Part shown: positions 1 through 64,000 of the stretch, piece by piece | Numbering within the stretch: the stretch's first letter is position 1 | Layout of the letters: each line of letters starts with the position of its first letter | DNA from: Minisyncoccota bacterium | GTDB taxonomy: Bacteria > Patescibacteriota > Minisyncoccia > Phycocordibacterales > JABMNX01 | DNA: 64,000 nucleotides | NCBI GenBank assembly: GCA_026195275.1 | Contig: JAPHQU010000001.1 | Location: forward strand, 77,712 to 141,711 | Reading direction: 5' to 3' | The notes under the pieces: model-generated | What the model saw: only the letters and a program-made list of their open reading frames with translations | The model's database searches: none | Told to the model about the DNA's origin: nothing | Translations under genes and position numbers: made by a program

Positions 1-1
1 C

Positions 2-1543
2 GACTCTAAAGTATACCGATCATTTGCATTATTCTGTCTGAGCGTCGCTATTTGGAGCGGCTTTTATTTTCTCTGGCAGGTCAGTACAGACGCATCTTCG
101 GCACTCTTCTTCTCACGCGCACTCATGGCGGCCGCAATATGGATCCCGTTGCTTTACTTTATCTTCACGTTGCGTTTTCTTGATCAGTACGAAAAGTGGA
201 AGAGGTTTGTATATGTAGGCATTGCGGTATTTTCTGTATTCTTTGTTGCAAACTTTACCCAATATTTTGTAGAAGGAGTCGCCCCGGCGCTCTCATTTAA
301 GTTCTGGCCAACGCCGGGAATACTCTTCCTTCCATTTCTTGTCCTGTGGTTTGCATATCTTGCAGGCAGCACCCTCCTTCTCTTCCGTGAATTCATGGAT
401 TCAACCGGGCTACGCCGTGAGCAAGCAAGTATCATACTGGTAGGGATCACAAGTGGGTTTGTTGCGGGCACAACAAACTACCTCATGTGGTACGGTATCC
501 CCATTCCGCCTTACGGCAATGTCCTTGTTTCGGTATACGTTGGTCTATCTGTATACGCTCTCGTCAAAAGCTATTTGTTTAACATCCAACTCCTCACGGT
601 CGAGCTTCTTGTATTCCTCATCAGCGGAAGCATCTTCGCCAATCTTATTCTCCGGAAAAACACAGAGGGGATCGTCTTCGATATCGGCATTCTCGTTTTT
701 GTCATAATTGTCGGGACCATCATTATCAAAAGTGTACTCAAAGAATCCAAACGAAAACTTGAGCTTCAGGAATTATCTGAGAAACTCAAAGAAGCGAACC
801 TTCGCCTTCAGGAGATCGATCACATGAAATCCGAGTTTGTTGCAACAACTGCACACGAGCTACGCACCCCTCTTTCCGCAGCTAAGTGGGCAATCAACAT
901 GGTGCTCTCGGGTGAGGCGGGTGAGATAAATGAGGAGCAAAAAGAGCTGCTTGATAAGGGGTACCAGAGCAGCGAACGTATAACCAAACTTGTTAACAAC
1001 CTGCTCAACACATCGCGCATGGAGTCAGGAAAGTTTCAGTACGAGTTTAAAGAAGAGTCTCTTGACGAGATTCTCTCCAGTATACACAAGAGTTTCGAGC
1101 AACAAGCAAAAGATAAAAATATAACGCTCAACTACACTCATGAAGAGAAACCCTTACCAAACATTATGCTCGATGCTGAGAAATTGAAGACGGCAATTGA
1201 GAACCTTGTCGACAACGCTATGAAATATACCGAGCCCGGCGACAAGATTGAGATTATCTCTCGAACAAGGGATGGGGTAGTATATATAGATATAGTAGAT
1301 ACCGGTATAGGCATCCCAGAGAGACAGGTGCCACAACTATTCTCTCGCTTCTTCCGAGCCAAAAATGCTGTTAAGGTGCGGCCTGATGGAACCGGACTCG
1401 GTCTCTACATCAGTAAACAAATAGTGGAGAAACACGGCGGAAGAATCTGGATTAACTCCAAAGAAGGCGAAGGTACTGAGGTTCACATTACTCTTCCTCA
1501 GAACGCTGAACCGGAAAAACTTACGCCTGATACAACGGTATAA
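2..1543 (+). CDS. sensor histidine kinase with multi-TM N-terminal sensor; possibly 5'-partial at window edge
   Basis: ORF track 125..1543 (first in-window ATG at 125) but the frame stays open and hydrophobic (SFALFCLSVAIWSGFYFLWQV) back to nt 2; about 6 TM helices, then HisKA H-box (SEFVATTAHELRTPL) and HATPase_c (DTGIGI...GTGLGL); stop overlaps recG start (TAATG). Confidence 0.8.
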   Translation, partial: DSKVYRSFALFCLSVAIWSGFYFLWQVSTDASSALFFSRALMAAAIWIPLLYFIFTLRFLDQYEKWKRFVYVGIAVFSVFFVANFTQYFVEGVAPALSFKFWPTPGILFLPFLVLWFAYLAGSTLLLFREFMDSTGLRREQASIILVGITSGFVAGTTNYLMWYGIPIPPYGNVLVSVYVGLSVYALVKSYLFNIQLLTVELLVFLISGSIFANLILRKNTEGIVFDIGILVFVIIVGTIIIKSVLKESKRKLELQELSEKLKEANLRLQEIDHMKSEFVATTAHELRTPLSAAKWAINMVLSGEAGEINEEQKELLDKGYQSSERITKLVNNLLNTSRMESGKFQYEFKEESLDEILSSIHKSFEQQAKDKNITLNYTHEEKPLPNIMLDAEKLKTAIENLVDNAMKYTEPGDKIEIISRTRDGVVYIDIVDTGIGIPERQVPQLFSRFFRAKNAVKVRPDGTGLGLYISKQIVEKHGGRIWINSKEGEGTEVHITLPQNAEPEKLTPDTTV

Positions 1544-3696
1544 TGCAACTCACTGACTCGATTGAGAAACACTTTCGCCTGGTTGAGACACAGAAGAAGG
1601 CGCTTAAGTGTCTTGGGCTCACTACTATTGAGTCGCTCCTCTACCACCTCCCTTCTCGCTACGAGAATGTATCTGAGATCATGCGCGTTTCAGACCTCAA
1701 GAAAGACGACGCGGCGATCCTCTATGGCACCCTCTCAGGGCTCAAAACCAAGAAGTCGTTTCGCTTGCGCACACCCATCTCCGAAGCGCAGTTTCGTGAC
1801 GAATCCGGCTCAATCAAGATTACATGGTTCCACCAGCCGTACATCGCGAAAATGTATGAGGGCGCAACACACGTAAAGCTCACTGGGAAAGTCACTGGTG
1901 ATACAGACAGTCTCTACATCGCCAACCCGGAGATCGAGCGGATTGATGCGATTCCCGTTGAGACGCATGGACTCTTTGCAAATGGAGACGGTGCATCAGA
2001 CTTCTACGCAATCTACCCCGAGAGCAAAGGAATAACCTCCAAGTGGTTCTACCACAACATGCGCAAGATACTTGAAGGAGGTATTCTCGAACAGATTACT
2101 GACCCGGTGCCGGAAGAGATCCTCAAGCGCTACAATCTTCCTTCACTCACGACTGCGCTCGTATGGATACACACGCCGAGATCTGAGAAAGATAGCTTGG
2201 CGGCGCGTAAGCGCTTCGCGTTTAACGAGGTCTTTTTCATCCAGCTCTTCAAGCAACAAGAACGACACGAGAACAATGAGAAACACTCGCTCCGGGTCAC
2301 CGTCGACGAAGCGCGTATCAAGGAATTCGTGGAGCGTTTCCCGTTTGAGCCGACCGACTCGCAAAAGAGTGCGATTGACTCAATCGCTGAGGACTTCAAA
2401 AAAGAACACCCGATGTCGCGCCTCCTTGAAGGAGACGTTGGCTCCGGAAAGACTGCTGTCGCCGCGACCACCGTCTACGCGGTGACCACCTCGCGCCCCG
2501 AGGGGCAGGACTTCGGCGCGCTCCAAACAGCATACATGGTGCCGACCGAGATCCTCGCCAAACAGCACTTCGAGTCGTTCATCGAGTACTTCAACCACAT
2601 GCCGGTCTCGATCGCGCTTATCACTTCAAGCGGGTGTAAGAAGTTCCCGTCCAAGGTCGACCCAAGTAAGGCGACTGAGATCTCACGCGCGCAACTCCTT
2701 AAGTGGGTGAAGAATGGTGAGATCCCGATCGTTATTGGGACACATTCGCTCATCCAAAAGACGGTAGAGTTCAAGAACCTCGCGTACGTCATTATCGACG
2801 AGCAACACCGCTTCGGTACCATCCAGCGGCAGACGCTTGCGCGCAAGGATGACCGCGCGCCGCACCTGCTCTCGATGACCGCAACCCCGATTCCGCGCAC
2901 GCTCGCGCTCACTATCTATGGCGACCTTGACCTCACCGTCCTCGACGAGATGCCACACGGCAGGAAACCAATCAGGACTGAGATTGTGGTCCCCGACGGA
3001 CGCACAAAAACCTATGAGAAGATCCGCACCGAGCTTGAAGCTGGTCGCCAGGCGTACGTCATCTGCCCGCGCATCGACGAGCCGGATCCGAAGAAAGCGC
3101 TCGCGCTTAACGCAAAGTCGGTGACCGCGGAAGCAGCACGATTAAAGAAAGACGTGTTTCCTGAGTACGAGATCGGCATCCTCCACAGCAAGCTCACCCC
3201 CGCCAAGAAAGAAGAGGTGATGAATGCGTTTGCTGCGGGTGATATTGATATCCTCGTTGCGACGTCGGTCGTTGAGGTTGGGGTCAATGTGCCGAACGCG
3301 ACCGTAATCGTGATTGAAGGTGCGGAGCGCTTCGGGCTCGCGCAGCTCCACCAGCTGCGCGGCCGCGTTATCCGCAGCAACCACCAGGCGCATTGTTTTG
3401 TTTTCTCGGAAAGCAAATCAAAAAAGAGTGTTGAGCGACTTAGGGCACTCGCAACCGCAAAGAACGGCTTCGACCTGGCAGAGTTTGACCTTACACTGCG
3501 CGGCGCAGGAGAGCTCTATGGCAAGAAGCAGTGGGGGCTCTCCGACATTGGCATGGAAGCCATTAAGAATGTAAAGATGGTCGAGGCGGCGCGCAGTGAA
3601 GCAGAGAAACTTATTAACCTCGACCCAACGCTCGTAAAACACCCTGACCTCAGACGACACGTCGAAGAAAAAGTGGAAGCGTCACATTTTGAATAA
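1543..3696 (+). CDS. recG: ATP-dependent DNA helicase RecG
   Basis: 717 aa; wedge domain then helicase motifs GDVGSGKT (Walker A), DEQHRFG (DEAH-like), HQLRGRVIR; followed by hairpin terminator. Confidence 0.9.
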   Translation: MQLTDSIEKHFRLVETQKKALKCLGLTTIESLLYHLPSRYENVSEIMRVSDLKKDDAAILYGTLSGLKTKKSFRLRTPISEAQFRDESGSIKITWFHQPYIAKMYEGATHVKLTGKVTGDTDSLYIANPEIERIDAIPVETHGLFANGDGASDFYAIYPESKGITSKWFYHNMRKILEGGILEQITDPVPEEILKRYNLPSLTTALVWIHTPRSEKDSLAARKRFAFNEVFFIQLFKQQERHENNEKHSLRVTVDEARIKEFVERFPFEPTDSQKSAIDSIAEDFKKEHPMSRLLEGDVGSGKTAVAATTVYAVTTSRPEGQDFGALQTAYMVPTEILAKQHFESFIEYFNHMPVSIALITSSGCKKFPSKVDPSKATEISRAQLLKWVKNGEIPIVIGTHSLIQKTVEFKNLAYVIIDEQHRFGTIQRQTLARKDDRAPHLLSMTATPIPRTLALTIYGDLDLTVLDEMPHGRKPIRTEIVVPDGRTKTYEKIRTELEAGRQAYVICPRIDEPDPKKALALNAKSVTAEAARLKKDVFPEYEIGILHSKLTPAKKEEVMNAFAAGDIDILVATSVVEVGVNVPNATVIVIEGAERFGLAQLHQLRGRVIRSNHQAHCFVFSESKSKKSVERLRALATAKNGFDLAEFDLTLRGAGELYGKKQWGLSDIGMEAIKNVKMVEAARSEAEKLINLDPTLVKHPDLRRHVEEKVEASHFE

Positions 3697-3701
3697 AAAT
3701 A

Positions 3702-3734
3702 CGCCCGCAGCTTTGGCTGCGGGCGCTTCTGGTG
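3702..3734. terminator. intrinsic terminator hairpin CGCCCGCAGC-TTTG-GCTGCGGGCG between convergent recG and orf
   Basis: perfect 10-bp GC-rich stem immediately after recG stop. Confidence 0.5.
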
Positions 3735-3735
3735 C

Positions 3736-4065
3736 CTACATTCTCCACGAGCGCTCATGGAGAAAATAGAGGATACCAAAGGTGAGATGCATAACGCCGC
3801 CGACGAGCATAGTCCACGACAAACTGAGACCGTTCGCCAAATAGAGTCCGCATGGCATAACCAGCATCGATCCGAACCATGCTATTAAAATCATCGCCGC
3901 GCCATCTTGGTAATACTCCCCTGTTTCCTCATCAAACACATTCGCAATGGCGGGGATAAACCATGTCACCCACTGTAAAAGCAGGATGGAGGCGTACTTC
4001 ACGGAAAGTCCCAGATGCCGAATCGGCGCAACGGGAGAAATCCGAGGTCCAATTTGAATATACAT
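3736..4065 (-). CDS. hypothetical small membrane protein
   Basis: 109-aa ORF, ATG at 4065, 3 predicted TM segments; no recognisable motif. Confidence 0.4.
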   Translation of the reverse strand: MYIQIGPRISPVAPIRHLGLSVKYASILLLQWVTWFIPAIANVFDEETGEYYQDGAAMILIAWFGSMLVMPCGLYLANGLSLSWTMLVGGVMHLTFGILYFLHERSWRM

Positions 4066-4176
4066 AACCTGGCTCCTTCAGACTGTTTCTGCGGACAGGC
4101 TATCACACAGGACTCTAAAAAGCCACTCGCATACTCTCGGGCTCGATATGCATAACAATAAGAAAACGCCCTTGGA

Positions 4177-4437
4177 TTACACCAAGGGCGTTTTGATAAA
4201 AACATAGAGCGTGCCAGACATGAGATAAAAACCAACCATGATCGCGCAAAGTGATGGCACCGATGTCACAAACGAGAGGACCAGGAGGAGTGAGGTAATC
4301 ATTCCATAGAGCATGAGAATGCCCACTACGTCAGCCTTAAGGAGCTCATCGATATTTTTGTTTTTAATGTCTCCGATTGCGAAGACAATCCACGCAATAA
4401 GCACCTTGGAGGTCTTGAAGATCAAGTGTCTGTTCAT
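4177..4437 (-). CDS. hypothetical small membrane protein
   Basis: 86-aa ORF, ATG at 4437, two hydrophobic helices; stop embedded in terminator hairpin AAAACGCCCTTGG-ATTACA-CCAAGGGCGTTTTG. Confidence 0.4.
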   Translation of the reverse strand: MNRHLIFKTSKVLIAWIVFAIGDIKNKNIDELLKADVVGILMLYGMITSLLLVLSFVTSVPSLCAIMVGFYLMSGTLYVFIKTPLV

Positions 4438-4589
4438 GCGTCTTCCTTTCTCTTTGGCGTGTATCTAGTCGTGAAAATACCACATATTTCTATATATAGC
4501 AATACCTCTTATAACACGACATGCGCGCTATAGTGACGGGAGTATGAGCTTACAAATGAGTAAACAAGAAGTGCTCTTGTGGTAAACCT

Positions 4590-4612
4590 AGGACCGCCAG
4601 GATATAACATTC
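4590..4612 (-). repeat. degenerate tRNA-derived fragment (variable-loop/T-stem-like GGCGGTCCTAGG)
   Basis: aggaccgccaggatataac resembles the reverse complement of the anticodon-stem/variable-loop region of the adjacent tRNA (ggaccgccaagatataagc). Confidence 0.3.
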
Positions 4613-4661
4613 GTGGGATTGGTTCACTCGGTCAAAATAAAGTAATAATCTCAGATTTGTG

Positions 4662-4735
4662 AGCGTACCAGGATTTGAACCTGGGACCGCGGAGATATAT
4701 TTCATATATTCTCTACATTCGAGTGAACTGCAAAC
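4662..4735 (-). pseudogene. tRNA 3'-half remnant (variable loop + T arm + acceptor 3' strand) fused to an AT-rich hairpin; no acceptor 5' strand or D arm
   Basis: minus-strand RNA ...GAGAAUAUAUGAAAUAUAUCUCCGCGGUCCCAGGUUCAAAUCCUGGUACGCUCA copies CGGUCCCAGGUUCAAAUCCUGG of the intact tRNA 75 nt upstream; no GAGCGUA partner for the 3' acceptor strand. Confidence 0.45.
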
Positions 4736-4740
4736 ATTTG

Positions 4741-4814
4741 TCCGTCCTCCAGGATTTGAACCTGGGACCGCCAAGATATAAGCTTGGTGCTCTAACCAAC
4801 TGAGCTAAGGACGG
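4741..4814 (-). tRNA. tRNA with anticodon UAU (AUA-decoding tRNA-Ile2-like); C1-G72 acceptor
   Basis: revcomp CCGTCCT-TA-GCTC-AGTTGGTTA-GAGC-A-CCAAG-CTTATAT-CTTGG-CGGTC-CCAGG-TTCAAAT-CCTGG-AGGACGG-A folds as canonical cloverleaf; anticodon loop CUUAUAU gives UAU. Confidence 0.7.
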
Positions 4815-4912
4815 AATGCAAGAACTATACCGTAAAGTTGGACTTCTTTGAAGCTCTCATCGTCTGTGCTACAGTGGCATCAGTTTTGTTCCAATGAACC
4901 GAGGAAAATGAC

Positions 4913-5242
4913 ATGCTTTACCGAATCGCAAAGTTGGTTATGACCAGCTACTCGATCATTGGGTCTCTTCTTGGGGCTCTCGTCGGATTCGTCATCTTTT
5001 TGGTGATCTACATCCTTCCGCTTCTCGCTTTCATCATCAACCTTTGCTGGACGCCAGTCATCGCTATCCGTGCATTCGGGCGTCTCGGGAAATATGGGGT
5101 TCCCTTTGGGGAAACATGGCGCAACGAGATCCGCGAGACCAAGAAAGCTTGGCGGGACGTCGTTGAAGGCTTCCATTTCATCTTTTGCGAAGCTCCGCAA
5201 AACATCTTCGACAATCTCCGCCGCACGCTCAGTGCTGCCTAG
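4913..5242 (+). CDS. hypothetical small membrane protein
   Basis: 109 aa, RBS GAGGAAAA 5 nt upstream of ATG, two TM helices; followed by bidirectional terminator. Confidence 0.5.
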   Translation: MLYRIAKLVMTSYSIIGSLLGALVGFVIFLVIYILPLLAFIINLCWTPVIAIRAFGRLGKYGVPFGETWRNEIRETKKAWRDVVEGFHFIFCEAPQNIFDNLRRTLSAA

Positions 5243-5255
5243 CCGGCGACAACGT

Positions 5256-5290
5256 AAAAGGGCCAGCATCCGCTGGCCCTTTCTTTTGTT
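5256..5290. terminator. bidirectional intrinsic terminator GGGCCAGC-ATCC-GCTGGCCC + TTTCTTTTG
   Basis: perfect 8-bp GC stem between convergent orf4913 and ftsH. Confidence 0.6.
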
Positions 5291-5293
5291 TGC

Positions 5294-7282
5294 CTATTCG
5301 CTGTGTTCGATATCCTCTTTTTTCTTCGGGGTGATGCCGTTTGCGATGAGGAGTTTTTCAAATTCATCGCGTTCAAGCGTCTCTACCTTAACGAGCTCCT
5401 GCGCGATCGCGTCGAGTGCACCGCGGTGTTTGGTGAGGATGTCCTCTGCCTTCTTATACGCATCGTCAATTATTTTGTGCACCTCGGCATCGATCTCCGC
5501 TGAGACCTTCTCGGAGTACTCTTTTCCGTCGATACCGGAGCCCATGAGCGCGCGACCACCCTCTCCCTCAAGCGCGACCGGCCCGATCTTATCTGACATA
5601 CCGTATTTGGTCACCATGTTGCGCGCGAGCGCAGTGAGCACCTGGAGGTCATTCGATGGACCAGTCGTCACATCATCAAAAACCATCTGCTCAGCGATGT
5701 ACCCACCAAGCGTCGTCGCTATATCATCGAGAAACTCTTTCTTTGACTGCATCCTCCGCTCATCAAACGGGAGCTTGAGTGTGTAGCCTGCAGCGCGACC
5801 ACGCGAGATGATCGAGATCTTGTGTACCGGGTCAGCGTACGGCAACACGCTTGAGACAAGTGCGTGCCCCGCTTCATGGTACGCGGTGATCTCCTTTTCT
5901 TTTGTATTCAAAACATGACTCTTGCGCTCTGGGCCGAGCATCACCTTCTCGATTGCGCGAATGAGGTCGTACTGAGTCACCTTCTTGCGATTCTCACGTG
6001 CCGCCAAAATCGCACCTTCGTTCATGAGTGAGTAGAGGTCGGCCCCCGAGAAACCAGGCGTACGCTCGGCGATCACGGTAAGGTCAACGTCTGAGTAGAG
6101 TGGCTTCTTGCGCGCGTGGATCTTGAGGATTGCTTCACGGTCAGAGCGGTCCGGCAGGTCAACAGTCACCCGGCGGTCAAATCGCCCCGGGCGAAGGAGT
6201 GCAGGGTCAAGGACGTCCGGGCGGTTGGTCGCCGCCATCACGATCACCTTTTCATTCGGCTCAAATCCATCCATCTCCACAAGGATCTGGTTGAGCGTCT
6301 GCTCGCGCTCGTCATTACCACCCCCGACTCCTGTGCCACGCACACGCCCCACTGCATCAATCTCGTCGACAAAGATGATCGCCGGGGCGGACTGCTTCGC
6401 GAGCTTGAAGAGATCGCGTACACGAGATGCTCCAACGCCGACGAACATCTCGACGAACTCTGAACCGGAGATCGAAAAGAACGGCACGCCAGCTTCACCT
6501 GCGACCGCGCGCGCGAGCAAGGTCTTCCCGGTTCCCGGTGCACCCATGAGGATAATCCCCTTCGGGATTTGCGCGCCAATCGCGATAAACTTCTTTGGGT
6601 TCTTAAGAAAATCAACAATCTCAACAAGTTCTTCTTTCGCTTCCTTTGCACCGGCAACATCTTTAAACGTTACTTTCTGGCTCTGGTCATTCGGGTCAAT
6701 GATGCGCGCCTTTGATTGCCCGAATGAGAATGCTTGCATGCCGGCGCCTTTCACCTGCCGTGAGAGGTACCATATGAAGAATGCGATGAGGAATATTGGG
6801 ATGAGGAAAGGCGCAAGTGAAAAGAACCAGAATTTAAACCCACTCGGGTCTTTCACTTCAACACTCACCTCTCCCAACTCATCGTGAGTGACGCCATAGT
6901 TGGCAAGCGTCTCGGTGAGTGCGGTATTAGCTTCTTTCTTCGACTCTTTCTCAGTAGGCTCCTCACCCTCCTCGGCAACATACGTGGCTACCACTCTCTC
7001 GCCACTTACCACAATCGAAGAGACTTCTCCTGCCTGTATATCTCGCGCAAGCTCAGAGATAGGGATGTTTTTGGTCCCCTCTTCGCGACCAACAATGAAT
7101 GAGTATGTGCTCACCAAAATAAGGAGGAGGAGGAGTGTGCTGAGCAGGTTCGCCCAGAACTGCTGACGTTCAGGGAGTTTTGGCATCTCGGACGAAGGCT
7201 TCTTCTCACCCTTCTTCGGATTTTGTCCGGTGTTTTTTGCGGCTTTTTTCTTACCGCTGTGATTTTTTCCAAAGAGGTCCAT
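5294..7282 (-). CDS. ftsH: ATP-dependent zinc metalloprotease FtsH (Lys-rich N-terminal extension)
   Basis: ORF 5294..7444; start set at ATG 7282 ([13 protein letters not shown]...) preceded by TATAAT 12 nt upstream; TM helices, AAA Walker [12 protein letters not shown], Zn site HEAGHA. Confidence 0.9.
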
Positions 7283-7330
7283 AGTCGTGCCATTATACAT
7301 TAAAATGAGGTAAGATGAACAGGAAGAAGT

Positions 7331-7777
7331 ATGGCAGATCTGATTAGGAACAAAAAAGCAACGTTCAACTTCGAAATCCTCGAAACTTTCGAAGCAGGGA
7401 TCGAGCTTCTTGGGTTTGAAGTCAAATCGCTCCGCAAAAAACAAGGCTCACTTGAGGGTGCGCACGTCCTTGTGCGCGGCGGAGAGGTATTCTTAGTGGG
7501 GGCGACCATTCCGCCCTTTCAGCCGGCAAACACACCGGTAGATTATGATCCTGAGCGCTCTCGCCGTTTGCTCCTCTCAAAAAAAGAAATCAGTGAATTG
7601 GCAGACGTTGAGGCGCAGAAAGGGTTGACAATAGTGCCCATTTCGGTGTATAGTAAAGCACGAAAGCTCAAGCTCAAGGTTGCAATCGCGCGCGGAAAGA
7701 AGAAATACGACAAGCGCGAAGTGATAAAGAAGCGAGAGAGCAAGCGAGCAATCGAGAGAACCTTGAAACAACAATAA
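7331..7777 (+). CDS. smpB: SsrA-binding protein SmpB
   Basis: 148 aa, MADLIRNKKATFNFEILETFEAGIELLGFEVKSLR... typical SmpB; immediately followed by tmRNA gene. Confidence 0.9.
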   Translation: MADLIRNKKATFNFEILETFEAGIELLGFEVKSLRKKQGSLEGAHVLVRGGEVFLVGATIPPFQPANTPVDYDPERSRRLLLSKKEISELADVEAQKGLTIVPISVYSKARKLKLKVAIARGKKKYDKREVIKKRESKRAIERTLKQQ

Positions 7778-7832
7778 TAGATTGTTTCGGTCCTTCCCCG
7801 CCTTTGATCTGGCTCCGGCGAGATCAAAGGCG

Positions 7833-8242
7833 GGGGATGATCGGCTTCGACAATGAAGATATCTTATCTATGTGCAAGGGAGCAGACCAGAACTGCTTAA
7901 AAAGCTGGAACACAATACGTGCAAAGAAATCTGCACTTGGAATGCTTTCACCTTTCCAGATGAAAAACTTCCAGTTCGCTTACGCACAAGCCTAAGCGAC
8001 CATCAGTACGTTTGACGTCCGATATGACGACACTGGTGTAACCCCAATCGGTCTAGGGTGCGCGATTGCCTCGACGCACATCTGAAACTAAGAGACTCGA
8101 CGTGATGTGATTTTGTTTGTTTCAAACACACCACGTTCAAACAGATCCTGATCTTGTATCTGGGTCAAAAAGACAAACTAGCCCTCTGTAGAATCATTTA
8201 TGAGACCTTTCTTGGACGCGGATTCGATTTCCGCCATCTCCA
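7833..8242 (+). ncRNA. ssrA: transfer-messenger RNA (tmRNA, SsrA); tag reading frame ends ...KNFQFAYAQA*
   Basis: 5' GGGGAUGAUCGGCUUCGAC matches tmRNA 5' consensus; 3' end GCGGA-UUCGAUU-UCCGC-CAUCUCC-A gives T arm and acceptor pairing with 5' GGGGAUG including a G3-U70 pair; internal ORF in frame ending GCT TAC GCA CAA GCC TAA (7978..7995); gene directly downstream of smpB. Confidence 0.8.
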
Positions 8243-8310
8243 CATTTATACCAATATGGACCAAAACAGACCGCTTTGTACCAATATGTACAGGTGGTTT
8301 TTTGGTACTC

Positions 8311-8339
8311 TTGACACACTCCGTGTATATAAGTACATT
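8311..8339 (+). promoter_or_regulatory. sigma70-like promoter TTGACA-17-TACATT for orf8368
   Basis: TTGACA 8311..8316, 17-nt spacer, TACATT 8334..8339, 28 nt upstream of ATG. Confidence 0.4.
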
Positions 8340-8367
8340 TTGATCAGTAAAAATAGGGAGTAAGAAA

Positions 8368-8622
8368 ATGTCTGTTCTGCTACTTTTGCTGGGGTACGCA
8401 TGCCTCGGTTACGTTGCCTATCAACTCACCAAAGAACTCTTTGCCATCTACCCCTACGGGGTCAAAAAAGATGGCGACAAGTTCTGGTGGTCCAAGTGGC
8501 TTCCAGGGCTCGGGTTCACTCTTTGCCTTATGGCCGCAGGTGAACCGTTCTATACGCTCATACCTGGCATACTAATCATGACCAGCAGCTACTTCTTCAT
8601 CCCGAAGAAGAAGGTCACCTAA
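8368..8622 (+). CDS. hypothetical small membrane protein
   Basis: 84 aa, RBS AGGGAG, two TM helices; followed by hairpin terminator. Confidence 0.5.
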   Translation: MSVLLLLLGYACLGYVAYQLTKELFAIYPYGVKKDGDKFWWSKWLPGLGFTLCLMAAGEPFYTLIPGILIMTSSYFFIPKKKVT

Positions 8623-8625
8623 CAA

Positions 8626-8667
8626 GTCCCGAAGGAGTCCCACTCCTCTCGGGGCTTCTTCATTTTT
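8626..8667 (+). terminator. intrinsic terminator (12-bp bulged stem + TTCTTCATTTTT)
   Basis: GTCCCGAAGGAG-TCCCA-CTCCTCTCGGGGC followed by U-rich tract right after orf8368 stop. Confidence 0.5.
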
Positions 8668-8963
8668 AATTACACCGATATATACCACTCTGTACCACTT
8701 CGTACCAAATTGGTAATTAAAGTTTTCCAGTGGTCCCGATGAACTCCATACTATTAAAAATACCTTGCTAAAACGGGGTGTTTTTGCTTCACCAGAGAAC
8801 AGTCTTCGTAATGGATCCCTACATCAAAACTCGAGGTACTAGGTCGAGCACCTAGAGCGAGGAGTTTATGACGGAATTGGTAGAGCCATCAGACGACGTC
8901 GAGACAATCTGGGGTGCGCAAGGTGGTACTCACCCTGTCTCTTCTGGGCCGCACGGGTGTTAC

Positions 8964-8991
8964 TTGACAAAATATATAGATATGCTATACT
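8964..8991 (+). promoter_or_regulatory. strong sigma70-like promoter TTGACA-16-TATACT upstream of small ORF 9034
   Basis: cTTGACAaaatatatagatatgcTATACTg; consensus -35 and near-consensus -10. Confidence 0.45.
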
Positions 8992-9033
8992 GTTATTAGT
9001 AAAGATCAATTCCAGACACAAAGGACACGGGTC

Positions 9034-9159
9034 ATGAAATTCGATTCGAAAGCCGCCATGCGAAGCTTCCAGGCGCAACGCGTCTCCAACCGAGATATGC
9101 TCGCTGGTCTCGCCGTCATCATGTTCGCAGTCTTCCTCGCCGCGCAATACATCCAGTAA
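9034..9159 (+). CDS. 41-aa small membrane peptide (polar N-terminus + single C-terminal TM; type-I-toxin-like architecture)
   Basis: MKFDSKAAMRSFQAQRVSNRDMLAGLAVIMFAVFLAAQYIQ; RBS AAAGGA 7 nt upstream; own promoter and own terminator; not in ORF track (<60 aa). Confidence 0.4.
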   Translation: MKFDSKAAMRSFQAQRVSNRDMLAGLAVIMFAVFLAAQYIQ

Positions 9160-9186
9160 TTTCGCCGGCGCATAGCCCCACAAAAA

Positions 9187-9219
9187 GCCCCATGCTTTAA
9201 GTGGGGCTTTTCTTTTTCC
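9187..9219 (+). terminator. intrinsic terminator GCCCCA-loop-TGGGGC + TTTTCTTTTT
   Basis: 24 nt after stop of ORF 9034..9159. Confidence 0.55.
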
Positions 9220-9278
9220 TTTACGTACCTGCCTGAATACTCTATCTTTCTTGATAGGCACACTGAAGGAGATCTTCC

Positions 9279-9428
9279 ATGAAAACACCTTTACAGAGAG
9301 CAGAGAAACTTCTCGCCAAGAGTAAGCGTGCGATCGGCGCCGCATGGCGTATCATCGAAGAAGCAAAGCTTGCACTCAAAAAATCTGACAGAGGTAAACG
9401 GACCATCGAGAATAAACCCGCGCAGTAA
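9279..9428 (+). CDS. 49-aa basic helical peptide, hypothetical
   Basis: MKTPLQRAEKLLAKSKRAIGAAWRIIEEAKLALKKSDRGKRTIENKPAQ; RBS GAAGGAGA 7 nt upstream; stop embedded in terminator. Confidence 0.4.
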   Translation: MKTPLQRAEKLLAKSKRAIGAAWRIIEEAKLALKKSDRGKRTIENKPAQ

Positions 9429-9450
9429 ACCTGTGCGGGTCTTTATTTTC
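9417..9450 (+). terminator. intrinsic terminator CCCGCGCAG-TAAAC-CTGTGCGGG + TCTTTATTTTC
   Basis: 9-bp GC stem overlapping stop codon of ORF 9279..9428. Confidence 0.55.
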
Positions 9451-9522
9451 ATACTTTACAAAGTATTTGAAAGTCGTATGCTGAAGAGCAGAAAACGTTG
9501 AATAGAAGAAAGGAGAGAGGTG

Positions 9523-10029
9523 ATGACCATAGAAGCCCAAGAAACCTCCGTCCACCCAAACGTAGGACAAGTACTCGATGTCATTGAGGATGTTGTCTCT
9601 GTTATGGAATGGTCTCACGAACGACGGGGAGATGAACTCTCGACTCAAGTACCAGGAAGGTGGTGCGACTACGCTGTCCAATTCACATGGATTGGTCAAA
9701 TGGAGTTCCTTGCCTTCTTTTGCGTGCTCGATATGCGCATCGAACCCAATCGAATGAAAGAAGCGTATGAGCTTGTCGGTATATCAAACGACAAGACATT
9801 ACTCGGGTCTTTTACGATCTCGGCTGAAGATCGACTTCCACTCTTTCGGATCGTCGTTCCGATGCGAGGACAGAAAAGAGTGAGTCCTGAGCAAATCAAG
9901 GATATGCTCAATGAAACACTGGCCGAATGTGAGCGATTCTACCCAGCATTCCAATTCGTCATCTGGGGTGGCAAGAACCCACAAGAAGCGATCCGTGATG
10001 CCATGATTGAAGTTGAAGGCACCGCATAA
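9523..10029 (+). CDS. hypothetical cytoplasmic protein, possibly YbjN/T3SS-chaperone-like fold
   Basis: ORF 9520 starts GTG; ATG at 9523 with RBS AAAGGAGAGAGG; about 168 aa acidic protein; family call is weak pattern resemblance only. Confidence 0.55.
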   Translation: MTIEAQETSVHPNVGQVLDVIEDVVSVMEWSHERRGDELSTQVPGRWCDYAVQFTWIGQMEFLAFFCVLDMRIEPNRMKEAYELVGISNDKTLLGSFTISAEDRLPLFRIVVPMRGQKRVSPEQIKDMLNETLAECERFYPAFQFVIWGGKNPQEAIRDAMIEVEGTA

Positions 10030-10047
10030 TCTCCTTGCAATAAGTAC

Positions 10048-10080
10048 CCGCCCGGCTGCGCCGGGCGGTTCCTTTTTTAT
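10048..10080 (+). terminator. intrinsic terminator CCGCCCGGC-TGC-GCCGGGCGG + TTCCTTTTTTAT
   Basis: perfect 9-bp GC stem after orf9523; also downstream of convergent rhodanese gene. Confidence 0.6.
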
Positions 10081-10083
10081 AAG

Positions 10084-10392
10084 CTACTGACGCTCCACTT
10101 TGCCACCGGCCTCTACCCAATCGTGAAGGCCGCCGATATTACTCACACTACTAAACCCTGCTGCTTCAAGAAGCTGACATGCCATACCTGCCCTGCCGCC
10201 GCTACGACAATATACGTATATATCGGTGTCCTTTGAACACTCCGGCAGTACGCCGCCGTTTAGGCGAGCAAGGTCGAGATGCAATGAACCGTCTGCATAT
10301 CCGTCACTGAGACGCTCATCACCCGTGCGAACATCAATCAACACTGCTTCTCCAGAATCAAGCCCCTTTTGAATCTTTCGTATATCAAACAT
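10084..10392 (-). CDS. single-domain rhodanese (thiosulfate sulfurtransferase-like)
   Basis: Track ORF 10084..10521 begins with GTG; domain begins at ATG 10392 (MFDIRKIQKGLDSGEAVLIDVR...); active-site loop CRSGGRAG. Confidence 0.7.
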   Translation of the reverse strand: MFDIRKIQKGLDSGEAVLIDVRTGDERLSDGYADGSLHLDLARLNGGVLPECSKDTDIYVYCRSGGRAGMACQLLEAAGFSSVSNIGGLHDWVEAGGKVERQ

Positions 10393-10560
10393 ATTTGAGA
10401 TCTTTTTTACTCGACCAGTATAACAAACACAAGAACACCAAGCCAACAAGGTGGCCTGGTGTTGTCCTGTGATGACGAAAGTGTCCGATGTCTCATAATT
10501 ATCCGTCTTCTCTGTGTACACTTCTTTATAAAAAGCAGGGACCTTGCTACTATATAGATA

Positions 10561-11631
10561 ATGACACGAAACACGCTCACTCGATTCTCAACAGTACAGA
10601 ACACGCTCTTCTTCGGTTTACTCGCTCTAGGTACCGGTGCATTTATCTGGCTGATTAACGATTTTATTATGCCCGTCTTCTGGGCGATTGTACTCGCGAT
10701 TGTCTTTTATCCGCTACAGCACCGGTGGGCGGTCTTTGTACGGAACCGTACGGTCGCCTCACTGCTCACCATCTCTTCAGTGATCCTTGTTATCTTTGTT
10801 CCTCTTTGGATTATTGGCGGGCTCGTAGTCGAAGAATCAATCAGCACCTATGACCGTTTTGCAACCGGTAGTTTTGAAGCGTCTCGATCAAGTATTGTGA
10901 ATCAAGCGCTTGAGCAGTTGAACAAGATTGATGGCGTTTACCTTGATGAGGAAGGTGTCAAAGAGAAACTCTCGTCGTTTGTTCAGGTGGTAAGCGCGTG
11001 GTTCGCGCGCGAAGCATTTGAACTTGGGCAAGCGACCTTTGGTGTGATGGTAAGCTTCTTGCTTATGCTCTACCTGCTCTTCTTTATGCTCCGTGATGGA
11101 CCGAGAATTGGTCGCGCAATCGAGCACACACTCCCGCTTGGCAATGAACGAGAGGAGGCTCTCTTCACTAACTTTGCGCGAATCACACGCTCCATCTTCA
11201 AAGGGACACTCGCGATTGCACTCATCCAAGGTGCTATCGGTGGTGCGCTCTTCTGGATTGCCGGCATTGATGGCGCGCTTCTCTGGGGTGTGGTGATGAC
11301 ACTCCTCTCAATCATCCCGGCGATCGGTCCGAGTATTGTCTGGCTACCAGCTGGTGTCATCCTACTGCTCTCAGGCTTTATGTGGCAAGGAGCGGTTGTC
11401 CTTGTTGGTGGTGTTGTTATCATTAGTCTTGTCGATAATATACTACGCCCACTCCTCGTAGGCAGAGACGTGAAGATTCCTGATGCAATCATTCTCCTCT
11501 CCACAATTGGTGGTCTTTCTGTCTTTGGAATTACCGGTATTATTATTGGTCCGGTCATTGCCGGGTTCTTCCTCTCCCTATGGAAGATCTTTGAGGTCGA
11601 TTACCGAAAAGACCTTGAAACACAAGGCTAA
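10561..11631 (+). CDS. AI-2E family transporter (PerM/YdiK-like permease)
   Basis: 356 aa, about 8 TM helices, family-typical GALLWGVVMTLLSIIPAIGPSIVWLPAG segment. Confidence 0.7.
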   Translation: MTRNTLTRFSTVQNTLFFGLLALGTGAFIWLINDFIMPVFWAIVLAIVFYPLQHRWAVFVRNRTVASLLTISSVILVIFVPLWIIGGLVVEESISTYDRFATGSFEASRSSIVNQALEQLNKIDGVYLDEEGVKEKLSSFVQVVSAWFAREAFELGQATFGVMVSFLLMLYLLFFMLRDGPRIGRAIEHTLPLGNEREEALFTNFARITRSIFKGTLAIALIQGAIGGALFWIAGIDGALLWGVVMTLLSIIPAIGPSIVWLPAGVILLLSGFMWQGAVVLVGGVVIISLVDNILRPLLVGRDVKIPDAIILLSTIGGLSVFGITGIIIGPVIAGFFLSLWKIFEVDYRKDLETQG

Positions 11632-11669
11632 TGTGTGTTATACTGCGGTACCTTTAAACATAGGTCAAT

Positions 11670-12218
11670 TTGAGTAAACAGGTACGAATAAACCAAGGAA
11701 TTCGAGCAAAAGAGCTCAGAGTGGTTGGCGCCGATGGCGCTAATTTAGGTGTTTTGTCGCTCAAAGAGGCTATTTTGAAGGCCGAGGAGGCAGGACTCGA
11801 CCTTATTGAGATCTCGCCGAACGCCAAGCCGCCAGTTGCAAAAATAACGGACTATGGTAAATTCCAGTACGAGCTAAAGAAAAAGCAGCGCGAGATGAAA
11901 GCAAAGTCTCACGTCACTGAGACCAAATCTGCGCAGGTGAAGGTTGGTACCGGTGAGAACGACATGAATCTCAAGGCACGCCGTATCTCAAAGTGGCTCT
12001 CTGAGGGCCACCGAGTGAAGATTGATCTGTTTTTGTGGGGACGCTATAAGTACATGGACTTTAATTTCCTCAAGGAACGCCTCGAGCGATTCCTCAACCT
12101 TATCACCGAAGAATACAAGGTTGCCGATGAGATCAAGAAGAGTCCCAAAGGACTCACTGTAGTGATTGAACGCGGTAAAATTGTTAAAAAAGATACCGCG
12201 GAGACTTTGGAGAAATAA
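11670..12218 (+). CDS. infC: translation initiation factor IF-3 (non-ATG start, TTG at 11670)
   Basis: INQGIRAKELRVVGADGANLGVLSLKEAILKAEEAGLDLIEISPNAKPPVAKITDYGKFQYE matches IF-3; infC-rpmI-rplT order conserved. Confidence 0.85.
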   Translation: MSKQVRINQGIRAKELRVVGADGANLGVLSLKEAILKAEEAGLDLIEISPNAKPPVAKITDYGKFQYELKKKQREMKAKSHVTETKSAQVKVGTGENDMNLKARRISKWLSEGHRVKIDLFLWGRYKYMDFNFLKERLERFLNLITEEYKVADEIKKSPKGLTVVIERGKIVKKDTAETLEK

Positions 12219-12223
12219 ATATC

Positions 12224-12409
12224 ATGAAAACAAACAAATCGTATTCAAAGAGATTGAAGGTAACGAAGACCGGCAAGACCATTGGGCGTAAGCCGGGTCA
12301 GAACCATTTCAATGCAAAAGCGACAGGTGAACAGCGCAGAAAGAAACGCAACGGTGTTGTAGTTAAACTTGCCGCAAAGGTACGCAACCGTTTTCTACCA
12401 CACGCATAA
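12224..12409 (+). CDS. rpmI: 50S ribosomal protein L35
   Basis: 61 aa very basic, MKTNKSYSKRLKVTKTGK..., position between infC and rplT. Confidence 0.85.
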   Translation: MKTNKSYSKRLKVTKTGKTIGRKPGQNHFNAKATGEQRRKKRNGVVVKLAAKVRNRFLPHA

Positions 12410-12440
12410 TTCTTTATTCATCATCCCTAATTCATAACAT

Positions 12441-12788
12441 ATGGCACGAGTAAAAGGAGGAACAACTACACTAAAGCGACGTCGAGAGACTCTTGGGATG
12501 ACCAAGGGCTACCGTCTTGGACGCTCAACAAAGAAAAAGCAAGCGTACGAGGCAATCGCACATGCAGGTAACCACGCATTTGCCCACCGAAAAGACAAGA
12601 AGGGAGACTTCCGTCGGCTCTGGACTGTGCGCATCAATGCCGCAGTGCGTGCGCTCGGTAATCTTTCATACAGCAGATTTATCGACACACTAAAGAAGAA
12701 GGAAGTCGGACTCGACCGGAAAGTGCTTGCAGAGATCGCCAAAGATCGACCGGAGAGCTTTGCGCGCATCGTTGAGCAGGTAAAATAA
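12441..12788 (+). CDS. rplT: 50S ribosomal protein L20
   Basis: MARVKGG...WTVRINAAVRALGNLSYSRFIDTLKKKEVGLDRKVLAEIA typical L20. Confidence 0.9.
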   Translation: MARVKGGTTTLKRRRETLGMTKGYRLGRSTKKKQAYEAIAHAGNHAFAHRKDKKGDFRRLWTVRINAAVRALGNLSYSRFIDTLKKKEVGLDRKVLAEIAKDRPESFARIVEQVK

Positions 12789-12823
12789 GGCTGAGTCACT
12801 GGTCAACGGCCATCAGTCATCAG

Positions 12824-12857
12824 AAAAACCGCGGCGCTTTGCGCCGCGGTTTTGTAT
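12824..12857 (+). terminator. intrinsic terminator ACCGCGGCGC-TTT-GCGCCGCGGT + TTTGTAT
   Basis: perfect 10-bp GC stem after rplT. Confidence 0.6.
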
Positions 12858-12928
12858 ACTTGCGTCCCCTGCCACTTCCTTGTATGGTATCCACAGACAT
12901 CACACAAGGTTAAGGAAAGGAACGTGCC

Positions 12929-13348
12929 ATGCTCGGATTCCCCTGTGCCCATTGTGGCAATATCGAATTTTTACATCAAACCCATCAAGTTTCAGATGCT
13001 GGGTTCTATGACGGACTCACACCCCTTCATGTACCCATCGACGAAGAAAAATTTTGGTGGGGCCCTTTTGAGGAGCGGAAGTACCAGGAGGCTAAACGCA
13101 AACCTGGGTATCAGCACGATCTTCTCACCTGCCCAGGCTTTGAGCACAGAAAGCAAGATCTGGGGATGGAGATGGTCAGGCGCGCGATCGAGGAAAACTT
13201 GCCAGGCCCTCACCTACTTCCGCTACCGAAGCAACTTATCGAAAAAGTCCGTGAGGGTATTCAAGAGAAACGCCCAAATCTATTCGGAGGAGGTCTTACT
13301 CGTGTCTACTTCAATCGTGGAGCATCGTTCGTCGCCATCGGCGAATGA
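12929..13348 (+). CDS. hypothetical protein (CxxC-containing, 139 aa)
   Basis: RBS AAGGAAAGGAAC before ATG 12929; chosen over overlapping 12852..13397 frame which lacks RBS; MLGFPCAHCGNIEF..., no known motif. Confidence 0.5.
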   Translation: MLGFPCAHCGNIEFLHQTHQVSDAGFYDGLTPLHVPIDEEKFWWGPFEERKYQEAKRKPGYQHDLLTCPGFEHRKQDLGMEMVRRAIEENLPGPHLLPLPKQLIEKVREGIQEKRPNLFGGGLTRVYFNRGASFVAIGE

Positions 13349-13352
13349 GCCG

Positions 13353-13390
13353 AAACCGCCGCACTCAAGGGTGCGGCGGTTTTTCTTTAT
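13353..13390. terminator. bidirectional intrinsic terminator CCGCCGCAC-TCAAGG-GTGCGGCGG + TTTTTCTTT
   Basis: between convergent orf12929 and beta-CASP RNase gene. Confidence 0.55.
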
Positions 13391-13393
13391 ATT

Positions 13394-14806
13394 CTAAAAG
13401 AGCTCAACGCGACTTCCCTTTTCAGGGACGGTGGCATTCACGCCAAGTTCATCACGCAAACGCTGTGTGAGAAAGAGTGACGCCTTTGGCTCCCCCATCA
13501 CGACAAATGCCTGCTTGAGTGTGTCTTTTGCGTCAGCAACAAAGTCGATGAGGTGGTCGGAGTCTTTGTGCGCAGAAAAACCGTCGATAGCGCGCACCTC
13601 GGCACGCACAAAAACTTTATCACCGTAGATCGTTACCTCCTTTGCCCCCTCTCTGAGTCGTCTACCAAGCGTCCCGGCACCCTGGTAGCCAATGAAGAGT
13701 AGCGTGTTCTTCGAGTCAGAGAGAATGTGCTTCTCATGCTCGAGTACACGCCCCCCAACCGACATCCCCGAACCGGCAATGATGATCTTCGGACCCGGCG
13801 TCTTCATAATGACTCTTGACTCGGGGACAGTGCGTGTCTTCTTAAAAAGTGGAAACTGGAAGATGTTGTCTCCTTCTCTAATTTCCTTTCTTACCTCATC
13901 TTTAAAATCATCGGAATAACGGGTATATATATCCGTCGCGCGTATCGCAAGCGGCGAATCAAGAAACACAGGGATTTCAGGTACAACCCCATCCTCAATA
14001 AGATTATTGAGAAAATAGAGAAGGACCTGCGTCCGATCAAGCGAGAATGCAGGAATGAGCAATGTTCCTTTCCGAGAGATCGTATCCTTAATAGCTTCTA
14101 CAAGGAGCCCCTCCCGATCATCTTTCCCTTCGTGATTACGGTCACCATAGACACTCTCCATCACCAAGTGTGTTGCTCCTTTAATACTCTCTGTGTCCGG
14201 AAGAAGTGGTGATGGGGAGTTGCCAAGATCTCCAGTAAAGACTATCTTCTTTCCGTCGTAAGCAAATTCAAGTATTGCTGAGCCAAGGATGTGCCCGGCA
14301 TCCTTTAGGGTTACGGAGAAACCTTGCGGAAACGATTGTTCTTCGTGATACCTGATTGTTTCCCACTGATTGAGCGCACGGTCGATGTCTTCTCTCTCAT
14401 ACATAATCGGCTTACCTCGCTCACGCGCCTCATGCGCAAGAATCGTAAGCGCATCTTCGAACATCACCCTTGCCAAGTCGCGCGTTGCCGGTGTTGAGTA
14501 TATCTTCCCACGGAAGCCGTCGCGCACAAGCTTAGGGATACGCCCAATATGGTCCGCGTGTGCGTGCGTCACAAAGAGTATGTCGATTGATGCCGGATCA
14601 TACGGAAACGGGTCGTAGTTGCAATCGTGACAGTACTGCTCGCCTTGCACGAACCCACAGTCAACGAGAATCCGCGCGTCCTCAAACTCAAAGAGAAAGT
14701 TTGCCCCGGTCACGCCACCGGCGCCGCCGTAAAACGTGATCGCTGCTTTATTCACTTCTGTATCTTTATTTTGTTCCATATTTTGTTCCATTTTGGTTAC
14801 TACCAT
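13394..14806 (-). CDS. MBL-fold / beta-CASP family ribonuclease (RNase J/CPSF73-like)
   Basis: 470 aa; ITFYGGAGGVTGANFLFE...ILVDCG...THAHADHIG metallo-beta-lactamase motifs plus beta-CASP C-terminal region. Confidence 0.8.
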   Translation of the reverse strand: MVVTKMEQNMEQNKDTEVNKAAITFYGGAGGVTGANFLFEFEDARILVDCGFVQGEQYCHDCNYDPFPYDPASIDILFVTHAHADHIGRIPKLVRDGFRGKIYSTPATRDLARVMFEDALTILAHEARERGKPIMYEREDIDRALNQWETIRYHEEQSFPQGFSVTLKDAGHILGSAILEFAYDGKKIVFTGDLGNSPSPLLPDTESIKGATHLVMESVYGDRNHEGKDDREGLLVEAIKDTISRKGTLLIPAFSLDRTQVLLYFLNNLIEDGVVPEIPVFLDSPLAIRATDIYTRYSDDFKDEVRKEIREGDNIFQFPLFKKTRTVPESRVIMKTPGPKIIIAGSGMSVGGRVLEHEKHILSDSKNTLLFIGYQGAGTLGRRLREGAKEVTIYGDKVFVRAEVRAIDGFSAHKDSDHLIDFVADAKDTLKQAFVVMGEPKASLFLTQRLRDELGVNATVPEKGSRVELF

Positions 14807-15185
14807 ATATGGTAGTAAAAAATATTACCGCGAAAATCGTACCGAGTGCATCCATAGCAAGATCGGTGGTGGTGTCGAGTACATAATTGTTCTCAATCGG
14901 GATCCCCGCAAGCACTTCAAACACCTCCCACCCGACCCCAACAATAACAATCGCCCCTCCGGCAACAAGGAGCGTCTTGGTCAGACTACGTGCGACGCAG
15001 ATGTAACCAGACTCAAAGAAAAGCCAGAGCGATGCGAGCCCAACAAGAAGCCCGCCAAGGAAATGCATCATGGTATCAAACCACGAGTACGTCCAGTAGA
15101 GATAGAACTCAATTGCCGACGCATGGAGCACCGCGATCATCACAAGTAGCATGAACCAGAGTATGAAGAGTGGATGTTTGTGCAT
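14766..15185 (-). CDS. hypothetical membrane protein (4 TM; possibly DUF457/YdjM-like)
   Basis: ATG at 15185 preceded by TATACT 6 nt upstream (leaderless-type); overlaps downstream gene by up to 41 nt. Confidence 0.45.
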   Translation of the reverse strand: MHKHPLFILWFMLLVMIAVLHASAIEFYLYWTYSWFDTMMHFLGGLLVGLASLWLFFESGYICVARSLTKTLLVAGGAIVIVGVGWEVFEVLAGIPIENNYVLDTTTDLAMDALGTIFAVIFFTTIYGSNQNGTKYGTK

Positions 15186-15272
15186 AGAGTAAGTATAAAG
15201 TTGAAAGTCAAAAGTTGAAAGTGATACTGTATTGATCTCTTGGTGTCTGTATTCAAGAGAAGAACAAAAACA

Positions 15273-15299
15273 AAAAACCGCACGAGGCGGTTTTTTGTT
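15273..15299. terminator. intrinsic terminator AAAACCGC-ACGAG-GCGGTTTT with U tracts on both strands
   Basis: 8-bp stem flanked by A/T runs in the ndk-downstream intergenic region. Confidence 0.5.
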
Positions 15300-15476
15300 A
15301 AGGGGGATGAAAGTACTTACCCAGTGTTGTACACGTGGGTGCCCTCAGCGATGTGCCGTGTCATGCACATACTTAATGCATTTTAAGCTCCCTGGATAAG
15401 TAACTAAGTGGATAATACTTTCTTCTCCCCTGTCTATATTGTACTCTCCTCGTGCGAAGGTGCAAATGTGCACAAA

Positions 15477-15512
15477 AATAAACGCCAGGCACAGCCTGGC
15501 GTTTATTTTTGG
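15477..15512 (-). terminator. intrinsic terminator AACGCCAGGC-ACAG-CCTGGCGTT just downstream of ndk
   Basis: 10-bp GC stem flanked by A/T tracts, 20 nt after ndk stop. Confidence 0.55.
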
Positions 15513-15533
15513 CTTATGTAAGCCTTCCAGGGA

Positions 15534-16139
15534 CTACTCTAAAATCCCATCAATATTAACGTCGTAGAGGATCTCGTCTGAAATGAGGCGGTAGCTGATA
15601 AGCTCACCCTCCACAAACCAGTGCTTGATCTCATTCTCTGCCTCCTCAGCTGAGCCTGATGCATGCACAATGTTACGCACCGCACGCCCATCGCCGTCTG
15701 CCATGCGGTATGAATCGAGGACGTAGTCACCGCGAATGGTCCCAACGTCTGACGAGAGTGGTTCCGTCGAGCCAACAATCTTGCGTACCAACTCTGCTGC
15801 GTGCGCTCCCTGGAGCACCATGAGCACGACCGGCCCTGAGGTCATGTACTTCTTGAGGTTCTCAAGTATCTTCGCAGTGACTTCAAGCGGGTCTTCTGAA
15901 GGTGGAGTGAGCCCTTTCTTCTTGTATGACTCGATAGCTTTCTCGCCGGTAACTGTGCGCCACGATGGATCAAGAGTATAGTGCGCCTCTACTTGACCTG
16001 CCTCAGGAACAGCCATCTTAAGCGCCACCATTTTGAGTCCGACACGTTCAAAACGTGAAATAACTTCTCCAATGAGTGAGCGCTGTACGCCATCCGGTTT
16101 GATAATAACGAGTGTTCTCTCTTTGCTGTGTTTTGACAT
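15534..16139 (-). CDS. ndk: nucleoside diphosphate kinase, long form (about 200 aa with insertions)
   Basis: ERTLVIIKPDGVQR and NIVHASGSAEEAENEIKHWF match NDK signatures incl. catalytic His; TATACT 6 nt upstream of ATG. Confidence 0.8.
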   Translation of the reverse strand: MSKHSKERTLVIIKPDGVQRSLIGEVISRFERVGLKMVALKMAVPEAGQVEAHYTLDPSWRTVTGEKAIESYKKKGLTPPSEDPLEVTAKILENLKKYMTSGPVVLMVLQGAHAAELVRKIVGSTEPLSSDVGTIRGDYVLDSYRMADGDGRAVRNIVHASGSAEEAENEIKHWFVEGELISYRLISDEILYDVNIDGILE

Positions 16140-16255
16140 AAGAACAAGTATAAAGTCAAAAGTTTAAAGTTGAAAGTGGAAAACGGATTATTCTATGGTA
16201 TAGTTTTTACAGAATCATCGTAGCAATTCTGCTTTGAGAACTAATGGAGGACGTC

Positions 16256-16396
16256 ATGAAAAAACTCTGTTGGAAACCCATCATCATCCACAAACCGTCG
16301 GGTGGCGACATCACCGGAGGTGGTGGCGGATTCATCGGCGGGGGCTCCGCAGACATCGGTCAAGAACGGACCAGTCTCGAAGAAAAGGGCATCTGA
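16256..16396 (+). CDS. 46-aa Gly-rich small peptide, hypothetical (antisense orientation relative to neighbours)
   Basis: MKKLCWKPIIIHKPSGGDITGGGGGFIGGGSADIGQERTSLEEKGI; strong RBS GGAGGA 5 nt upstream; followed by hairpin terminator 16419..16450; not in ORF track. Confidence 0.3.
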   Translation: MKKLCWKPIIIHKPSGGDITGGGGGFIGGGSADIGQERTSLEEKGI

Positions 16397-16418
16397 AGAC
16401 TCCCTGCACAACGCACAA

Positions 16419-16450
16419 GCCGCGCTCTCTGAGCGCGGCTTTCACTTTTG
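16419..16450 (+). terminator. intrinsic terminator GCCGCGCTC-TCT-GAGCGCGGC + TTTCACTTTTG
   Basis: 9-bp GC stem 22 nt after stop of small ORF 16256..16396. Confidence 0.5.
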
Positions 16451-16481
16451 CAGATATACAGACACCCCATGTCCGTATATT

Positions 16482-17246
16482 TTAGACTTCCGTGAGTATT
16501 TCCGGGCCGTCTTTGGTGATGATGATGCAGTGCTCAAAGTGCGCACTACGCGAACCATCGGCGGTACGTACCGTGTAATCGTCATCTTCAAAGATAACAT
16601 CGGCGCCACCCATGTTAAGCATTGGCTCAATGGCAATCACCAGACCCTCTTTAAGCTCCTCTCCCTCGCCCGCTTTGCCGTAGTTTGGAACCTGCGGCCC
16701 TTCGTGAACACTCTTCCCAATACCATGCCCGCAAAGCTCGCGGACAATGCCGTAGCCGTAGGGGCGCACGAACTCCTGTATTGCGTGCCCGATGTCGCCC
16801 GTCGTATTCCCGACACGTGCCGCGTCAATCCCTACGTAGAGCGCTTCGCGGGTCACTCGGAGGAGCTCCTGTGTCTCTTTATCGATATTACCAACAGGTA
16901 CCGTGATACCACTGTCGGATGCGTAGCCGTCATGAATAAGCCCGGTATCAAGTCCGACGATGTCGCCGTCTTGAAGCACAGTGTTCCGCTCGGTTGGAAT
17001 GCCATGCACCACTGTGTCATTAACTGCGACACAGAGCGTTGCCGGGAACGGTCGGGACACACCGTGCGGCTTATAGTCGAGAAATGCGGGCGTATCGCCA
17101 TGCTCGCGAATCATCTCTTCCGCCATATCGTTGAGCTCACGCACAGTCATGCCCGGTCTTACAGCCTTTGCAAGTGTTTGGAGCACGGTCGCCAGACGGC
17201 GACCCGATTCGCGAAGTTTCTCTTTATCTTGTTCGTTAGCGATCAT
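16482..17246 (-). CDS. map: methionine aminopeptidase type I
   Basis: 254 aa; metal ligands in DGDIVGLDTG, HGIGKSVHE, IAIEPM contexts typical of MetAP-I. Confidence 0.9.
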   Translation of the reverse strand: MIANEQDKEKLRESGRRLATVLQTLAKAVRPGMTVRELNDMAEEMIREHGDTPAFLDYKPHGVSRPFPATLCVAVNDTVVHGIPTERNTVLQDGDIVGLDTGLIHDGYASDSGITVPVGNIDKETQELLRVTREALYVGIDAARVGNTTGDIGHAIQEFVRPYGYGIVRELCGHGIGKSVHEGPQVPNYGKAGEGEELKEGLVIAIEPMLNMGGADVIFEDDDYTVRTADGSRSAHFEHCIIITKDGPEILTEV

Positions 17247-17295
17247 TTTCCAGGTGTTAGGGATTAGGTTCTAGATTATTAGATTGTATTAAAAG

Positions 17296-17892
17296 TTAGT
17301 CGATATTGAGTGCGGCACGGATGTCTCTCTGCACATCTTCGACCGACTGATCGCCATTGATATCATGGACATAATACCCATCCTTTTCGCGGAGATACTC
17401 AATCGACGGGAGTACTTCTGTACTATACCAAGTGAGACGTTTGGAAACGTACTCGTCGTCAAGGTCGTCTTTTCTTCCGCGATTCCGTAAACGGTCACGG
17501 CAAATATCTTCAGGGACATCGAGAATAATCGCGTGCATCTGTGGCGCACCGAAGAATTCGAGTGCTTCTTCAAGCATCTTAAATTCCGGCAGGAGGCGCA
17601 CCCCATCGAGCATGAGGAATTCTTTCCCTGTATAGTTCGCAATAAGAAAACTCGAAAGAAGCCAAATTGGAATAAAAGATGGCAAGAGATTCCCCTCATT
17701 GATGATACCTGCCGCACGCTGTGCTATTGCACCCGGATGCTCTTTTATGAATGAGCGAATTTCTTCACCACCGTCAAAAGAGAGCATTGGTGTCTGTGGG
17801 TACGAAGTCTCAATATGCGCTTTGAGCACATCTGCCTGAGTACCCTTGCCAGCTCCTGAGGGTCCAAAGAAGATAATTGTTTTGGGTTGCAT
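17296..17892 (-). CDS. adk: adenylate kinase
   Basis: P-loop GPSGAGKGTQA; TATACT 5 nt upstream of ATG. Confidence 0.9.
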   Translation of the reverse strand: MQPKTIIFFGPSGAGKGTQADVLKAHIETSYPQTPMLSFDGGEEIRSFIKEHPGAIAQRAAGIINEGNLLPSFIPIWLLSSFLIANYTGKEFLMLDGVRLLPEFKMLEEALEFFGAPQMHAIILDVPEDICRDRLRNRGRKDDLDDEYVSKRLTWYSTEVLPSIEYLREKDGYYVHDINGDQSVEDVQRDIRAALNID

Positions 17893-18022
17893 GAAATCAG
17901 TATACGGGTAATGGCTAAAAGTTGAAAGTGGATGCGACAGAATCCACTAGGATCGCCAAAATCGAATGAAGAACGAAGAGGCTAAACCTGCTCGCTTAAA
18001 ACACGAAAAAGCAGATACATGT

Positions 18023-18109
18023 AAACCGTCAAAATCGGATAAAGTACGGGAGGCAAGAAAAAGATTTCTTTCCGTAACCGACGAAGTAATTTGCCGATTT
18101 TGACGGTTT
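18023..18109 (-). repeat. 16-bp perfect inverted repeat (AAACCGTCAAAATCGG ... CCGATTTTGACGGTTT) with 55-nt loop, overlapping secY stop
   Basis: seen directly; sits where rpmJ/infA usually follow secY. Confidence 0.5.
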
Positions 18110-19382
18110 AATACTCGCGCATAGAGATCTGCGCATCAACCTTCTTCACTAGATCAATCACCACTGATACTGCAATAAGAAGCGCGGTACCACCGATTGC
18201 GAGCGCAGTGATGCCGGTGATTGCTTGCATACCAAGTGGTAATACCGCAATACCGCCAAGGAAGAGGGCCCCAACGAGTGTGAGGCGAGTGAGGATCTTC
18301 GCGAGATACTCCGAGGTCATGCGACCCGGACGGACACCAGGAATGAATGCGCCGCTCTTCTGGAGATTCTTTGAAGTCTGATCCGGATCAAAGGTAACTG
18401 CGGTGTAAAAGTAAGTAAAGAGAAACACAAGAAGGAAGTAGATACCTGCGTAGATTGCCTGATTTGAGAGGCCATTCACAATCGCGGCTGAAACAGGACT
18501 CACATACGCGATACCAAGATTTGAGAGAAAACTGAAAACCATCTGCGGGAAGAGCAGAAACGAAAGTGCGAAGATGATTGGGATCACACCAGCTTGATTG
18601 ACTCGGAGTGGGAGGTAAGTCGACATGCCGCCGTATACCTTCATGCCGCGCACACGACGCGCGTAGGTAATTGGGATAGGGCGCTCCGCTTCAGTAACTA
18701 CCACAACCCCCGCTGTGATAAAGATGCCCACGAGGACGAATCCGAGGTAAAGTGGCAACTGAGAGATGTCAAACGCAAAGATAAGTTGACTGACGGTTGT
18801 CGGGAGACTTGCGACGATACCCGCAAAGATAATGAGCGAGACACCGTTTCCGATACCGAACTCAGTGATAAGCTCACCGATCCACATCAGAAGGATCGAG
18901 CCAGCCGCAATGACCGCGACATTGGTGAGAGTGGTAAAGAAATCTGTGTCGGTGATGATACCTTGACGCTGAAGCAAAATATAAAAACTGAACGCTTGAA
19001 CGAGCGCAAGCGGAAGAGTGAGTAGGCGTGAATACTGCTGGAATCGCTTTCGCCCCGCTTCCCCTTCTTCTTGGTATAGCGCCTTGAGCTTCGGCGACAT
19101 GATAGTGAGGAGTTGCATGATGATCGAGGCGGTAATGTACGGACCGACACCAAGCATTACGATCGAGAGGTTTGCAAGCCCACCTCCTGAGAAGATATTG
19201 AGGAGACCAAGGAACTGGTTGTTTGTGAAGAAGTTCTGAAGCTGTACCAGGTCAATACCGGGGATAGGAATAGCGGCAAGGAGACGGAACACTACCAACG
19301 CAAACACAATGAACAGCAAACGATTACGAAGTGTGCTGTCCTTGATTACGAGAGAAAATTTACTGAAAAGTGTTCCGAACAT
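18108..19382 (-). CDS. secY: preprotein translocase SecY
   Basis: ORF 18108..19478; start set at ATG 19382 (MFGTLFSKF...), 5 nt after rplO stop; 10 TM topology. Confidence 0.9.
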   Translation of the reverse strand: MFGTLFSKFSLVIKDSTLRNRLLFIVFALVVFRLLAAIPIPGIDLVQLQNFFTNNQFLGLLNIFSGGGLANLSIVMLGVGPYITASIIMQLLTIMSPKLKALYQEEGEAGRKRFQQYSRLLTLPLALVQAFSFYILLQRQGIITDTDFFTTLTNVAVIAAGSILLMWIGELITEFGIGNGVSLIIFAGIVASLPTTVSQLIFAFDISQLPLYLGFVLVGIFITAGVVVVTEAERPIPITYARRVRGMKVYGGMSTYLPLRVNQAGVIPIIFALSFLLFPQMVFSFLSNLGIAYVSPVSAAIVNGLSNQAIYAGIYFLLVFLFTYFYTAVTFDPDQTSKNLQKSGAFIPGVRPGRMTSEYLAKILTRLTLVGALFLGGIAVLPLGMQAITGITALAIGGTALLIAVSVVIDLVKKVDAQISMREY

Positions 19383-19386
19383 ATTT

Positions 19387-19836
19387 TTATGCAATCGATC
19401 CTCCCGCCTTCTCAATCGCCACCTTCGCAGCCTCGGAGAAAAGACACTTAGAAACTGATACCTTCTTGCTGATCTCACCCTTTGCGAGAATCTTTACTAC
19501 AGGGAGTCGTCCACCCGCCTGGGTAATCACACCATGTGTGTGAAGTGTCTCCGGTGTCACCTGCTCACCACTCTTATAGAGCGCGTTAATGGTGCTGAGG
19601 TTTACCGGTGTTGGTTTAACCACGCTGCTGTTGACGGTGCGCCCTCGGTTCTTGCCGTGCCCACGGAGTTTGGGGAGCTTCTTGATGATGTCGCGCATCT
19701 CTGGTCGAAGAGAGTGCCCTGCACGCGCGGTCTGTCCCTTCATACCACGCCCCGATGTTTTACCACGGAGCCCCCCACGACCGACACGCTTTTTGGTCTG
19801 TCGCTTTGTCTTTGGTTGTAGTTCGTTAAGCTGCAT
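19387..19836 (-). CDS. rplO: 50S ribosomal protein L15
   Basis: start at MQLNELQPKTKRQ... (ATG 19836), 11 nt after rpsE stop; no rpmD (L30) between rpsE and rplO. Confidence 0.9.
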   Translation of the reverse strand: MQLNELQPKTKRQTKKRVGRGGLRGKTSGRGMKGQTARAGHSLRPEMRDIIKKLPKLRGHGKNRGRTVNSSVVKPTPVNLSTINALYKSGEQVTPETLHTHGVITQAGGRLPVVKILAKGEISKKVSVSKCLFSEAAKVAIEKAGGSIA

Positions 19837-19846
19837 GATGGTTGGA

Positions 19847-20404
19847 TTATGCCTGAAGATCTTGTAATGCCTTAATTGCTGCTTGAGCATTATTAAGCTT
19901 GTTCTTGCTTCGCGAGAAAATCTTCGCCGTCACATCTTTGATCCCGGCGAGTTCAAGTACAGTACGCACTGAACTTCCCGCCACCAAACCACGCCCGGGA
20001 GACGGGATGATCTGAATCTGTGATGCGCCATACTTGGCGGACACATCATGAGGGATACTCATCTCTTTGGTGGTACGCACGGTGATCATGTTTCGCTTTG
20101 CCTGGCGCGTCGCCTTCTCGATCGCAAGCGCAGTGTCACTTGCTTTTCCGACACCAACACCCACACGCCCTTTTTTGTCGCCAAGCACCATGGTAACCGA
20201 GAAGCTGAAGCGGCGACCTCCAGCAACAACACGGACTACTCGACGAATTGACACGATCTTCTGTATGAACTCGGAACGTGCGCGATCTGCTCGACGGACG
20301 ATCCTGCGCGGATTCTTCTTAAAGGTATTCTTCGCAGGATTTACATCAACGCCGGATGTCGCCTGGGTATCGTTTTTTTCTATTGTTGCGGTTTCTTTTG
20401 TCAT
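19847..20404 (-). CDS. rpsE: 30S ribosomal protein S5
   Basis: VVAGGRRFSFSVTMVLGDKKGRVGVGVGKA core S5 motif. Confidence 0.9.
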   Translation of the reverse strand: MTKETATIEKNDTQATSGVDVNPAKNTFKKNPRRIVRRADRARSEFIQKIVSIRRVVRVVAGGRRFSFSVTMVLGDKKGRVGVGVGKASDTALAIEKATRQAKRNMITVRTTKEMSIPHDVSAKYGASQIQIIPSPGRGLVAGSSVRTVLELAGIKDVTAKIFSRSKNKLNNAQAAIKALQDLQA

Positions 20405-20422
20405 ATCGATTACTACTCTCTA

Positions 20423-20767
20423 TTAAAACTCAAGACCTCCGGCACGGGCACTATCCGCAAACGTTTTAATGCTTCCCGCATAAAGAAACCCACCGCGGTC
20501 AAATACAACGCTGGTGATACCCTTTTTCTTTGCCTCCTCTGCGACCCTCATACCTGCAGCCTCAGCGCGCTCACGAGGTGTGCCTTTGCTCCCCGCGGAA
20601 GAAACAGACACAAGCGTGTTCCCCGCGCTATCGTCAATAATCTGCGCAGTGATGCGAGTATTTGAGCGAAACACCGCAAGTCGTGGACGCGCACTGGTTC
20701 CTGACACCTTCGCACGGATGCGTGAGTGTCTGCGAGCGCGTTGTTCTTTTTTTGTTTTGCCAATCAT
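20423..20767 (-). CDS. rplR: 50S ribosomal protein L18
   Basis: [36 protein letters not shown] typical L18. Confidence 0.9.
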
Positions 20768-20788
20768 AGCTATCTTTTTAGATCAGGA

Positions 20789-21325
20789 TTACCCGACAGT
20801 CTTCTTACCTTGTTTTCGTCGTACGACTTCACCTTCATAGCGGATACCCTTGCCTTTGTATGGCTCCGGCTTCTTTACCGCACGGATCTCAGCTGCAAAT
20901 TTACCGACTTTCTCTTTGTCGGAACCTGAGACACTGATTGTATTCTTTTCAACCACTACGGTGAGTCCTTCAGGAACCTCAAGAATAACCGGGTGTGAGA
21001 AACCAACAATAAGCTCGAGGTTCTTGCCGGAAAGAGAGACACGATACCCGACTCCTTCAAGGATAAGTTTCTTCTCAAATGGCTGATTCACTCCGGCGAC
21101 CATGTTCTTAATATGTGATGCAAAAGTACCCCAGAGCGCAGTCGCTGCTTTTGAATCATTTACCGGTGAGACAACCACTTCACCCTCCTTAACAGCAACC
21201 GAGACCGCCTTGTGTAGAGGGCGCGAGAGCTCACCGAGTGGTCCTTTTACTGAGACGACACCATCAACAATCTTGACTTCGGTCTTCTCAGGAATGATGA
21301 CGGGCTGTTTTCCAATACGTGACAT
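20789..21325 (-). CDS. rplF: 50S ribosomal protein L6
   Basis: start MSRIGKQPV (ATG 21325) 8 nt after rpsH stop. Confidence 0.9.
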   Translation of the reverse strand: MSRIGKQPVIIPEKTEVKIVDGVVSVKGPLGELSRPLHKAVSVAVKEGEVVVSPVNDSKAATALWGTFASHIKNMVAGVNQPFEKKLILEGVGYRVSLSGKNLELIVGFSHPVILEVPEGLTVVVEKNTISVSGSDKEKVGKFAAEIRAVKKPEPYKGKGIRYEGEVVRRKQGKKTVG

Positions 21326-21335
21326 ATGTAAATTT

Positions 21336-21731
21336 CTACCAGATCTTAAAGAGTGCTTCTCCACCAACACGCTCTTTGCGCGCTTCTTCGTCAGTAAGCA
21401 CTCCTTTCGGGGTTGAGATGATAAGCGACCCTTTTCCGTATTTCACCGGATTAATCTCATTTGCTCCAACATACAAACGACGGCCAGGGCGTGATACGCG
21501 CTTGATGCCGTGAAGTGCGGACTTGCCGGCTTTGTCGTAACGAAGCCCAACCTCGAGCACTTTCTGTGCACTCTTACCTTTCGCTTCCACTGATGTAAGG
21601 TAGCCTTTTTGCTTGAGCACATCGGCAATCGCCTGGCGGAACTTTGAGTATGGCGCAGAGACCACATCTTTCCCAACGGCAGACGCGTTTTTAATTCGTA
21701 TGATGAAATCTCCTACTGGGTCTCCTACCAT
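21336..21731 (-). CDS. rpsH: 30S ribosomal protein S8
   Basis: [16 protein letters not shown]... typical S8. Confidence 0.9.
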
Positions 21732-21910
21732 GATGCTTTCTTAATACCGGGGATATTCCCTTCGTTTGCGAGTTCGCGGAAGCAAACCCGACAGAGGTCG
21801 AAGTCGCGCATGTAGCCGTGTGCGCGGCCACATCGAAAACATCGCCGTACTACGCGGGATTTGAACTTCGGTGTCTTCTCTGATCGTGCGATTACTGATT
21901 TCTTTGCCAT
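21725..21910 (-). CDS. rpsN: 30S ribosomal protein S14 type Z (Zn-ribbon, C4)
   Basis: [46 protein letters not shown]; 61 aa from ATG 21910. Confidence 0.9.
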
Positions 21911-21952
21911 ATTTAGATATAGTCGCAAGCGATAGCGCGCTTACTAGATCTT

Positions 21953-22017
21953 ACACCCCGTGAAATGCATCACTTTGGTGATGCACCCGCGCCCTGCGGT
22001 GCGGGATTTCACTGGGG
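21953..22017 (-). repeat. structured three-helix element, copy A1 (42 nt upstream of rpsN start on the transcribed strand)
   Basis: outer stem CCCCGTGAAAT / ATTTCAC(T)GGGG enclosing hairpins GCATCAC-TTTG-GTGATGC and CCCGCGCC-CTGC-GGTGCGGG; homologous to 35038..35104 and 22039..22099. Confidence 0.6.
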
Positions 22018-22038
22018 TTCGGTGATTCTATACTCCGA

Positions 22039-22099
22039 CCCCGATGAAATCTTCCGCCTTAGGGCGGAAGCGTGTCGCTTCGCGACACATCTCACGGGG
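22039..22099. repeat. structured three-helix element, copy A2 (opposite orientation to A1)
   Basis: CCCCGATGAAAT-[CTTCCGCC-TTAG-GGCGGAAG]-[GTGTCGC-TTC-GCGACAC]-ATCTCACGGGG; internal hairpin sequences nearly identical to copy B at 35038..35104. Confidence 0.6.
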
Positions 22100-22215
22100 T
22101 TAGTTCAGCATTGTCGTCCCGACTGAGATGTCGCGACTCGGTGCTTCACTAAAAAAGCGTTCTGTGACGCTCGGCCTATAGTATCAGGCTGACCGTCCAA
22201 AGTCAATTCTACCCT

Positions 22216-22758
22216 TTAACTCTCCTCTTTTTGAAGTGGGAAGCCGAGATTCTCAAGGAGTGCCGCTGCTTCTTCCTTCGTGCGGGCGGTGGTGGTGATC
22301 GTCACCGCGAACCCAAAGACATCGCGAAGCTCCTCGTCCGGTGTCTCGGGGAAGATTGTGTGCTCCTTGATGCCGATGGTGATGTTGCCCATCTCATCGA
22401 GCGCTGAGCGTTTGATGCCACGGAAGTCGCGGGTGCGCGGAAGCGCGATGTGAATAAGCTTATCCAGAAAATCGTTCATGCGCGCACCACGGAGTGTTAC
22501 CTGGTATCCGACAATGTCTCCCTCGCGAAGTTTGAAGGTTGCGATAGATTTCTTCGCCGGTCGCGCTGAAGGCTTCTGTCCTGTGATCTTCATGAGACGA
22601 TCTTGGATCACCTGGACCTTATTCTTATCTTTGAGTGACCCGGTACCAACTGAGACGACCACTTTCTGAATACGCGGCGATTGGAACACGTTTGTATATC
22701 CAAAACGCTCCTTGATTTCTGAAAAGATGTTCTTTTGTCTTTCTTTTGTTACTGACAT
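22216..22758 (-). CDS. rplE: 50S ribosomal protein L5
   Basis: typical L5 N-terminus and length 180 aa. Confidence 0.9.
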   Translation of the reverse strand: MSVTKERQKNIFSEIKERFGYTNVFQSPRIQKVVVSVGTGSLKDKNKVQVIQDRLMKITGQKPSARPAKKSIATFKLREGDIVGYQVTLRGARMNDFLDKLIHIALPRTRDFRGIKRSALDEMGNITIGIKEHTIFPETPDEELRDVFGFAVTITTTARTKEEAAALLENLGFPLQKEES

Positions 22759-22763
22759 ACTAT

Positions 22764-23072
22764 TTATTCAAGTGTGGTATTACTCTTTTTCGCGACACGC
22801 GTATACTTGCCGTCTACTTTTTTGATTCCGATACGGGTTGGTGTTCCACTTTTCGGGTCAAGCACCATAACATTCGATACATGGACCGGGAGCGTCTTGT
22901 CGATGATTTGTCCTTGCTGGCGCTGCGCCGTTGGACGCTGGTGACGCTTTTTCACGTTTACCCCCTCAACGACCACTTTGTCCTCTCGTGGGAGCGCACG
23001 AAGCACCTTACCGGTCTTTCCCCGGTCCTTTCCTGCGATTACTTGTACTTTGTCTCCTTTCTTTATCTTCAT
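22764..23072 (-). CDS. rplX: 50S ribosomal protein L24
   Basis: start MKIKKGDKVQVIAGKDRGKTGKV (KOW motif), ATG 23072. Confidence 0.9.
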   Translation of the reverse strand: MKIKKGDKVQVIAGKDRGKTGKVLRALPREDKVVVEGVNVKKRHQRPTAQRQQGQIIDKTLPVHVSNVMVLDPKSGTPTRIGIKKVDGKYTRVAKKSNTTLE

Positions 23073-23082
23073 ATTGATTTCA

Positions 23083-23454
23083 CTAAACAATTTCTGGTGC
23101 GAGCGAGACGATCTTCTGGTATCCAGCCTCGCTAATCTCTCGTGGGATCGGACCGAAGATACGTCCTGCTTTTGGTTCTTTCTTCTCCTTCTCTACAATA
23201 ACCACCGCGTTCTCGTCGAACCGGATGTACGAACCGTCTTTGCGTCGAAATGGCTGTTTCTGGCGGACCACAATACCACGCACAACGTCTTTCTTCTTCA
23301 CTTGCTTGCGCGGCTCAGCACTCTTTACTGAGAGTACCACAAGGTCACCAATGCGCGCATAGCGTCGCTTCGATCCGCCAAGCACCTTGAATACCACGCC
23401 TATTTTTGCGCCCGAGTTGTCAGTTATCTTTACTTTTGTTTGCGGTTGAATCAT
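23083..23454 (-). CDS. rplN: 50S ribosomal protein L14
   Basis: MIQPQTKVKITDNSGAK... typical L14. Confidence 0.9.
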   Translation of the reverse strand: MIQPQTKVKITDNSGAKIGVVFKVLGGSKRRYARIGDLVVLSVKSAEPRKQVKKKDVVRGIVVRQKQPFRRKDGSYIRFDENAVVIVEKEKKEPKAGRIFGPIPREISEAGYQKIVSLAPEIV

Positions 23455-23477
23455 GGATTTAAAATTAAGAAGAAAGA

Positions 23478-23762
23478 TTATGAATCAGACTTAGTCTCGC
23501 CATTAAGGACGACAAATGACTTATTCTTTGAATACGGGCGTGTCTCTTGTATGGAAACTCTCTCACCGATCTGCTTTGTGTTGCCTGTATCGTGCGCCAT
23601 GTACTTCTTTGATCGCTTGATAAACTTCTTATACTTCGGATGTTTGGTGTAACGCGACACCTGAACCACCACCGTATCTTTCATTTTGTTGGACACGACC
23701 ACACCACTGAAAACTCTCTTTTCGGTTGTCTTCTCGGTCTGATTTGTTTGTTTCGATTCCAT
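23478..23762 (-). CDS. rpsQ: 30S ribosomal protein S17
   Basis: VFSGVVVSNKMKDTVVVQVSRYTKHPKYKK typical S17. Confidence 0.9.
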   Translation of the reverse strand: MESKQTNQTEKTTEKRVFSGVVVSNKMKDTVVVQVSRYTKHPKYKKFIKRSKKYMAHDTGNTKQIGERVSIQETRPYSKNKSFVVLNGETKSDS

Positions 23763-23779
23763 GATGATATCGTGTTTAT

Positions 23780-23959
23780 TTACCCTCGGCTCTTAAGCTC
23801 GGTAAGGATGCGTGCGACCTCTTTGCGGGTGTTTCGTCCCTCTTTGACGTTACGTGTCTTGCTTCCTGAGATACCAAAACGAAAGGCGCGCAAAGATTCA
23901 CGCTTCTCGTTAAGCGTCTTTATCAAGTCCTTGTCTGTTTTTTTCTTAATCTCCGTCAT
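23780..23959 (-). CDS. rpmC: 50S ribosomal protein L29
   Basis: start MTEIKKKTDKDLIKTLNEKRESL (ATG 23959) 4 nt after rplP stop. Confidence 0.85.
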   Translation of the reverse strand: MTEIKKKTDKDLIKTLNEKRESLRAFRFGISGSKTRNVKEGRNTRKEVARILTELKSRG

Positions 23960-23963
23960 ATTA

Positions 23964-24386
23964 TTATCCTTCTCGAGTTGCCACCTTGCTCTTAAGCGGG
24001 AGCTTTGCGCCAGCCTTGCGGAGCGCTTCACGAGCGACAACATCGCTTACTCCGTCAATCTCGAAGACAATACGCCCCGGACGGACTTCAGCAACATATC
24101 CTTGCGGATCTCCTTTACCTTTACCCATACCCACTTCGGCAGCTTTTCGTGTAAACGGTCGATCAGGGAAGATGCGGATCCATGTCTTGCCAGTCTTGCC
24201 GAGTGAACGGCTAATCACGCGACGCGCTGCCTCAATCTGATTTGAAGTCACTCGCGCGCCAGTGGTTGCCTTAAGCCCGTGTGAGCCAAAAGAGACTCTT
24301 GTTCCGCGTGCTGCCGCGTGCACCTTATCTTTGTTGGTGCGTCCGGTCTGCCACTTTCTGAATTTTACTTTCTTCGGAAATAGCAT
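23964..24386 (-). CDS. rplP: 50S ribosomal protein L16
   Basis: MLFPKKVKFRKWQTGRTNKDKVHAAARG typical L16. Confidence 0.9.
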   Translation of the reverse strand: MLFPKKVKFRKWQTGRTNKDKVHAAARGTRVSFGSHGLKATTGARVTSNQIEAARRVISRSLGKTGKTWIRIFPDRPFTRKAAEVGMGKGKGDPQGYVAEVRPGRIVFEIDGVSDVVAREALRKAGAKLPLKSKVATREG

Positions 24387-24392
24387 ACGTGT

Positions 24393-25058
24393 TTACTTAT
24401 CATTCTCAAACACCTCACCACGGTAGATCCACACTTTGATGCCGATAACCCCATACGGAAGATACGCCTTTTCGCGCGCAAAATCAATATCCGCACGAAA
24501 TGTCTGAAGTGGCACACGTCCTTTTTTCACCTCCTCGCGGCGCGACATCTCTGCACCACCAAGGCGTCCTGATACCGCGATGCGCACCCCTTTAACGTCA
24601 CGGTTTGCCATGACCTTCTCTGCGGTCTGCTTAAGGACGCGACGAAACGGCATGCGCTTCTCAAGACCTTCCGCAATCATCTGCGAAACGATTGCCGCAT
24701 CGGACTCAGGTGTGCGAACCTCTTCAATACTAAGGTTGATCTCAGGAAGTTCCTCGACACCGGTCTTTCGTACCACTTTCTCGATCTCGCTTTTAATCTT
24801 GGTGCTGCCTTCACCACTGCGACCAATAACAATACCTGGGCGAGAGGTCTTGATGATGACCTTAAGCACATTCTGATTGCGCTCAATCTCAACACCGCTT
24901 ACATACATGCCGCGAAGTCGCTTTATCAAAAAGTCGCGGATGGTGGTATCGATCTTAACACCCTCACGGTATGCACGCGGGTTTGTTGAGAACCATCGTG
25001 ATTTCCAATCACGAAGGATGCCGAGGCGGTGTGCGTATGGATGTACAGTGTGTGTCAT
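24393..25058 (-). CDS. rpsC: 30S ribosomal protein S3
   Basis: KH domain + S3 C-terminal domain, 221 aa. Confidence 0.9.
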   Translation of the reverse strand: MTHTVHPYAHRLGILRDWKSRWFSTNPRAYREGVKIDTTIRDFLIKRLRGMYVSGVEIERNQNVLKVIIKTSRPGIVIGRSGEGSTKIKSEIEKVVRKTGVEELPEINLSIEEVRTPESDAAIVSQMIAEGLEKRMPFRRVLKQTAEKVMANRDVKGVRIAVSGRLGGAEMSRREEVKKGRVPLQTFRADIDFAREKAYLPYGVIGIKVWIYRGEVFENDK

Positions 25059-25059
25059 G

Positions 25060-25389
25060 TTATTTTTCTACTTTTCCTAGTGCCACGTGGATGTGACTTG
25101 AACGTTTTTTGATTGGCGCTGCGCGACCACGTGCACGCGCTCGGAAACGAACAAATGAGAGCCCTTCGTCAACTTTGATCTCAGACACCTTGAGCTCTTC
25201 GCGTTTTACACCTTGTTGTTCAGCGTTTGAGACAGCTGACTCGATCAATTTTTTCATCGGAAGTGCCGACTTTTTTTCAAGGAATGAAAGTGCCGTAAGT
25301 GCGCGCAGAACACTCTTTCCACGAACAAGATCAGCAACGAGGCGAACCTTGCGTGGTGACTGTCGGTAATTCTTTAAAAACGCTTTCAT
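25060..25389 (-). CDS. rplV: 50S ribosomal protein L22
   Basis: start MKAFLKNYRQSPRKVRLVADLVRGKSV (ATG 25389), 13 nt after rpsS stop. Confidence 0.9.
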   Translation of the reverse strand: MKAFLKNYRQSPRKVRLVADLVRGKSVLRALTALSFLEKKSALPMKKLIESAVSNAEQQGVKREELKVSEIKVDEGLSFVRFRARARGRAAPIKKRSSHIHVALGKVEK

Positions 25390-25402
25390 GATTGAATAAA
25401 TA

Positions 25403-25735
25403 CTACTTATCAGATGCCTTTGCTGCCTTTGCTGCTGCGATTTCGGCATCCTTCTTCTTCTGTTCAAGCTCCTTCTGCATCTTACCGCCATGTCGGTGGA
25501 ACTTCTTGGTTGGTGAAAACTCACCAAGTCGGTGACCAACCATCTCATCAGTTACAAATACTTCAACATGATCACGACCATTGTGGACTCCAAAAGTGAA
25601 GCCGACCATCTCGGGAGAAATCTGGCTACGGCGCGCCCACGTCTTAATAATCCCCGCTTCTGCCGGTTTCTTACCCTCGATCTTTCGCATAAGTCGAGGC
25701 TCGACGTATGGTCCTTTCTTAATGGATCGTGCCAT
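25403..25735 (-). CDS. rpsS: 30S ribosomal protein S19 with Lys/Ala-rich C-terminal extension
   Basis: [20 protein letters not shown]...[18 protein letters not shown] typical S19. Confidence 0.9.
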
Positions 25736-25849
25736 AAAATATGTAAAGCCAAAATAATAAGCCCTCTTCGAGCTTGCAGGGTATAGTAGCCGAAATAGGT
25801 TCTAATGTCAAATTTAAAGGACGGCGCTCTCTTATCTGTAACGCCGCCC

Positions 25850-26110
25850 TTATTTTGTGTACACATAGGTACGTGGCCCATCCTCAAACCTCACTGGAAT
25901 CCAACCATTTTCACCCGATATTTGGAGGGTTCGGAGCCGCCGCACCCCTTTTGTTACACATACATCCACTCTGACCTTGTTCCCCTCGGGGTATTCCCGG
26001 ACACTGTGGAAGACGACTCGCTGAGATATAAAACTCTCAACAGGATGAATTTCATGATCAAAACCACCCCCCTGACACGAAAAGGATTCAGTTATATTGC
26101 CGATCCACAT
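25850..26110 (-). CDS. hypothetical 86-aa protein inserted between rplB and rpsS
   Basis: ATG 26110 with RBS AAGGTGG 5 nt upstream (track ORF starts at GTG 26119); same strand as operon; alternative plus-strand ORF 25805..26131 cannot be excluded. Confidence 0.35.
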   Translation of the reverse strand: MWIGNITESFSCQGGGFDHEIHPVESFISQRVVFHSVREYPEGNKVRVDVCVTKGVRRLRTLQISGENGWIPVRFEDGPRTYVYTK

Positions 26111-26175
26111 AATCGCCACCTTCTTGTATAGTGATTATCTGATTTAACAAAAGCACGAATTAACAAGAAAATCAA

Positions 26176-26222
26176 AACACCCCGCTCGTGGGAGTGGGGT
26201 GTTTCTGTTCTATCGCTTTTTG
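26176..26222 (-). terminator. intrinsic terminator overlapping rplB stop (ACACCCCGCTC-GTGG-GAGTGGGGTGT + T-rich)
   Basis: 11-bp stem; on minus RNA followed by UUUUGAUUUUCUUGUU. Confidence 0.5.
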
Positions 26223-27049
26223 CCAACTTTTCTCCGGCGAACGATGAGTGTGTTTGAATATTTCTTTGGCGTGCGAGTCTTCTGACCTTTTCCGGTCGGC
26301 TTGCCCCACTTGCTCACTGCGCGACGACGGCCGCGTCCTGCCTTTCCTTCACCACCACCATGTGGGTGATCAACTGGGTTCATTGCTGAACCACGGACCG
26401 TTGGGCGCTTACCGAGCCAGCGGTTTCGTCCCGCTTTTCCGATATTGGTGAGTTTGTGTTCCTCGTTTGAGACTTCTCCAATCGATGCCCATGCCTCGGC
26501 CGACACTTTGCGCACCTCACTTGACGGCATCTTAAGGAGCGTATAGCCCGCGTCAAGTCCAATGACCTCCGCGTAGTTTCCTGCTGAGCGGGCGAGTTTT
26601 GCACCCCCTTCAGGTTTTATCTCTATATTGTATACAAAGGTACCAACCGGGATATGCTTCATACGCATACGGTTGCCCGGCTTAATTGGCGCTCGATCAG
26701 CGATTGTGATCGTGTCCCCTACCTCAATGGACTGTGGCAATAGGACATAACGCCGCTCGCCGTCTGCAAAGAGAATGATCCCGATGAAGCCTGAACGATT
26801 TGGGTCGTACTCAATCGTCTCAACGCGCGCCGGGATGTTGCGTTTATTGTAGAGAAAATCAACATCACGAAAACGCCGCTTATGACCGCCACCTTTGTGT
26901 CGGGTTGTGATTCGTCCTGCACTGTTGCGACCAACTGAGCGCTTGCCGCCTTTTGTGAGTTTCTTGAGTGGCTTTGATCGAGTGAGTTTCTTGAGACTCA
27001 CCTGTGTCATGCCGCGCCGTCCTGGTGTTATTGGTTTAAATGATTTCAT
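26210..27049 (-). CDS. rplB: 50S ribosomal protein L2
   Basis: 279 aa, conserved L2 core. Confidence 0.9.
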   Translation of the reverse strand: MKSFKPITPGRRGMTQVSLKKLTRSKPLKKLTKGGKRSVGRNSAGRITTRHKGGGHKRRFRDVDFLYNKRNIPARVETIEYDPNRSGFIGIILFADGERRYVLLPQSIEVGDTITIADRAPIKPGNRMRMKHIPVGTFVYNIEIKPEGGAKLARSAGNYAEVIGLDAGYTLLKMPSSEVRKVSAEAWASIGEVSNEEHKLTNIGKAGRNRWLGKRPTVRGSAMNPVDHPHGGGEGKAGRGRRRAVSKWGKPTGKGQKTRTPKKYSNTLIVRRRKVGKKR

Positions 27050-27055
27050 ATTGGT

Positions 27056-27466
27056 TTATGCGATACTGATCGTGTCACCTTTCTTAAGGTAGACGTACGC
27101 TTTCTTCCCTCCGGATTTTGTTCCAAAGAGATTGCGAGATCCACGCACACGCACGCGCTTTGACGGAACTCTCGTGATGTTGATCTTCCGTGGCGTCACC
27201 TTGTAGAGTGTTTGAATCGCCTCAATAATGTCGTGCTTGGTCGCACGAGGGGAGACATCGAAAACATATACTCCTTCCTCGGCATTGAGCGTAGCTTTTT
27301 CGGTGATTCGCGGACGAGTAAGTATCGATGCGGTGTCTCGTGTGATAACTGGCGTAGCCTTGGTGTCGACCTTCTTTTCCGCTTTCGGCGTTTTCTTCTC
27401 TACTGCCGGAGCTACCGCTTCTGCCGCGTTCTCCTCACCGTCTTTTTTTATTCGAAATAATGCCAT
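27056..27466 (-). CDS. rplW: 50S ribosomal protein L23 with Lys/Ala-rich N-terminal extension
   Basis: C-terminal 95 aa match L23. Confidence 0.85.
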   Translation of the reverse strand: MALFRIKKDGEENAAEAVAPAVEKKTPKAEKKVDTKATPVITRDTASILTRPRITEKATLNAEEGVYVFDVSPRATKHDIIEAIQTLYKVTPRKINITRVPSKRVRVRGSRNLFGTKSGGKKAYVYLKKGDTISIA

Positions 27467-27467
27467 A

Positions 27468-28160
27468 TTACTCGTTTACTATCACTTCTTCTTTGCGTGT
27501 CGCTCCCTTGCTCTCAAGGAATGAAAGTGCCTCAGATGGATTCGCGAAGATGACATACTTGGTTGCCAACACGTCACGCGCATTAAGATTGCGTACCTCG
27601 CCAACCTCCATGTTGCCGAAGTTATTAAAACTCCTCTCAACCACAGGGTCCTTATCAGCGGTCACCACAAGAGCACTATTGCGCTTCTTTGAGGTGAGCG
27701 TATCAAATCCTGCAACCTGTGACAATGCACCAAGTGTTTTCTTTGCCTCAGCGGTCTTTGGCGCATCAAACGCAAATGAATCAACAAAGAGAAGCTCCCC
27801 ATCACGAAGTTTCTGTGAAAGCGCAGTATAGAGCGCCTTGGTGCGCATTTTCTTATTTATCTTCTTTGAGTAGTCCTTGTCGTTTCGCGGACCAAAAGTA
27901 ACACCGCCACCGCGCCAGAGTGGTGAACGGCTTGAGCCGTGACGCGCGCGACCGGTGCCCTTCTGGCGCCATGGCTTTTTACCGCCACCGCGCACTTCGC
28001 CGCGATCTTTCGTGTGAGCTACGGGCGTGCGTGCGTTTGCCTCGATCGCAACAACGACCTGATGCACGAGATCAGCATTCCACGGAAGTCCAAAGACCTG
28101 CTCGGGGAGCGAGATGGTGCGAACCTCTTTTCCTTCTTGGTTGTATACTTTTGCGTCCAT
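27468..28160 (-). CDS. rplD: 50S ribosomal protein L4
   Basis: GGGKKPWRQKGTGRARHGS motif. Confidence 0.9.
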   Translation of the reverse strand: MDAKVYNQEGKEVRTISLPEQVFGLPWNADLVHQVVVAIEANARTPVAHTKDRGEVRGGGKKPWRQKGTGRARHGSSRSPLWRGGGVTFGPRNDKDYSKKINKKMRTKALYTALSQKLRDGELLFVDSFAFDAPKTAEAKKTLGALSQVAGFDTLTSKKRNSALVVTADKDPVVERSFNNFGNMEVGEVRNLNARDVLATKYVIFANPSEALSFLESKGATRKEEVIVNE

Positions 28161-28170
28161 ACTATAAAAA

Positions 28171-28776
28171 TTACTTTACACGAATCTCAACGAGGGTTCC
28201 TCGGTGTCCGGGTACCGCGCCCTTAAGCACGATCTGATTGTTCTGCGTGTCGACCTGAAGCACTTTAAGGTTCTTGACCGTTACCCGGTCAGCACCCATA
28301 CGCCCTGCCATACGAAGCCCTTTAAGCACACGCTGCGGACCCTGTGCTCCAATTGAACCCGGAGTTCGCTCGTGGTGTTTGTTACCATGCGAACGACGAC
28401 CGCCGGCAAAACCATGGCGCTTCACCACACCCTGGAACCCTTTACCTTTTGAGACAGCTGAAACCTCAACAACATCTCCCACCTCAAACTTTGAGACATC
28501 GACGACATCTCCACGATTGAATTCCTCATCAGTTTTGAACTCTTTGAGCGTACGAAACATGCCAAGATCTTTGAAATGCCCCTTCTGTGCACTCGCAACA
28601 TTCTTTTCGTGCTTCTCACCAAAGCCAACCTGCACCGCTTGGTATCCGTCTTTCTCGGTCGTCTTTACCTGAGTCACGGTCACAGGACCCGCCTTGAGGA
28701 CGGTTGCCGGCGACACAGCACCAGTCTCATCAAAGACTTGCGTCATGTATTGCTTTGTTCCAAGAATGAATTTCAT
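28171..28776 (-). CDS. rplC: 50S ribosomal protein L3
   Basis: ORF 28171..28917; start set at ATG 28776 (MKFILGTKQYMTQVFDETG), about 201 aa like L3. Confidence 0.85.
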   Translation of the reverse strand: MKFILGTKQYMTQVFDETGAVSPATVLKAGPVTVTQVKTTEKDGYQAVQVGFGEKHEKNVASAQKGHFKDLGMFRTLKEFKTDEEFNRGDVVDVSKFEVGDVVEVSAVSKGKGFQGVVKRHGFAGGRRSHGNKHHERTPGSIGAQGPQRVLKGLRMAGRMGADRVTVKNLKVLQVDTQNNQIVLKGAVPGHRGTLVEIRVK

Positions 28777-28994
28777 TGTTACGAAAAAATCCGCAATGGA
28801 CAGAGTTCCATGTGCGGAATATCTGCCATTGGTCCGCGAGGCGGACATAGCTACCCAAAATTGGGTACAGGGAGAGTATACAGGAGTGGAATAATAATGC
28901 AAGTAGAGCGCCCGCACCTCACTTGGAGGTTAAACGTTCTAAGTATTCTGATTCTCCATAAAATTTATCTAATGTGGCACTGGTGCTGACACAA

Positions 28995-29030
28995 CAAAAA
29001 ACCGCCTATATAGGCGGTTTTTTGTTGTGT
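28995..29030. terminator. perfect palindromic bidirectional terminator AAAAAACCGCCTATATAGGCGGTTTTTT right after rpsJ
   Basis: 15-bp perfect palindrome with A/T tracts both sides, 17 nt downstream of rpsJ stop. Confidence 0.65.
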
Positions 29031-29046
29031 TTCTGATAACCAGAGA

Positions 29047-29457
29047 CTACATCATCTTCACCTCAATCGAGACACCTGAAGGTAAAGATAGGTTGGTCAA
29101 CGACTCGATGACCTTCTGGTTGGGGTTGAGTATGTCGATCATCCGCTTATGGACCCGCATCTCGAATTGTTCTCGCGCGTCCTTATGTACGAACGTAGAC
29201 CGATTTACCGTGTAGCGCTTCTTTTCAGTCGGAAGCGGCACCGGTCCCACAACCTCAGCGTCGTAGCGCATCGCGGTATCGATGATCTGCTTCACCGATG
29301 TATCAAGGAGTTTGTGCTCGTAGGCGCGAACCCGGATACGAAGGCGTTCGATGCCGCCGGAAGCTTCCGGCGATTTCTTTTTTGCAGACGCTTTCTTTGT
29401 CGTTTTTTCTTTTGTCTCTTTAGTTGTCATGGTTCTTTTTTCTCTTTTGGATGACAC
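29047..29457 (-). CDS. rpsJ: 30S ribosomal protein S10 with Lys-rich N-terminal extension
   Basis: core IERLRIRVRAYEHKLLDTSVKQIIDTAMRYDAEVVGPVPLPTEKKRYTVNRSTFVHKDAREQFEMRVHKRMIDI matches S10. Confidence 0.9.
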   Translation of the reverse strand: MSSKREKRTMTTKETKEKTTKKASAKKKSPEASGGIERLRIRVRAYEHKLLDTSVKQIIDTAMRYDAEVVGPVPLPTEKKRYTVNRSTFVHKDAREQFEMRVHKRMIDILNPNQKVIESLTNLSLPSGVSIEVKMM

Positions 29458-29499
29458 GCGTGTAACTACCAGTGTAGCACAGAGTGTCGTTTGTGTTGC

Positions 29500-30696
<1,197 letters not shown>

Positions 30697-30911
30697 GATA
30701 ATTTTCTTTTAATGACTTAGGAATTCCCAGAAGTAAGCGCGCGAGAACGATAACTTATTTCCAAGAACTACCAATGACTAATAAATGAACGGGCAGAACC
30801 CGCACAAAAAAACACGCGTTAATGCGTACCGAACATACTACAGAGGGCTAGTGTGAAAGTCAAGAAAAAAGAAGCTGAAAATCATTAACTTTAGAAAGTA
30901 AGATAATCGCG

Positions 30912-30946
30912 AAAAAACACCAACCTGCAGGTTGGTGTTTTTTGTG
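30912..30946 (-). terminator. intrinsic terminator ACACCAACCTGCAGGTTGGTGT (palindrome) + TTTTTTG after fusA
   Basis: 12-bp perfect stem 18 nt after fusA stop; separates fusA from tuf. Confidence 0.6.
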
Positions 30947-30963
30947 GCTTATATAATACTCTT

Positions 30964-33156
<2,193 letters not shown>

Positions 33157-33227
33157 AAAATCAGTTTATAAAGTTAAAAGTTATAAAGTTCGCAAGATAT
33201 TCTTCTGTACTAAAGATACCCTGAAAA

Positions 33228-33689
33228 TTACCAGGCGAAGTGAGCAAAGGCCTTGTTCGCCTCTGCCATCTTGTGTGTATTCTCTCGGCGCTTTACCGCC
33301 TCTCCTTCACCTGCGTACGCGAGCATAAGCTCTTCGGCAAGTCGCTTATGCATTGGCATGCCTTTACGCGCCTTTGCAGCTGCAATGATCCAACGCATTG
33401 CGAGCGCAAGACGTCGCTCTGCGCGAATCTCGCGTGGCACCTGGTAGTTTGCACCACCGACACGCCGCGAGCGCACCTCAACTGATGGCTCAACATTGCG
33501 GAGCGCTGTCTCGAAGATCTCGATCGGGTCACCCTTCTTCTTGAGCTCATCGAACGTTCTGTACACAATCGTGCGTGCAGTGTTCTTCTTGCCGCGTTCC
33601 ATGATGTAGTTGATGAGCTTCGCTACCTTCACTGAGTCATACGTGAAGTCTGGCTGAAGTTCTACTTTTTTCTTGAGTGGTCGTCGCAT
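33228..33689 (-). CDS. rpsG: 30S ribosomal protein S7
   Basis: typical S7, 153 aa. Confidence 0.9.
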   Translation of the reverse strand: MRRPLKKKVELQPDFTYDSVKVAKLINYIMERGKKNTARTIVYRTFDELKKKGDPIEIFETALRNVEPSVEVRSRRVGGANYQVPREIRAERRLALAMRWIIAAAKARKGMPMHKRLAEELMLAYAGEGEAVKRRENTHKMAEANKAFAHFAW

Positions 33690-33694
33690 AGTTA

Positions 33695-34102
33695 TTATTT
33701 TTCTCGTTTTGCACCGTAGCGGCTTCGGCTCTTCTTTCGGTTTGCTACCCCCTCCGCATCAAGCTTACCGCGCACAATCGTGTAGCGCACGTTAATGTCT
33801 TTCACGCGCCCACCGCGCAGAAGCACCACTGAGTGCTCCTGAAGGTTGTGTCCCATACCGGGGATGTATGCGGTTACCTCCATACCGTTCGTAAGACGAA
33901 CGCGGGCAATCTTTCGGATAGCTGAGTTCGGCTTACGCGGCGTCTTGGTCGTCACCTTTGTGCAGACTCCACGCTTGAATGGTGAGGGGTAGAATGCCGG
34001 ACGATTCTTAAGTGTATTGAAACCACGAGTAAGTGCCACCGCTTTTGATTTGGTGACCGGCTTTTTTCGTCCCTTTCGAGCAAGTTGATTGATTGTTGAC
34101 AT
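33695..34102 (-). CDS. rpsL: 30S ribosomal protein S12
   Basis: [57 protein letters not shown]. Confidence 0.9.
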
Positions 34103-34147
34103 AATTCAAACAGAAACACGCCAGTTGCGTGTGGACACTACTGTACT

Positions 34148-34192
34148 ATGCCCGCTTAAAAAATGCAACAAAAGACGGGGCTGAGGCTCCGT
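34148..34192 (-). terminator. intrinsic terminator for M50 protease gene (ACGGAGC-CUCA-GCCCCGU + CUUUUGUUGCAUUUUUU on minus RNA)
   Basis: 7-bp stem + long U tract about 90 nt after stop of 34281..34928. Confidence 0.5.
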
Positions 34193-34280
34193 TTCAGATG
34201 TTTTGTTCTCTTCTTCCGTATCCATTAATCAAATGAATCTGCTCAGTATCCAAACACACTCCTCGTCCTCTAATAATCTC

Positions 34281-34928
34281 CTAGATGCCAACGATATGTT
34301 GTGTAAGAGAGTAGACAAACTGTATGAACACACCACTAAAGAGATAGATAAAGAGAAGAATGAGTCCAAATCCGAGGAATACGTTGTACTCAAGCGTGAC
34401 GCGCAAGCGGTCATATGCCTGCGCGAGAGAGGACGGTAGAAATGCCGCAAGCACCTTTGAGCCGTCAAGTGGTGGGATTGGGATGAGGTTGATTGTCGCC
34501 AGAAGTATATTAATAAATACAACAAGTGTACTTATCTCAATAAACGCCGGTGTAAGGAAGCCGAACAATGACCCGATATGTACCACGACACCAAAGAAAA
34601 GTGCGATAAGGATATTCACGCCGGGACCAGCAAATGCCACGAGTGCTTCGCCCCACTTCTGCGCCCACGCGTACTTACGCAAATTATACGCATTGTACGG
34701 CACCGGCTTTGCCCATCCAAAGAGAATCGGAGAACTCGAGAGAACCAAAAGCCCCGGAATAATGATCGACCCCATGAGATCGATGTGCTTCAGCGGGTTA
34801 AGGGTGAGTCTGCCGGCAACGCGCGCGGTCGGATCACCAAGTGAGTTCGCAGCGTACCCGTGTGCAACCTCATGGATAACCACTGAGAGGATGAGTATGA
34901 TAATAGCGAAGAGAATTCCTGTTTCCAT
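34281..34928 (-). CDS. site-2-protease family (M50) membrane zinc metalloprotease
   Basis: HEVAHG (HExxH) inside first TM helix, 215 aa polytopic membrane protein. Confidence 0.75.
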   Translation of the reverse strand: METGILFAIIILILSVVIHEVAHGYAANSLGDPTARVAGRLTLNPLKHIDLMGSIIIPGLLVLSSSPILFGWAKPVPYNAYNLRKYAWAQKWGEALVAFAGPGVNILIALFFGVVVHIGSLFGFLTPAFIEISTLVVFINILLATINLIPIPPLDGSKVLAAFLPSSLAQAYDRLRVTLEYNVFLGFGLILLFIYLFSGVFIQFVYSLTQHIVGI

Positions 34929-35037
34929 ATATAGTCTATAGCTTATCGTCTTTACCGTGGTACGTAAATGGCGATTTGCATAAAACGAAGTAAACTGGTA
35001 TATTCTGTAGCACTTGATTGAGTGGTGGTGTGAAGAT

Positions 35038-35104
35038 CACCCCAGTGGAATCCTCCGCAGTAGTGGCGGAGGTGTGCCGCCAAGGCGACACATTTCACGG
35101 GGTG
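35038..35104 (+). repeat. structured three-helix element, copy B, 40 nt upstream of rpmB start codon
   Basis: CACCCCAGTGGAAT-[CCTCCGC-AGTAGTG-GCGGAGG]-[TGTGCCGCC-AAG-GCGACACA]-ATTTCACGGGGTG; same architecture and outer-stem sequence as 21953..22017 (reverse complement) and internal hairpins nearly identical to 22039..22099. Confidence 0.6.
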
Positions 35105-35144
35105 TCAGACCTTCTCATTCGCTCCGCTCATAACAAGGTCTAAC

Positions 35145-35387
35145 ATGGCAAAAGAATGTCCAATCACAAAGAAGACCTCTAAGGTTGCTGGCGGCTACAG
35201 CAACCGTACTCGTGCTACCCAATTCAACCCAACCGGCAAAAAGCGTCGCCAGGTGAACCTCCAGAAAAAGACTATTTTCGTCCCTGAGATTGATAAGAAA
35301 GTGACTGTCAAAGTATCAACCAAAGGAATCCGCACGATCAACAAGAACGGCGCATACAAAACCCTCAAGAAAGCAGGACTAATTTAG
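35145..35387 (+). CDS. rpmB: 50S ribosomal protein L28
   Basis: MAKECPITKKTSKVAGGYSNRTRATQFNPTGKKRRQVNL...VSTKGIRTINK matches L28. Confidence 0.85.
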   Translation: MAKECPITKKTSKVAGGYSNRTRATQFNPTGKKRRQVNLQKKTIFVPEIDKKVTVKVSTKGIRTINKNGAYKTLKKAGLI

Positions 35388-35420
35388 AAAGTTGAAGATG
35401 GAAAGCAGAAAGTAGAGACT

Positions 35421-35458
35421 AAACCCCGGCGCCATAGGCGCCGGGGTTTATCTTTTGG
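35421..35458. terminator. bidirectional terminator ACCCCGGCGCC-ATA-GGCGCCGGGGT + TTATCTTTTGG
   Basis: 11-bp perfect GC stem after rpmB, overlapping stop of convergent ComEC-MBL gene. Confidence 0.6.
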
Positions 35459-36314
35459 TGACTGAAAAGCCGTCTGATTCAAAGAGAATTGTTCCGACAT
35501 CCGCTGTGTTCACAGTTTCAATTCCAAGCGCATTGAAAAGACCTATCACTTCTTTATGCGGATGTCCGTAACGATTATCCTCCCCAGCAGAGATGACCGC
35601 AACTTGCGGGCTAACCGCGCGTACAAATGACTCATCACTCGATGTTTTTGAACCATGATGTCCTGCTTTGAGTACGTCGCTCTCCAAACTCCTGCTGTTG
35701 AGGTAGACAAGATACCGCTCAATAGTCTTCTGTGCGTCCCCGGTGAGCATAAACTCTGTCTCGCCGTACACAATACGGATGATGACCGAGCCAGAGTTCG
35801 TCTCAAGATGAGCGACATCACGGTCAGGGAAAAGTATGTCAGCGTACACCCCGCTCACCTCGTCGAGGACAACACGCTGTCCGCGGCGCGCAAGCGCCGC
35901 GGTGACATTGCTCCTTGAGACGGTCTTCTGCAGCTCTTCATATACTGCTGTGTCGTTGAATACACCCGAGTGGAGATATTGAGAGACTTCGTAGCGCGAA
36001 AGCACCTCAATCAGCCCGGCGATGTGGTCTTTGTCGGGATGTGTTGCGAGAACTACATCGATTGACCGGTCGCCCCACGGCATGACTTGTGAGAGTTCAC
36101 GGAGTACCCCCGTGTTCGACCCGCCATCAACGAGCATTTGGTTGCCATTTGGCGCTTCGATGTATATTGCATCGCCTTGCCCAACATCAAGGAACGCAAC
36201 AGTGAGCACCCCCACCCGATCTGTTGCCGCAAGCGTTGCAGACCAAATAAAAAAGTTGAAAAGAATGAATATCAGAACAACGAGTGAGCGTGAGTAGAGC
36301 TGTATAGACTTCAT
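35448..36314 (-). CDS. ComEC/Rec2-type metallo-beta-lactamase domain protein (stand-alone, N-terminal membrane anchor)
   Basis: VDGGSN...VVLATHPDKDHIAGL...MLTGD...VLKAGHHGSKTSS...AVISAG as in the C-terminal MBL domain of ComEC; separate gene from channel domain at 37355..38860. Confidence 0.7.
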   Translation of the reverse strand: MKSIQLYSRSLVVLIFILFNFFIWSATLAATDRVGVLTVAFLDVGQGDAIYIEAPNGNQMLVDGGSNTGVLRELSQVMPWGDRSIDVVLATHPDKDHIAGLIEVLSRYEVSQYLHSGVFNDTAVYEELQKTVSRSNVTAALARRGQRVVLDEVSGVYADILFPDRDVAHLETNSGSVIIRIVYGETEFMLTGDAQKTIERYLVYLNSRSLESDVLKAGHHGSKTSSDESFVRAVSPQVAVISAGEDNRYGHPHKEVIGLFNALGIETVNTADVGTILFESDGFSVTKR

Positions 36315-36383
36315 ACACTTTTAGTATACAAGAACAAACATTTAACTTTTGCTACAATAAAGAAAACTAATCACACATTACGT

Positions 36384-36971
36384 ATGGAGTATCAAGAACA
36401 AACATTTAACCTACCAGCGCTCGAAGGAATCTCAGCTGAGCAGATCGAGGTACACCTCGGGCTCTACCGCGGATACGTGAAGCACACAAACCTTATCCGC
36501 GAGAAAATCCATGAGCTGGAAGTCGCAAACAAAGAAGGAAATACATACACGATTGCTGAGCTTCGCCGACGCTTTAGCTTCGAATTCGACGGTATGCGCA
36601 TGCACGAATACTACTTTGAGTCTCTTGAAGATGGTGCAAAGACACTCGAAGATGGCGCACTTAAATCGGCGCTTGCGGATAAGTACGGAAGTTTTGACGG
36701 ATTCATTGAGCATTTCAAAGCAGTTGGTATGAGCCGCGGCATCGGCTGGACTGTCCTCTACTGGGACCCGAAAGGAGAAACACCACATGTCGCATGGGTT
36801 TCTGACCACGAGCTTGGTGTGCTCGCCGGGCTCCCCGTCCTCATCGCGATGGATATGTGGGAGCACGCCTTCATGGTTGACCATGTCCCCGCCGAGAAAA
36901 GCGCGTACATCGACGCCTTTCTCAAAAACCTTAACTGGAGTGTCGTCGAAAGACGATTTGGAACTCTATAG
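36384..36971 (+). CDS. Fe/Mn superoxide dismutase
   Basis: metal ligand contexts EVH, MRMHEYYF, DMWEHAF; C-terminal NWSVVERRF typical of Fe/Mn SOD. Confidence 0.8.
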   Translation: MEYQEQTFNLPALEGISAEQIEVHLGLYRGYVKHTNLIREKIHELEVANKEGNTYTIAELRRRFSFEFDGMRMHEYYFESLEDGAKTLEDGALKSALADKYGSFDGFIEHFKAVGMSRGIGWTVLYWDPKGETPHVAWVSDHELGVLAGLPVLIAMDMWEHAFMVDHVPAEKSAYIDAFLKNLNWSVVERRFGTL

Positions 36972-36973
36972 AA

Positions 36974-37010
36974 ACAAATGACGGACATCGATGTCCGTCA
37001 TTTGTGAATA
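36974..37010. terminator. bidirectional terminator, 14-bp perfect palindrome AAATGACGGACATCGATGTCCGTCATTT
   Basis: between convergent sod and orf37037. Confidence 0.6.
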
Positions 37011-37036
37011 GGGTTTTAATCTCTATTCTCGAGAAT

Positions 37037-37330
37037 CTAGCTTGATCCTCCTGGGGTACCAGGAGTTCCTGGAGTTCCTGGATCTTCAAGAGCGTCGCAC
37101 CCCGCTTCAGGAACCGGGTACTTGTCACCGTGCGCTTCGTGCGCAGGCCACGACCTCTCACTGACTTTGATTATCTCCCATGGATGTTCTTCAGAGCCGG
37201 TCTGGTGGCAGATCTCCATGCGCGTCTGTGTCATATACATCCCCGCTCCCGCAATAGCGGCAACAGCAACTCCGAATACAACTATTTGTGTTGGCATATT
37301 ATTTATCGTATGTATTAAATGAATATACAT
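37037..37330 (-). CDS. hypothetical small membrane protein with C-terminal (GTP)3 repeat
   Basis: 97 aa, one TM helix, C-terminus ...DPGTPGTPGTPGGSS encoded by tandem ggaactcctgga repeats. Confidence 0.4.
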   Translation of the reverse strand: MYIHLIHTINNMPTQIVVFGVAVAAIAGAGMYMTQTRMEICHQTGSEEHPWEIIKVSERSWPAHEAHGDKYPVPEAGCDALEDPGTPGTPGTPGGSS

Positions 37331-37354
37331 ATAGTATACCTGACACCTCCAACG

Positions 37355-38860
37355 CTATTCCACCAACATCCGTGTAAAACTCTCTTCTTCTTGTCTGCGC
37401 CAACGAATGAGAATCAAGAGAACGACTCCATAAAGCAGGTAGATACCAACCATAAGCCACAACGGGAAAGTGTCGAGATGCAGTGATGCAAAGGGGAGTC
37501 GTGCGAAGAGATCGACCACACCAAGCTGATACGAAAGAAAGATCTGCGCAAGAAACGCAAACGGTGTCGCGAGAGATTGACTCACAAACCCCACAACACC
37601 CGCGAGAAACCCGAAGAGCATGGTAATTGGCACCGTAATCAGCACAAGGAGGTTTACCGGCAAAGCGACAAGCGAGAGCTCGCCGACCTTGTAGAGAAGA
37701 AGTGGCAGTACAAATATTTGCGTTGCAATAGTCGCCGTCGCAAACTCGCGAAATTGCAAACGACTCGGCACGAAGTGAAGCCACTCCTCAAGAAGCGGCG
37801 CAAGCCAGATGAGCCCAAGCGTCGCAAGGAACGAGAGTTGAAAGGACGCGTCGTGAATAAGGATCTTTGGGTTGTGAAGCAACATGAGAAACCCCGCGAT
37901 GAAAAGCCCCCGGGTCATGTCGCTTGTGCGCCCAGTCGCGCGCGCAAGAATCACAAAAAGCGCCATGATGCTCGCGCGCACAATAGTTGCCGAGCCACCA
38001 ACCATGATCGCAAAGAGAGGGATCGCGCTCACTCCAAGCATGAGCCCGATTGCAGACGGAAAGAATGAAAGTGCGCGCATGATCGCGTCTGCAACGATGG
38101 TCACGTTGTAGCCGGAGAGCACCACAATATGGATGATACCGGTGGTACGAAAGTCTTGCTGCAGCTTCTCGCCGAGTGACTGCTTCGCACCAACGACGAG
38201 CCCACCAAGAAGCGAGCTCTCCGGGTCTGGGATGAGTCGGCCAATACTCTCAAGAAATGAATGTTTAAAACTAAAAAGATGACGCTTGATAATATTTCCA
38301 TGCCCACTTGATACAAAGGATATCTCGGGGAATATCATTTCATAAAATATGTCGTCCTTTGAGAGATATGCTGCGTAGTTAAAGTACCGACCGGCGTCTG
38401 TTGTGAATCCACCCGGTTTCATAAGCTCACCCTCAAGACGCACACGGTCGCCATAGTGAAACACGGGGTACGAATCCGCAACTACGCGGACCTTTTCACG
38501 GACGAGAGTCTCAGAGATGTGGTCTACAACCACTGTGTAGTTGGTATTATTCTCGCGCCGGTCCGGTTCATCAATAACAACCCCTTCGAGTATTGCTTCA
38601 CTTCCCGTACGTGATTCAAACTCGATACCTCCACGCTTGAGTTCAGCAATATCCATGCGCAACACCCCGCTCCCAACCGCAAGAATGACAAAACTAACAA
38701 GCAATACTTTTCTGCGCTCCTGAGAGACGAGCGAAGAGAGTGCAACAGCTCCTCCGAGAAAAAACACAAAGAAAGAAAATGCAAATCCAAGATCAAAAAA
38801 GGAGCGCCAGAGCACTCCGATACCAAACCCGATGATGATTATGTAGAGGAGAAACTTCAT
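37355..38860 (-). CDS. comEC: ComEC/Rec2 competence channel domain protein (DUF4131 + competence domain)
   Basis: 501 aa polytopic membrane protein; IHIVVLSGYNVTIVADAIMRAL motif typical of ComEC channel domain. Confidence 0.7.
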   Translation of the reverse strand: MKFLLYIIIIGFGIGVLWRSFFDLGFAFSFFVFFLGGAVALSSLVSQERRKVLLVSFVILAVGSGVLRMDIAELKRGGIEFESRTGSEAILEGVVIDEPDRRENNTNYTVVVDHISETLVREKVRVVADSYPVFHYGDRVRLEGELMKPGGFTTDAGRYFNYAAYLSKDDIFYEMIFPEISFVSSGHGNIIKRHLFSFKHSFLESIGRLIPDPESSLLGGLVVGAKQSLGEKLQQDFRTTGIIHIVVLSGYNVTIVADAIMRALSFFPSAIGLMLGVSAIPLFAIMVGGSATIVRASIMALFVILARATGRTSDMTRGLFIAGFLMLLHNPKILIHDASFQLSFLATLGLIWLAPLLEEWLHFVPSRLQFREFATATIATQIFVLPLLLYKVGELSLVALPVNLLVLITVPITMLFGFLAGVVGFVSQSLATPFAFLAQIFLSYQLGVVDLFARLPFASLHLDTFPLWLMVGIYLLYGVVLLILIRWRRQEEESFTRMLVE

Positions 38861-38868
38861 AAGATCCG

Positions 38869-39279
38869 CTACTCCCCGCGGTCCATAGCTTCATTCGCGA
38901 GTCGGTCCGCTTCTGCGTTCTCCGCGCGCGGTATATGCGTGAAGGTAACATGTGGCATGTCTTTGAGCATCTCTTGGATCCGGTTGTATTGATCGCGAAG
39001 TGTGGGCATCTTAATACGGTAGTTACCATTGAGCTGCTCGACCACGAGTTGGCTATCAAGCTTAAAAAGTATCTTTTCCTCTGCAAATCCGAGATCTTTC
39101 GCGGTATGGAGTCCAAGGATAACCGCTTCATACTCCGCCCAGTTGTTTGTCTGCACACCAAGAAACCGCGAGGTCTCTTCAATAACCTTCCCGTCATCCC
39201 CCACAATAACAACACCGGCTCCAGCCGGCCCTGGGTTATTTCGCGCACCTCCGTCGGTATAGATCGTGATGTGTTTCAT
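38869..39279 (-). CDS. rnhA: ribonuclease HI
   Basis: start MKHITIYTDGGARNNPGPAG (ATG 39279); DDE residues in YTDGG, WAEYEA, LDSQLV, HIPRAENAEADRLA. Confidence 0.9.
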   Translation of the reverse strand: MKHITIYTDGGARNNPGPAGAGVVIVGDDGKVIEETSRFLGVQTNNWAEYEAVILGLHTAKDLGFAEEKILFKLDSQLVVEQLNGNYRIKMPTLRDQYNRIQEMLKDMPHVTFTHIPRAENAEADRLANEAMDRGE

Positions 39280-39692
39280 TCGTGTAAGTATACCAAAGAA
39301 AAAGAAACGGCTCGCGCACAATGCGCGAGCCAGGAAATGTGAAGGCGACGGAAATTGAGGGTCGACACTCTTTTACGAACAACGAACCCATTCCATTGAG
39401 TACCCTCCTCGTCAAAGAAGGCATACGAGTCATCGACCTTGCTTTTTTTGCCGTGGTAGAGACCAACTCCATACGGCAAGGGGACCGTGAACTCTTCCAC
39501 GAATCCATTGCCGAGAATCTGTTTTGCAAGCGACGGGTCGGTGAGTGCGACGCCGCAAATGTGATACTCATGCCGAAAGAAGTAGGTTTGAAAAGATTTT
39601 TCTTGGTGCGACGCTTTCACATGAAGGACGTAGCAGTCGTCGAGGAACACCTTTTTAATCCAGCTTCCCAGAAAGAGAACATATTTCAGCAT
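39276..39692 (-). CDS. hypothetical protein (138 aa)
   Basis: ATG 39692 with RBS GGGAG 7 nt upstream; stop abuts rnhA start; no recognisable motif. Confidence 0.45.
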   Translation of the reverse strand: MLKYVLFLGSWIKKVFLDDCYVLHVKASHQEKSFQTYFFRHEYHICGVALTDPSLAKQILGNGFVEEFTVPLPYGVGLYHGKKSKVDDSYAFFDEEGTQWNGFVVRKRVSTLNFRRLHISWLAHCARAVSFSLVYLHE

Positions 39693-39769
39693 GGTTTTTC
39701 TCCCTTTGTCTGTTTGATACGCCAGCTGTTCTAGAAAAGATAGTAACATCCTTTCACAGGATGTCAAAT

Positions 39770-41491
39770 CTAGCGAATGTCCACAATACGAAGCCGGAGT
39801 TCGGGAGACCGTCCAAAGGTTGAGCGCTCAATGTGCGCAACCACATTAACATTCTTCCCCGGCGCAATATCGACTTCGAAACTTTCTTCAGTGCGGAAAA
39901 ACGCAATCGCCGGAATAACTCTTCCGTTATCAGCGAGACACACCTCAAGATGATTCATGGTCTTCCCGAAACGTCGCACACTTTCAATTAGCACATTTTC
40001 GAACAGAAATATTGGTTTTGGATTACCTTCGCCAAACGGTGCAAGTTGATTGATTAACCGGTAGGTGCTCCACGACACATCAGCGGGCGTCAGTGTCGCA
40101 TCAACCTGTATCGACCCTTCTTTCTCGAGGGTTTCCACTTGTTCGTATGCTGTGTTAAGCACTGCTTCAAGTTCGTGCACACACTCACGAGTCACTGAAA
40201 AACCGCCGGAAAAGTGGTGTCCGCCAAAAGCAATAAGCGAGTGTGTTGCCGCCTTCATAAGTGAGACAACACTCACCTCTCCGTTTGAACGACATGACCC
40301 TTTAAGCACCCCACCACCTTCTTCTCCCCAGAGACACACTGTCTTTCCATGCTCATCTACAAGCGAGTTGGCGGCGAGTCCGAGGAGCGACGGCTTCCAT
40401 TTTGGGTTCCCCATCACAATAACCTCGCCAAGTGAGTCTCGCTCAGCAATTTCTTTCCTGATCTCGCGCACCATCGCGGCAACGACCCCTTTTCGCTCAT
40501 TATTGATCTTGTGCAAATGTTCTGCATACATACCACCCTCTGCCTCATCGCGGGTCGCAAGTAAATGAAACGCTTCATCCGGTCGGTCCATGCGGCTTGC
40601 CGCGTTGATGCGCGGAGCGATCATGAACCCAATATCATCTTCGGTAATCTCGTGTTGTTTCATCCACATCTTTCGGAATAATTTCATAAGCCCAGGGCGA
40701 GGCGATTTCCTGAGCACCATAAGACCATAGTGTGCGAGCACTCTATTCTCCCCCGTGAGCGGTACCATGTCGGCAACAGTTGCAATACCTACAACATCAA
40801 GGAGCCATTTCTCCCACCCTTCTGATATAGCAAAGTACTCACCCCCGAATTGTTTGTCCCCTTTTTGTATGAGCGCAGTGACCAGCTTCCACGCAACCCC
40901 CGCACCACAGAGCCCATCAAATGGGTAGGTGTCATCCGCCTGTTTGGCATTCACGATTGCGTAGGCCTCAGGCAACTCATCGCCCGGGAGGTGGTGATCG
41001 GTGATGATTACCTCAATACCAAGTTCGTTGGCATGCGCCACCGCATCAACATCAGTGATCCCAACATCAACAGTAATAATAAGTGAGACTCCTTGCTCAT
41101 TAAGTTTGTCTATTGCACACGCATTAAGCCCGTACCCCTCTTCGTGTCGGTGTGGGATGTAGTTGGTAAACTTCTTGTATTCGACTTTTTTGAAAAAGTC
41201 GTGAAGCACCACGCCGCCGGGGATACCATCGCAGTCAAAATCGCTGTATATCGCAATCATCTCTTTGTTTTTCATTGCCACGAGAATGCGATCAACCGCG
41301 CGACCCATATCTTTCATTAAAAAAGGGTCGTGAAGATGTTTTCCATAATCGGGATGTAAAAAATGTTCCGCTTCCTCGCGGGTCGCAATACCGCGGTTTG
41401 CGAGTAGTGTCCTCAAGAGCGACGGGTACACGTCAAGAGCATCCGATTCCTTTGTTTTCTCCTCCCGATTTTCTTGAGTACTAGTTGTCAT
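39770..41491 (-). CDS. recJ: single-stranded-DNA-specific exonuclease RecJ
   Basis: DHH motifs IAIYSDFDCDGIPGG, ITVDVGIT, ITDHH; DHHA1 domain; 573 aa. Confidence 0.9.
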   Translation of the reverse strand: MTTSTQENREEKTKESDALDVYPSLLRTLLANRGIATREEAEHFLHPDYGKHLHDPFLMKDMGRAVDRILVAMKNKEMIAIYSDFDCDGIPGGVVLHDFFKKVEYKKFTNYIPHRHEEGYGLNACAIDKLNEQGVSLIITVDVGITDVDAVAHANELGIEVIITDHHLPGDELPEAYAIVNAKQADDTYPFDGLCGAGVAWKLVTALIQKGDKQFGGEYFAISEGWEKWLLDVVGIATVADMVPLTGENRVLAHYGLMVLRKSPRPGLMKLFRKMWMKQHEITEDDIGFMIAPRINAASRMDRPDEAFHLLATRDEAEGGMYAEHLHKINNERKGVVAAMVREIRKEIAERDSLGEVIVMGNPKWKPSLLGLAANSLVDEHGKTVCLWGEEGGGVLKGSCRSNGEVSVVSLMKAATHSLIAFGGHHFSGGFSVTRECVHELEAVLNTAYEQVETLEKEGSIQVDATLTPADVSWSTYRLINQLAPFGEGNPKPIFLFENVLIESVRRFGKTMNHLEVCLADNGRVIPAIAFFRTEESFEVDIAPGKNVNVVAHIERSTFGRSPELRLRIVDIR

Positions 41492-41529
41492 TTTGGCTCA
41501 TTTTATCATACAATCAGCATACGACTGAT

Positions 41530-41934
41530 ATGGACGACCTATTCGACAAAATCATCCGTGGCGATGTGCCCTCCGAGAAGATTTACGAGGATGAGTACAC
41601 GTACGCATTCCTCGACATTAACCCAAACAACCCTGGGCATACACTCGTCGTGCCAAAGGTGCACTCAACAAACGTTCTCGATATCACCGAAGACGACTGG
41701 GTACACCTCATGAAGACAGTGCGTCTCCTCGCGCCCAAAGTGAAAGAGGCAATGGAGGCTGATGGGGTACATGTGTACATGAATAACGAGCCAACCGCAT
41801 TCCAAGAGATCATGCACACCCACGTGCATATCATCCCACGACACAAAGGTGATGGTTTCCATCCATGGAAAGGAACACCTTACAGTAGTGAAGAGATATC
41901 AAAGGTTGGAGACGCTATTCGCGCACTACTCTAA
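41530..41934 (+). CDS. HIT-family (histidine triad) nucleotide hydrolase
   Basis: HTHVHIIPRH histidine triad; ATG 41530 (track ORF starts at TTG 41485). Confidence 0.85.
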   Translation: MDDLFDKIIRGDVPSEKIYEDEYTYAFLDINPNNPGHTLVVPKVHSTNVLDITEDDWVHLMKTVRLLAPKVKEAMEADGVHVYMNNEPTAFQEIMHTHVHIIPRHKGDGFHPWKGTPYSSEEISKVGDAIRALL

Positions 41935-41942
41935 TCTCTGCA

Positions 41943-41976
41943 AAAAAGACGGCGACCTGAAGTCGCCGTTTTGATA
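41943..41976. terminator. bidirectional terminator GACGGCGAC-CTGAA-GTCGCCGTT + TTGATAT
   Basis: 9-bp stem after HIT gene. Confidence 0.5.
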
Positions 41977-42003
41977 TGTGTGCAAAAGAAAACTCGACAC
42001 ACC

Positions 42004-42144
42004 CTAGAGAACACCGAGAAGGAGAGAGGCAACGAAAAAGATCATGACCACTGCACCGATTGCGCCAACAAGCCGGCTTTTTGTGTTGCTTTCCTCTTTC
42101 CGTTGATAGGGCACACCGACACCGAAATTCTCCTGGTCTCCCAT
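42004..42144 (-). CDS. 46-aa tail-anchored small membrane protein, hypothetical
   Basis: ATG 42144 with RBS GGAGG 6 nt upstream; MGDQENFGVGVPYQRKEESNTKSRLVGAIGAVVMIFFVASLLLGVL. Confidence 0.4.
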   Translation of the reverse strand: MGDQENFGVGVPYQRKEESNTKSRLVGAIGAVVMIFFVASLLLGVL

Positions 42145-42209
42145 ACCACACCTCCTCAAAGTAGTTTCTATTACTAAACTCACTATAACAAAAAGCGACA
42201 AATCCGCCA

Positions 42210-43331
42210 CTAGTGACCATCTTCGAGCGCCTCTATCCCCGGCAGAGTGCCATGAAGAAGAAATTCAAGCATTGCACCACCACCTGTTGAGACAAAAGAA
42301 AACTTGTCACGAAGCCCCAACTGCGAAACTGCCGCGACTGTGTCACCACCCCCAATCACACAACGTGCGTCGCTTTCAACAATTGCGTGCGTCAGCGCAT
42401 CAGTACCCTCTGTAAACCCGTGCTCATACTCACCCAGCGGTCCGTTCCAAAGCACAAATCGCGCCTGCGCAATCTTATCTCTAAGGAGCTCTGCGGTCGC
42501 CGGACCTGCGTCAAGAATACGCTCACCTTTCTCTATCTCATCAAGACGTCGAATCTGGTTCTTGCCACTATCAGAGACAACAACATCAATCGGGAGTGAC
42601 ACATTCGGGAGTGAACCCAGACCGGACATATCAACGTCGGCACCTGAAATGAGTGAGTCCCCGATCTCAAAACCTTGTGCACGGAAAAAATTGTTGGCAA
42701 GCGCGCCGCAGACAAAGACCTCGTCGTAGATTCGGCTGAACTTTTCGATGAGCGGGAACTTGGTCTCAAACTTTATGCCACCAAGAATAAAGATTGATGC
42801 ATCCTCCGGTTGAAGAGAATGTGTGAGCGCCTCAATCTCCTCGCGCAAACGCAGCCCGCCATAATGTGGCAGATATCGAGGAACTCCAATTATTGACGCG
42901 TGCTCACGGTGCGACGCGGCAAACGCGTCGTTCACATACACGTCTGCCAAAGAAGCGAGTTCGCGCGCAAAGTCGTCATTGTTATCAACTTCACGCGGGT
43001 CACGACGCACATTCTCAAGCAACAATATCTCTCCATCTTCAAGTCTCTCAACGGCAGATCGAGCAACATCGCCAACAATGTCTTCGACAAAGCTTATCGG
43101 GACGTGTTTTCTGAGTTCGCGATATATTGGTTCAATCGAAAGCGCATCACGCCCAAAATGACTGAGTATAATGACCTTTGCTCCCGCATCACGCAAGAAT
43201 AATAGCGTCGGGAGCAACACGGTCACGCGAAACGCGTCAACAACCTGACCATCCACAACTGGCGCATTGTAATCAGCGCGGAGCAATACGCGTTTTCCGG
43301 AGAGGTCTGTTACATTATCGATCCATTGCAT
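42210..43331 (-). CDS. pgk: phosphoglycerate kinase
   Basis: VLLRADYNAP..., GPLGEYEHGFTEGT, GGGDTVAAV motifs; 373 aa. Confidence 0.9.
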   Translation of the reverse strand: MQWIDNVTDLSGKRVLLRADYNAPVVDGQVVDAFRVTVLLPTLLFLRDAGAKVIILSHFGRDALSIEPIYRELRKHVPISFVEDIVGDVARSAVERLEDGEILLLENVRRDPREVDNNDDFARELASLADVYVNDAFAASHREHASIIGVPRYLPHYGGLRLREEIEALTHSLQPEDASIFILGGIKFETKFPLIEKFSRIYDEVFVCGALANNFFRAQGFEIGDSLISGADVDMSGLGSLPNVSLPIDVVVSDSGKNQIRRLDEIEKGERILDAGPATAELLRDKIAQARFVLWNGPLGEYEHGFTEGTDALTHAIVESDARCVIGGGDTVAAVSQLGLRDKFSFVSTGGGAMLEFLLHGTLPGIEALEDGH

Positions 43332-43335
43332 GTTT

Positions 43336-44118
43336 TCACTTCACGCCACCTTGGGCAAATTTAAGTATTTCATTAAAACTCTTTGCCGACAGGCTCGCAT
43401 GACCAACCAGAAGCCCGTCTACCTCGCCTTCCGCGAGAAGCGTGGCCACATTCCCCGGCTCAACTGATCCGCCATAGATAACCGGTAACCGAAACGCCAC
43501 CTGCTTCTTATAAAGCTCAGTAATGATCTTCCTTATAAAGAGAACGGTTTCGTGTAATTCATCGGGCTGCATAGCAGCTCCCTCGCCTTTACCGATTGCC
43601 CAGATTGGTTCGTACGCGATAACGATGCGTACGAGTTGCCGTTCGCTCACCCCTTTGAGTGCCTTCGTGATCTGACTTCGCAGGAAAGTAAGATGTGTAC
43701 CCTCACGATGATCACGGTCGGACTCACCGACACACACTACTGGTGTAATGCCCGCCTTAAGTGCGGCAAGCACCTTTCGATTAACCGCCTGGTCGTCCTC
43801 TCCCTGCGCCCTTCGCTCTGAGTGTCCCAAAATGACATACGTTGCTCCGATGTCTTTGAGCATTTTTGGACTCACCTCACCTGTATATGAACCTTTCTCC
43901 TCCCAGAACATATTTTGTGCACTAAGGAGAATACGATGACCACGATAGAGTGATGAGAGAATCGGAAGATATATTGACGGCGGTGCAATGACTGTCTGCA
44001 CCTTCGCAAGTTTGCTCGCCATCTGTTTTACCTCAGCAAAAAGCCGTTTTGCATCAGCCGCGCTTTGCGGGTTCATCTTCCAATTGGCAATAATGAGTTT
44101 TTTCCGTACTTTTGACAT
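43336..44118 (-). CDS. tpiA: triosephosphate isomerase
   Basis: start MSKVRKKLIIANWKMN (ATG 44118, TACAAT 8 nt upstream); catalytic contexts NWKMN, GHSERR, AYEPIWAIGTG-like. Confidence 0.9.
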   Translation of the reverse strand: MSKVRKKLIIANWKMNPQSAADAKRLFAEVKQMASKLAKVQTVIAPPSIYLPILSSLYRGHRILLSAQNMFWEEKGSYTGEVSPKMLKDIGATYVILGHSERRAQGEDDQAVNRKVLAALKAGITPVVCVGESDRDHREGTHLTFLRSQITKALKGVSERQLVRIVIAYEPIWAIGKGEGAAMQPDELHETVLFIRKIITELYKKQVAFRLPVIYGGSVEPGNVATLLAEGEVDGLLVGHASLSAKSFNEILKFAQGGVK

Positions 44119-44302
44119 TGCCACTATTGTAGCATGCTCGTAGAACGGAGTAGCTATGAGACGTCCACTGTTTATGCCGTCTGTTCCGCATACCAATAAA
44201 CGCCAAGCACGTCCCTGGCGTTTACCAAACAAGCGCTTCCCAGAGCCATAATAAACGCCAACCTGAGGTTGGCGTTTATTTTCTCTAGCTTTCAGAGGTG
44301 GA

Positions 44303-45718
44303 CTACAGCTCTTCTCGCCACTCTATAAAATTAAAATCATCGCTTGTGTACGGCGTGAGTGGTGGCGGATCTTTTGCTTGTGTGCGGTCGTATGAACTGT
44401 TTCGGGTGTTGTACCCGGAACAATAGACACCATTACAGTTCCACTTGGTGCCAACACGACCATTGGAGACAATGGTTCCACTGATCGTAAGCGAGTTCTT
44501 GTATGCATCGTCTGGATTGTATTCCTCGGCTGCGTCGTAGTAGTTGCGGCCAAAATGACCGGTTTGTGCGATAAAGATACCGCGAATCGATAGGTCATTC
44601 GGGGATACCGCCGGTATCAAGATATCCTCCTCAGCAATGACTGTGAGTCCATCGGTCCCCGCAAGTGTTGAGTAATTGATATCGCCTTCTATAATGATGT
44701 CTGTTTCAATATTTGCGTTCACGAGATCAGCTGACGCAATGGTGATCTTCCCCTTTACTGTTCCTTCAATCCAAAGTTTGTCTTCAACAAAGACAAGACT
44801 GCAATCAGCCGGTGGTGTGTAGCTCTGCAGGAACGTCTCTGAGAGTATTGTGTTGTACTCTTGCTCCCACCCCCACTGCGAACTGTATCCCCAATCACCA
44901 TTGCCGGCACTGTCAACGCGATATACATCCAGGGTGCCGTCACTCTGAAAGACTACATGATATCCATACGCACCGGAGTCGCCAAGATAGATACCGCCAC
45001 TTCCCGCGAGCGTCTTCATTGTTGAGAGGTCAGCGGTAATCCCCGCAAAATCGATTTGCGCAACGGGGAAATCCCAGAGATGTGAGTTTGGGCCAACGCC
45101 AAAGATACCATCTTCGGTTGAGTCTGGGTCACAGTCAAACGTTGCGGTGCATGTCCAACTTGCAACTGCACTCTCGACCAGCGATTGATTCTCCCCATCC
45201 ATACGGATGCCGCCATTTGAATGGTAGCGCCCCATAATAGTTCGGTCTTCTCCCGCCCACACATTTCCATTAACGATGTAGGCATATTCAGCAACAGACG
45301 GGTGTGCGTACCGTCCAAAGATGACTCGCGTGAGTGAAGTGTCGTCGCTTGTCCAGCCAGTTGAAGTAATGTCAATCGAGGTGACTACGCCGCACTGCGT
45401 GTTGCCTTCAACATCGAGAGAGAAGGTGCCAATCTCACCACTCTCCGGATCATTGTAGGTGTGCTCATATGGACCACTCGCTCCCGTGCCGTCTTGGAGA
45501 TCATCAGGGAAATGTGCAAGAAACCACTTGTAGTAATCAAGTCCGGCCTCAGCAATCGCTCCGGCCTTCTCTCGGTTCTCTTTGGAGAACTGTACTTTGT
45601 TTTGAATGAAGATATACCCTGAGAGTGATGAGACGACAACAAAGAACACGCCGGCAAATACCAAAACAAGAATTGTGATGTAGCCACCGTATTTTGTTTG
45701 TCTATCCTGGTATGTCAT
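44303..45718 (-). CDS. hypothetical large exported protein with N-terminal membrane anchor, last gene of type IV pilus operon
   Basis: start MTYQDRQTKYGGYITILVLVFAG (ATG 45718); no class-III signal motif; Ser/Thr/Gly/Asp-rich extracellular region. Confidence 0.5.
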   Translation of the reverse strand: MTYQDRQTKYGGYITILVLVFAGVFFVVVSSLSGYIFIQNKVQFSKENREKAGAIAEAGLDYYKWFLAHFPDDLQDGTGASGPYEHTYNDPESGEIGTFSLDVEGNTQCGVVTSIDITSTGWTSDDTSLTRVIFGRYAHPSVAEYAYIVNGNVWAGEDRTIMGRYHSNGGIRMDGENQSLVESAVASWTCTATFDCDPDSTEDGIFGVGPNSHLWDFPVAQIDFAGITADLSTMKTLAGSGGIYLGDSGAYGYHVVFQSDGTLDVYRVDSAGNGDWGYSSQWGWEQEYNTILSETFLQSYTPPADCSLVFVEDKLWIEGTVKGKITIASADLVNANIETDIIIEGDINYSTLAGTDGLTVIAEEDILIPAVSPNDLSIRGIFIAQTGHFGRNYYDAAEEYNPDDAYKNSLTISGTIVSNGRVGTKWNCNGVYCSGYNTRNSSYDRTQAKDPPPLTPYTSDDFNFIEWREEL

Positions 45719-45725
45719 ATCGAGA

Positions 45726-46325
45726 TTATTCATCACGCAGGTTGCGCAAAGTGGCACTTGACCGAAGTGTGTAGTTGTTTGGCAAGCGTGATGGGTTAAC
45801 ATTAACGACCACCTCTGCTTTGATGAAGCGCACATCGGTCGTGCTTGCTGTGCTAATCTCACTCCCCGCGCCATTGTAATAAGTGAAGATATCGATCGAC
45901 TCAGCATTATTCCTCACATTGTCGGATATTGTTGATACTTCCTCCTCTACATCGTTATACGTTAGCGGGTCACCAGCTGAATCCGTCACGCCACGCTTGA
46001 GGTCGGTGCCATCAAGGAAGTAACGCACCCGCTCGATGAAAATATCAGAATCAACATCGCTATAGAAAGTGATGGTGGAGGTGGCTATGGAGACAATTGG
46101 GTACGCTCCCTCGTCTGAGAAAGTCGCCTCTCGTATATCTTTGACCATTCCCTCGATTCCTTTTCGCGCACTTTGAACCGCGAACGACTGCTCAAGCGCA
46201 TGCGTGTTCGAGCGATAGAAAAAACCGATAGAAGCGACCAGTGCGCCGAGTACAATAATGAACACCCCAAGAACCATAAGTGTTTCAAGTAGTGTGAAGC
46301 CTTTTTGGCGAGATATATGTATCAT
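45726..46325 (-). CDS. type IV prepilin-like protein (class III signal MIHISRQKG|FTLLETLMVLGV)
   Basis: canonical prepilin peptidase site G|FTLLE with Glu+5 and hydrophobic helix. Confidence 0.8.
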   Translation of the reverse strand: MIHISRQKGFTLLETLMVLGVFIIVLGALVASIGFFYRSNTHALEQSFAVQSARKGIEGMVKDIREATFSDEGAYPIVSIATSTITFYSDVDSDIFIERVRYFLDGTDLKRGVTDSAGDPLTYNDVEEEVSTISDNVRNNAESIDIFTYYNGAGSEISTASTTDVRFIKAEVVVNVNPSRLPNNYTLRSSATLRNLRDE

Positions 46326-46327
46326 AC

Positions 46328-47680
46328 TTAGCTACTTGAGAGGATAACATGAAGCATCGACGCACCGTCTATCTCAACATTGTTTACCGTCTTCGCGGTA
46401 TACCCAGAGAGAGAAACATCAGCGGTGTACGAGTTGCCACCATCAATGGTTCCTGAGGAAAGACTGTCATCAAAGAACGTCTGCCCACACTCCCCGGTAC
46501 TCTGCGTCGTATCATACCCACTGCGATAGAGGCGCACCGAGGCGCCGGAAAGCAAATTGTCGCTTGCGTCTTTCACATCGACCAAGAGTGAGTGTGCGAC
46601 ATCAGGGGCAAGATAGATCGATACTGTCTCACTCGCACCAGGAGAAAGGTCTGCCGGCTGTGGCTGACACGACTCAGCGATATCATACCCCGTGGCGGTG
46701 TCGTCTATCTCAATGGTGTATTCATCCCATTCGAGTGAGGTGGTGGTTACGCTGCCTGAGGCGCCGGTGTTAATTGTGCTTTCATATTTATAGATTGGGT
46801 TACTCTCACTGTCCGTACCAATGGTCTTTGAACCACGGACCGAGAACGGAATATTTGGAAGTGGTGTCGTTGTACCAACCTCAAACGTCTCAACCGTTAT
46901 CTGGCCAAGCACGTCAATCGAGAAGGACTGTGACGTGGTATTGGATTCGGTGACGGTCAGGTGACCCGGGCTTGGATTAGGGTTACTGCCCGATATCGAG
47001 TATGTTTGTGAGCCACTGTATCCGCTTTTACTTACGGTGATCTCGTAGTCACTTCCTGCAGGTGCGCCAGGAAACTCAACAACACCCGCTGTGCTGCTAT
47101 ACGTAGAGAGAGCGACAGCCGGACTCACCGATGAATTTGCCACTGAGACTAGCGCACTAGGAACCACACCCCCGAAAGCGTCGAGCACTGTTATCTTCAA
47201 AGTCCCACCGCCGACGACACTCTCTACACTCGACGGTACGATATTTGTTGCCAAAGAAAATTCTCGTGTCTCACCGCGAAGATCCCACGACACAACCGTC
47301 TTCACCACTTTATAGTCAGTGGTGATACCGTTCTCGTCAGAACCGCCAGAGCCATCCTCAGGTGCGTCAACATACCGCACAAAAGTACGCCGCGTATAGG
47401 TGACGCCGTTGAACATCTCCTCCTCTTCTTCTGCCAAGATACCCGCGGGAATACCGCCAACCGTTCCGACATCATCGTATGAGAGTGAGCGAATATACTC
47501 GACACGTTCGTGCGCGAGCGCGAGCGCACCGGTCTTTAGTTTGACACTCTGGACCAACTCAAGGGAAAGCTTGAATGCACCAAACAGTCCGAGGAAGACA
47601 ACAAGAAGAATCGCGGTCCCAAATACCGTGTCGATCATTGACATACCTTTTTGTGTGCTCAATCGAGGTTTATACACCAT
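46328..47680 (-). CDS. large pilin-like protein (prepilin-type N-terminus QKG|MSMIDTVFGTAILLVV + Ig/CarboxypepD_reg-like repeats)
   Basis: 450 aa; N-terminal class-III-like signal with Asp at +5, Ser/Thr-rich beta-rich remainder. Confidence 0.6.
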   Translation of the reverse strand: MVYKPRLSTQKGMSMIDTVFGTAILLVVFLGLFGAFKLSLELVQSVKLKTGALALAHERVEYIRSLSYDDVGTVGGIPAGILAEEEEEMFNGVTYTRRTFVRYVDAPEDGSGGSDENGITTDYKVVKTVVSWDLRGETREFSLATNIVPSSVESVVGGGTLKITVLDAFGGVVPSALVSVANSSVSPAVALSTYSSTAGVVEFPGAPAGSDYEITVSKSGYSGSQTYSISGSNPNPSPGHLTVTESNTTSQSFSIDVLGQITVETFEVGTTTPLPNIPFSVRGSKTIGTDSESNPIYKYESTINTGASGSVTTTSLEWDEYTIEIDDTATGYDIAESCQPQPADLSPGASETVSIYLAPDVAHSLLVDVKDASDNLLSGASVRLYRSGYDTTQSTGECGQTFFDDSLSSGTIDGGNSYTADVSLSGYTAKTVNNVEIDGASMLHVILSSS

Positions 47681-47695
47681 AGAGTAAAACCAACG

Positions 47696-48910
47696 CTAAA
47701 TACTTTCAGAGAGCGAGTAGATCGGTGAGATCATCGAAAGCGCAAAGAAACCGACAAAAGTACCGATTACTATCATAAGGAATGGTTCAATGATGGTCGA
47801 CATATCTTTTGTCTTTTGCTCAACCTCTTCCTCAAAGAATTCCGCGACTCGCAACAACATGTCAGGCAACTTCCCCGTCTCTTCTCCAACTGAGATCATC
47901 TCGCCAACCAAGATCGGGTAGAGATGTTCGTTTTCCGCAAACGCTCCCGAGAGCGATGCACCTTTTTGCACGTCGTGCTCTGCTCGCTTGAGCACCTCGC
48001 GGTAATACGAGTTCTGCATCACATCGCTCGTGATTGAGATTGCAGTAACAATCTCCACTCCGGAAGAGAGTAAGGAGGCGAACGTACGCGCAGTACGCGC
48101 TGCATACACCTCTTTCACCAAAGGGCCGACAATCGGAATATGAAGGTAGGTGAACTCCCATGCGCGTCTTCCTTGAGGTTGGCGAAGTCCAAGATAAAAC
48201 AGACCGCCGAGTGCGAGCGGAATAAGGAGTGCGAGCAGTGTGTTGTGAGTGAGAAAATCGCTCACTCCAATAACCGCTTGTGTACTCTTTGGCAACTCAG
48301 CGCCAAGCTCGTTGAATGTCTGGGTCAATGTTGGCACCACATAGATAAGCATCAAAACACCGATTATGATCATGGCTATAATGATGATGCTTGGGTACAT
48401 GAGCGCACCGCGGATCTTCCGTTTCAGCGTATAGGAACGCTCAAGTTGTCTACCGATAAGCGAGAGTGCATACGAGAGCTTCCCACTCTCCTCACCTGCG
48501 CGCACCATTGAGACAAAAAGTGGCGAGAAGACTTTGGGGAATTCACCGAGCGCACCATGGAAGCTTCCACCAGCTTTGATGTTGCGGTTGAGCGACGAGA
48601 GAACGATCTTTAATTTTGGATTTCTTGTCTGTCGCTCCAAAACCGCAAGTGAACGAGAGAGTGAGAGACCCGCGTCAATCATTGCACCAAGATTTCGTGT
48701 TACAACGATCTTCTCATGTTCACGCACCGCGCCAAAGACCTCATTAAACCACTCCATTGAGAAACGGCGACTCCCCGCCTCCACTACCTCAAGAACCTCT
48801 CCGCCTTCTTCGCGGATGCGCGTGTAGAGTGCAAATTTATCCAGTGCACTTATCGTGCCTTTGTAGACCTCTCCTTCTTTATTCTTTGCTTTATAGTGAA
48901 ATTCGGTCAT
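47696..48910 (-). CDS. pilC: type IV pilus assembly platform protein PilC (GspF family)
   Basis: 404 aa, two T2SSF-like repeats with 3 TM helices. Confidence 0.85.
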   Translation of the reverse strand: MTEFHYKAKNKEGEVYKGTISALDKFALYTRIREEGGEVLEVVEAGSRRFSMEWFNEVFGAVREHEKIVVTRNLGAMIDAGLSLSRSLAVLERQTRNPKLKIVLSSLNRNIKAGGSFHGALGEFPKVFSPLFVSMVRAGEESGKLSYALSLIGRQLERSYTLKRKIRGALMYPSIIIIAMIIIGVLMLIYVVPTLTQTFNELGAELPKSTQAVIGVSDFLTHNTLLALLIPLALGGLFYLGLRQPQGRRAWEFTYLHIPIVGPLVKEVYAARTARTFASLLSSGVEIVTAISITSDVMQNSYYREVLKRAEHDVQKGASLSGAFAENEHLYPILVGEMISVGEETGKLPDMLLRVAEFFEEEVEQKTKDMSTIIEPFLMIVIGTFVGFFALSMISPIYSLSESI

Positions 48911-48916
48911 ACAACT

Positions 48917-50665
48917 TTATTCTGAAACCACACGGAGTACCTCCTCCACTGTGGTAATACCCTGAACCGCTTTGAAGATGCCGTCTTCAATCATAGTCAT
49001 CATACCTTCTTCTTTCGCTCGCGCCTCGATCTCTTCGGTGGTCGCCCCTTTCATGATGAGTCCTTTGATCGCGTCAGAGAGATGGAGGATCTCATGAATA
49101 CCAATTCGCCCACTAAAACCATCCTCACACATCTCTGATGGTTTCTCCTTATAAAACGGAATATCTTCCCAAGTTGCGTCATTCTTAATCAACTTTTCCT
49201 CCTTCAGTGCCTTAAGAACCGCGTCAAGGTCAACTGATTGACCAAGCTTCTCAATCTCGGCTGCCGACATGGTGTATTCTTCTCGCTCTCCACAAAGCTT
49301 TCGTACCAGTCGTTGTCCGATGATAACCTCAAGTGTTGATACGAGAAGAAACGGCTCGACATCCATGTCGAGCAGTCGCGGAATTGCACCGGCAGCAGAG
49401 TTTGTGTGAAGTGTTGAGAGCACGAGATGTCCGGTCAAAGACGCGTTAATCGCGAGCGCCGCTGTCTCATTGTCACGGATCTCACCGACCATAATAATAT
49501 CTGGGTCTTGTCGCACGAGTGCGCGCAAACCGTTGGCAAATGTAAATCCAATATCCGGCTTCACTTGCGTCTGATTGATGCGCGGCATCTGATACTCGAT
49601 TGGGTCCTCGATTGTAGAGATATTAACATTGGTCGTATTGAGGATATCAAGGACCGTGTAGAGCGTAGTTGTCTTTCCTGACCCGGTCGGCCCAGTCGTG
49701 AGAATCATGCCGGTCTTCTGGCGCGTCGCTTCGTGGATGCGCTCGAGTCCTTCGCCATGAAAACCGAGTCCTTCGAGTGTGAAGCCGGAGATATTCTCCC
49801 GAAGGAGGCGCATGACCGTCTTTTCACCAAAGTAGGTAGGAAGTACCGACACACGGAGTGAGACGCGTTCGTTCTCCGACTCCATCTTAAATCGACCGTC
49901 CTGCGGCAGACGCTTCTCATCCAGTTTGAGGTTGGAGAGCACTTTAATGCGCGCTGTTATGGAAGAAGTGGCTTCCTTCGGAAGTGTCATTGCATCATGG
50001 AGGATTCCGTCGATACGGTAGCGGATCAACACATTGTCTTCACGCGGCTCGATGTGTATGTCTGACGCGTTTTGGTTGATCGCATGACGAAGCAACGAGT
50101 CAACAATGCGCACCACCGGCAGGTCTTCGGCAAGCCGTTTAAGATCGCTCTCTGACATGTTGGCGCCCTCTTCAGGCACACCTTTCAGTGATGCAGTCTC
50201 ACGCTTAATGATTTCACCGAACTCTTCCTTGAGACTCTTTTGATACTGCTTGAGTGCCGCTTTGATCGAAGCGGTGTCGGTGAGTCGCGGCAATATCTTG
50301 AGCCGGACCTTCTTCTTAACAAAATCGATTGCCGTGAGGTCATCCGTATTAAGCATAGCGACCTCAAGACTATCGTCGCCTTTTTTATACGCGATGATGT
50401 TGTGATTGCGTGCAATTGGTTCAGGAATAAGCGAGAGTACGTCAAAGTTTACCCGCGTATTCTGGAGGTTAACAAAGGGAATTCCCAAAATATGTGCTTG
50501 TGCGCGACGCAGGTCATCCTCGGTAACATCGCCGTTACTCACGAGTATATCTCCGACACGAACATCTTTTTTCTCCGCCTCTTTCTCGGCAGATTCAAAA
50601 CCGCTCTTTGATACTATGCCGGCATCGAGGAAAAATTCTTTGAGCTTTGATTCGTTAATGTACAT
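48917..50665 (-). CDS. pilB: type IV pilus assembly ATPase PilB (GspE family)
   Basis: start MYINESKLKEFF (ATG 50665); Walker A GPTGSGKTTTLY, Asp/His boxes, tetracysteine-like CGE...C region; N-terminal GSPII_E_N domain. Confidence 0.9.
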   Translation of the reverse strand: MYINESKLKEFFLDAGIVSKSGFESAEKEAEKKDVRVGDILVSNGDVTEDDLRRAQAHILGIPFVNLQNTRVNFDVLSLIPEPIARNHNIIAYKKGDDSLEVAMLNTDDLTAIDFVKKKVRLKILPRLTDTASIKAALKQYQKSLKEEFGEIIKRETASLKGVPEEGANMSESDLKRLAEDLPVVRIVDSLLRHAINQNASDIHIEPREDNVLIRYRIDGILHDAMTLPKEATSSITARIKVLSNLKLDEKRLPQDGRFKMESENERVSLRVSVLPTYFGEKTVMRLLRENISGFTLEGLGFHGEGLERIHEATRQKTGMILTTGPTGSGKTTTLYTVLDILNTTNVNISTIEDPIEYQMPRINQTQVKPDIGFTFANGLRALVRQDPDIIMVGEIRDNETAALAINASLTGHLVLSTLHTNSAAGAIPRLLDMDVEPFLLVSTLEVIIGQRLVRKLCGEREEYTMSAAEIEKLGQSVDLDAVLKALKEEKLIKNDATWEDIPFYKEKPSEMCEDGFSGRIGIHEILHLSDAIKGLIMKGATTEEIEARAKEEGMMTMIEDGIFKAVQGITTVEEVLRVVSE

Positions 50666-50763
50666 ATTTATAAATGAGTACTTGAGCGCACACGCATCGT
50701 TTCTTAAAGTATACCAAAGAAACACACGTCTTTTGTTTGGTTTTCGACAAAATATGTGTATTG

Positions 50764-50792
50764 TTGACTTGCGTGATTCTGTATGCTACACT
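50764..50792 (+). promoter_or_regulatory. sigma70-like promoter TTGACT-17-TACACT for nusA
   Basis: seen in divergent intergenic region 64 nt upstream of nusA ATG. Confidence 0.4.
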
Positions 50793-50855
50793 CCATTTAC
50801 TACTGTCCGTTACGAAACGGGCATATTTTTTTAGAAAATTGAATAACAATTGAAT

Positions 50856-52220
50856 ATGTTCGACCTTAAAGTAATCAATTCGGTACTCGACCAACTCGAA
50901 GAAGAGCGCGGCATTCCCCGCGAGAAGGTCTTCGAAGCTATTGAGACTGCGCTTGCAACTGCATACAAAAAAGAATATGGGAAACGCGGACAAATCATTC
51001 GTGCGAAGTTTGATGTAACCACCGGAGATGTAGAGTTCTTTCAGGTGAATATTGTTGTTGATGAGACTATGGTGCGCGGTGAAGAAGAGGAGCCGGAAAA
51101 TGAAGACGATCTTCGCTCACGCTTCAACCCGGAACACCACATCATGATGGAGGATGCGAAGCGTATTAAAAAAGATGCAAAACTCGATGACGAGCTTGTC
51201 TTCCCGCTTGAAACAAAGGATGACTTTGGACGCATTGCCGCCCAGACTGCAAAACAGGTGATTATCCAGAAGATCCGCGAAGCGGAAAAAACATCGATTC
51301 TCAAGGAATATGGAGAACACGAGGGTGAGATTGTCACCGGAACTGTACAACGTATAGAGCGCGGCAACATCTTTGTTGACCTCGGTCGCGCAACTGGCAT
51401 GCTTCCGTATGACGAACAAATCCCCGGCGAGCGTTTCCGCCAAGGTGAGCGACTTCGTGCACTTCTCTACTCAGTAGAAGAAAGCCCGCGCGGCACCTAT
51501 CTCCGCCTTTCGCGCTCACACCCCGACTTCCTTAAGAAGCTCTTTGAGGGTGAAGTCCCTGAACTTGCCTCTGGCGCAGTTGAGATCAAAGGTATTGCTC
51601 GCGAAGCAGGTTCACGATCAAAGCTTGCGGTTGCGTCTCACGACGAGCATATCGATCCTGTTGGTTCTCTCGTTGGGCAACGTGGCGTACGCGTAACAAC
51701 TGTTATGAGCGAGCTTGGCGGTGAAAAGATCGACGTCATCGAATGGTCGGATGACCCGGTAGAATTCATCGAGGAAGCACTCTCTCCCGCAAAGATCATC
51801 AATGTCGCTATCAATGAAGCGGATGAGCGCGCAACTGTCGAGGTTGATGAAGACCAGCAGTCACTCGCAATCGGTCGTGGCGGACAGAACGTACGTCTCG
51901 CAGCGAAGCTGACCGGTTGGAAGATCGACATCCACTCAATTGGCGGTGAAAGCATTGCTGAAGCTGACGCGACTCATGTTACTATCAACGAAGAGACACC
52001 TGCTGAAGTAGCTGAGAAACCAAAAGAGGTGACTACTGAAGAAAACGAGACTCCTGAGACAGAGATCCAGGCCGAGGAAGTTGCGGTCTCAACCGAAATC
52101 CCGTCCGAAGACGGGGAAACCCCTGTAGAAATCGAGCAAACCGAGGAAGCAGAATCCGGCGAAACGGCTGAGAGTGACTCTGTAGAATCGGAGACTCCTG
52201 AGATTGAGGAGGAGAAGTAA
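50856..52220 (+). CDS. nusA: transcription termination/antitermination factor NusA with acidic C-terminal tail
   Basis: NusA N-terminal domain, S1 and KH domains; ATG 50856 (track ORF starts TTG 50850). Confidence 0.9.
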   Translation: MFDLKVINSVLDQLEEERGIPREKVFEAIETALATAYKKEYGKRGQIIRAKFDVTTGDVEFFQVNIVVDETMVRGEEEEPENEDDLRSRFNPEHHIMMEDAKRIKKDAKLDDELVFPLETKDDFGRIAAQTAKQVIIQKIREAEKTSILKEYGEHEGEIVTGTVQRIERGNIFVDLGRATGMLPYDEQIPGERFRQGERLRALLYSVEESPRGTYLRLSRSHPDFLKKLFEGEVPELASGAVEIKGIAREAGSRSKLAVASHDEHIDPVGSLVGQRGVRVTTVMSELGGEKIDVIEWSDDPVEFIEEALSPAKIINVAINEADERATVEVDEDQQSLAIGRGGQNVRLAAKLTGWKIDIHSIGGESIAEADATHVTINEETPAEVAEKPKEVTTEENETPETEIQAEEVAVSTEIPSEDGETPVEIEQTEEAESGETAESDSVESETPEIEEEK

Positions 52221-52250
52221 TATCACTTAGTAAGTAACCAAAAAATTTCT

Positions 52251-52787
52251 ATGGACCTATGGCATGACGTACCTCTCGGTGACAATGTCCCAGAGGAATT
52301 CAACACTATCATCGAGATCCCGAAGGGGTCATTCAATAAATATGAGATCGATAAAGAAACCGGTCTCATCGCGCTTGATCGCGCGAACTACTCAGCAACA
52401 CCATATCCATTTGACTATGGGTTTGCGCCGCAGACGCTCTGGGAGGACAACGACCCGCTCGATGTGATCGTCCTCACCACCTTCCCGCTTCACCCCGGTA
52501 TTGTGGTGAAGGTGCGCCCTGTCGCAGTGATGGAGATGATCGACTCAGGTGAGTCAGACTACAAGATCATCACGGTCCCGGCAGACGATAAACGCTGGGA
52601 CAACGTGAAAGACCTTAAGGATGTGAACGAGCACAACCTCAAAGAGTTTAAACACTTTTTTGAAACCTACAAGGAGCTTAAAGGAAAAGGCGACATTGTC
52701 GAAGTGGGAGACTACAAGGGCAAGGAAGATGCCAAGAAAGCAGTTCTTCGCTCAATTGAGCTTTACAAAGAAAAGCACGGAAAATAA
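52251..52787 (+). CDS. ppa: inorganic pyrophosphatase (family I)
   Basis: IEIPKGSFNKYEID, DPLDVIV motifs; 178 aa. Confidence 0.9.
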   Translation: MDLWHDVPLGDNVPEEFNTIIEIPKGSFNKYEIDKETGLIALDRANYSATPYPFDYGFAPQTLWEDNDPLDVIVLTTFPLHPGIVVKVRPVAVMEMIDSGESDYKIITVPADDKRWDNVKDLKDVNEHNLKEFKHFFETYKELKGKGDIVEVGDYKGKEDAKKAVLRSIELYKEKHGK

Positions 52788-52804
52788 CACTGATTCCACT
52801 TATT

Positions 52805-52848
52805 AACAAACAGGGTATTCGTCCACGAATACCCTGTTTGTTATACTA
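52805..52848 (+). terminator. intrinsic terminator AACAAACAGGGTATTCG-TCCA-CGAATACCCTGTTTGTT + ATACTAT
   Basis: 17-bp perfect stem after ppa. Confidence 0.6.
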
Positions 52849-52887
52849 TATGTGTCACTTGGCATAACTAACATAATTATACTCATC

Positions 52888-53835
52888 ATGAATTATTCAT
52901 ATACACACACTCACCTCCTTTCAGGAATTGTGCTTGCGGGAATCATTCTCTCTATAGGTACGTTCTCCGTACACGCACAAACAGACCTCCGTCCGCGCCC
53001 GGTGCAATCAACGACTGACAATCGACCGGACTACCAACCCGAACCGGCACGATACGATAACTCCAGACACCAGGAAACATACAGAACTACCGGTTTCCCC
53101 GAGCGCACAACAGTCTCTCAAACAAACACTGAGCCGCAAAGCTTTCTTGAAAAAGCGCGAAACATGCTCTTGCAACGCCGCGAAGATCTAAAGAATAGAA
53201 ACATGATCCCAACAGAAGTTCGAGACTCTACAGAGTCCGGCTTCCGTGCCGGTATGGCGTCAGGGACTCCAGAACTGATTCGAGCGCAACTCGCCACTTC
53301 AACGAAAGAACGACTGGAACAAATAGAAGAACGAAAGAGTGAGCTGCGTTTGCAATTGGAAGAACGACGCGCGGAACTGGAAGAAAAGAAAAACGAACGT
53401 ATTGCGCGCTACCTTGGATACATCTCACGAAAGATGGACGCCGCGATAGAGCGACTAAACACATTGGCTGACCGGATCCTCTCACGCATTGAGAAACTTG
53501 AGGAAGTCGGGCATGAGATGACCGATGCGCGCGCAGTTCTTGATACCGCTCGCGGAGAGATCGCGATTGCTGAGGAAGAGATGAATAGCGCACTTGAGGA
53601 CGCAAAAACCGCACTTGAAGAAGACATGACACGAGAAGCATTTGGACAAGTCGCTTCAACGCTCGCGCACGCAAAAGAGAGTCTTCGCGATGCACACAAG
53701 GCATTGGTCGAGGTGATTCGCTTACTCCATGACACACTTGGAGAGACAGGAGAGGACGACGAAAGAGAAGATGATGAGGGTGGCGAAGATGACGAATCTG
53801 ATGAGACACCAACAACACCAGGAGAAGAACAATAA
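52888..53835 (+). CDS. hypothetical secreted coiled-coil protein with acidic C-terminus
   Basis: ATG 52888 preceded by TATACT 4 nt upstream (track ORF starts GTG 52852 inside terminator); signal-peptide-like N-terminus, Glu/Arg/Leu-rich heptads, C-terminal EDDEREDDEGGEDDESDE. Confidence 0.5.
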   Translation: MNYSYTHTHLLSGIVLAGIILSIGTFSVHAQTDLRPRPVQSTTDNRPDYQPEPARYDNSRHQETYRTTGFPERTTVSQTNTEPQSFLEKARNMLLQRREDLKNRNMIPTEVRDSTESGFRAGMASGTPELIRAQLATSTKERLEQIEERKSELRLQLEERRAELEEKKNERIARYLGYISRKMDAAIERLNTLADRILSRIEKLEEVGHEMTDARAVLDTARGEIAIAEEEMNSALEDAKTALEEDMTREAFGQVASTLAHAKESLRDAHKALVEVIRLLHDTLGETGEDDEREDDEGGEDDESDETPTTPGEEQ

Positions 53836-53860
53836 TATTTAGCCACTAACCTACCCTATT

Positions 53861-54232
53861 ATGAACGAAGATATGAAAAAAGGTGCAGACAAAGAGCAGG
53901 TTGTCACATCTGAAACGCCACAACCTGAGGTCCCGAACACACTTCAGGACAACTCTCCTGAGAAGAGTACCGCCGGACCGCTCGTTGCCATCATCATTAT
54001 CATTGTGATGCTTATTGTCGGCGGCTTCTACTTTTGGAAGACAAAGATCGGCACGCTAGAAGATGCCAACCTCCCAACTATCCAACAAGAAGGTGAGGCA
54101 ACAGAAGGAGTGATTGACCAACTTAAGACACAGGGCACGTCAGACGAGATCAGCGCAATTGAAGAGGATCTTAGTGCAACCGATCTTGAGGACCTCGACG
54201 CGGAGCTCGACCAGATTTTAAACGAACTCTAG
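53861..54232 (+). CDS. hypothetical acidic protein with one central TM helix
   Basis: 123 aa, GPLVAIIIIIVMLIVGGFYFW helix. Confidence 0.45.
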   Translation: MNEDMKKGADKEQVVTSETPQPEVPNTLQDNSPEKSTAGPLVAIIIIIVMLIVGGFYFWKTKIGTLEDANLPTIQQEGEATEGVIDQLKTQGTSDEISAIEEDLSATDLEDLDAELDQILNEL

Positions 54233-54249
54233 AGCTAACTCTTGGACTT

Positions 54250-54284
54250 CAAAAACGACCCATCTAGATGGGTTGTTTTTTATT
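54250..54284 (+). terminator. intrinsic terminator AACGACCCATC-TAG-GATGGGTTGTT + TTTTTATTT
   Basis: 11-bp stem after orf53861. Confidence 0.55.
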
Positions 54285-54316
54285 TAGAGATTCGAGTCCT
54301 CTCTGCGAAAGAGTTT

Positions 54317-54345
54317 TTGACATACACCAATTCACACGCTAGACT
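54317..54345 (+). promoter_or_regulatory. sigma70-like promoter TTGACA-17-TAGACT giving near-leaderless tig transcript
   Basis: consensus -35; -10 ends 9 nt before tig ATG. Confidence 0.45.
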
Positions 54346-54354
54346 GTGCGGACT

Positions 54355-55518
54355 ATGACAGACAGTAAAAAAGGTGCAGAAACACTTTACACAAACCTGG
54401 ATATTACTAACCAAGAAGGGTCTGAGGTGAAGATTAGTGGCGAGATCCCCACTGAGGTGCAGGTACCATACCGCGAGAAAGCCATCAAGAAGCTTGGCGA
54501 AAACGCGACAATCGACGGCTTTCGCAAGGGACACATCCCCGAGAAGGTGCTCGTGGAGAAAGTCGGCGAGGAGCGGGTCTTGCACGAGGTTGCTGAGATG
54601 GCAATCACGGATATCTACCCTGCTATCGTGATTAAAAACAAGCTCGATGTGATCGGGCGACCACAGGTATCGATCACCAAGCTTGCCGCGGGAAATCCGA
54701 TCGGCTTCTCTATCACCACCGCGGTGATGCCGGAGGTTTCCCTTCCCGACCACAAGAAGATCGCTGAGGAGGTCATGAAGGAGAAAGACGACCTCGAAGT
54801 GACCGACGCAGACGTGGAGAAGGTGCTCACTGAAGTACGCCAAGGTAAAGCACGTTTTGATAAAGCAAAAGCCGAAGCGGAGGCAAAAGAGAGCGGTGCA
54901 GACGGAGGAGAAAATGAAGAGGCAAAAGACAGCAAAGAAGACCTTGAGGAAGAACTCCCTGAACTCGATGATGCATTCATTGCAACACTCGGTGGCGACT
55001 TCAAAACTGTTAAGGAATTCGAGGAGCGCGTCCGTAAAGACCTTGGTGTAGAGAAAGAACGCAAAGCACGTGAAAAGAAGCGTGTCACACTTTCAGAGAA
55101 GCTCATTGAAGAGGCAAAAGCTGACCTTCCAAAAGTCATGGTTGAGAGTGAGCTCGACAAAATGCTAGCGCAGATGAAGGATGATGTGGCGCGCGCCGGC
55201 ATGAAGTTCGAAGATTATCTCACCCACGTGAAGAAAACCGAAGAAGATATGCGTGCGGAGTGGAAGGAACAGGCTGAGAAGCGTGCAAAACTTCAACTTG
55301 TACTCAATAAGATAGCGACCATGGAAGATATCCATGCCGACCATGATGAGGTACATAAGGAGATGGACAAGATTCTCGAGCAGTTCAAAGACGCCAACCC
55401 GGAGAACGTCCACATCTTTGTCGAAACTCAACTCACCAACGAGGCAGTGTTCAACTTCCTTGAGAACGGAGGAAAGAAAGATAGAAATAAGGAGGAAAAG
55501 CAAGAAGCTGGTCAGTAG
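54355..55518 (+). CDS. tig: trigger factor
   Basis: GFRKGHIP ribosome-binding signature, FKBP-like middle domain; ATG 54355 (track ORF starts GTG 54346). Confidence 0.9.
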   Translation: MTDSKKGAETLYTNLDITNQEGSEVKISGEIPTEVQVPYREKAIKKLGENATIDGFRKGHIPEKVLVEKVGEERVLHEVAEMAITDIYPAIVIKNKLDVIGRPQVSITKLAAGNPIGFSITTAVMPEVSLPDHKKIAEEVMKEKDDLEVTDADVEKVLTEVRQGKARFDKAKAEAEAKESGADGGENEEAKDSKEDLEEELPELDDAFIATLGGDFKTVKEFEERVRKDLGVEKERKAREKKRVTLSEKLIEEAKADLPKVMVESELDKMLAQMKDDVARAGMKFEDYLTHVKKTEEDMRAEWKEQAEKRAKLQLVLNKIATMEDIHADHDEVHKEMDKILEQFKDANPENVHIFVETQLTNEAVFNFLENGGKKDRNKEEKQEAGQ

Positions 55519-55533
55519 TCATCGGTCACCACA

Positions 55534-55574
55534 AAAACAAATGTCCGACATTAGATGTCGGACATTTGTTTTGG
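55534..55574 (+). terminator. intrinsic terminator AACAAATGTCCGACAT-TAG-ATGTCGGACATTTGTT + TTGGG
   Basis: 16-bp perfect stem after tig. Confidence 0.6.
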
Positions 55575-55633
55575 GAAGGGTTGTTTGTTCAAACTGATAA
55601 ATTTGCTAATATAGCCGTACCTAAGAAACAAAT

Positions 55634-56236
55634 ATGAAACACGAATTCAAACCAACAAAATCACAGCTCGTCCCCATGGTGATCGAGAAATCACAGTTCG
55701 GTGAGCGGGCCTTTGATATTTACTCACGACTTCTCAAGGAGCGCATTATTTTCCTCTCAGGGCCGATCAACGACGCAGTCGCAAACCTCGTCGTGGCGCA
55801 ACTCCTCTTCCTTCAGTCGGAAGACCCAAAGAAGGACGTCTTCCTCTACATCAATTCCCCGGGCGGCTCAGTCACCTCAACCATGGCAATGATCGACACG
55901 ATGAACCACATCAAACCGGACGTTGCGACCGTGTGTGTCGGCATGGCGGCTTCAGGTGGCGCATGGACACTCGCCGCAGGCAAGAAAGGCAAGCGCTTCG
56001 CGCTCCCAAACGCAGAAGTGATGATCCACCAGCCGCTTGGCGGCGCCGAAGGGCAAGCAACCGACATTGAGATCACCGCGCGCTGGATCCTCAAGACCAA
56101 AGAGCGCATGACCAAGATGATGGCGGACTTCACCGGGCAAGACGCAAAGACGATCGAGCGCGACATCGACCGCGACTTCTGGATGACCGCCCAGGAAGCG
56201 AAGAAATATGGCGTCGTCGATGAAGTCTTAAAATAA
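55634..56236 (+). CDS. clpP: ATP-dependent Clp protease proteolytic subunit ClpP
   Basis: Ser-His-Asp contexts [15 protein letters not shown]; 200 aa; no clpX follows. Confidence 0.95.
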
Positions 56237-56361
56237 GACCCGTGTCTTGTTTGTCATCGACGACGAGACGGAGGCATATTGCGAGCCTGCGAGCAAAGCC
56301 GAGCCCGGGCAGGAGGTTCTTAGTGAAGATGAGTGCGAAGCACGAAATCTGAGCTTAGAAA

Positions 56362-56392
56362 CCTGACGCTGTCGATGAGGTGCTCAAATAAG
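56362..56392 (+). repeat. DR1: displaced copy of clpP 3' end (encodes ...DAVDEVLK*)
   Basis: cctgacgctgtcgatgaggtgctcaaataag; 29/31 identical to DR2; translates to clpP C-terminal heptapeptide VDEVLK + stop; followed by own terminator 56424..56455. Confidence 0.6.
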
Positions 56393-56462
56393 TTTAAAGT
56401 AGAAAGTTAGAAGTTATAAAGCAAAAACCTTACGATATATCGTAAGGTTTTTAGATTGGTGG

Positions 56463-56493
56463 CCTGACGTTGTCGATGAGGTGCTGAAATAAG
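56463..56493 (+). repeat. DR2: second displaced copy of clpP 3' end (encodes ...DVVDEVLK*)
   Basis: cctgacgttgtcgatgaggtgctgaaataag; followed by hairpin AAACGTCACACATATGTGTGACGTTT. Confidence 0.6.
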
Positions 56494-56546
56494 CAAAAGA
56501 AGAATTTTCTAAAACAAACGTCACACATATGTGTGACGTTTGTTTT

Positions 56547-56569
56547 ACTTGGAGGTCGAGCCTCCAAGT
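56547..56569. repeat. 23-bp perfect palindrome ACTTGGAGGTCGAGCCTCCAAGT (left boundary of cargo segment)
   Basis: second near-identical copy at 57232..57254, both preceded by TTTTACTTGG. Confidence 0.6.
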
Positions 56570-56649
56570 AAAAAATACAATAAAACTGGACAGAGTTTAT
56601 ATTTTGTGTTTATATTACCCCCAGACATAGATACGGAAGGAGAGAAGAT

Positions 56650-57183
56650 ATGACCGATACGTATGGTGCTCAAGAGGCCCAAGACCTGATTGACCTCTCG
56701 GTAAAGGTTGAGGGTTTCGACAACTGGCATGATGCACTCGCCACGGAAATCGAGATTGGGGGCATCTGGGCAAAAGAGACCGGTAAGACGAAAGCGTCCT
56801 TGCTCGAGGTCTGCGACGTCATGGCGCGAATCAACAGAATATCCCGCGAAATCGCGTACTTTTCCACGCTCATCAATGAGGGCTACCAGCTCGAGGATGC
56901 CGTGGTGAGCTTCCGAGGCGACGAAGAAGACGCATGGGGGAAATGCACCTGGATCAAAGATCATCCCAGCTACAAAGACCCTGAACACCGTCTGCGCGAC
57001 ATGTTCAAGTCCGATTGTGCTATCTCGTTCGCCAGTGCATTTTTCGACACCGAGCATGCCGGTGAGCAGAGGTTCACCCTGCAGTCGGTCGCCGTCTGCA
57101 ACGGCTTCTTGTTCCACAAGACGATCCTGTTTCACCGAGTCGTCTTTTCCAAGCCGAAACAAACTGCGGAAGAAGCCGCCTGA
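56650..57183 (+). CDS. hypothetical 177-aa protein (cargo gene of putative decayed integrated element)
   Basis: strong RBS GGAAGGAGAGAAG 6 nt before ATG; own terminator 57198..57231; no recognisable motif. Confidence 0.5.
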   Translation: MTDTYGAQEAQDLIDLSVKVEGFDNWHDALATEIEIGGIWAKETGKTKASLLEVCDVMARINRISREIAYFSTLINEGYQLEDAVVSFRGDEEDAWGKCTWIKDHPSYKDPEHRLRDMFKSDCAISFASAFFDTEHAGEQRFTLQSVAVCNGFLFHKTILFHRVVFSKPKQTAEEAA

Positions 57184-57197
57184 ATCGGACTTGCAAT

Positions 57198-57231
57198 GGC
57201 CACCCCACCCTGGGGTGGCCTTTTTCATTTT
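57198..57231 (+). terminator. intrinsic terminator GGCCACCCCA-CCC-TGGGGTGGCC + TTTTTCATTTT
   Basis: 10-bp perfect GC stem 14 nt after ORF stop. Confidence 0.6.
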
Positions 57232-57254
57232 ACTTGGAGGTCGGACCTCCAAGT
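57232..57254. repeat. 23-bp perfect palindrome ACTTGGAGGTCGGACCTCCAAGT (right boundary)
   Basis: direct repeat of 56547..56569 with loop GA/AG swap. Confidence 0.6.
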
Positions 57255-57527
57255 GGTAAATTCGACAAAGCTGAAAACCCGTGATATGTTGAGGATGTAG
57301 ACTTATTGAATTAAATTTGAAACCTGAGGACCTGCTCACCATCTCGACACAGAGAATATGAACAGGTTCCGTGCTTCCCCGCCCGACCGAGACGACCGAA
57401 AATACCTTGCGTGAATACCCTATTTTTACCCCATGATCTTCACTCATCGAAACATCTCACTGAAACGGTAGCAACACAAGCGAAAAGCAAGGTTTCTTGC
57501 CCTATCCTACGGTAGGCTAAGAACCAT

Positions 57528-59057
57528 ATGTCATTAAAAGTAATACTTGTTCTGCTCATCCTTGCAGGACTCTTCGGTACCGCCTTTGGGTACTTCCTCC
57601 GGTGGATCATCTCCCTCGGAAAACGCGGCTCGATGGAGCTCGAGATCAAGCAAATGATGCTCGAGGCTCGCGAAGAGGCAAAGCAAATCGTCCAAGATGC
57701 GGAGACCAAGGCCGAAGAAACAAAAAAACAACTCCACAGTGAGTCAAAAGAGAAAGAATCGCAGCTGAAGCGAACAGAAGACCGCCTTGTGAAGAAGGAG
57801 GAGCTTTTGGATAAGCGTCAGGGCGATATCGACGCTGATGTAGAGGGTCTTAAGCAGAAAATTGAGGAGGTTCGCGCACTCAAAGAGCGTGCAAACACAC
57901 TCATCGAGGAGCGCGAAGCGGCACTTGAGAAAACATTGCACCTGAGCCAAACAGAGGCGAAGACTGAGCTCTTTAACCTGCTTGAGAAACAGCACGAGGA
58001 GGATATCCTTGTGCGTCTGCAAAAGCTCGAGATCTCCGGCAAGGAACGACTCGACCGAAAAGCGAAGGATATCCTCACCACCTCGATCCATCGTCTCGGC
58101 AACTCGGTGATCGACGATATTATGGCGACCTCGATCCAGATCCCGTCTGACGAGGTGAAAGGAAAGATTATCGGTAAGGAAGGGCGCAACATTAAAGCGT
58201 TTGAACGTGCGACCGGTGTTGACGTTATCATTGACGATACGCCAAACATGATCACCATCTCATCGTTTGACCCGGTACGCCGCCATATTGCGTGCATTGC
58301 CCTTGAAAACCTCATCACCGATGGACGTATCCAACCAGCAAAAATTGAGGAACTCGTCGGTAAAGCAAAAGACGAGGTGAATAAAACGATAAAAGAGAAG
58401 GGTGAGCAGGCCGCCTACGAAGCAGGTGTGCACAACCTCGACCCGCGCGTAATCGCGATTCTCGGCCGACTCCACTTCCGCACCAGTTACGGTCAGAATG
58501 TGCTCTACCACTCGGTTGAGATGGCACACATCGCCGGTATGCTTGCCGAGGAACTCGGCGCAGACCCGTATGTCGCTCGTGCGGGGGCACTTCTACACGA
58601 CCTTGGTAAAGCGGTCGACCACGAGGTGCAAGGCACACACGTTGAGATTGGTCGGCGTATTCTCCAGAAATTCGGCGTTGATGAAGCAATCGTTAAAGCA
58701 ATGCAGGCACACCACGAAGAATACCCGTACGACACACCCGAATCGATCATCGTGCAGGTAGCCGACGCTATCTCAGGCGGACGCCCCGGGGCACGACGCG
58801 ACAGCGTTGAAAACTACATCCAGCGCCTTGAAGACCTTGAAGCTATTGCAAACGGGTTTCCCGGCGTTGATAAGAGTTACGCAATCCAAGCAGGTCGTGA
58901 GATCCGCGTGTTTGTAACACCAGAGAAGGTTTCTGACCTTGAAGCAAAGAAACTCGCGCGAAATATCGCGCTCCAGATTGAGAATGAGCTGAAATACCCC
59001 GGCGAGATCAAGGTAAATGTGATCCGCGAGTCTCGCTCGATCGAGATGGCGCGGTAG
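57528..59057 (+). CDS. rny: ribonuclease Y
   Basis: N-terminal TM helix, coiled coil, KH domain, HD domain (LLHDLGK). Confidence 0.9.
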   Translation: MSLKVILVLLILAGLFGTAFGYFLRWIISLGKRGSMELEIKQMMLEAREEAKQIVQDAETKAEETKKQLHSESKEKESQLKRTEDRLVKKEELLDKRQGDIDADVEGLKQKIEEVRALKERANTLIEEREAALEKTLHLSQTEAKTELFNLLEKQHEEDILVRLQKLEISGKERLDRKAKDILTTSIHRLGNSVIDDIMATSIQIPSDEVKGKIIGKEGRNIKAFERATGVDVIIDDTPNMITISSFDPVRRHIACIALENLITDGRIQPAKIEELVGKAKDEVNKTIKEKGEQAAYEAGVHNLDPRVIAILGRLHFRTSYGQNVLYHSVEMAHIAGMLAEELGADPYVARAGALLHDLGKAVDHEVQGTHVEIGRRILQKFGVDEAIVKAMQAHHEEYPYDTPESIIVQVADAISGGRPGARRDSVENYIQRLEDLEAIANGFPGVDKSYAIQAGREIRVFVTPEKVSDLEAKKLARNIALQIENELKYPGEIKVNVIRESRSIEMAR

Positions 59058-59131
59058 TGCGACACCCTTGCGCTACCACACCAGGGCGTGTATGTTTGGT
59101 TCAGGAGAAGTGTTCCAGGAAGGAGTGTGCG

Positions 59132-59407
59132 ATGTTTTACGCAACTGTTTTTGCGCTCATACCACGCCCCCGATACATGTTTTGGCTCGGATGGCACATC
59201 GGTTGGTCATATGCCGGCCTGTATGACTGGCTCAAGAAAAAGACTATCGCCTATTATCGGTCTCAGCTCATGAAGCTCGATACAGGCTTCATGATAAGTG
59301 AGGCGGGGCGTGAACTTATTCGCAAACGCAACGAAGCCCGCGAAAGAGGCATCGACCCGATGAGTTCTGAATATCCGGGACTCGATGATGTTCTCAAGCG
59401 GCCGTGA
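59132..59407 (+). CDS. hypothetical small membrane protein (91 aa)
   Basis: ATG 59132 with RBS GGAAGGAG; track ORF 59057..59407 begins without RBS directly at rny stop. Confidence 0.45.
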   Translation: MFYATVFALIPRPRYMFWLGWHIGWSYAGLYDWLKKKTIAYYRSQLMKLDTGFMISEAGRELIRKRNEARERGIDPMSSEYPGLDDVLKRP

Positions 59408-59420
59408 GACGAGCATCTTC

Positions 59421-59458
59421 AAACCGCGCCAAGCTGAGCTTGGCGCGGTTTTTTGTTG
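59421..59458 (+). terminator. intrinsic terminator AAACCGCGCCAAGC-TGAG-CTTGGCGCGGTTT + TTTTG
   Basis: 14-bp perfect stem. Confidence 0.6.
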
Positions 59459-59637
59459 CCGTCGTGCTAGTTTCCATGAAAAAATTGACAATCCACCGAA
59501 AAATATCGCTAAAATACTTGTCCCCCACGGGATATTGCGCTTAAAATCATGCTCTGTATAATGTGAACAGTAATTTCGCAGTGCAGAATATAGGTTTTGT
59601 GCTGGTTATGACAATTATTAAGTTATAAATATTTGCT

Positions 59638-59910
59638 ATGAACAAAGCAGCTATCGTTGAAAAGGTACACGAAGTGCTCGGCGGAACAAAAGCTGACGCA
59701 GAGCGCGCAGTGGACACTGTTGTAGACAGTATTGTTGACGGACTTAAGGGAGGCCAGGAGGTCTCAATCGCAGGACTCGGAATCTTCGAGGCAAAGATGC
59801 GAAGCGCACGAACCGGACGTAACCCACGCACCGGTGAGAGCATTCAGATCCCTGCAATGCGCGTACCAAAGTTCCGCGCAGCAAAGGCGCTCAAGGACGC
59901 GGTTAAGTAA
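59638..59910 (+). CDS. hup: DNA-binding protein HU
   Basis: MNKAAIVEKV...AGLGIFEAKMRSARTGRNPRTGESIQIPAMRVPKFRAAKALKDAV typical HU. Confidence 0.9.
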   Translation: MNKAAIVEKVHEVLGGTKADAERAVDTVVDSIVDGLKGGQEVSIAGLGIFEAKMRSARTGRNPRTGESIQIPAMRVPKFRAAKALKDAVK

Positions 59911-59930
59911 TAACTGTTTCCCCACTATAC

Positions 59931-59964
59931 AAAAACACCCGGCGTATGCCGGGTGTTTTTGTAT
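59931..59964 (+). terminator. intrinsic terminator AAAAACACCCGGC-GTAT-GCCGGGTGTTTTT
   Basis: 13-bp perfect stem after hup. Confidence 0.6.
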
Positions 59965-60109
59965 TAGGTAAAGAACAGCTTATTGGAAACACGCGCATTT
60001 AATATCTGTGATTCTTGGAGTTCGCTGGGCGTCAGGTTTCTAAGCTCACCGTTCGCACTTCGTGCTCCGCTTCACAATCGAGCGCGAAAGCAAAATAGTT
60101 TGCTTTCTA

Positions 60110-60147
60110 ACAACAAACACCGCCTCGAGGAGGCGGTGTTTGTTGTT
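60110..60147. terminator. bidirectional terminator, palindrome AACAAACACCGCCTCGAGGAGGCGGTGTTTGTT
   Basis: 15-bp stem just downstream (minus sense) of tRNA-Gly. Confidence 0.5.
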
Positions 60148-60156
60148 ACTCGATTG

Positions 60157-60227
60157 TGCGGGTGGGGGTAATCGAAACCCCGACTACTGCTTGGAAGGCA
60201 GTCATTTTACCACTAAACTACACCCGC
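60157..60227 (-). tRNA. tRNA-Gly (anticodon UCC)
   Basis: revcomp GCGGGTG-TA-GTTT-AGTGGTA-AAAT-G-ACTGC-CTTCCAA-GCAGT-AGTC-GGGGT-TTCGATT-ACCCC-CACCCGC-A; perfect 7-bp acceptor, anticodon loop CUUCCAA. Confidence 0.8.
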
Positions 60228-60253
60228 AGAACGCTATGTATCCTACCAGAAAC

Positions 60254-60284
60254 ACAAAACCCCCGCAATGCGGGGGTTTTGTAA
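60254..60284. terminator. hairpin AAAACCCCCGC-AAT-GCGGGGGTTTT (bidirectional terminator)
   Basis: 11-bp stem with flanking A/T tracts. Confidence 0.5.
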
Positions 60285-60607
60285 GAAGCGGGTGAAACTA
60301 CTCAGTTGCAGCTTCCTCGGTTGCCTCCTCAGTTGAGGTTGCCTCCTCAGTCGCTGGAGTCTCGGGCATTGCTGCTCCCTCCTCCATGTTTTCTCCGTCG
60401 AATACGAATGTCATGATGAGTCTTTGTTGTTAGCCCCAGAAGTCCTTTTAAGACCTCCAAAGCGCTGTTAAACAAAAAGCTGGGCTATACCCAAGCTATG
60501 ACGAATAGTATACACGAGCACCATTGTTTGTCAATACCCGACCATATTCTCTACATATTGTCAAAAAATTCAAATATGGCGGACATTCTTGCTATACTAA
60601 GGATGCT

Positions 60608-61795
60608 ATGCCACTTTTCCCACTCATCCAGGTCATTGTAAGCCGTGTTGTTATTGGTATCATCGCAATCCTCGCCACACTTGGACTCGGATCGGTTTCT
60701 GAACCAATCGCCACAAACACCACGAATCAAACCGACGCACCTCAGGAAGTGGCCACTGAAGAGCCTGAGGCACCTCAGGAGGCCGAGAAGGATCCACAGA
60801 AGACGGTTGAGACTCCTGAAGAGCCTACTGCGAAAGAAGGGACCCCAACCACTACCCCACTTGAGACCGTGCAGGGACTCACAGAAGAGCCGGATGAAGC
60901 AATAATTACAGAAACCGCAACCTCGACCCACAAAGAGCCGCTCACTTTCGCAGAGATTAACACCAACACCACAGAAGCACTGGTTAACATCCTCTGCTCG
61001 CAAAATGTTGCAACAGCAGTAACGCCGATCACCGGAAGCGGTGTCATTATCGACCCGCGCGGAGTGATCATCACCAACGCACATGTCGCTCAGTTCTTTC
61101 TGCTTAAAGACTACCCCGTCGAAGACGCACTCTCGTGCATCATCCGCACCGGAAGCCCCGCACGCCCCATGTACACCGCAGAGCTTCTTTACATACCGCC
61201 AATCTGGATCTCAGAGCACGCCGAGGACATTACCGATAGCGAGCCGACTGGGACCGGCGAGAATGACTATGCTTTCTTGCGCATTACCGGCCGCACCAGC
61301 CCTGATGCAGGAGGCCTCCCCACCTCGTCCTCTTACTTACCAATGGATGCCGAAGCAACGATCGAGACAGGTGCACCAGTGCTTGTAGCAGGGTATCCTG
61401 CAGGCTTCCTTGGCGGTATCTCCGTCCAAAAAGACCTCTACTCAGTCTCGAGCATCACAACAATTGGGGAGCGCTTTACTTTTAACACAAACACAATAGA
61501 TCTCTTCTCGACCGGCGGCACTGTTGTCTCGCAAGGCGGCTCTTCCGGTGGTGCGGTCGTCTCAGCAAAGGAGAAGCTCGTCGGTGTTATCGTAACCAGC
61601 ACTAATGGCGACACGACCGCCGAACGTGACCTGCGCGCGATCAGTGTTGGACACATCAACCGCAGCCTTTTTGAGTACAGCAACACCACAATAGATGCGC
61701 TTCTCTTCGGAGATGTAGCACTTCGTGCCCGCCTCTTCAATATCGGCACCGCGCCGGCGCTGACCGATATCTTGGTGAACTCACTCAATAATTGA
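60608..61795 (+). CDS. trypsin-like (S1/S1C) serine protease with N-terminal TM anchor and Pro/Thr/Glu-rich linker
   Basis: ATG 60608 with RBS AAGGA; catalytic triad contexts TNAHV, NDYAFLRI, GGSSGGAVV. Confidence 0.75.
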   Translation: MPLFPLIQVIVSRVVIGIIAILATLGLGSVSEPIATNTTNQTDAPQEVATEEPEAPQEAEKDPQKTVETPEEPTAKEGTPTTTPLETVQGLTEEPDEAIITETATSTHKEPLTFAEINTNTTEALVNILCSQNVATAVTPITGSGVIIDPRGVIITNAHVAQFFLLKDYPVEDALSCIIRTGSPARPMYTAELLYIPPIWISEHAEDITDSEPTGTGENDYAFLRITGRTSPDAGGLPTSSSYLPMDAEATIETGAPVLVAGYPAGFLGGISVQKDLYSVSSITTIGERFTFNTNTIDLFSTGGTVVSQGGSSGGAVVSAKEKLVGVIVTSTNGDTTAERDLRAISVGHINRSLFEYSNTTIDALLFGDVALRARLFNIGTAPALTDILVNSLNN

Positions 61796-61926
61796 AAAAG
61801 CGCACTGAGACACCTTTGAAGAAGAAACAAAAATGAAGAAGTGTGCTACGCGCTATTTATTATTTCGAGTAAGTCTGCTTTAGCAGACTATCTTACACTG
61901 CATGTTTGTGTTGTCTTGCTTCTGTC

Positions 61927-63006
61927 CTACTTCGCAACAAACACGGTCTGTGTTGGGTAGGCAAACTTGATCTTTTCTTTACCAAATCGTGTGAAGAGCT
62001 TGAGGAGGATCTCCTGTTGAGTATCCATGAATGCCGTATAGTCGCTCGTCGGCACATAGTAGACCACGTCGAAGTCTATCGATGAGTCAGCAAGTTTTGC
62101 GAGATGAACTCGATCAAGACGCGCCCTACTTTCCCCCACGCCTTCTAATATCTCGCGCACTATACCGGGAATCTTCTCAAGGACTGCAGGTTTTGTGTCA
62201 TATACTACCCCAAAAGAAAATGTTGCTCGACGCTCTTCTAGCTTTTTCATGTTTTGTACGCGTGCTGAGGTGAGCTCTTTGTTTGAAATGACAATCTCCT
62301 CACCCTGGAGCGCGCGCAGGCGCGTTGTTTTAATACCGATTCGCTCAACGGTACCTGAGTGGTTGCCGACGACAATGAAGTCCCCTACCTCAAACGGCTT
62401 ATCAAGGTAGATCGCAAATGAACTAAAGAGATCAGAGAGGATATTCTGCATCGCGAGCGCAACTGCGATACCACCAATACCAAGCCCGGCAATGAGTGAG
62501 GTTATGTTAATACCGAGGTTTGAGAGCACCGCAAGTATGGCGACCACCCAGAGACCCCATTTGATAAAGTTGCTCAAGAAGCGATACGCATTTTGCACGT
62601 CTTTCCCCTCTTTCTCTGCACGTTTCGCGAAAGTGTACTCAACGAGTATATGGAGTGCGACGACCACCTGGTAGGCGATGACAATGAGGAATATTGTGTC
62701 AACAACTTTCGACACCGCACCTGAGAGCACCAGGTATTGGAGTCCGACCCAAAGCCCGATGACGTAATAGAACGCCGGCTTGAGGCTCCGCACAACCCGG
62801 ATGAGCGTGTCGTCGATGTCGGTCTTTGTCTTCTCGGCGAACGAAGCGAGTCGGCGAAGCACTATCCCCTGCACCACCTTGAGCGCCACAATCGCAAGTA
62901 CCGCAACCACAAATGCGACCACATAGTCTTGCACTGTATTTCCAAAGATAATCGTGAACCGGTTTACTGGTTCATTAAGAAGTATTGAGATGTTCATGTG
63001 TGTCAT
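61927..63006 (-). CDS. mscS: mechanosensitive ion channel, MscS family
   Basis: 3 N-terminal TM helices + MscS beta-domain; ATG 63006 (track ORF starts TTG 63018). Confidence 0.8.
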   Translation of the reverse strand: MTHMNISILLNEPVNRFTIIFGNTVQDYVVAFVVAVLAIVALKVVQGIVLRRLASFAEKTKTDIDDTLIRVVRSLKPAFYYVIGLWVGLQYLVLSGAVSKVVDTIFLIVIAYQVVVALHILVEYTFAKRAEKEGKDVQNAYRFLSNFIKWGLWVVAILAVLSNLGINITSLIAGLGIGGIAVALAMQNILSDLFSSFAIYLDKPFEVGDFIVVGNHSGTVERIGIKTTRLRALQGEEIVISNKELTSARVQNMKKLEERRATFSFGVVYDTKPAVLEKIPGIVREILEGVGESRARLDRVHLAKLADSSIDFDVVYYVPTSDYTAFMDTQQEILLKLFTRFGKEKIKFAYPTQTVFVAK

Positions 63007-63019
63007 TGTAGCAAACAAA

Positions 63020-63052
63020 AAAGAAGCGACAAATGCCGCTTCTTTTTTGTTT
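63020..63052. terminator. hairpin AAGAAGCG-ACAAATGC-CGCTTCTT flanked by A/T tracts
   Basis: between mscS start and tRNA-Pro-derived repeat. Confidence 0.45.
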
Positions 63053-63058
63053 TATTCG

Positions 63059-63075
63059 TCGGGGAGCCGGAATCG
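63059..63075 (-). repeat. 17-nt direct repeat of tRNA-Pro 3' end (TCGGGGAGCCGG-AATCG), att-like scar
   Basis: 17/18 identical to 63242..63259, located 183 bp downstream (tRNA sense) of intact tRNA. Confidence 0.5.
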
Positions 63076-63241
63076 GTCACGAGTTGCTAGAGATTGTTCA
63101 GAGCAGAGCTCATCAAATCCCAAGCACTCTCGACCCCGCCTCACTGTTGCTCGTGCCTCGCAACATGTTCCGGCTTTCGATTCTCGACAGAAGCAAAGCA
63201 GTTTGCTTCCTGCTCCCCCCACTCCGCGCAAAGCGCTACGT

Positions 63242-63312
63242 TCGGGGAGCCGGGAATCGAACCCGGGCCGCTCGGTCCCAAACCGAGTACACTACCATTA
63301 TGCTACACCCCG
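63242..63312 (-). tRNA. tRNA-Pro (anticodon UGG), C1-G72
   Basis: revcomp CGGGGTG-TA-GCAT-AATGGTA-GTGT-A-CTCGG-TTTGGGA-CCGAG-CGGC-CCGGG-TTCGATT-CCCGG-CTCCCCG-A; C1:G72 typical of tRNA-Pro; one U-U in acceptor and G-U-rich D stem lower confidence. Confidence 0.65.
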
Positions 63313-63422
63313 CTATTTAGTTTTAGACCGTCAATAAAAAGCTCTCCCTTGACTGCAAAATCATACCATAAAGCACTATAATATCCAGCGTGTATATCTC
63401 TAAAGGACACATAAAGGACATT

Positions 63423-63893
63423 CTAAAGGACAACATTTTCGATATATCGACACTTCGCTTCCCTCCTCTTTTCATCCAAAAAGACAACGAGTACATCAAA
63501 CTGCCATTCGCCCTCATATTTCTTCTCCAAAAGATACGTCTGGATCACCCGCGACATGCGTTTGAGCTTCTGCGGGTGCACCTTTTCTTCCGGCTGGTAC
63601 CCGTCGAGTGTTTCAGGTGAAACGCTCCGGATACCGGGAAATGCCGTGGTTTTAACCTCTACAAAGTACAATCTCCCCTGCTTTTTAGCCACAATGTCTA
63701 TCTCACCCCATTTGCGCCAGTGGTTCCGCTCCACGATCTTAAACCCACGTTTCATGAGAAACGTACACGCGACATTCTCACCAATTCGCCCAATCCGCTG
63801 ATTTTCAGTCTCATTTGCTCCTACTTGTTTCATGCGAAACAAATCCTTCATAAACTCTTTTATTTCAATCAAGATATCCATAGTGTTTCCCAT
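63423..63893 (-). CDS. YraN-family (UPF0102) endonuclease-like protein
   Basis: GENVACTFLMKRGFKIVERNHWRKWGEIDIVAKKQGRLYFVEVKT matches YraN core. Confidence 0.6.
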   Translation of the reverse strand: MGNTMDILIEIKEFMKDLFRMKQVGANETENQRIGRIGENVACTFLMKRGFKIVERNHWRKWGEIDIVAKKQGRLYFVEVKTTAFPGIRSVSPETLDGYQPEEKVHPQKLKRMSRVIQTYLLEKKYEGEWQFDVLVVFLDEKRREAKCRYIENVVL

Positions 63894-64000
63894 GAAACCT
63901 CTCCCCGAAGTTTATCACCGAATTTTGGGTAAGTGGGTAGTTACAGCATTTACGCCTTAAAATCTGTTTATAAAGATTTATAAGTAGATTTTAGGGAATA

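Follow-up and report, generated by a model that had tools for sequence, protein, structure and literature searches.

Displaced copies of the clpP 3′ end as possible flanks of miniature, hairpin-rich insertion elements in Patescibacteria

In the window (the whole 64,000-nucleotide stretch of DNA analysed here), the end of clpP is followed by two displaced copies of itself. In our judgement, there is about an even chance (roughly 0.5) that these copies form the right flanks of a small insertion element that is non-coding and rich in hairpins and is present here once complete and once truncated. The best reading takes such miniature, non-autonomous elements as a new family, the mechanism of which we infer. 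The best explanation holds that the family is widespread in the ultra-small Paceibacterota, that its usual target is the T-loop-to-3′-end segment of tRNA genes (Gly, Pro, Arg), and that the clpP end (...GTCGATGA..., which resembles the T-loop TTCGAT) is a secondary target in the clade of the window genome. The arrangement of target (A), spacer, inverted target copy (A′), core, and target again is found at several kinds of target. The cores are homologous and show structural covariation; they are patchily distributed, occur in tandem and nested copies, and have no protein-coding capacity.

The clpP gene end and its displaced copies

The target gene, clpP (55634..56236, plus strand), encodes 200 amino acids matching Pfam CLP_protease (E = 1.6e-80). 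The product is 100% identical to a protein from an NCBI metagenome-assembled genome (MAG), 'Candidatus Pacebacteria'. Read directly, the gene closes with GGC GTC GTC GAT GAA GTC TTA AAA TAA. This genuine end (copy 0, or A) occupies 56212..56237 on the plus strand, with the 5′ arm of a hairpin at 56212-56223 and the stop codon at 56234-56236. Its segment 56216-56237 is found again, on the same strand, at 56371-56392 (DR1) and 56472-56493 (DR2). In the clpP frame, DR1 reads AVDEVLK* and DR2 reads VVDEVLK*. The first-pass annotation had reported these two extra copies, and they are real: the clpP-like 22-mer GTCGATGAGGTGCTSAAATAAG has two occurrences in the window, where 100 shuffles give an expectation of 0.00, and DR1 (56362-56392) and DR2 (56463-56493) are identical at 29/31 positions.

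To gauge rarity, the 10-residue ClpP tail with its stop codon was searched in six frames in the window and 160 related clpP loci. The window copies scored 35 and 31, and the best non-self score in the related loci, L004 excepted, was ≤29. Copy 0 and DR2 differ by 5 nucleotides and no amino acid, all five differences being synonymous (P ~2e-4 by simulation); copy 0 and DR1 differ by 6 nucleotides and one amino acid (P ~3e-3). Since the copy differences are synonymous, the displaced copies are supported as products of insertion at the clpP 3′ end, rather than of chance or slippage.

The left boundary of the inserted unit is A′ (TCATCGACGACG; 56254..56265, plus strand), an inverted clpP-end copy that is complementary to 56212-56223 at 12/12 positions; the pairing claimed in the first-pass annotation therefore holds. 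Between the two arms, RNA folding predicts an inner 9-bp stem-loop that spans the stop codon (56231-56239 : 56244-56252, i.e., 56231..56252, plus strand) and is kept in L161, the nearest relative. The predicted energy of the clpP-end hairpin including this inner stem is −34.8 kcal/mol (z = −3.7). DR1, located by repeat analysis and folding, forms the right flank of the unit and can pair with A′ to close it.

Downstream of DR1 comes an AAAGT-rich spacer with a terminator-like palindrome, T1 (together 56393..56452, plus strand), detected by inverted-repeat search and fold. T1 is a perfect 15-bp palindrome with A5/T5 flanks (56423-56452). A second terminator-like element, T2, follows DR2 (56510..56547, plus strand); it is a perfect 19-bp palindrome from the inverted-repeat search, and the region 56490-56620 folds with z = −9.1. 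A hairpin terminator had been proposed behind each copy; the palindromes are indeed there, but a simple terminator scan of the window does not list T1 or T2, and on structural grounds they may be terminators. DR2 is preceded by TTAGATTGGTGGCCTGACG (56451..56469, plus strand), in our own reading the truncated 3′ end of a second core element, which shares TTAGA...CCTGACG with the core end at 56354-56368. The earlier suggestion of at least two insertion events is reasonable, since this truncated end precedes DR2.

The window comes from a metagenome-assembled genome, so an assembler might have concatenated strain variants of the clpP end. However, two related organisms that were assembled independently, from different samples and with different pipelines (L161 from Logan, L177 from ENA), show the clpP-end architecture too, and it is seen at tRNA genes in dozens of MAGs. 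Its presence in L161 and L177 therefore makes an assembly artefact barely credible.

A conserved core behind clpP and tRNA genes

The unit is ordered as A′, box1, a variable hairpin, a long conserved hairpin (CE), and the direct target repeat. Box1 (AGACGGAGGC; 56266..56275, plus strand) is conserved and follows A′ in all type-A units in the unit alignment, as in the tRNA-Pro unit of L148 (...ATCGAAAGACGGAGGCATG...). The variable hairpin region (56276..56295, plus strand) cannot be aligned among the window, L161, and L177. CE, the element core of ~75 nt (56296..56372, plus strand), matches its covariance model at 100.8 bits. Units measure ~100-170 bases, are rich in hairpins, lack protein-coding capacity, and are bracketed by an inverted and a direct repeat of the final 12-45 bases of the adjoining gene. 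The material between the clpP-end copies is a conserved, structured, multi-copy element, not a decayed remnant: the window CE and that of L161 agree at 67/70 positions (96%), although only 35% of third codon positions agree between the two clpP genes. Double changes affect 10/18 CE pairs, G-U-compatible pairs among them, and the observed covariation score was reached by 0/500 shuffles.

Behind clpP, L161 and L177 each have an insert that contains a CE, and after it their own clpP end is directly repeated. The spacing is 202 nt in L161; L177 has a shorter CE and a spacing of 144 nt with a 45-nt repeat. These differences in spacing and repeat length favor insertion. The direct repeat matches the resident clpP end at 18/22 positions in the window, 18/20 in L161, and 43/45 in L177. 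In L161, A′ (TCGGCGATAACG) matches the local clpP end, and the 3 double changes relative to the window are compensatory; A′ is confined to element-bearing clpP loci and absent where the element is missing. The architecture of the element always includes the inverted copy, which covaries with the gene end. Because its repeats are nearly identical and the ClpP tree places it outside the clade that contains element-free relatives, the L177 insert suggests a recent, independent event. The exact window ClpP occurs in a single record, and the next relatives are 83% identical; genome and metagenome scans gave nothing closer, and the databases searched contain one genome of the window's lineage.

The clpP-rny interval, proposed earlier as a place to look for size polymorphism, does vary, from 13 to 3245 nt across 129 loci. 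Large intervals elsewhere contain ordinary genes (clpX-like AAA, ABC transporter, iPGM, methyltransferases, TrmB, NYN), not mobile-element genes. In the window, ORF177 (56650-57183) and an antisense 300-aa ORF have no Pfam match.

The same unit type was found behind tRNA-Gly, tRNA-Pro, and tRNA-Arg genes, and the window itself holds three units in 64 kb (clpP, tRNA-Gly, tRNA-Pro). A second, decayed CE copy lies downstream of tRNA-Gly(UCC) (60156-60227, minus strand) at 60026..60096 on the minus strand (21.9 and 51.4 bits). A 20-mer in it recurs exactly in the clpP CE (2 matches against 0.02 expected), and beside the syntenic CE copy of L161 (7389-7466), 16 nt of the tRNA 3′ end are repeated exactly. 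The third unit, behind tRNA-Pro (63242-63312, minus strand), spans 63059..63222 on the minus strand (19.1 bits with filters off); its fold is closed by an A′:DR stem (z = −3.8). Its parts are A″ (63212-63222), A′ (63176-63188), box1 (63167-63175), CE (63073-63147), and the direct repeat DR (63059-63075).

Such repeats were counted at 160 tRNA genes by looking for copies of the last 18 nt (≥14/18 matches within 400 nt) downstream, with the upstream side as a control. A direct copy was present downstream of 20/160 genes, usually at 150-170 nt, against 1 upstream; an inverted copy lay 11-48 nt downstream in 10 genes, against 0 upstream. A core behind a tRNA gene of L044 is accompanied by an exact 18-nt repeat of the tRNA 3′ end, and in many lineages tRNA-linked units are identical to their own tRNA at 16-18/18 positions. 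In L096, L148, L014, and L044 tRNA-Arg, both direct and inverted copies extend beyond the tRNA end into the trailer, which argues for a DNA-level origin rather than tRNA mimicry. Units stand in tandem in L014, L015, L032, and L148. At least two unrelated core types (A and B) share the flanking architecture, and L097 has a type-A core nested in a type-B unit, which is not so in its sister lineage L015. In L039, a CE lies upstream of nusA with no detectable repeat, which counts against the insertion reading.

Sequence-only iteration with nhmmer did not extend the CE family past 9 copies. A loose box1...GGGTCG regular expression was unspecific (69 matches against 44 in shuffled sequence), and its matches are meaningful only where they are tRNA- or clpP-linked. 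CE matches no Rfam family. With Rfam 15, only tRNA and tmRNA reach the gathering score in the window, and nothing relevant appears at E ≤ 1 in 55400-57700 or at E ≤ 5 in L044 16200-16760.

Could purely local replication errors, i.e., fold-back or quasi-palindrome template switching plus slippage at hairpin-rich gene ends, produce the pattern with no mobile entity? An A - A′ - A zigzag is what fold-back and subsequent re-priming would give. L161 has a perfect 16-bp palindrome made from the clpP end (4331-4368), and short CE-less inserts with tRNA-end repeats exist in L044 tRNA-Gly(UCC), in L085, and at the window tRNA-Ile. However, a homologous core (box1 plus CE) sits between the copies at unrelated targets in many lineages; a donor copy is therefore needed, and local errors, being insufficient for this, are an improbable explanation.

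The conservation of the core bears on a different alternative, in which the units are a putative functional structured RNA (a conserved 3′-UTR element or sRNA) forming a multi-branch structure closed by A′ and DR. Its terminal stem would copy the 3′ end of the neighboring gene, and selection, not insertion, would have kept the repeats. Behind tRNA genes, this stem would be a coaxial acceptor/T-stem 'top half' with a putative role in 3′-end processing, stability, or as a decoy or mimic. We regard this as possible, though rather doubtful. CE conservation (96% despite saturated neutral sites) and the G-U-compatible covariation fit RNA selection better than a passive DNA scar. The compensatory changes between A and A′, the folding of units with an A′:DR closing stem, the terminators that follow DR in many units, the close match of tRNA-linked units to their own tRNA, and a promoter-like TTGTCA-18-CATATT at 56251-56280 (with an L161 counterpart by our own reading) all point the same way. 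On the other hand, the ends of the predicted fold pair as an acceptor/T-arm mimic behind tRNA genes only, not behind clpP; direct and inverted copies run into non-functional trailers; the units occur patchily, and some are tandem, nested, or truncated; unrelated core types occupy the same flanks; and in L161 the A′:DR pairing is poor (7/12, by our own reading).

Integrases, islands, and known mobile systems

The first-pass annotation had read the displaced ends as traces of site-specific integrases that target the clpP 3′ end; in such a model, classical integrase-bearing islands or prophages entered there and were later lost or eroded, with attL/attR scars left behind. The part that stands is the insertion-type duplication with nearly all differences synonymous, the classical att signature for direct repeats of a gene 3′ end. 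In addition, the tRNA repeats begin in the T-loop, which is said to be an integrase crossover sublocation in tRNA genes. L004 carries an unrelated 1.2-kb toxin-antitoxin cassette (YafQ/RelE-type toxin) flanked by a 48-nt clpP-end repeat, its second clpP-end copy being colinear with the empty arrangement of L088.

The integrase or large island itself was not found in the window or the 177 related loci. Individual Pfam scans found no integrase, transposase, or reverse transcriptase in 24 proteins of the 64-kb window or in the 9-10 interval ORFs of relatives scanned in this way; a batch scan of 34 interval ORFs gave none among the families listed (25 commonest). The intact integrase-bearing element expected at clpP was absent, with no intact island at clpP or any tRNA gene across the related loci, ~2.2 Mb in all. 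Apart from copies within other tRNA genes, no repeat of a tRNA end lies >400 nt from any of the 160 tRNA genes, and among 160 loci a longer clpP-flanked insert occurs in L004 only. Independent erosion to one 100-170-nt core at >20 sites is implausible, and an inverted copy is foreign to a classical att site. Islands that were later lost are thus an unlikely source of these repeats. Viral contigs had no match to the clpP-end 22-mer or to CE fragments; a degenerate 16-mer gave 28 viral-contig matches, none of which fits the CE covariance model, and they are read as chance.

The small insertion element we prefer has likenesses among known systems. CTX-phi reportedly integrates at dif by XerCD through a folded single-stranded attP hairpin. 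As in CTX-phi and other IMEX, the integrated product here has direct target repeats at both ends and an inverted target copy inside one end; this layout of target, spacer, inverted copy, element, and direct copy is found at clpP (window, L161, L177) and at tRNA-Gly, -Pro, and -Arg. Likewise, the units would need no element-encoded integrase, and their attachment site would be a hairpin of two inverted copies. In contrast, the targets here are the tRNA T-loop/3′ end or the clpP end, clearly not dif, and the units are gene-less and 100-170 nt long. Integron cassettes (attC) likewise are small units with a folded imperfect palindrome, conserved in structure over sequence and inserted in tandem by a trans-acting recombinase, but the palindrome arms here copy the neighboring gene end. 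Our own inspection found no attC core sites R″/R′ (RYYYAAC/GTTRRRY) at unit ends; no IntI/attI platform was present among the ORFs scanned, nor integrase domains in those scanned individually.

CIMEs are integrase-less derivatives of integrative elements that target tRNA genes and gene 3′ ends; in Streptococcus thermophilus, the 3′ end of fda carries accretion arrays of this kind. The units share with such elements the direct 3′-end repeats, the intact gene, the tandem att-like arrays, and, in some cases, the lack of an own recombinase. They differ in being ten to a hundred times smaller, in having no autonomous partner among our finds, and in carrying an inverted target copy with a conserved structured core. 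MITEs and REP/BIME elements resemble the units in being short and non-coding, in having multiple hairpin-forming copies, and in lying downstream of genes; here, however, the 'terminal repeats' vary by copy and equal the local target (clpP or tRNA). Given these variable ends and duplication lengths of 16, 18, 22, and 45 nt, the units do not fit a transposase of fixed ends and stagger. Like tmRNA and YrlA, tRNA-linked units have ends that are predicted to pair into an acceptor-plus-T-stem helix ending at the discriminator base, with a large structured insertion inside. Unlike in those RNAs, the helix is copied from the neighboring tRNA and its T-loop is paired, and the clpP-linked units bear no tRNA likeness.

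Several other candidates were rejected. The window CE resembles a hammerhead ribozyme (GAUGAG...CGAAA) in its AAGAUGAG-helix-CGAAA, with C3 and U4 replaced; the motif is missing from other CE copies and has no Rfam match. For a diversity-generating retroelement, the differences (T/C, C/T, A/G, C/G, T/C, A/C) are not of the template-adenine pattern, the repeat is only 22 nt, and the ORFs scanned include no reverse transcriptase. Translational bypass, an inversion switch, and a group I/II intron were dropped as their defining features are lacking (no gain from bypass; size). As for a coding core, a frame ending in ...SLET* is open from 56238, with a doubtful TTG at 56247 as the only start and no obvious ribosome-binding site. 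The same frame in the tRNA-Gly copy has no start at all, and the two copies differ by double changes at paired positions rather than at third codon positions.

Possible mechanism and significance

The element would insert at the DNA level, by copying or recombining with its target. A small circular or single-stranded molecule, with the folded A:A′ hairpin as its attachment site, might recombine with the chromosomal A, which would give exactly the observed arrangement, much as CTX phage reportedly employs XerCD at dif and integron cassettes employ attC; the recombinase would act in trans. Later templated correction (through the quasi-palindrome and the direct repeats) may keep A′ and DR like the resident gene end. 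Against the insertion reading, a circle of 150-200 nt is unusually small for a substrate of recombination, and a move to a new kind of target requires re-templating of A′, which insertion explains via a secondary process only. It also counts against this reading that we saw no recombinase, no excised form, and no two near-identical genomes with a clean contrast of filled and empty site.

More tentatively, the units could be undescribed self-targeting mini-elements of candidate-phyla-radiation bacteria, i.e., structured ssDNA or RNA of ~100-170 nt. An antisense target copy would home such a molecule to tRNA or clpP 3′ ends, and insertion would regenerate the gene end; the element would encode no protein, and CE would serve as a handle for a host recombinase or nuclease.

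If the insertion reading is true, tiny insertion elements without a protein of their own form an abundant family in the streamlined genomes of Patescibacteria, and ~1 in 8 tRNA genes in our sample has a downstream 3′-end copy of the kind that the units carry. An architecture of target, inverted target, structured core, and target is unlike MITEs, integron cassettes, and classical islands, and it would offer a concrete entry point to DNA movement in organisms that have few integrases and transposases. For annotation, it matters to recognize pseudo-tRNA ends and false 'att sites'; island-finding software based on tRNA-end repeats could be misled, and the strongly conserved non-coding hairpins of these genomes need correct interpretation. 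If the RNA reading is true instead, the units would be a new, widespread class of structured RNA with a tRNA top-half mimic.

Displaced copies of the clpP end

The source genome belongs to the Patescibacteria (Paceibacterota), and its clpP gene (55634-56236) lies in a region of core genes comprising a ribosomal protein cluster, EF-Tu/EF-G, tmRNA, nusA, tig (54346-55518), clpP, rny (57528-59057), and HU. One MAG protein at NCBI (‘Candidatus Pacebacteria bacterium’, 144-kb contig) matches the encoded ClpP exactly, after which its relatives reach 83% identity at most. The genuine clpP end, GTCGATGAAGTCTTAAAATAAG (56216-56237), recurs as two displaced direct copies, DR1 (GTCGATGAGGTGCTCAAATAAG, 56371-56392) and DR2 (GTCGATGAGGTGCTGAAATAAG, 56472-56493); by chance alone, matches of this kind should not occur. 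In a six-frame search with the last ten residues of clpP and its stop codon, the window copies scored 35 and 31; the best non-self score among 160 related clpP loci was 29, excepting L004, a related MAG locus. DR2 differs from the genuine end at five positions without any amino-acid change (P about 2e-4), and DR1 at six positions with one (P about 3e-3). An inverted copy of the gene end, A′ (56254-56265), is perfectly complementary to 56212-56223, and this pairing encloses a second stem spanning the stop codon; the unit also folds with A′ pairing to the direct repeat. Perfect palindromes with flanking A and T runs lie 3′ of DR1 (56423-56452) and DR2 (56510-56547).

The first-pass annotation had ascribed these copies to at least two historical integrase-type insertions. 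The displaced and inverted copies are real, and the former are insertion-associated duplications, as their differences from the gene end are synonymous bar the one change in DR1. That there were at least two events is supported by the truncated element end that precedes DR2. The agent, on this reading, is not an integrase-bearing island but a family of very small units, structured and non-coding. Scans of 24 window proteins and, one by one, of interval ORFs from relatives revealed no domain of an integrase, transposase, or reverse transcriptase, and none was among the 25 commonest families that a batch scan of interval ORFs listed.

Two further repeats were observed here. An AAAGT-periodic 38-nt motif (e.g., TAAGTATAAAGTTGAAAGTCAAAAGTTGAAAGTG) follows DR1 (56385-56422) and occurs at three more sites by gene starts or ends (15186-15223, 16141-16178, and 17893-17930). 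The palindrome behind DR1 has a 28/30 match about 1.9 kb 3′ of clpP in an unrelated locus (L134, 2937-2966), which may be chance or a common terminator.

A conserved hairpin core between the copies

L161 (Logan SRR24942169) is the nearest relative with usable sequence (ClpP 83% identical, synteny conserved). Downstream of clpP it has the arrangement of the window, namely an inverted copy, a variable AT-rich stretch, a long hairpin core (CE), a displaced repeat of the L161 clpP end (CTC ATA GAC GAA GTT CTA AAA TAG), and a terminator. Its inverted copy fits its own gene end (TCGGCGATAACG versus CGTTATCGACGA), and compared with the window the pair shows three double changes that are compensatory. 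The conservation of CE is far above neutral expectation, because 67 of 70 positions match window 56301-56370 while clpP itself is only 71% identical in nucleotides and 35% at third codon positions. L161 also carries a perfect 16-bp palindrome from the last 16 nt of clpP (AAGTTCTTAAATAATT / AATTATTTAAGAACTT, 4331-4368), a 31-nt insertion relative to the window that looks like a fold-back duplication. In L177 (ENA; ClpP 78% identical), CE is shorter and has compensatory changes; the repeat flanking it measures 45 nt, is 43/45 identical, and spans the clpP end and the next hairpin. CE, inverted copy, and repeats are absent at clpP from L001, L081, L172-174, and ten strains of the P0010 lineage. 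In a neighbour-joining tree of ClpP, the window and L161 are sisters and L177 falls outside the clade holding the element-free relatives.

A second window copy of the DR1 left flank (56323-56369) lies on the opposite strand, 3′ of tRNA-Gly (60029-60075); the two have an exact 20-mer in common, and the adjacent differences are compensatory. With the three clpP-linked copies (window, L161, and L177) as its basis, a covariance model recovered further copies of CE behind tRNA-Gly in L161, L174/L175, L071, and, in decayed form, the window, as well as one 5′ of nusA in L039; L044 was picked up by a second model. In an alignment fitted to the model (nine rows, i.e., eight true copies and one weak partial match), both sides change at 10 of 18 pairs, 89.6% of cells are paired against 17-42% with the partner slid by 1-3 columns, and the observed covariation was reached by none of 500 shuffles. 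CE is a structured, multi-copy element, and the content between the clpP-end copies is not junk. No Rfam family matched it, and none of the viral contigs searched contained it.

The very high conservation of CE, its RNA-like covariation, and the way A′ tracks the gene end are as compatible with a functional RNA, the main rival explanation, as with an insertion element. Apparent compensation could also arise without selection, through templated correction inside quasi-palindromes and from one repeat to another.

Units behind tRNA genes

The same plan recurs behind tRNA genes. Behind tRNA-Gly(GCC) of L044 come, in order, a 25-nt spacer, the last 17 nt of the gene in inverted form (GGGCAGGGAGGATCGGA), a conserved box (box1, GGCCGCAGGCG), a hairpin, CE, and the tRNA end repeated directly over 18 nt without mismatch (CGATTCTCCCTGCCCGCA). 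Behind the next gene, tRNA-Arg, stands a perfect 23-bp inverted copy, three bases of which belong to the trailer, then the same box and a short CE. Across the loci analysed there are 160 distinct tRNA genes; a direct copy of the last 18 nt (at least 14/18 matching, within 400 nt) lies downstream of 20, mostly at 150-170 nt, and upstream of one; an inverted copy lies 11-48 nt downstream of 10 and upstream of none. Beyond 400 nt, tRNA-end repeats were found only inside other tRNA genes. The common order is the gene end (A), a spacer often with a terminator, A′ (sometimes split by a hairpin), box1, a variable hairpin, a CE-like hairpin (GGGGTCG...GTGACC), and a direct copy of A beginning in the T-loop. 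Repeats reach up to about 15 nt into the trailer in L096, L148, and L014, and units are tandem in L014, L015, L032, and L148. At least two core types occur: the sister lineages L097 (13590-13969) and L015 (15780-16125) have in common a type-B unit, roughly the first 150 nt behind tRNA-Gly(UCC), in which L097, unlike L015, carries a nested type-A core (box1 and CE-like hairpin).

The window holds a third, complete CE-type unit behind tRNA-Pro(TGG) (63059-63222, minus strand). Its inverted copy is split, its CE scores 19.1 bits with filters off and follows box1, and the tRNA end recurs directly over 17 nt with 1 nt deleted, ahead of a terminator; here too A′ folds onto the direct repeat. A second kind of gene-end array, lacking CE, occupies 4581-4814, where the 3′ half of tRNA-Ile(TAT) (4740-4814, minus strand), from anticodon loop to 3′ end, recurs twice in partial form behind the gene at spacings of 40-50 nt (4655-4699, 82% identical with a differing acceptor strand, and a truncated one at about 4581-4607). 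Furthermore, tRNA-Arg(TCG) with a short unit or repeat stands directly upstream of a gene read from its sequence as the CCA-adding enzyme (L044, 16511-16740; L095, about 19900-20220), which could be a coincidence of synteny or a functional tie to mimicry of the tRNA 3′ end.

Larger inserts and a possible route of insertion

The clpP-rny interval spans 13-3245 nt, typically about 230 nt (129 loci), and ordinary genes fill the larger ones; a longer insert at clpP was found in L004 only. Encoded in this 1.2-kb cassette (4585-5842) are a toxin of the YafQ/RelE type (87 aa, Pfam 3.4e-11), a 92-aa putative antitoxin, and an unknown ORF of 136 aa; CE is absent. A repeat of the clpP end, 48 nt long and with just two differences, synonymous or stop-to-stop, brackets the cassette. 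L088 has the uninterrupted arrangement, with which the second copy is colinear, and the insert provides the clpP terminator in L004. In the window, ORF177 (56650-57183, 177 aa), with neither a Pfam match nor a relative in 160 loci, is flanked by a 64-nt direct repeat (56543-56606 and 57228-57291, 73% identical) consisting of a hairpin ACTTGGAGG..CCTCCAAGT and a promoter-like TGGACA/TCGACA-N17-18-TATATT/TATGTT. Therefore, ORF177 appears to be a cassette that went in together with a duplicate of the region upstream of rny.

For the small units, a circular or single-stranded molecule might recombine with chromosomal A through a folded A:A′ hairpin attachment site, for which A, spacer, A′, core, and A would be the expected product. 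CTX phage integrates at dif through a folded hairpin attachment site, and integron cassettes recombine through the folded attC hairpin, the same logic as proposed here. The window also encodes a ComEC-like competence protein (37355-38860), RecJ (39770-41491), and a PilB-like ATPase assigned from sequence alone (48917-50725); uptake of single-stranded DNA is thus probable, which is relevant to any model with a single-stranded intermediate. TCGAT/TCGAC, found in the clpP end of this clade, resembles the T-loop TTCGAT where the tRNA repeats start, and clpP may for this reason be a secondary target.

Full-text literature searches, both aimed at such an element and broader on integrative elements, found no description of one; the closest known systems have parts of the logic in common, and none has the full feature set. 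We rate the units behind clpP and tRNA genes as a miniature non-autonomous integrative element, with a real chance that they represent something more unusual.

What the first reader, a model, noticed from the sequence alone, without database searches (positions are those of the whole stretch)
56544..57256. Unknown 177-aa gene with strong RBS and private terminator, bounded by two 23-bp perfect palindromes (ACTTGGAGGTCG[AG/GA]CCTCCAAGT)
The segment between clpP and rny is delimited by near-identical hairpin-forming palindromes at 56547-56569 and 57232-57254, both preceded by TTTTACTTGG. It lies right after the displaced clpP-end copies. Its single ORF (56650-57183) has no recognisable domain, an excellent SD sequence (GGAAGGAGAGAAG) and its own 10-bp GC terminator. 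This cassette-like organisation (boundary hairpin, one gene, terminator, boundary hairpin) next to integration scars suggests mobile or accessory cargo such as a defence, immunity or toxin-type gene of unknown family.
Basis: partly seen in the sequence, partly recalled or inferred. Interest (0 to 1): 0.65.

Follow-up and report, generated by a model that had tools for sequence, protein, structure and literature searches.

The report
Orphan gene flanked by REP-like hairpins
A small gene of unknown function has been inserted between two core genes of an ultra-small (CPR) bacterium. The two hairpins that bracket it belong to a widespread, seemingly undescribed family of selfish palindromic repeats, linked to a RayT-like transposase, that in other CPR genomes even sits in frame inside housekeeping genes.

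Summary
Two copies of ACTTGGAGG-N5-CCTCCAAGT (56547-56569, 57232-57254) bracket a monocistronic 177-aa gene with its own promoter-like site, SD and terminator.

The window is a Candidatus Pacebacteria MAG. In 80 related species tig-clpP-rny-HU is conserved, and none has this gene there. The median clpP-rny gap is 284 nt against 1292 here, so the gene is a lineage-specific insertion.

The protein belongs to a small metagenome-only family of about 55 clusters. It has no Pfam, NCBIfam, PHROG or PADLOC hit. A confident AF2 model (pLDDT 82) has no Foldseek match in PDB or BFVD. Its function is unknown.

The palindromes are neither terminators nor attC sites. The same arms occur in at least 153 copies in at least 120 metagenome stretches, mostly groundwater samples. 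About half lie in frame inside genes such as ksgA, rsmI, ligA and gatB. In many loci they flank a roughly 215-aa Y1/HUH transposase gene, which JGI labels RayT, on both sides, spanning 677-728 nt. That is a REP/RAYT ("REPtron") layout. The window pair spans 685 nt but holds no Y1 gene.

The repeat around ORF177 extends to 64 nt and includes a diverged copy of the conserved rny promoter.

Verdict: an accessory gene bounded by REP-like elements. This is a new variant of a known kind. That the hairpins mobilised the gene is inferred, not shown.

The parts
55634..56236 (+). clpP, the left-hand core neighbour
   Evidence: ORF. 64-79% aa identity to clpP in 76 related loci, directly upstream of rny on the same strand in 58.
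56238..56392 (+). Conserved structured element after clpP. It ends in a pseudo-copy of the ClpP C-terminal codons plus stop (E2, 56362-56392). This is context, not part of the cassette.
   Evidence: Shared with L012, L014 and L015. RNAalifold pairs the clpP 3' codons with 56255-56265 and finds compensatory changes. No Rfam hit.
56463..56493 (+). Third copy of the clpP 3' end (E3). It is followed by the hairpin terminator at 56510-56547.
   Evidence: Repeat family D2 and inverted repeat I2. The hairpin folds at -17.4 kcal/mol.
56547..56569 (.). REP-like palindrome, copy A (ACTTGGAGG TCGAG CCTCCAAGT). The stem extends to 56543-56573.
   Evidence: The arms are identical to at least 153 metagenome copies.
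56543..56606 (+). Left copy of the 64-nt direct repeat: TTTT, the palindrome, and a diverged copy of the rny promoter region.
   Evidence: Repeat family D1. The 22/37 match beyond the palindrome is significant.
56587..56616 (+). Promoter-like site for ORF177 (TGGACA-18-TATATT).
   Evidence: This is a consensus match only.
56635..56647 (+). Shine-Dalgarno region, GGAAGGAGAGAAG.
   Evidence: Nucleotide homology to the ORF177-homologue loci begins at about 56635.
56650..57183 (+). ORF177. It belongs to an unannotated family seen only in metagenomes. The contexts examined look like Patescibacteria.
   Evidence: AF2 pLDDT 82.4. No fold or family match.
57198..57231 (+). Intrinsic terminator of ORF177: a 10-bp GC-rich stem followed by a T run.
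57232..57254 (.). REP-like palindrome, copy B (ACTTGGAGGTC G GACCTCCAAGT). It lies 7 nt upstream of the rny -35 element.
   Evidence: It is absent upstream of rny in the relatives.
57228..57291 (+). Right copy of the 64-nt direct repeat. It includes the conserved rny promoter TCGACA-17-TG-n-TATGTT (57262-57290).
   Evidence: The promoter is conserved in L012-L016.
57528..59057 (+). rny (RNase Y), the right-hand core neighbour, with a leader of about 230 nt.
   Evidence: 67-87% aa identity in 80 species.

Best explanation
ORF177 is a lineage-specific accessory gene of unknown biochemical function. It sits as an independent transcription unit in the otherwise conserved clpP-rny spacer of a Paceibacteria (CPR) genome.

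The two boundary palindromes are copies of a REP-like hairpin repeat, ACTTGGAGG-N5-CCTCCAAGT, that is widespread in Patescibacteria. In other genomes this repeat brackets a RayT-like Y1/HUH transposase gene, giving a REPtron layout. It is also scattered through intergenic DNA and lies in frame within genes.

Around ORF177 the repeat is the well-conserved core of a 64-nt direct duplication. That duplication also contains a diverged copy of the rny promoter.

Most likely mechanism (inferred). The hairpin forms in single-stranded DNA and is the substrate of a Y1 transposase acting in trans, or simply a recombination hot spot. A roughly 0.7-kb segment carrying ORF177 entered at, or together with, such a hairpin next to the rny promoter. 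This left hairpin-cored direct repeats at both joints. Recombination between these repeats could excise the gene again.

Shown: the gene is an insertion; the hairpins belong to the repeat family; the family is associated with the Y1 gene; the 64-nt duplication exists.

Inferred: that the hairpins caused the insertion, that a Y1 enzyme acts on them, and everything about the protein's role.
For: 1. Insertion. The tig-clpP-rny-HU order is conserved in 80 species, and ORF177 is absent from all of them. The median clpP-rny gap is 284 nt against 1292 nt in the window.

2. Variable context of the homologues. They lie after tRNA-Glu, next to an rve integrase, after fpg, or between relA and a glycosyltransferase gene. 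Nucleotide homology is confined to the ORF plus its RBS.

3. Repeat family. The loops vary between loci but are the same, or reverse-complementary, within a locus.

4. Coding copies. 78 of 148 unique copies lie in long open frames, almost always in two of the three frames. The RsmI and LigA alignments show them as 4-7-aa insertions relative to homologues.

5. Y1 association. 23 of the 120 loci carry the Y1 gene. Ten of those have palindromes just before the ATG and just after the stop, spanning 677-728 nt.

6. Identity of the Y1 protein. Pfam Y1_Tnp scores 30.5 bits against a cutoff of 23. The best NCBIfam match is REP-associated tyrosine transposase. At least 7,977 homologues exist; those that carry a source name are called Patescibacteria, Paceibacterota, Kaiserbacteria or Minisyncoccia transposase, or RayT.

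7. Local rarity. The window has only these two copies, and 0.93 Mb of related loci has none. Two copies landing on either side of the one inserted gene is unlikely by chance.

8. Close pairs. Pairs less than 1 kb apart are otherwise almost confined to Y1 units. One further case flanks a methyltransferase-like gene (L145).

9. Extended repeat. The 64-nt repeat matches at 22/37 beyond the palindrome, while TTTT plus the palindrome matches at 25/27.
Against: - No Y1 gene lies in the 64-kb window. The rest of the genome could not be read.
- No empty site close enough to define the joints at nucleotide level was found, so the insertion boundaries are not fixed.
- The 37-nt similarity beyond the palindrome could partly reflect convergence of two promoters.
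- The two hairpins may have inserted independently, after the gene arrived.
- ORF177 homologues elsewhere lack the palindrome, so the gene does not generally travel with it.
- The canonical REP tag (GTAG or CGTC) is absent.
- The Y1 protein scores below NCBIfam's RayT cutoff (28 bits against 80).
- No cleavage or transposition activity is known for this family.
Confidence: 0.6

Rival explanations
1. Coincidental flanking. ORF177 was gained by some unrelated route, such as illegitimate recombination at the integration hot spot downstream of clpP. Two REP-like hairpins later inserted independently into the two new terminator-promoter gaps. They play no part in the gene's mobility.
For: In other genomes the repeat lands in many unrelated intergenic and coding sites. 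ORF177 homologues elsewhere have no palindrome. The clpP 3' region shows separate integration-type repeats.
Against: There are only two copies in 64 kb, and none in 0.93 Mb of relatives. Both sit at the same gene, share the TTTT flank and the TCG start of the loop, and are embedded in a longer 64-nt direct repeat. My rough estimate is that two random intergenic hits would be adjacent about 3% of the time.
Confidence: 0.22
2. Operator sites. The palindrome is the binding site of a dimeric transcription factor that co-regulates ORF177 and rny. It is centred about 54 nt upstream of each predicted start.
For: A 9-N5-9 inverted repeat lies just upstream of the -35 element of two promoter-like sites, in the same register. 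The arms are far better conserved than the flanks.
Against: The same arms occur in frame inside housekeeping genes. They flank and interrupt Y1 transposase genes, form tandem dimers, and carry genome-specific loops. That is the behaviour of a selfish repeat, not of a regulon. The rny promoters of the relatives lack it. ORF177 shows no DNA-binding domain.
Confidence: 0.07
3. Integron-like or site-specific cassette. The palindromes are attC- or dif-like recombination sites used by a tyrosine recombinase, and ORF177 is a cassette.
For: Direct repeats with a palindromic core bracket a single gene. The region lies next to the clpP-end duplications that are typical of integrase-mediated integration.
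Against: The sites are 23 bp and lack the attC R/L box architecture and the GTTRRRY core. The ORF has its own promoter-like site and terminator. There is no array, and no recombinase among ten ORFs scanned within about 9 kb. ORF177 lies outside the clpP-end repeats. In other genomes the gene associated with the palindrome is a Y1 transposase, not an integrase.
Confidence: 0.04
4. Ordinary transcription terminators or RNA-stability hairpins with no repeat-family meaning.
For: They are stable hairpins in intergenic DNA, right after genuine terminators.
Against: No U tail follows on either strand, and the terminator scan did not call them. All other hairpins in the window have unique sequences, while this one recurs. 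It also recurs in hundreds of copies in other genomes.
Confidence: 0.03

Closest known systems
REP elements and REPtrons (RAYT / TnpA_REP systems of Proteobacteria and others; Nunvar 2010, Bertels and Rainey 2011, Ton-Hoang 2012 are cited from my own knowledge; Di Nocera 2013 is PMC3733652)
   Same: A short palindromic repeat (23-31 bp) dispersed in many copies. Singlets, inverted pairs and tandem dimers all occur. A Y1/HUH transposase-like gene is bracketed by the repeat, and repeat variants are genome-specific. Intragenic REPs are also known.
   Different: There is no GTAG or CGTC tag. About half of the copies lie in frame in coding sequence, including inside the Y1 gene itself at two hot spots. 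The Y1 protein is about 215 aa with a long C-terminal extension and scores below NCBIfam's RayT cutoff. The hosts are Patescibacteria, for which my two literature searches found no description of REP/RAYT. In this window the repeat is low-copy and brackets a non-transposase gene.
IS200/IS605-family elements and their non-autonomous derivatives (PATEs) (own knowledge)
   Same: Y1/HUH transposase. Element ends are marked by subterminal hairpins rather than terminal inverted repeats. The unit size is about 0.7 kb, as in IS200. Cargo-carrying or transposase-less derivatives are mobilised in trans.
   Different: The hairpins around the Y1 genes are mostly in inverted orientation, as in REPtrons. 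Solo hairpins are abundant. No target tetranucleotide or precise ends could be defined. The window unit is flanked by a 64-nt direct duplication, which peel-and-paste transposition does not make.
Rickettsia palindromic elements (RPE) (and own knowledge)
   Same: Selfish palindromic repeats tolerated in frame inside functional protein-coding genes.
   Different: RPEs are about 100-150 bp, carry a CGTC tag, and have no associated transposase. Here the inserts are 23-29 nt, adding about 4-9 residues.
Integron gene cassettes and attC sites (own knowledge)
   Same: A single gene delimited by hairpin-forming imperfect palindromes that act as single-stranded recombination substrates.
   Different: The size and architecture of the site differ. 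The ORF has its own promoter and terminator. There is no intI, attI or array. The associated enzyme family is HUH, not tyrosine recombinase.

Membership tests
REP / REPtron (RAYT-associated repeats) | Short (20-40 bp) palindromic sequence repeated many times | tested here: met
   23 bp with arms 9+9. Only 2 copies in this 64-kb window.
REP / REPtron (RAYT-associated repeats) | Conserved GTAG (or CGTC) tetranucleotide at one end of the hairpin | tested here: not met
   The ends are ACTT and AAGT. The flanks vary and often just extend the stem. The definition is from PMC3733652.
REP / REPtron (RAYT-associated repeats) | A Y1/HUH transposase gene bracketed by the repeats | tested here: met
   Met in other genomes. 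23 of the 120 loci carry the Y1 gene, and 10 of them have copies on both sides spanning 677-728 nt. Not met in the window itself, which has no Y1 gene.
REP / REPtron (RAYT-associated repeats) | The transposase is a RAYT (reaches the curated RayT model) | tested here: inconclusive
   Pfam Y1_Tnp scores 30.5 bits against a cutoff of 23 for one protein and 21.9 for another. NCBIfam NF047646 is the best hit but scores only 25-28 bits against a cutoff of 80. JGI labels some members RayT. The HUH motif and a conserved Tyr are present.
REP / REPtron (RAYT-associated repeats) | Predominantly extragenic location | tested here: not met
   78 of 148 unique copies lie within long open frames. The RsmI and LigA alignments show them as insertions relative to homologues. 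The two window copies are extragenic.
IS200/IS605-type transposable unit | Encodes, or is mobilised by, a Y1 transposase and has hairpins at both ends | tested here: inconclusive
   Hairpins are present at both ends of the 685-bp unit. The unit and the window contain no transposase. The genome beyond the window is unavailable.
IS200/IS605-type transposable unit | Insertion 3' of a fixed tetra- or pentanucleotide, with no target duplication | not testable with these tools
   No empty site of near-identical sequence was found. The closest relative has 87% Rny aa identity and unalignable spacers. The 64-nt direct repeat argues against this feature.
Integron cassette / attC | attC of about 57-141 bp with R''/L''/L'/R' boxes and a GTTRRRY core; a promoterless ORF with one attC at its 3' end | tested here: not met
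   The site is 23 bp with no GTTRRRY. The ORF has a promoter-like site, an SD and a terminator, and there are two sites per gene.
Integron cassette / attC | An integron integrase (intI) and an array nearby | tested here: not met
   Ten ORFs scanned within about 9 kb are PilC, PilB, NusA, pyrophosphatase, a trypsin-like protease, MscS and UPF0102, plus three without any hit. tig, clpP, rny and HU were identified by homology. There is no array. The rest of the window was not scanned for recombinases.
Intrinsic terminator | GC-rich hairpin followed by a U run | tested here: not met
   The T run precedes the hairpins. Copy A is followed by A6 and copy B by GGTAAATTC. The scan listed neither.
Known protein families or defence systems (for ORF177) | A significant match to a curated profile or to a solved or viral structure | tested here: not met

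The most novel reading that the evidence does not exclude
Hairpin-bounded units of about 0.7 kb are a general gene-shuffling vehicle in Patescibacteria. The RayT-like Y1 enzyme mobilises in trans any segment bracketed by two of its REP-like hairpins. ORF177 here and the methyltransferase-like gene in L145 would then be cargo that has taken the transposase's place in a REPtron. The same enzyme-hairpin system would also write 4-9-residue in-frame insertions into essential proteins across the phylum.
Probability: 0.15. Interest if true: 0.75.

Novelty: new variant of a known kind. Interest (0 to 1): 0.55.

Why it matters
CPR/Patescibacteria genomes are small and thought to be streamlined, and little is known about how they gain genes.

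This locus gives a concrete example of a single orphan gene added between two core genes. It also led to a repeat/transposase system that appears to be both abundant and undescribed for the phylum. The system comprises at least 7,977 Y1 homologues and hundreds of hairpin copies.

If the hairpins are Y1 substrates, the system would explain two things. One is local gene gain. The other is the short in-frame insertions in essential proteins such as KsgA, RsmI, LigA and GatB.

The hairpin would also offer a compact HUH-enzyme/ssDNA-hairpin pair for biochemical study.

The ORF177 family has a confidently predicted fold with no match in PDB or BFVD, which makes it a candidate new fold or function.

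Tried and rejected
- Domain and family searches for ORF177. Pfam, NCBIfam, PADLOC and PHROGs on the protein gave nothing. Pfam and PHROGs on 50 family members gave only scattered single-member hits with E >= 0.0025.
- PDB sequence profile search: only E = 0.8 noise.
- Two AF2 models (pLDDT 73 and 82) searched with Foldseek against PDB (twice) and BFVD: no hit below E = 0.1. The weak recurring papain-like and NTF2-like rows have TM below 0.25 and were disregarded.
- ORF177 as a degenerate Y1 transposase: hhalign probability 0.1%.
- Phage, plasmid or viral origin of ORF177: no tblastn hit in phages or plasmids, and none in IMG/VR. The palindrome itself gives 0 hits in viral contigs.
- Rfam on 55400-57700: only chance hairpin hits.
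- Extending the window through the contig index: the window's protein is not on record.
- Taxonomy of distant ORF177 relatives through cluster look-up: no names.
- The upstream palindrome in L008-L010 (AACACTAGT-N7-ACTAGTGTT) was considered as a sign that the family autoregulates through palindromes. I rejected this because the other homologue loci have nothing comparable.
- A fuzzy-pattern script for the post-clpP element produced mostly noise.
Full report
**1. The observation**

The sequence at 56544-57256 is as described. ACTTGGAGGTCGAGCCTCCAAGT lies at 56547-56569 and ACTTGGAGGTCGGACCTCCAAGT at 57232-57254. With up to three mismatches these are the only matches in the 64-kb window, and none is expected by chance.

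Copy B is a perfect 11+1+11 palindrome. Copy A is 9+5+9, and its TTTT/AAAA flanks extend the stem to 13 bp. As single-stranded DNA both fold far better than shuffles, at -12.9 and -9.9 kcal/mol.

Between them lie:
- a promoter-like site, TGGACA-18-TATATT, at 56587-56616;
- the SD GGAAGGAGAGAAG at 56635-56647;
- a 177-codon ORF at 56650-57183;
- a 10-bp GC-rich stem followed by a T run at 57198-57231.

Neither palindrome is terminator-like. The T run precedes each hairpin and is the tail of the upstream terminator. The terminator scan did not list either one.

56543-56606 and 57228-57291 are 73% identical over 64 nt. The 37 nt beyond the palindrome match at 22/37. Only 3 of 63,884 windows of the 64 kb match that well, and no shuffle of 20,000 does. 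The right-hand copy contains the rny promoter.

**2. Where the window comes from, and whether the gene is core**

The exact protein is recorded as a hypothetical protein of a Candidatus Pacebacteria MAG, locus tag OQJ98_00865, on a 144-kb contig.

Using the window's RNase Y as a probe, I fetched 80 species of related Patescibacteria with 67-87% Rny identity. tblastn shows that tig-clpP-rny-HU is conserved almost everywhere. In 58 species clpP lies directly upstream of rny on the same strand. The median gap there is 284 nt, against 1292 nt in the window. No locus contains an ORF177 homologue.

The rny promoter (TTCGACA-17-TG-n-TATATT) is conserved in the closest relatives. None of them has the palindrome in front of it.

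ORF177 is therefore a lineage-specific insertion between two core genes. Ten neighbouring ORFs scanned against Pfam are housekeeping genes or have no hit, and none is a recombinase.

**3. The protein**

The word-indexed search finds only ten close relatives of ORF177, at 52-67% identity and 177-179 aa. A full HMM scan of 1.84 billion representatives finds 55 clusters, 45 of them at E < 1e-10. They are 150-240 aa long.

Near-invariant positions are Q11, G22, W26, E67, G78, G97, W101, H105, Y108, T134, G138 and S146.

No Pfam, NCBIfam, PADLOC or PHROG model matches ORF177. Scans of 50 family members gave only scattered single-member hits with E >= 0.0025. No PDB sequence matches.

The family is unrelated to the Y1 transposases described below (hhalign probability 0.1%). 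There are no relatives in phage, plasmid or IMG/VR collections.

Homologues sit in unrelated contexts:
- after tRNA-Glu(CTC) (L001-L007);
- beside an rve integrase (L008-L010);
- after fpg (L214);
- between relA and a glycosyltransferase gene in a 206-kb contig that also carries ribosomal protein, parAB and mreBC genes (L091);
- between TrmB-like and PaaX-like genes (L093).

Nucleotide homology between the window and the closest locus (72%) starts at the RBS and ends within the ORF.

I conclude that this is a real, soluble, stand-alone accessory protein of unknown function. Nothing supports a defence, toxin or immunity role. The conserved His, Glu, Tyr and Trp residues are compatible with an enzyme, but that is a guess.

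**4. What the palindromes are**

Many sample names point to groundwater sites such as Hainich. A scan of viral contigs found none.

The 120 loci hold 153 copies. The properties of the family are as follows.

- *Loop.* The 5-nt loop is variable, with 45 variants.
- *Flanks.* Flanks often extend the stem, for example CCCC...GGGG or CACCA...TGGTG.
- *Dimers.* Tandem or overlapping dimers occur.
- *Coding copies.* Of 148 unique copies, 78 lie inside long open frames. 47 are read as L-G-G-x-x-S-K, 30 as L-E-x-x-P-P-S, and only one in the third frame. Examples are KsgA, RsmI, a Dus-like protein, LigA (two different sites), GatB and Fmt. Alignments show them as 4-7-residue insertions relative to homologues that lack them.
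- *Y1 association.* 23 of the 120 loci carry a gene of about 215 aa whose product has the HUH motif (NPNH[YF]HF), a conserved Tyr and an N-terminal GE[YF]YH[IV]YNRG. It hits Pfam Y1_Tnp (30.5 bits, cutoff 23). Its best NCBIfam match, below threshold, is REP-associated tyrosine transposase.
- *Position relative to the Y1 gene.* Palindromes lie 29-50 nt before its ATG and 4-22 nt after its stop. In ten loci both flanks are present, spanning 677-728 nt. Further copies occupy two hot spots inside the gene, read in frame.
- *Genome-specific variants.* Within a locus all loops are the same or reverse-complementary, which points to genome-specific variants.
- *Size of the Y1 family.* It has at least 7,977 members at E < 1e-10. 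Those that carry a source name are called transposase of Patescibacteria, Paceibacterota, Kaiserbacteria or Minisyncoccia, or 'REP element-mobilizing transposase RayT'.

This is the architecture of REP elements and REPtrons as defined in the literature (PMC3733652). It differs in three ways:
- there is no GTAG or CGTC tag;
- about half of the copies are intragenic and in frame, which recalls Rickettsia RPEs;
- the host phylum is one for which two literature searches found no REP/RAYT report.

**5. How the palindromes relate to ORF177**

The repeat is not a property of the ORF177 family. No ORF177-homologue locus examined carries it, and no palindrome locus has an ORF177 homologue.

It is rare in this lineage. 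There are two copies in the 64-kb window and none in 0.93 Mb from the 80 relatives and the homologue loci. Both copies lie at the one gene that is an insertion.

In the palindrome-ascertained loci, 101 of 120 have a single copy in about 6.8 kb. Close pairs are almost confined to Y1 units. The exceptions are tandem dimers and L145, where a 604-nt pair brackets a 164-aa gene whose product carries a class I methyltransferase-like VLDVGGG motif.

The window pair spans 685 nt, within the size range of the Y1 units, but it encloses a complete foreign transcription unit. It is the conserved core (25/27) of a 64-nt direct repeat whose remainder (22/37) is a diverged copy of the rny promoter region.

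My reading is as follows. A segment carrying ORF177 was inserted at, or with, a REP-like hairpin next to the rny promoter. This left hairpin-cored direct repeats at both joints. The much higher conservation of the hairpin than of its flanks points to constraint, homogenisation or later arrival.

By analogy with IS200/IS605 TnpA and E. coli TnpA_REP (established knowledge), the hairpin is probably recognised as ssDNA by a Y1 enzyme supplied in trans. No such gene lies in the window, and I could not read the rest of the genome. This step is inference.

**6. Rival explanations**

- *Independent later insertion of two hairpins.* This cannot be excluded (0.22). It fits poorly with the rarity of the repeat here and with the extended 64-nt repeat.
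- *Operator function* (0.07). The shared register upstream of both promoters suggests it. The family's behaviour elsewhere contradicts it.
- *An attC- or dif-like site* (0.04). It fails on size, core motif, cassette anatomy and associated enzyme.
- *Plain terminators* (0.03). They fail on anatomy and recurrence.

**7. The neighbouring 'scars'**

The clpP-end copies are real, but part of this region is old and structured. An element of 125-190 nt directly after the clpP stop is shared with L012, L014 and L015 and is absent from L011, L013 and L016.

Its 5' part pairs with the last codons of clpP, and 5 of 11 pairs show compensatory changes among only four sequences. A second helix also covaries. 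The element ends in a pseudo-copy of the ClpP C-terminus plus stop. Rfam has no model for it.

The window has one extra unit, E3 plus a different terminator. ORF177 lies to the right of E3, outside these repeats.

**8. Verdict**

The gene is accessory and insertion-borne, and the boundary hairpins do recur. But they are REP-like elements of a Patescibacteria RayT-like system, not cassette-specific or integron-like sites, and no function can yet be assigned to the protein.

I rate the finding a new variant of a known kind, with moderate interest (0.55). Most of that interest lies in the repeat/transposase system and its in-frame copies in essential genes, not in ORF177 itself.

Noticed in passing
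window 56238-56392 (and E3 at 56463-56493); L012 5563-5745, L014 5399-5625, L015 5309-5520: A conserved structured element follows the clpP stop codon. Its 5' part base-pairs with the last clpP codons, with 5 of 11 pairs compensatory among 4 sequences. A second helix (GGTTCTTAG/CTTAGAAACC) also covaries. The element ends in a pseudo-copy of the ClpP C-terminal codons plus stop. It is present in 3 of the 5 closest relatives. There is no Rfam match. It could be a miniature integrative-element remnant or a translation-coupled 3'-UTR switch.
   Followed up: partly
metagenome loci, e.g. L199 7582 (ksgA), L180 2108 and L181 4963 (rsmI), L200 6405 and L174 8314 (ligA), L197 4207 (gatB), L194 3578 (fmt): The same 23-nt palindrome sits in frame inside essential genes of other Patescibacteria. 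It adds 4-9 residues (LGGxxSK or LExxPPS) relative to homologues that lack it.
   Followed up: yes
L100, L110, L122, L132, L141, L143, L167, L169, L184, L199 and others: A Y1/HUH (RayT-like) transposase gene of about 215 aa is bracketed by the palindrome, and often interrupted in frame by it at two hot spots (about nt 180 and nt 450). Loops are identical or reverse-complementary within a locus. The family has at least 7,977 members.
   Followed up: yes
L145 143-769: A second example of palindrome-gene-palindrome with a non-transposase gene. The 164-aa product carries a class I methyltransferase-like VLDVGGG motif. The copies are 604 nt apart, with inverted loops TTCTT and AAGAA.
   Followed up: partly
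window 57291-57527; L011-L022 upstream of rny: rny has a leader of about 230 nt behind a conserved promoter. A small covarying hairpin (GCGAG...CTCGC, GCGGA...TCCGC, GTGG...CCAC) lies directly before the ATG, and there is no obvious SD. This could be a translational control element for RNase Y.
   Followed up: no
window 4740-4814 (-): ARAGORN calls a tRNA-Ile with anticodon TAT. From my own knowledge, most bacteria decode AUA with a lysidine-modified CAU tRNA.
   Followed up: no
L001-L007 (e.g. L004 2286-3050): In one lineage the ORF177 homologue always follows tRNA-Glu(CTC). About 150 nt of conserved upstream sequence begins right at the tRNA 3' end. PIF1 helicase or LAGLIDADG genes lie nearby. 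This may be another integration-prone site.
   Followed up: partly
L008 973-997 (also L009 and L010, 573-597): A different 9-N7-9 palindrome (AACACTAGT...ACTAGTGTT) lies about 100 nt upstream of the closest ORF177 homologue. That homologue is adjacent to an rve integrase gene.
   Followed up: no
window 7833-8243 (+): A tmRNA gene with a long predicted tag peptide, AKKSALGMLSPFQMKNFQFAYAQA.
   Followed up: no
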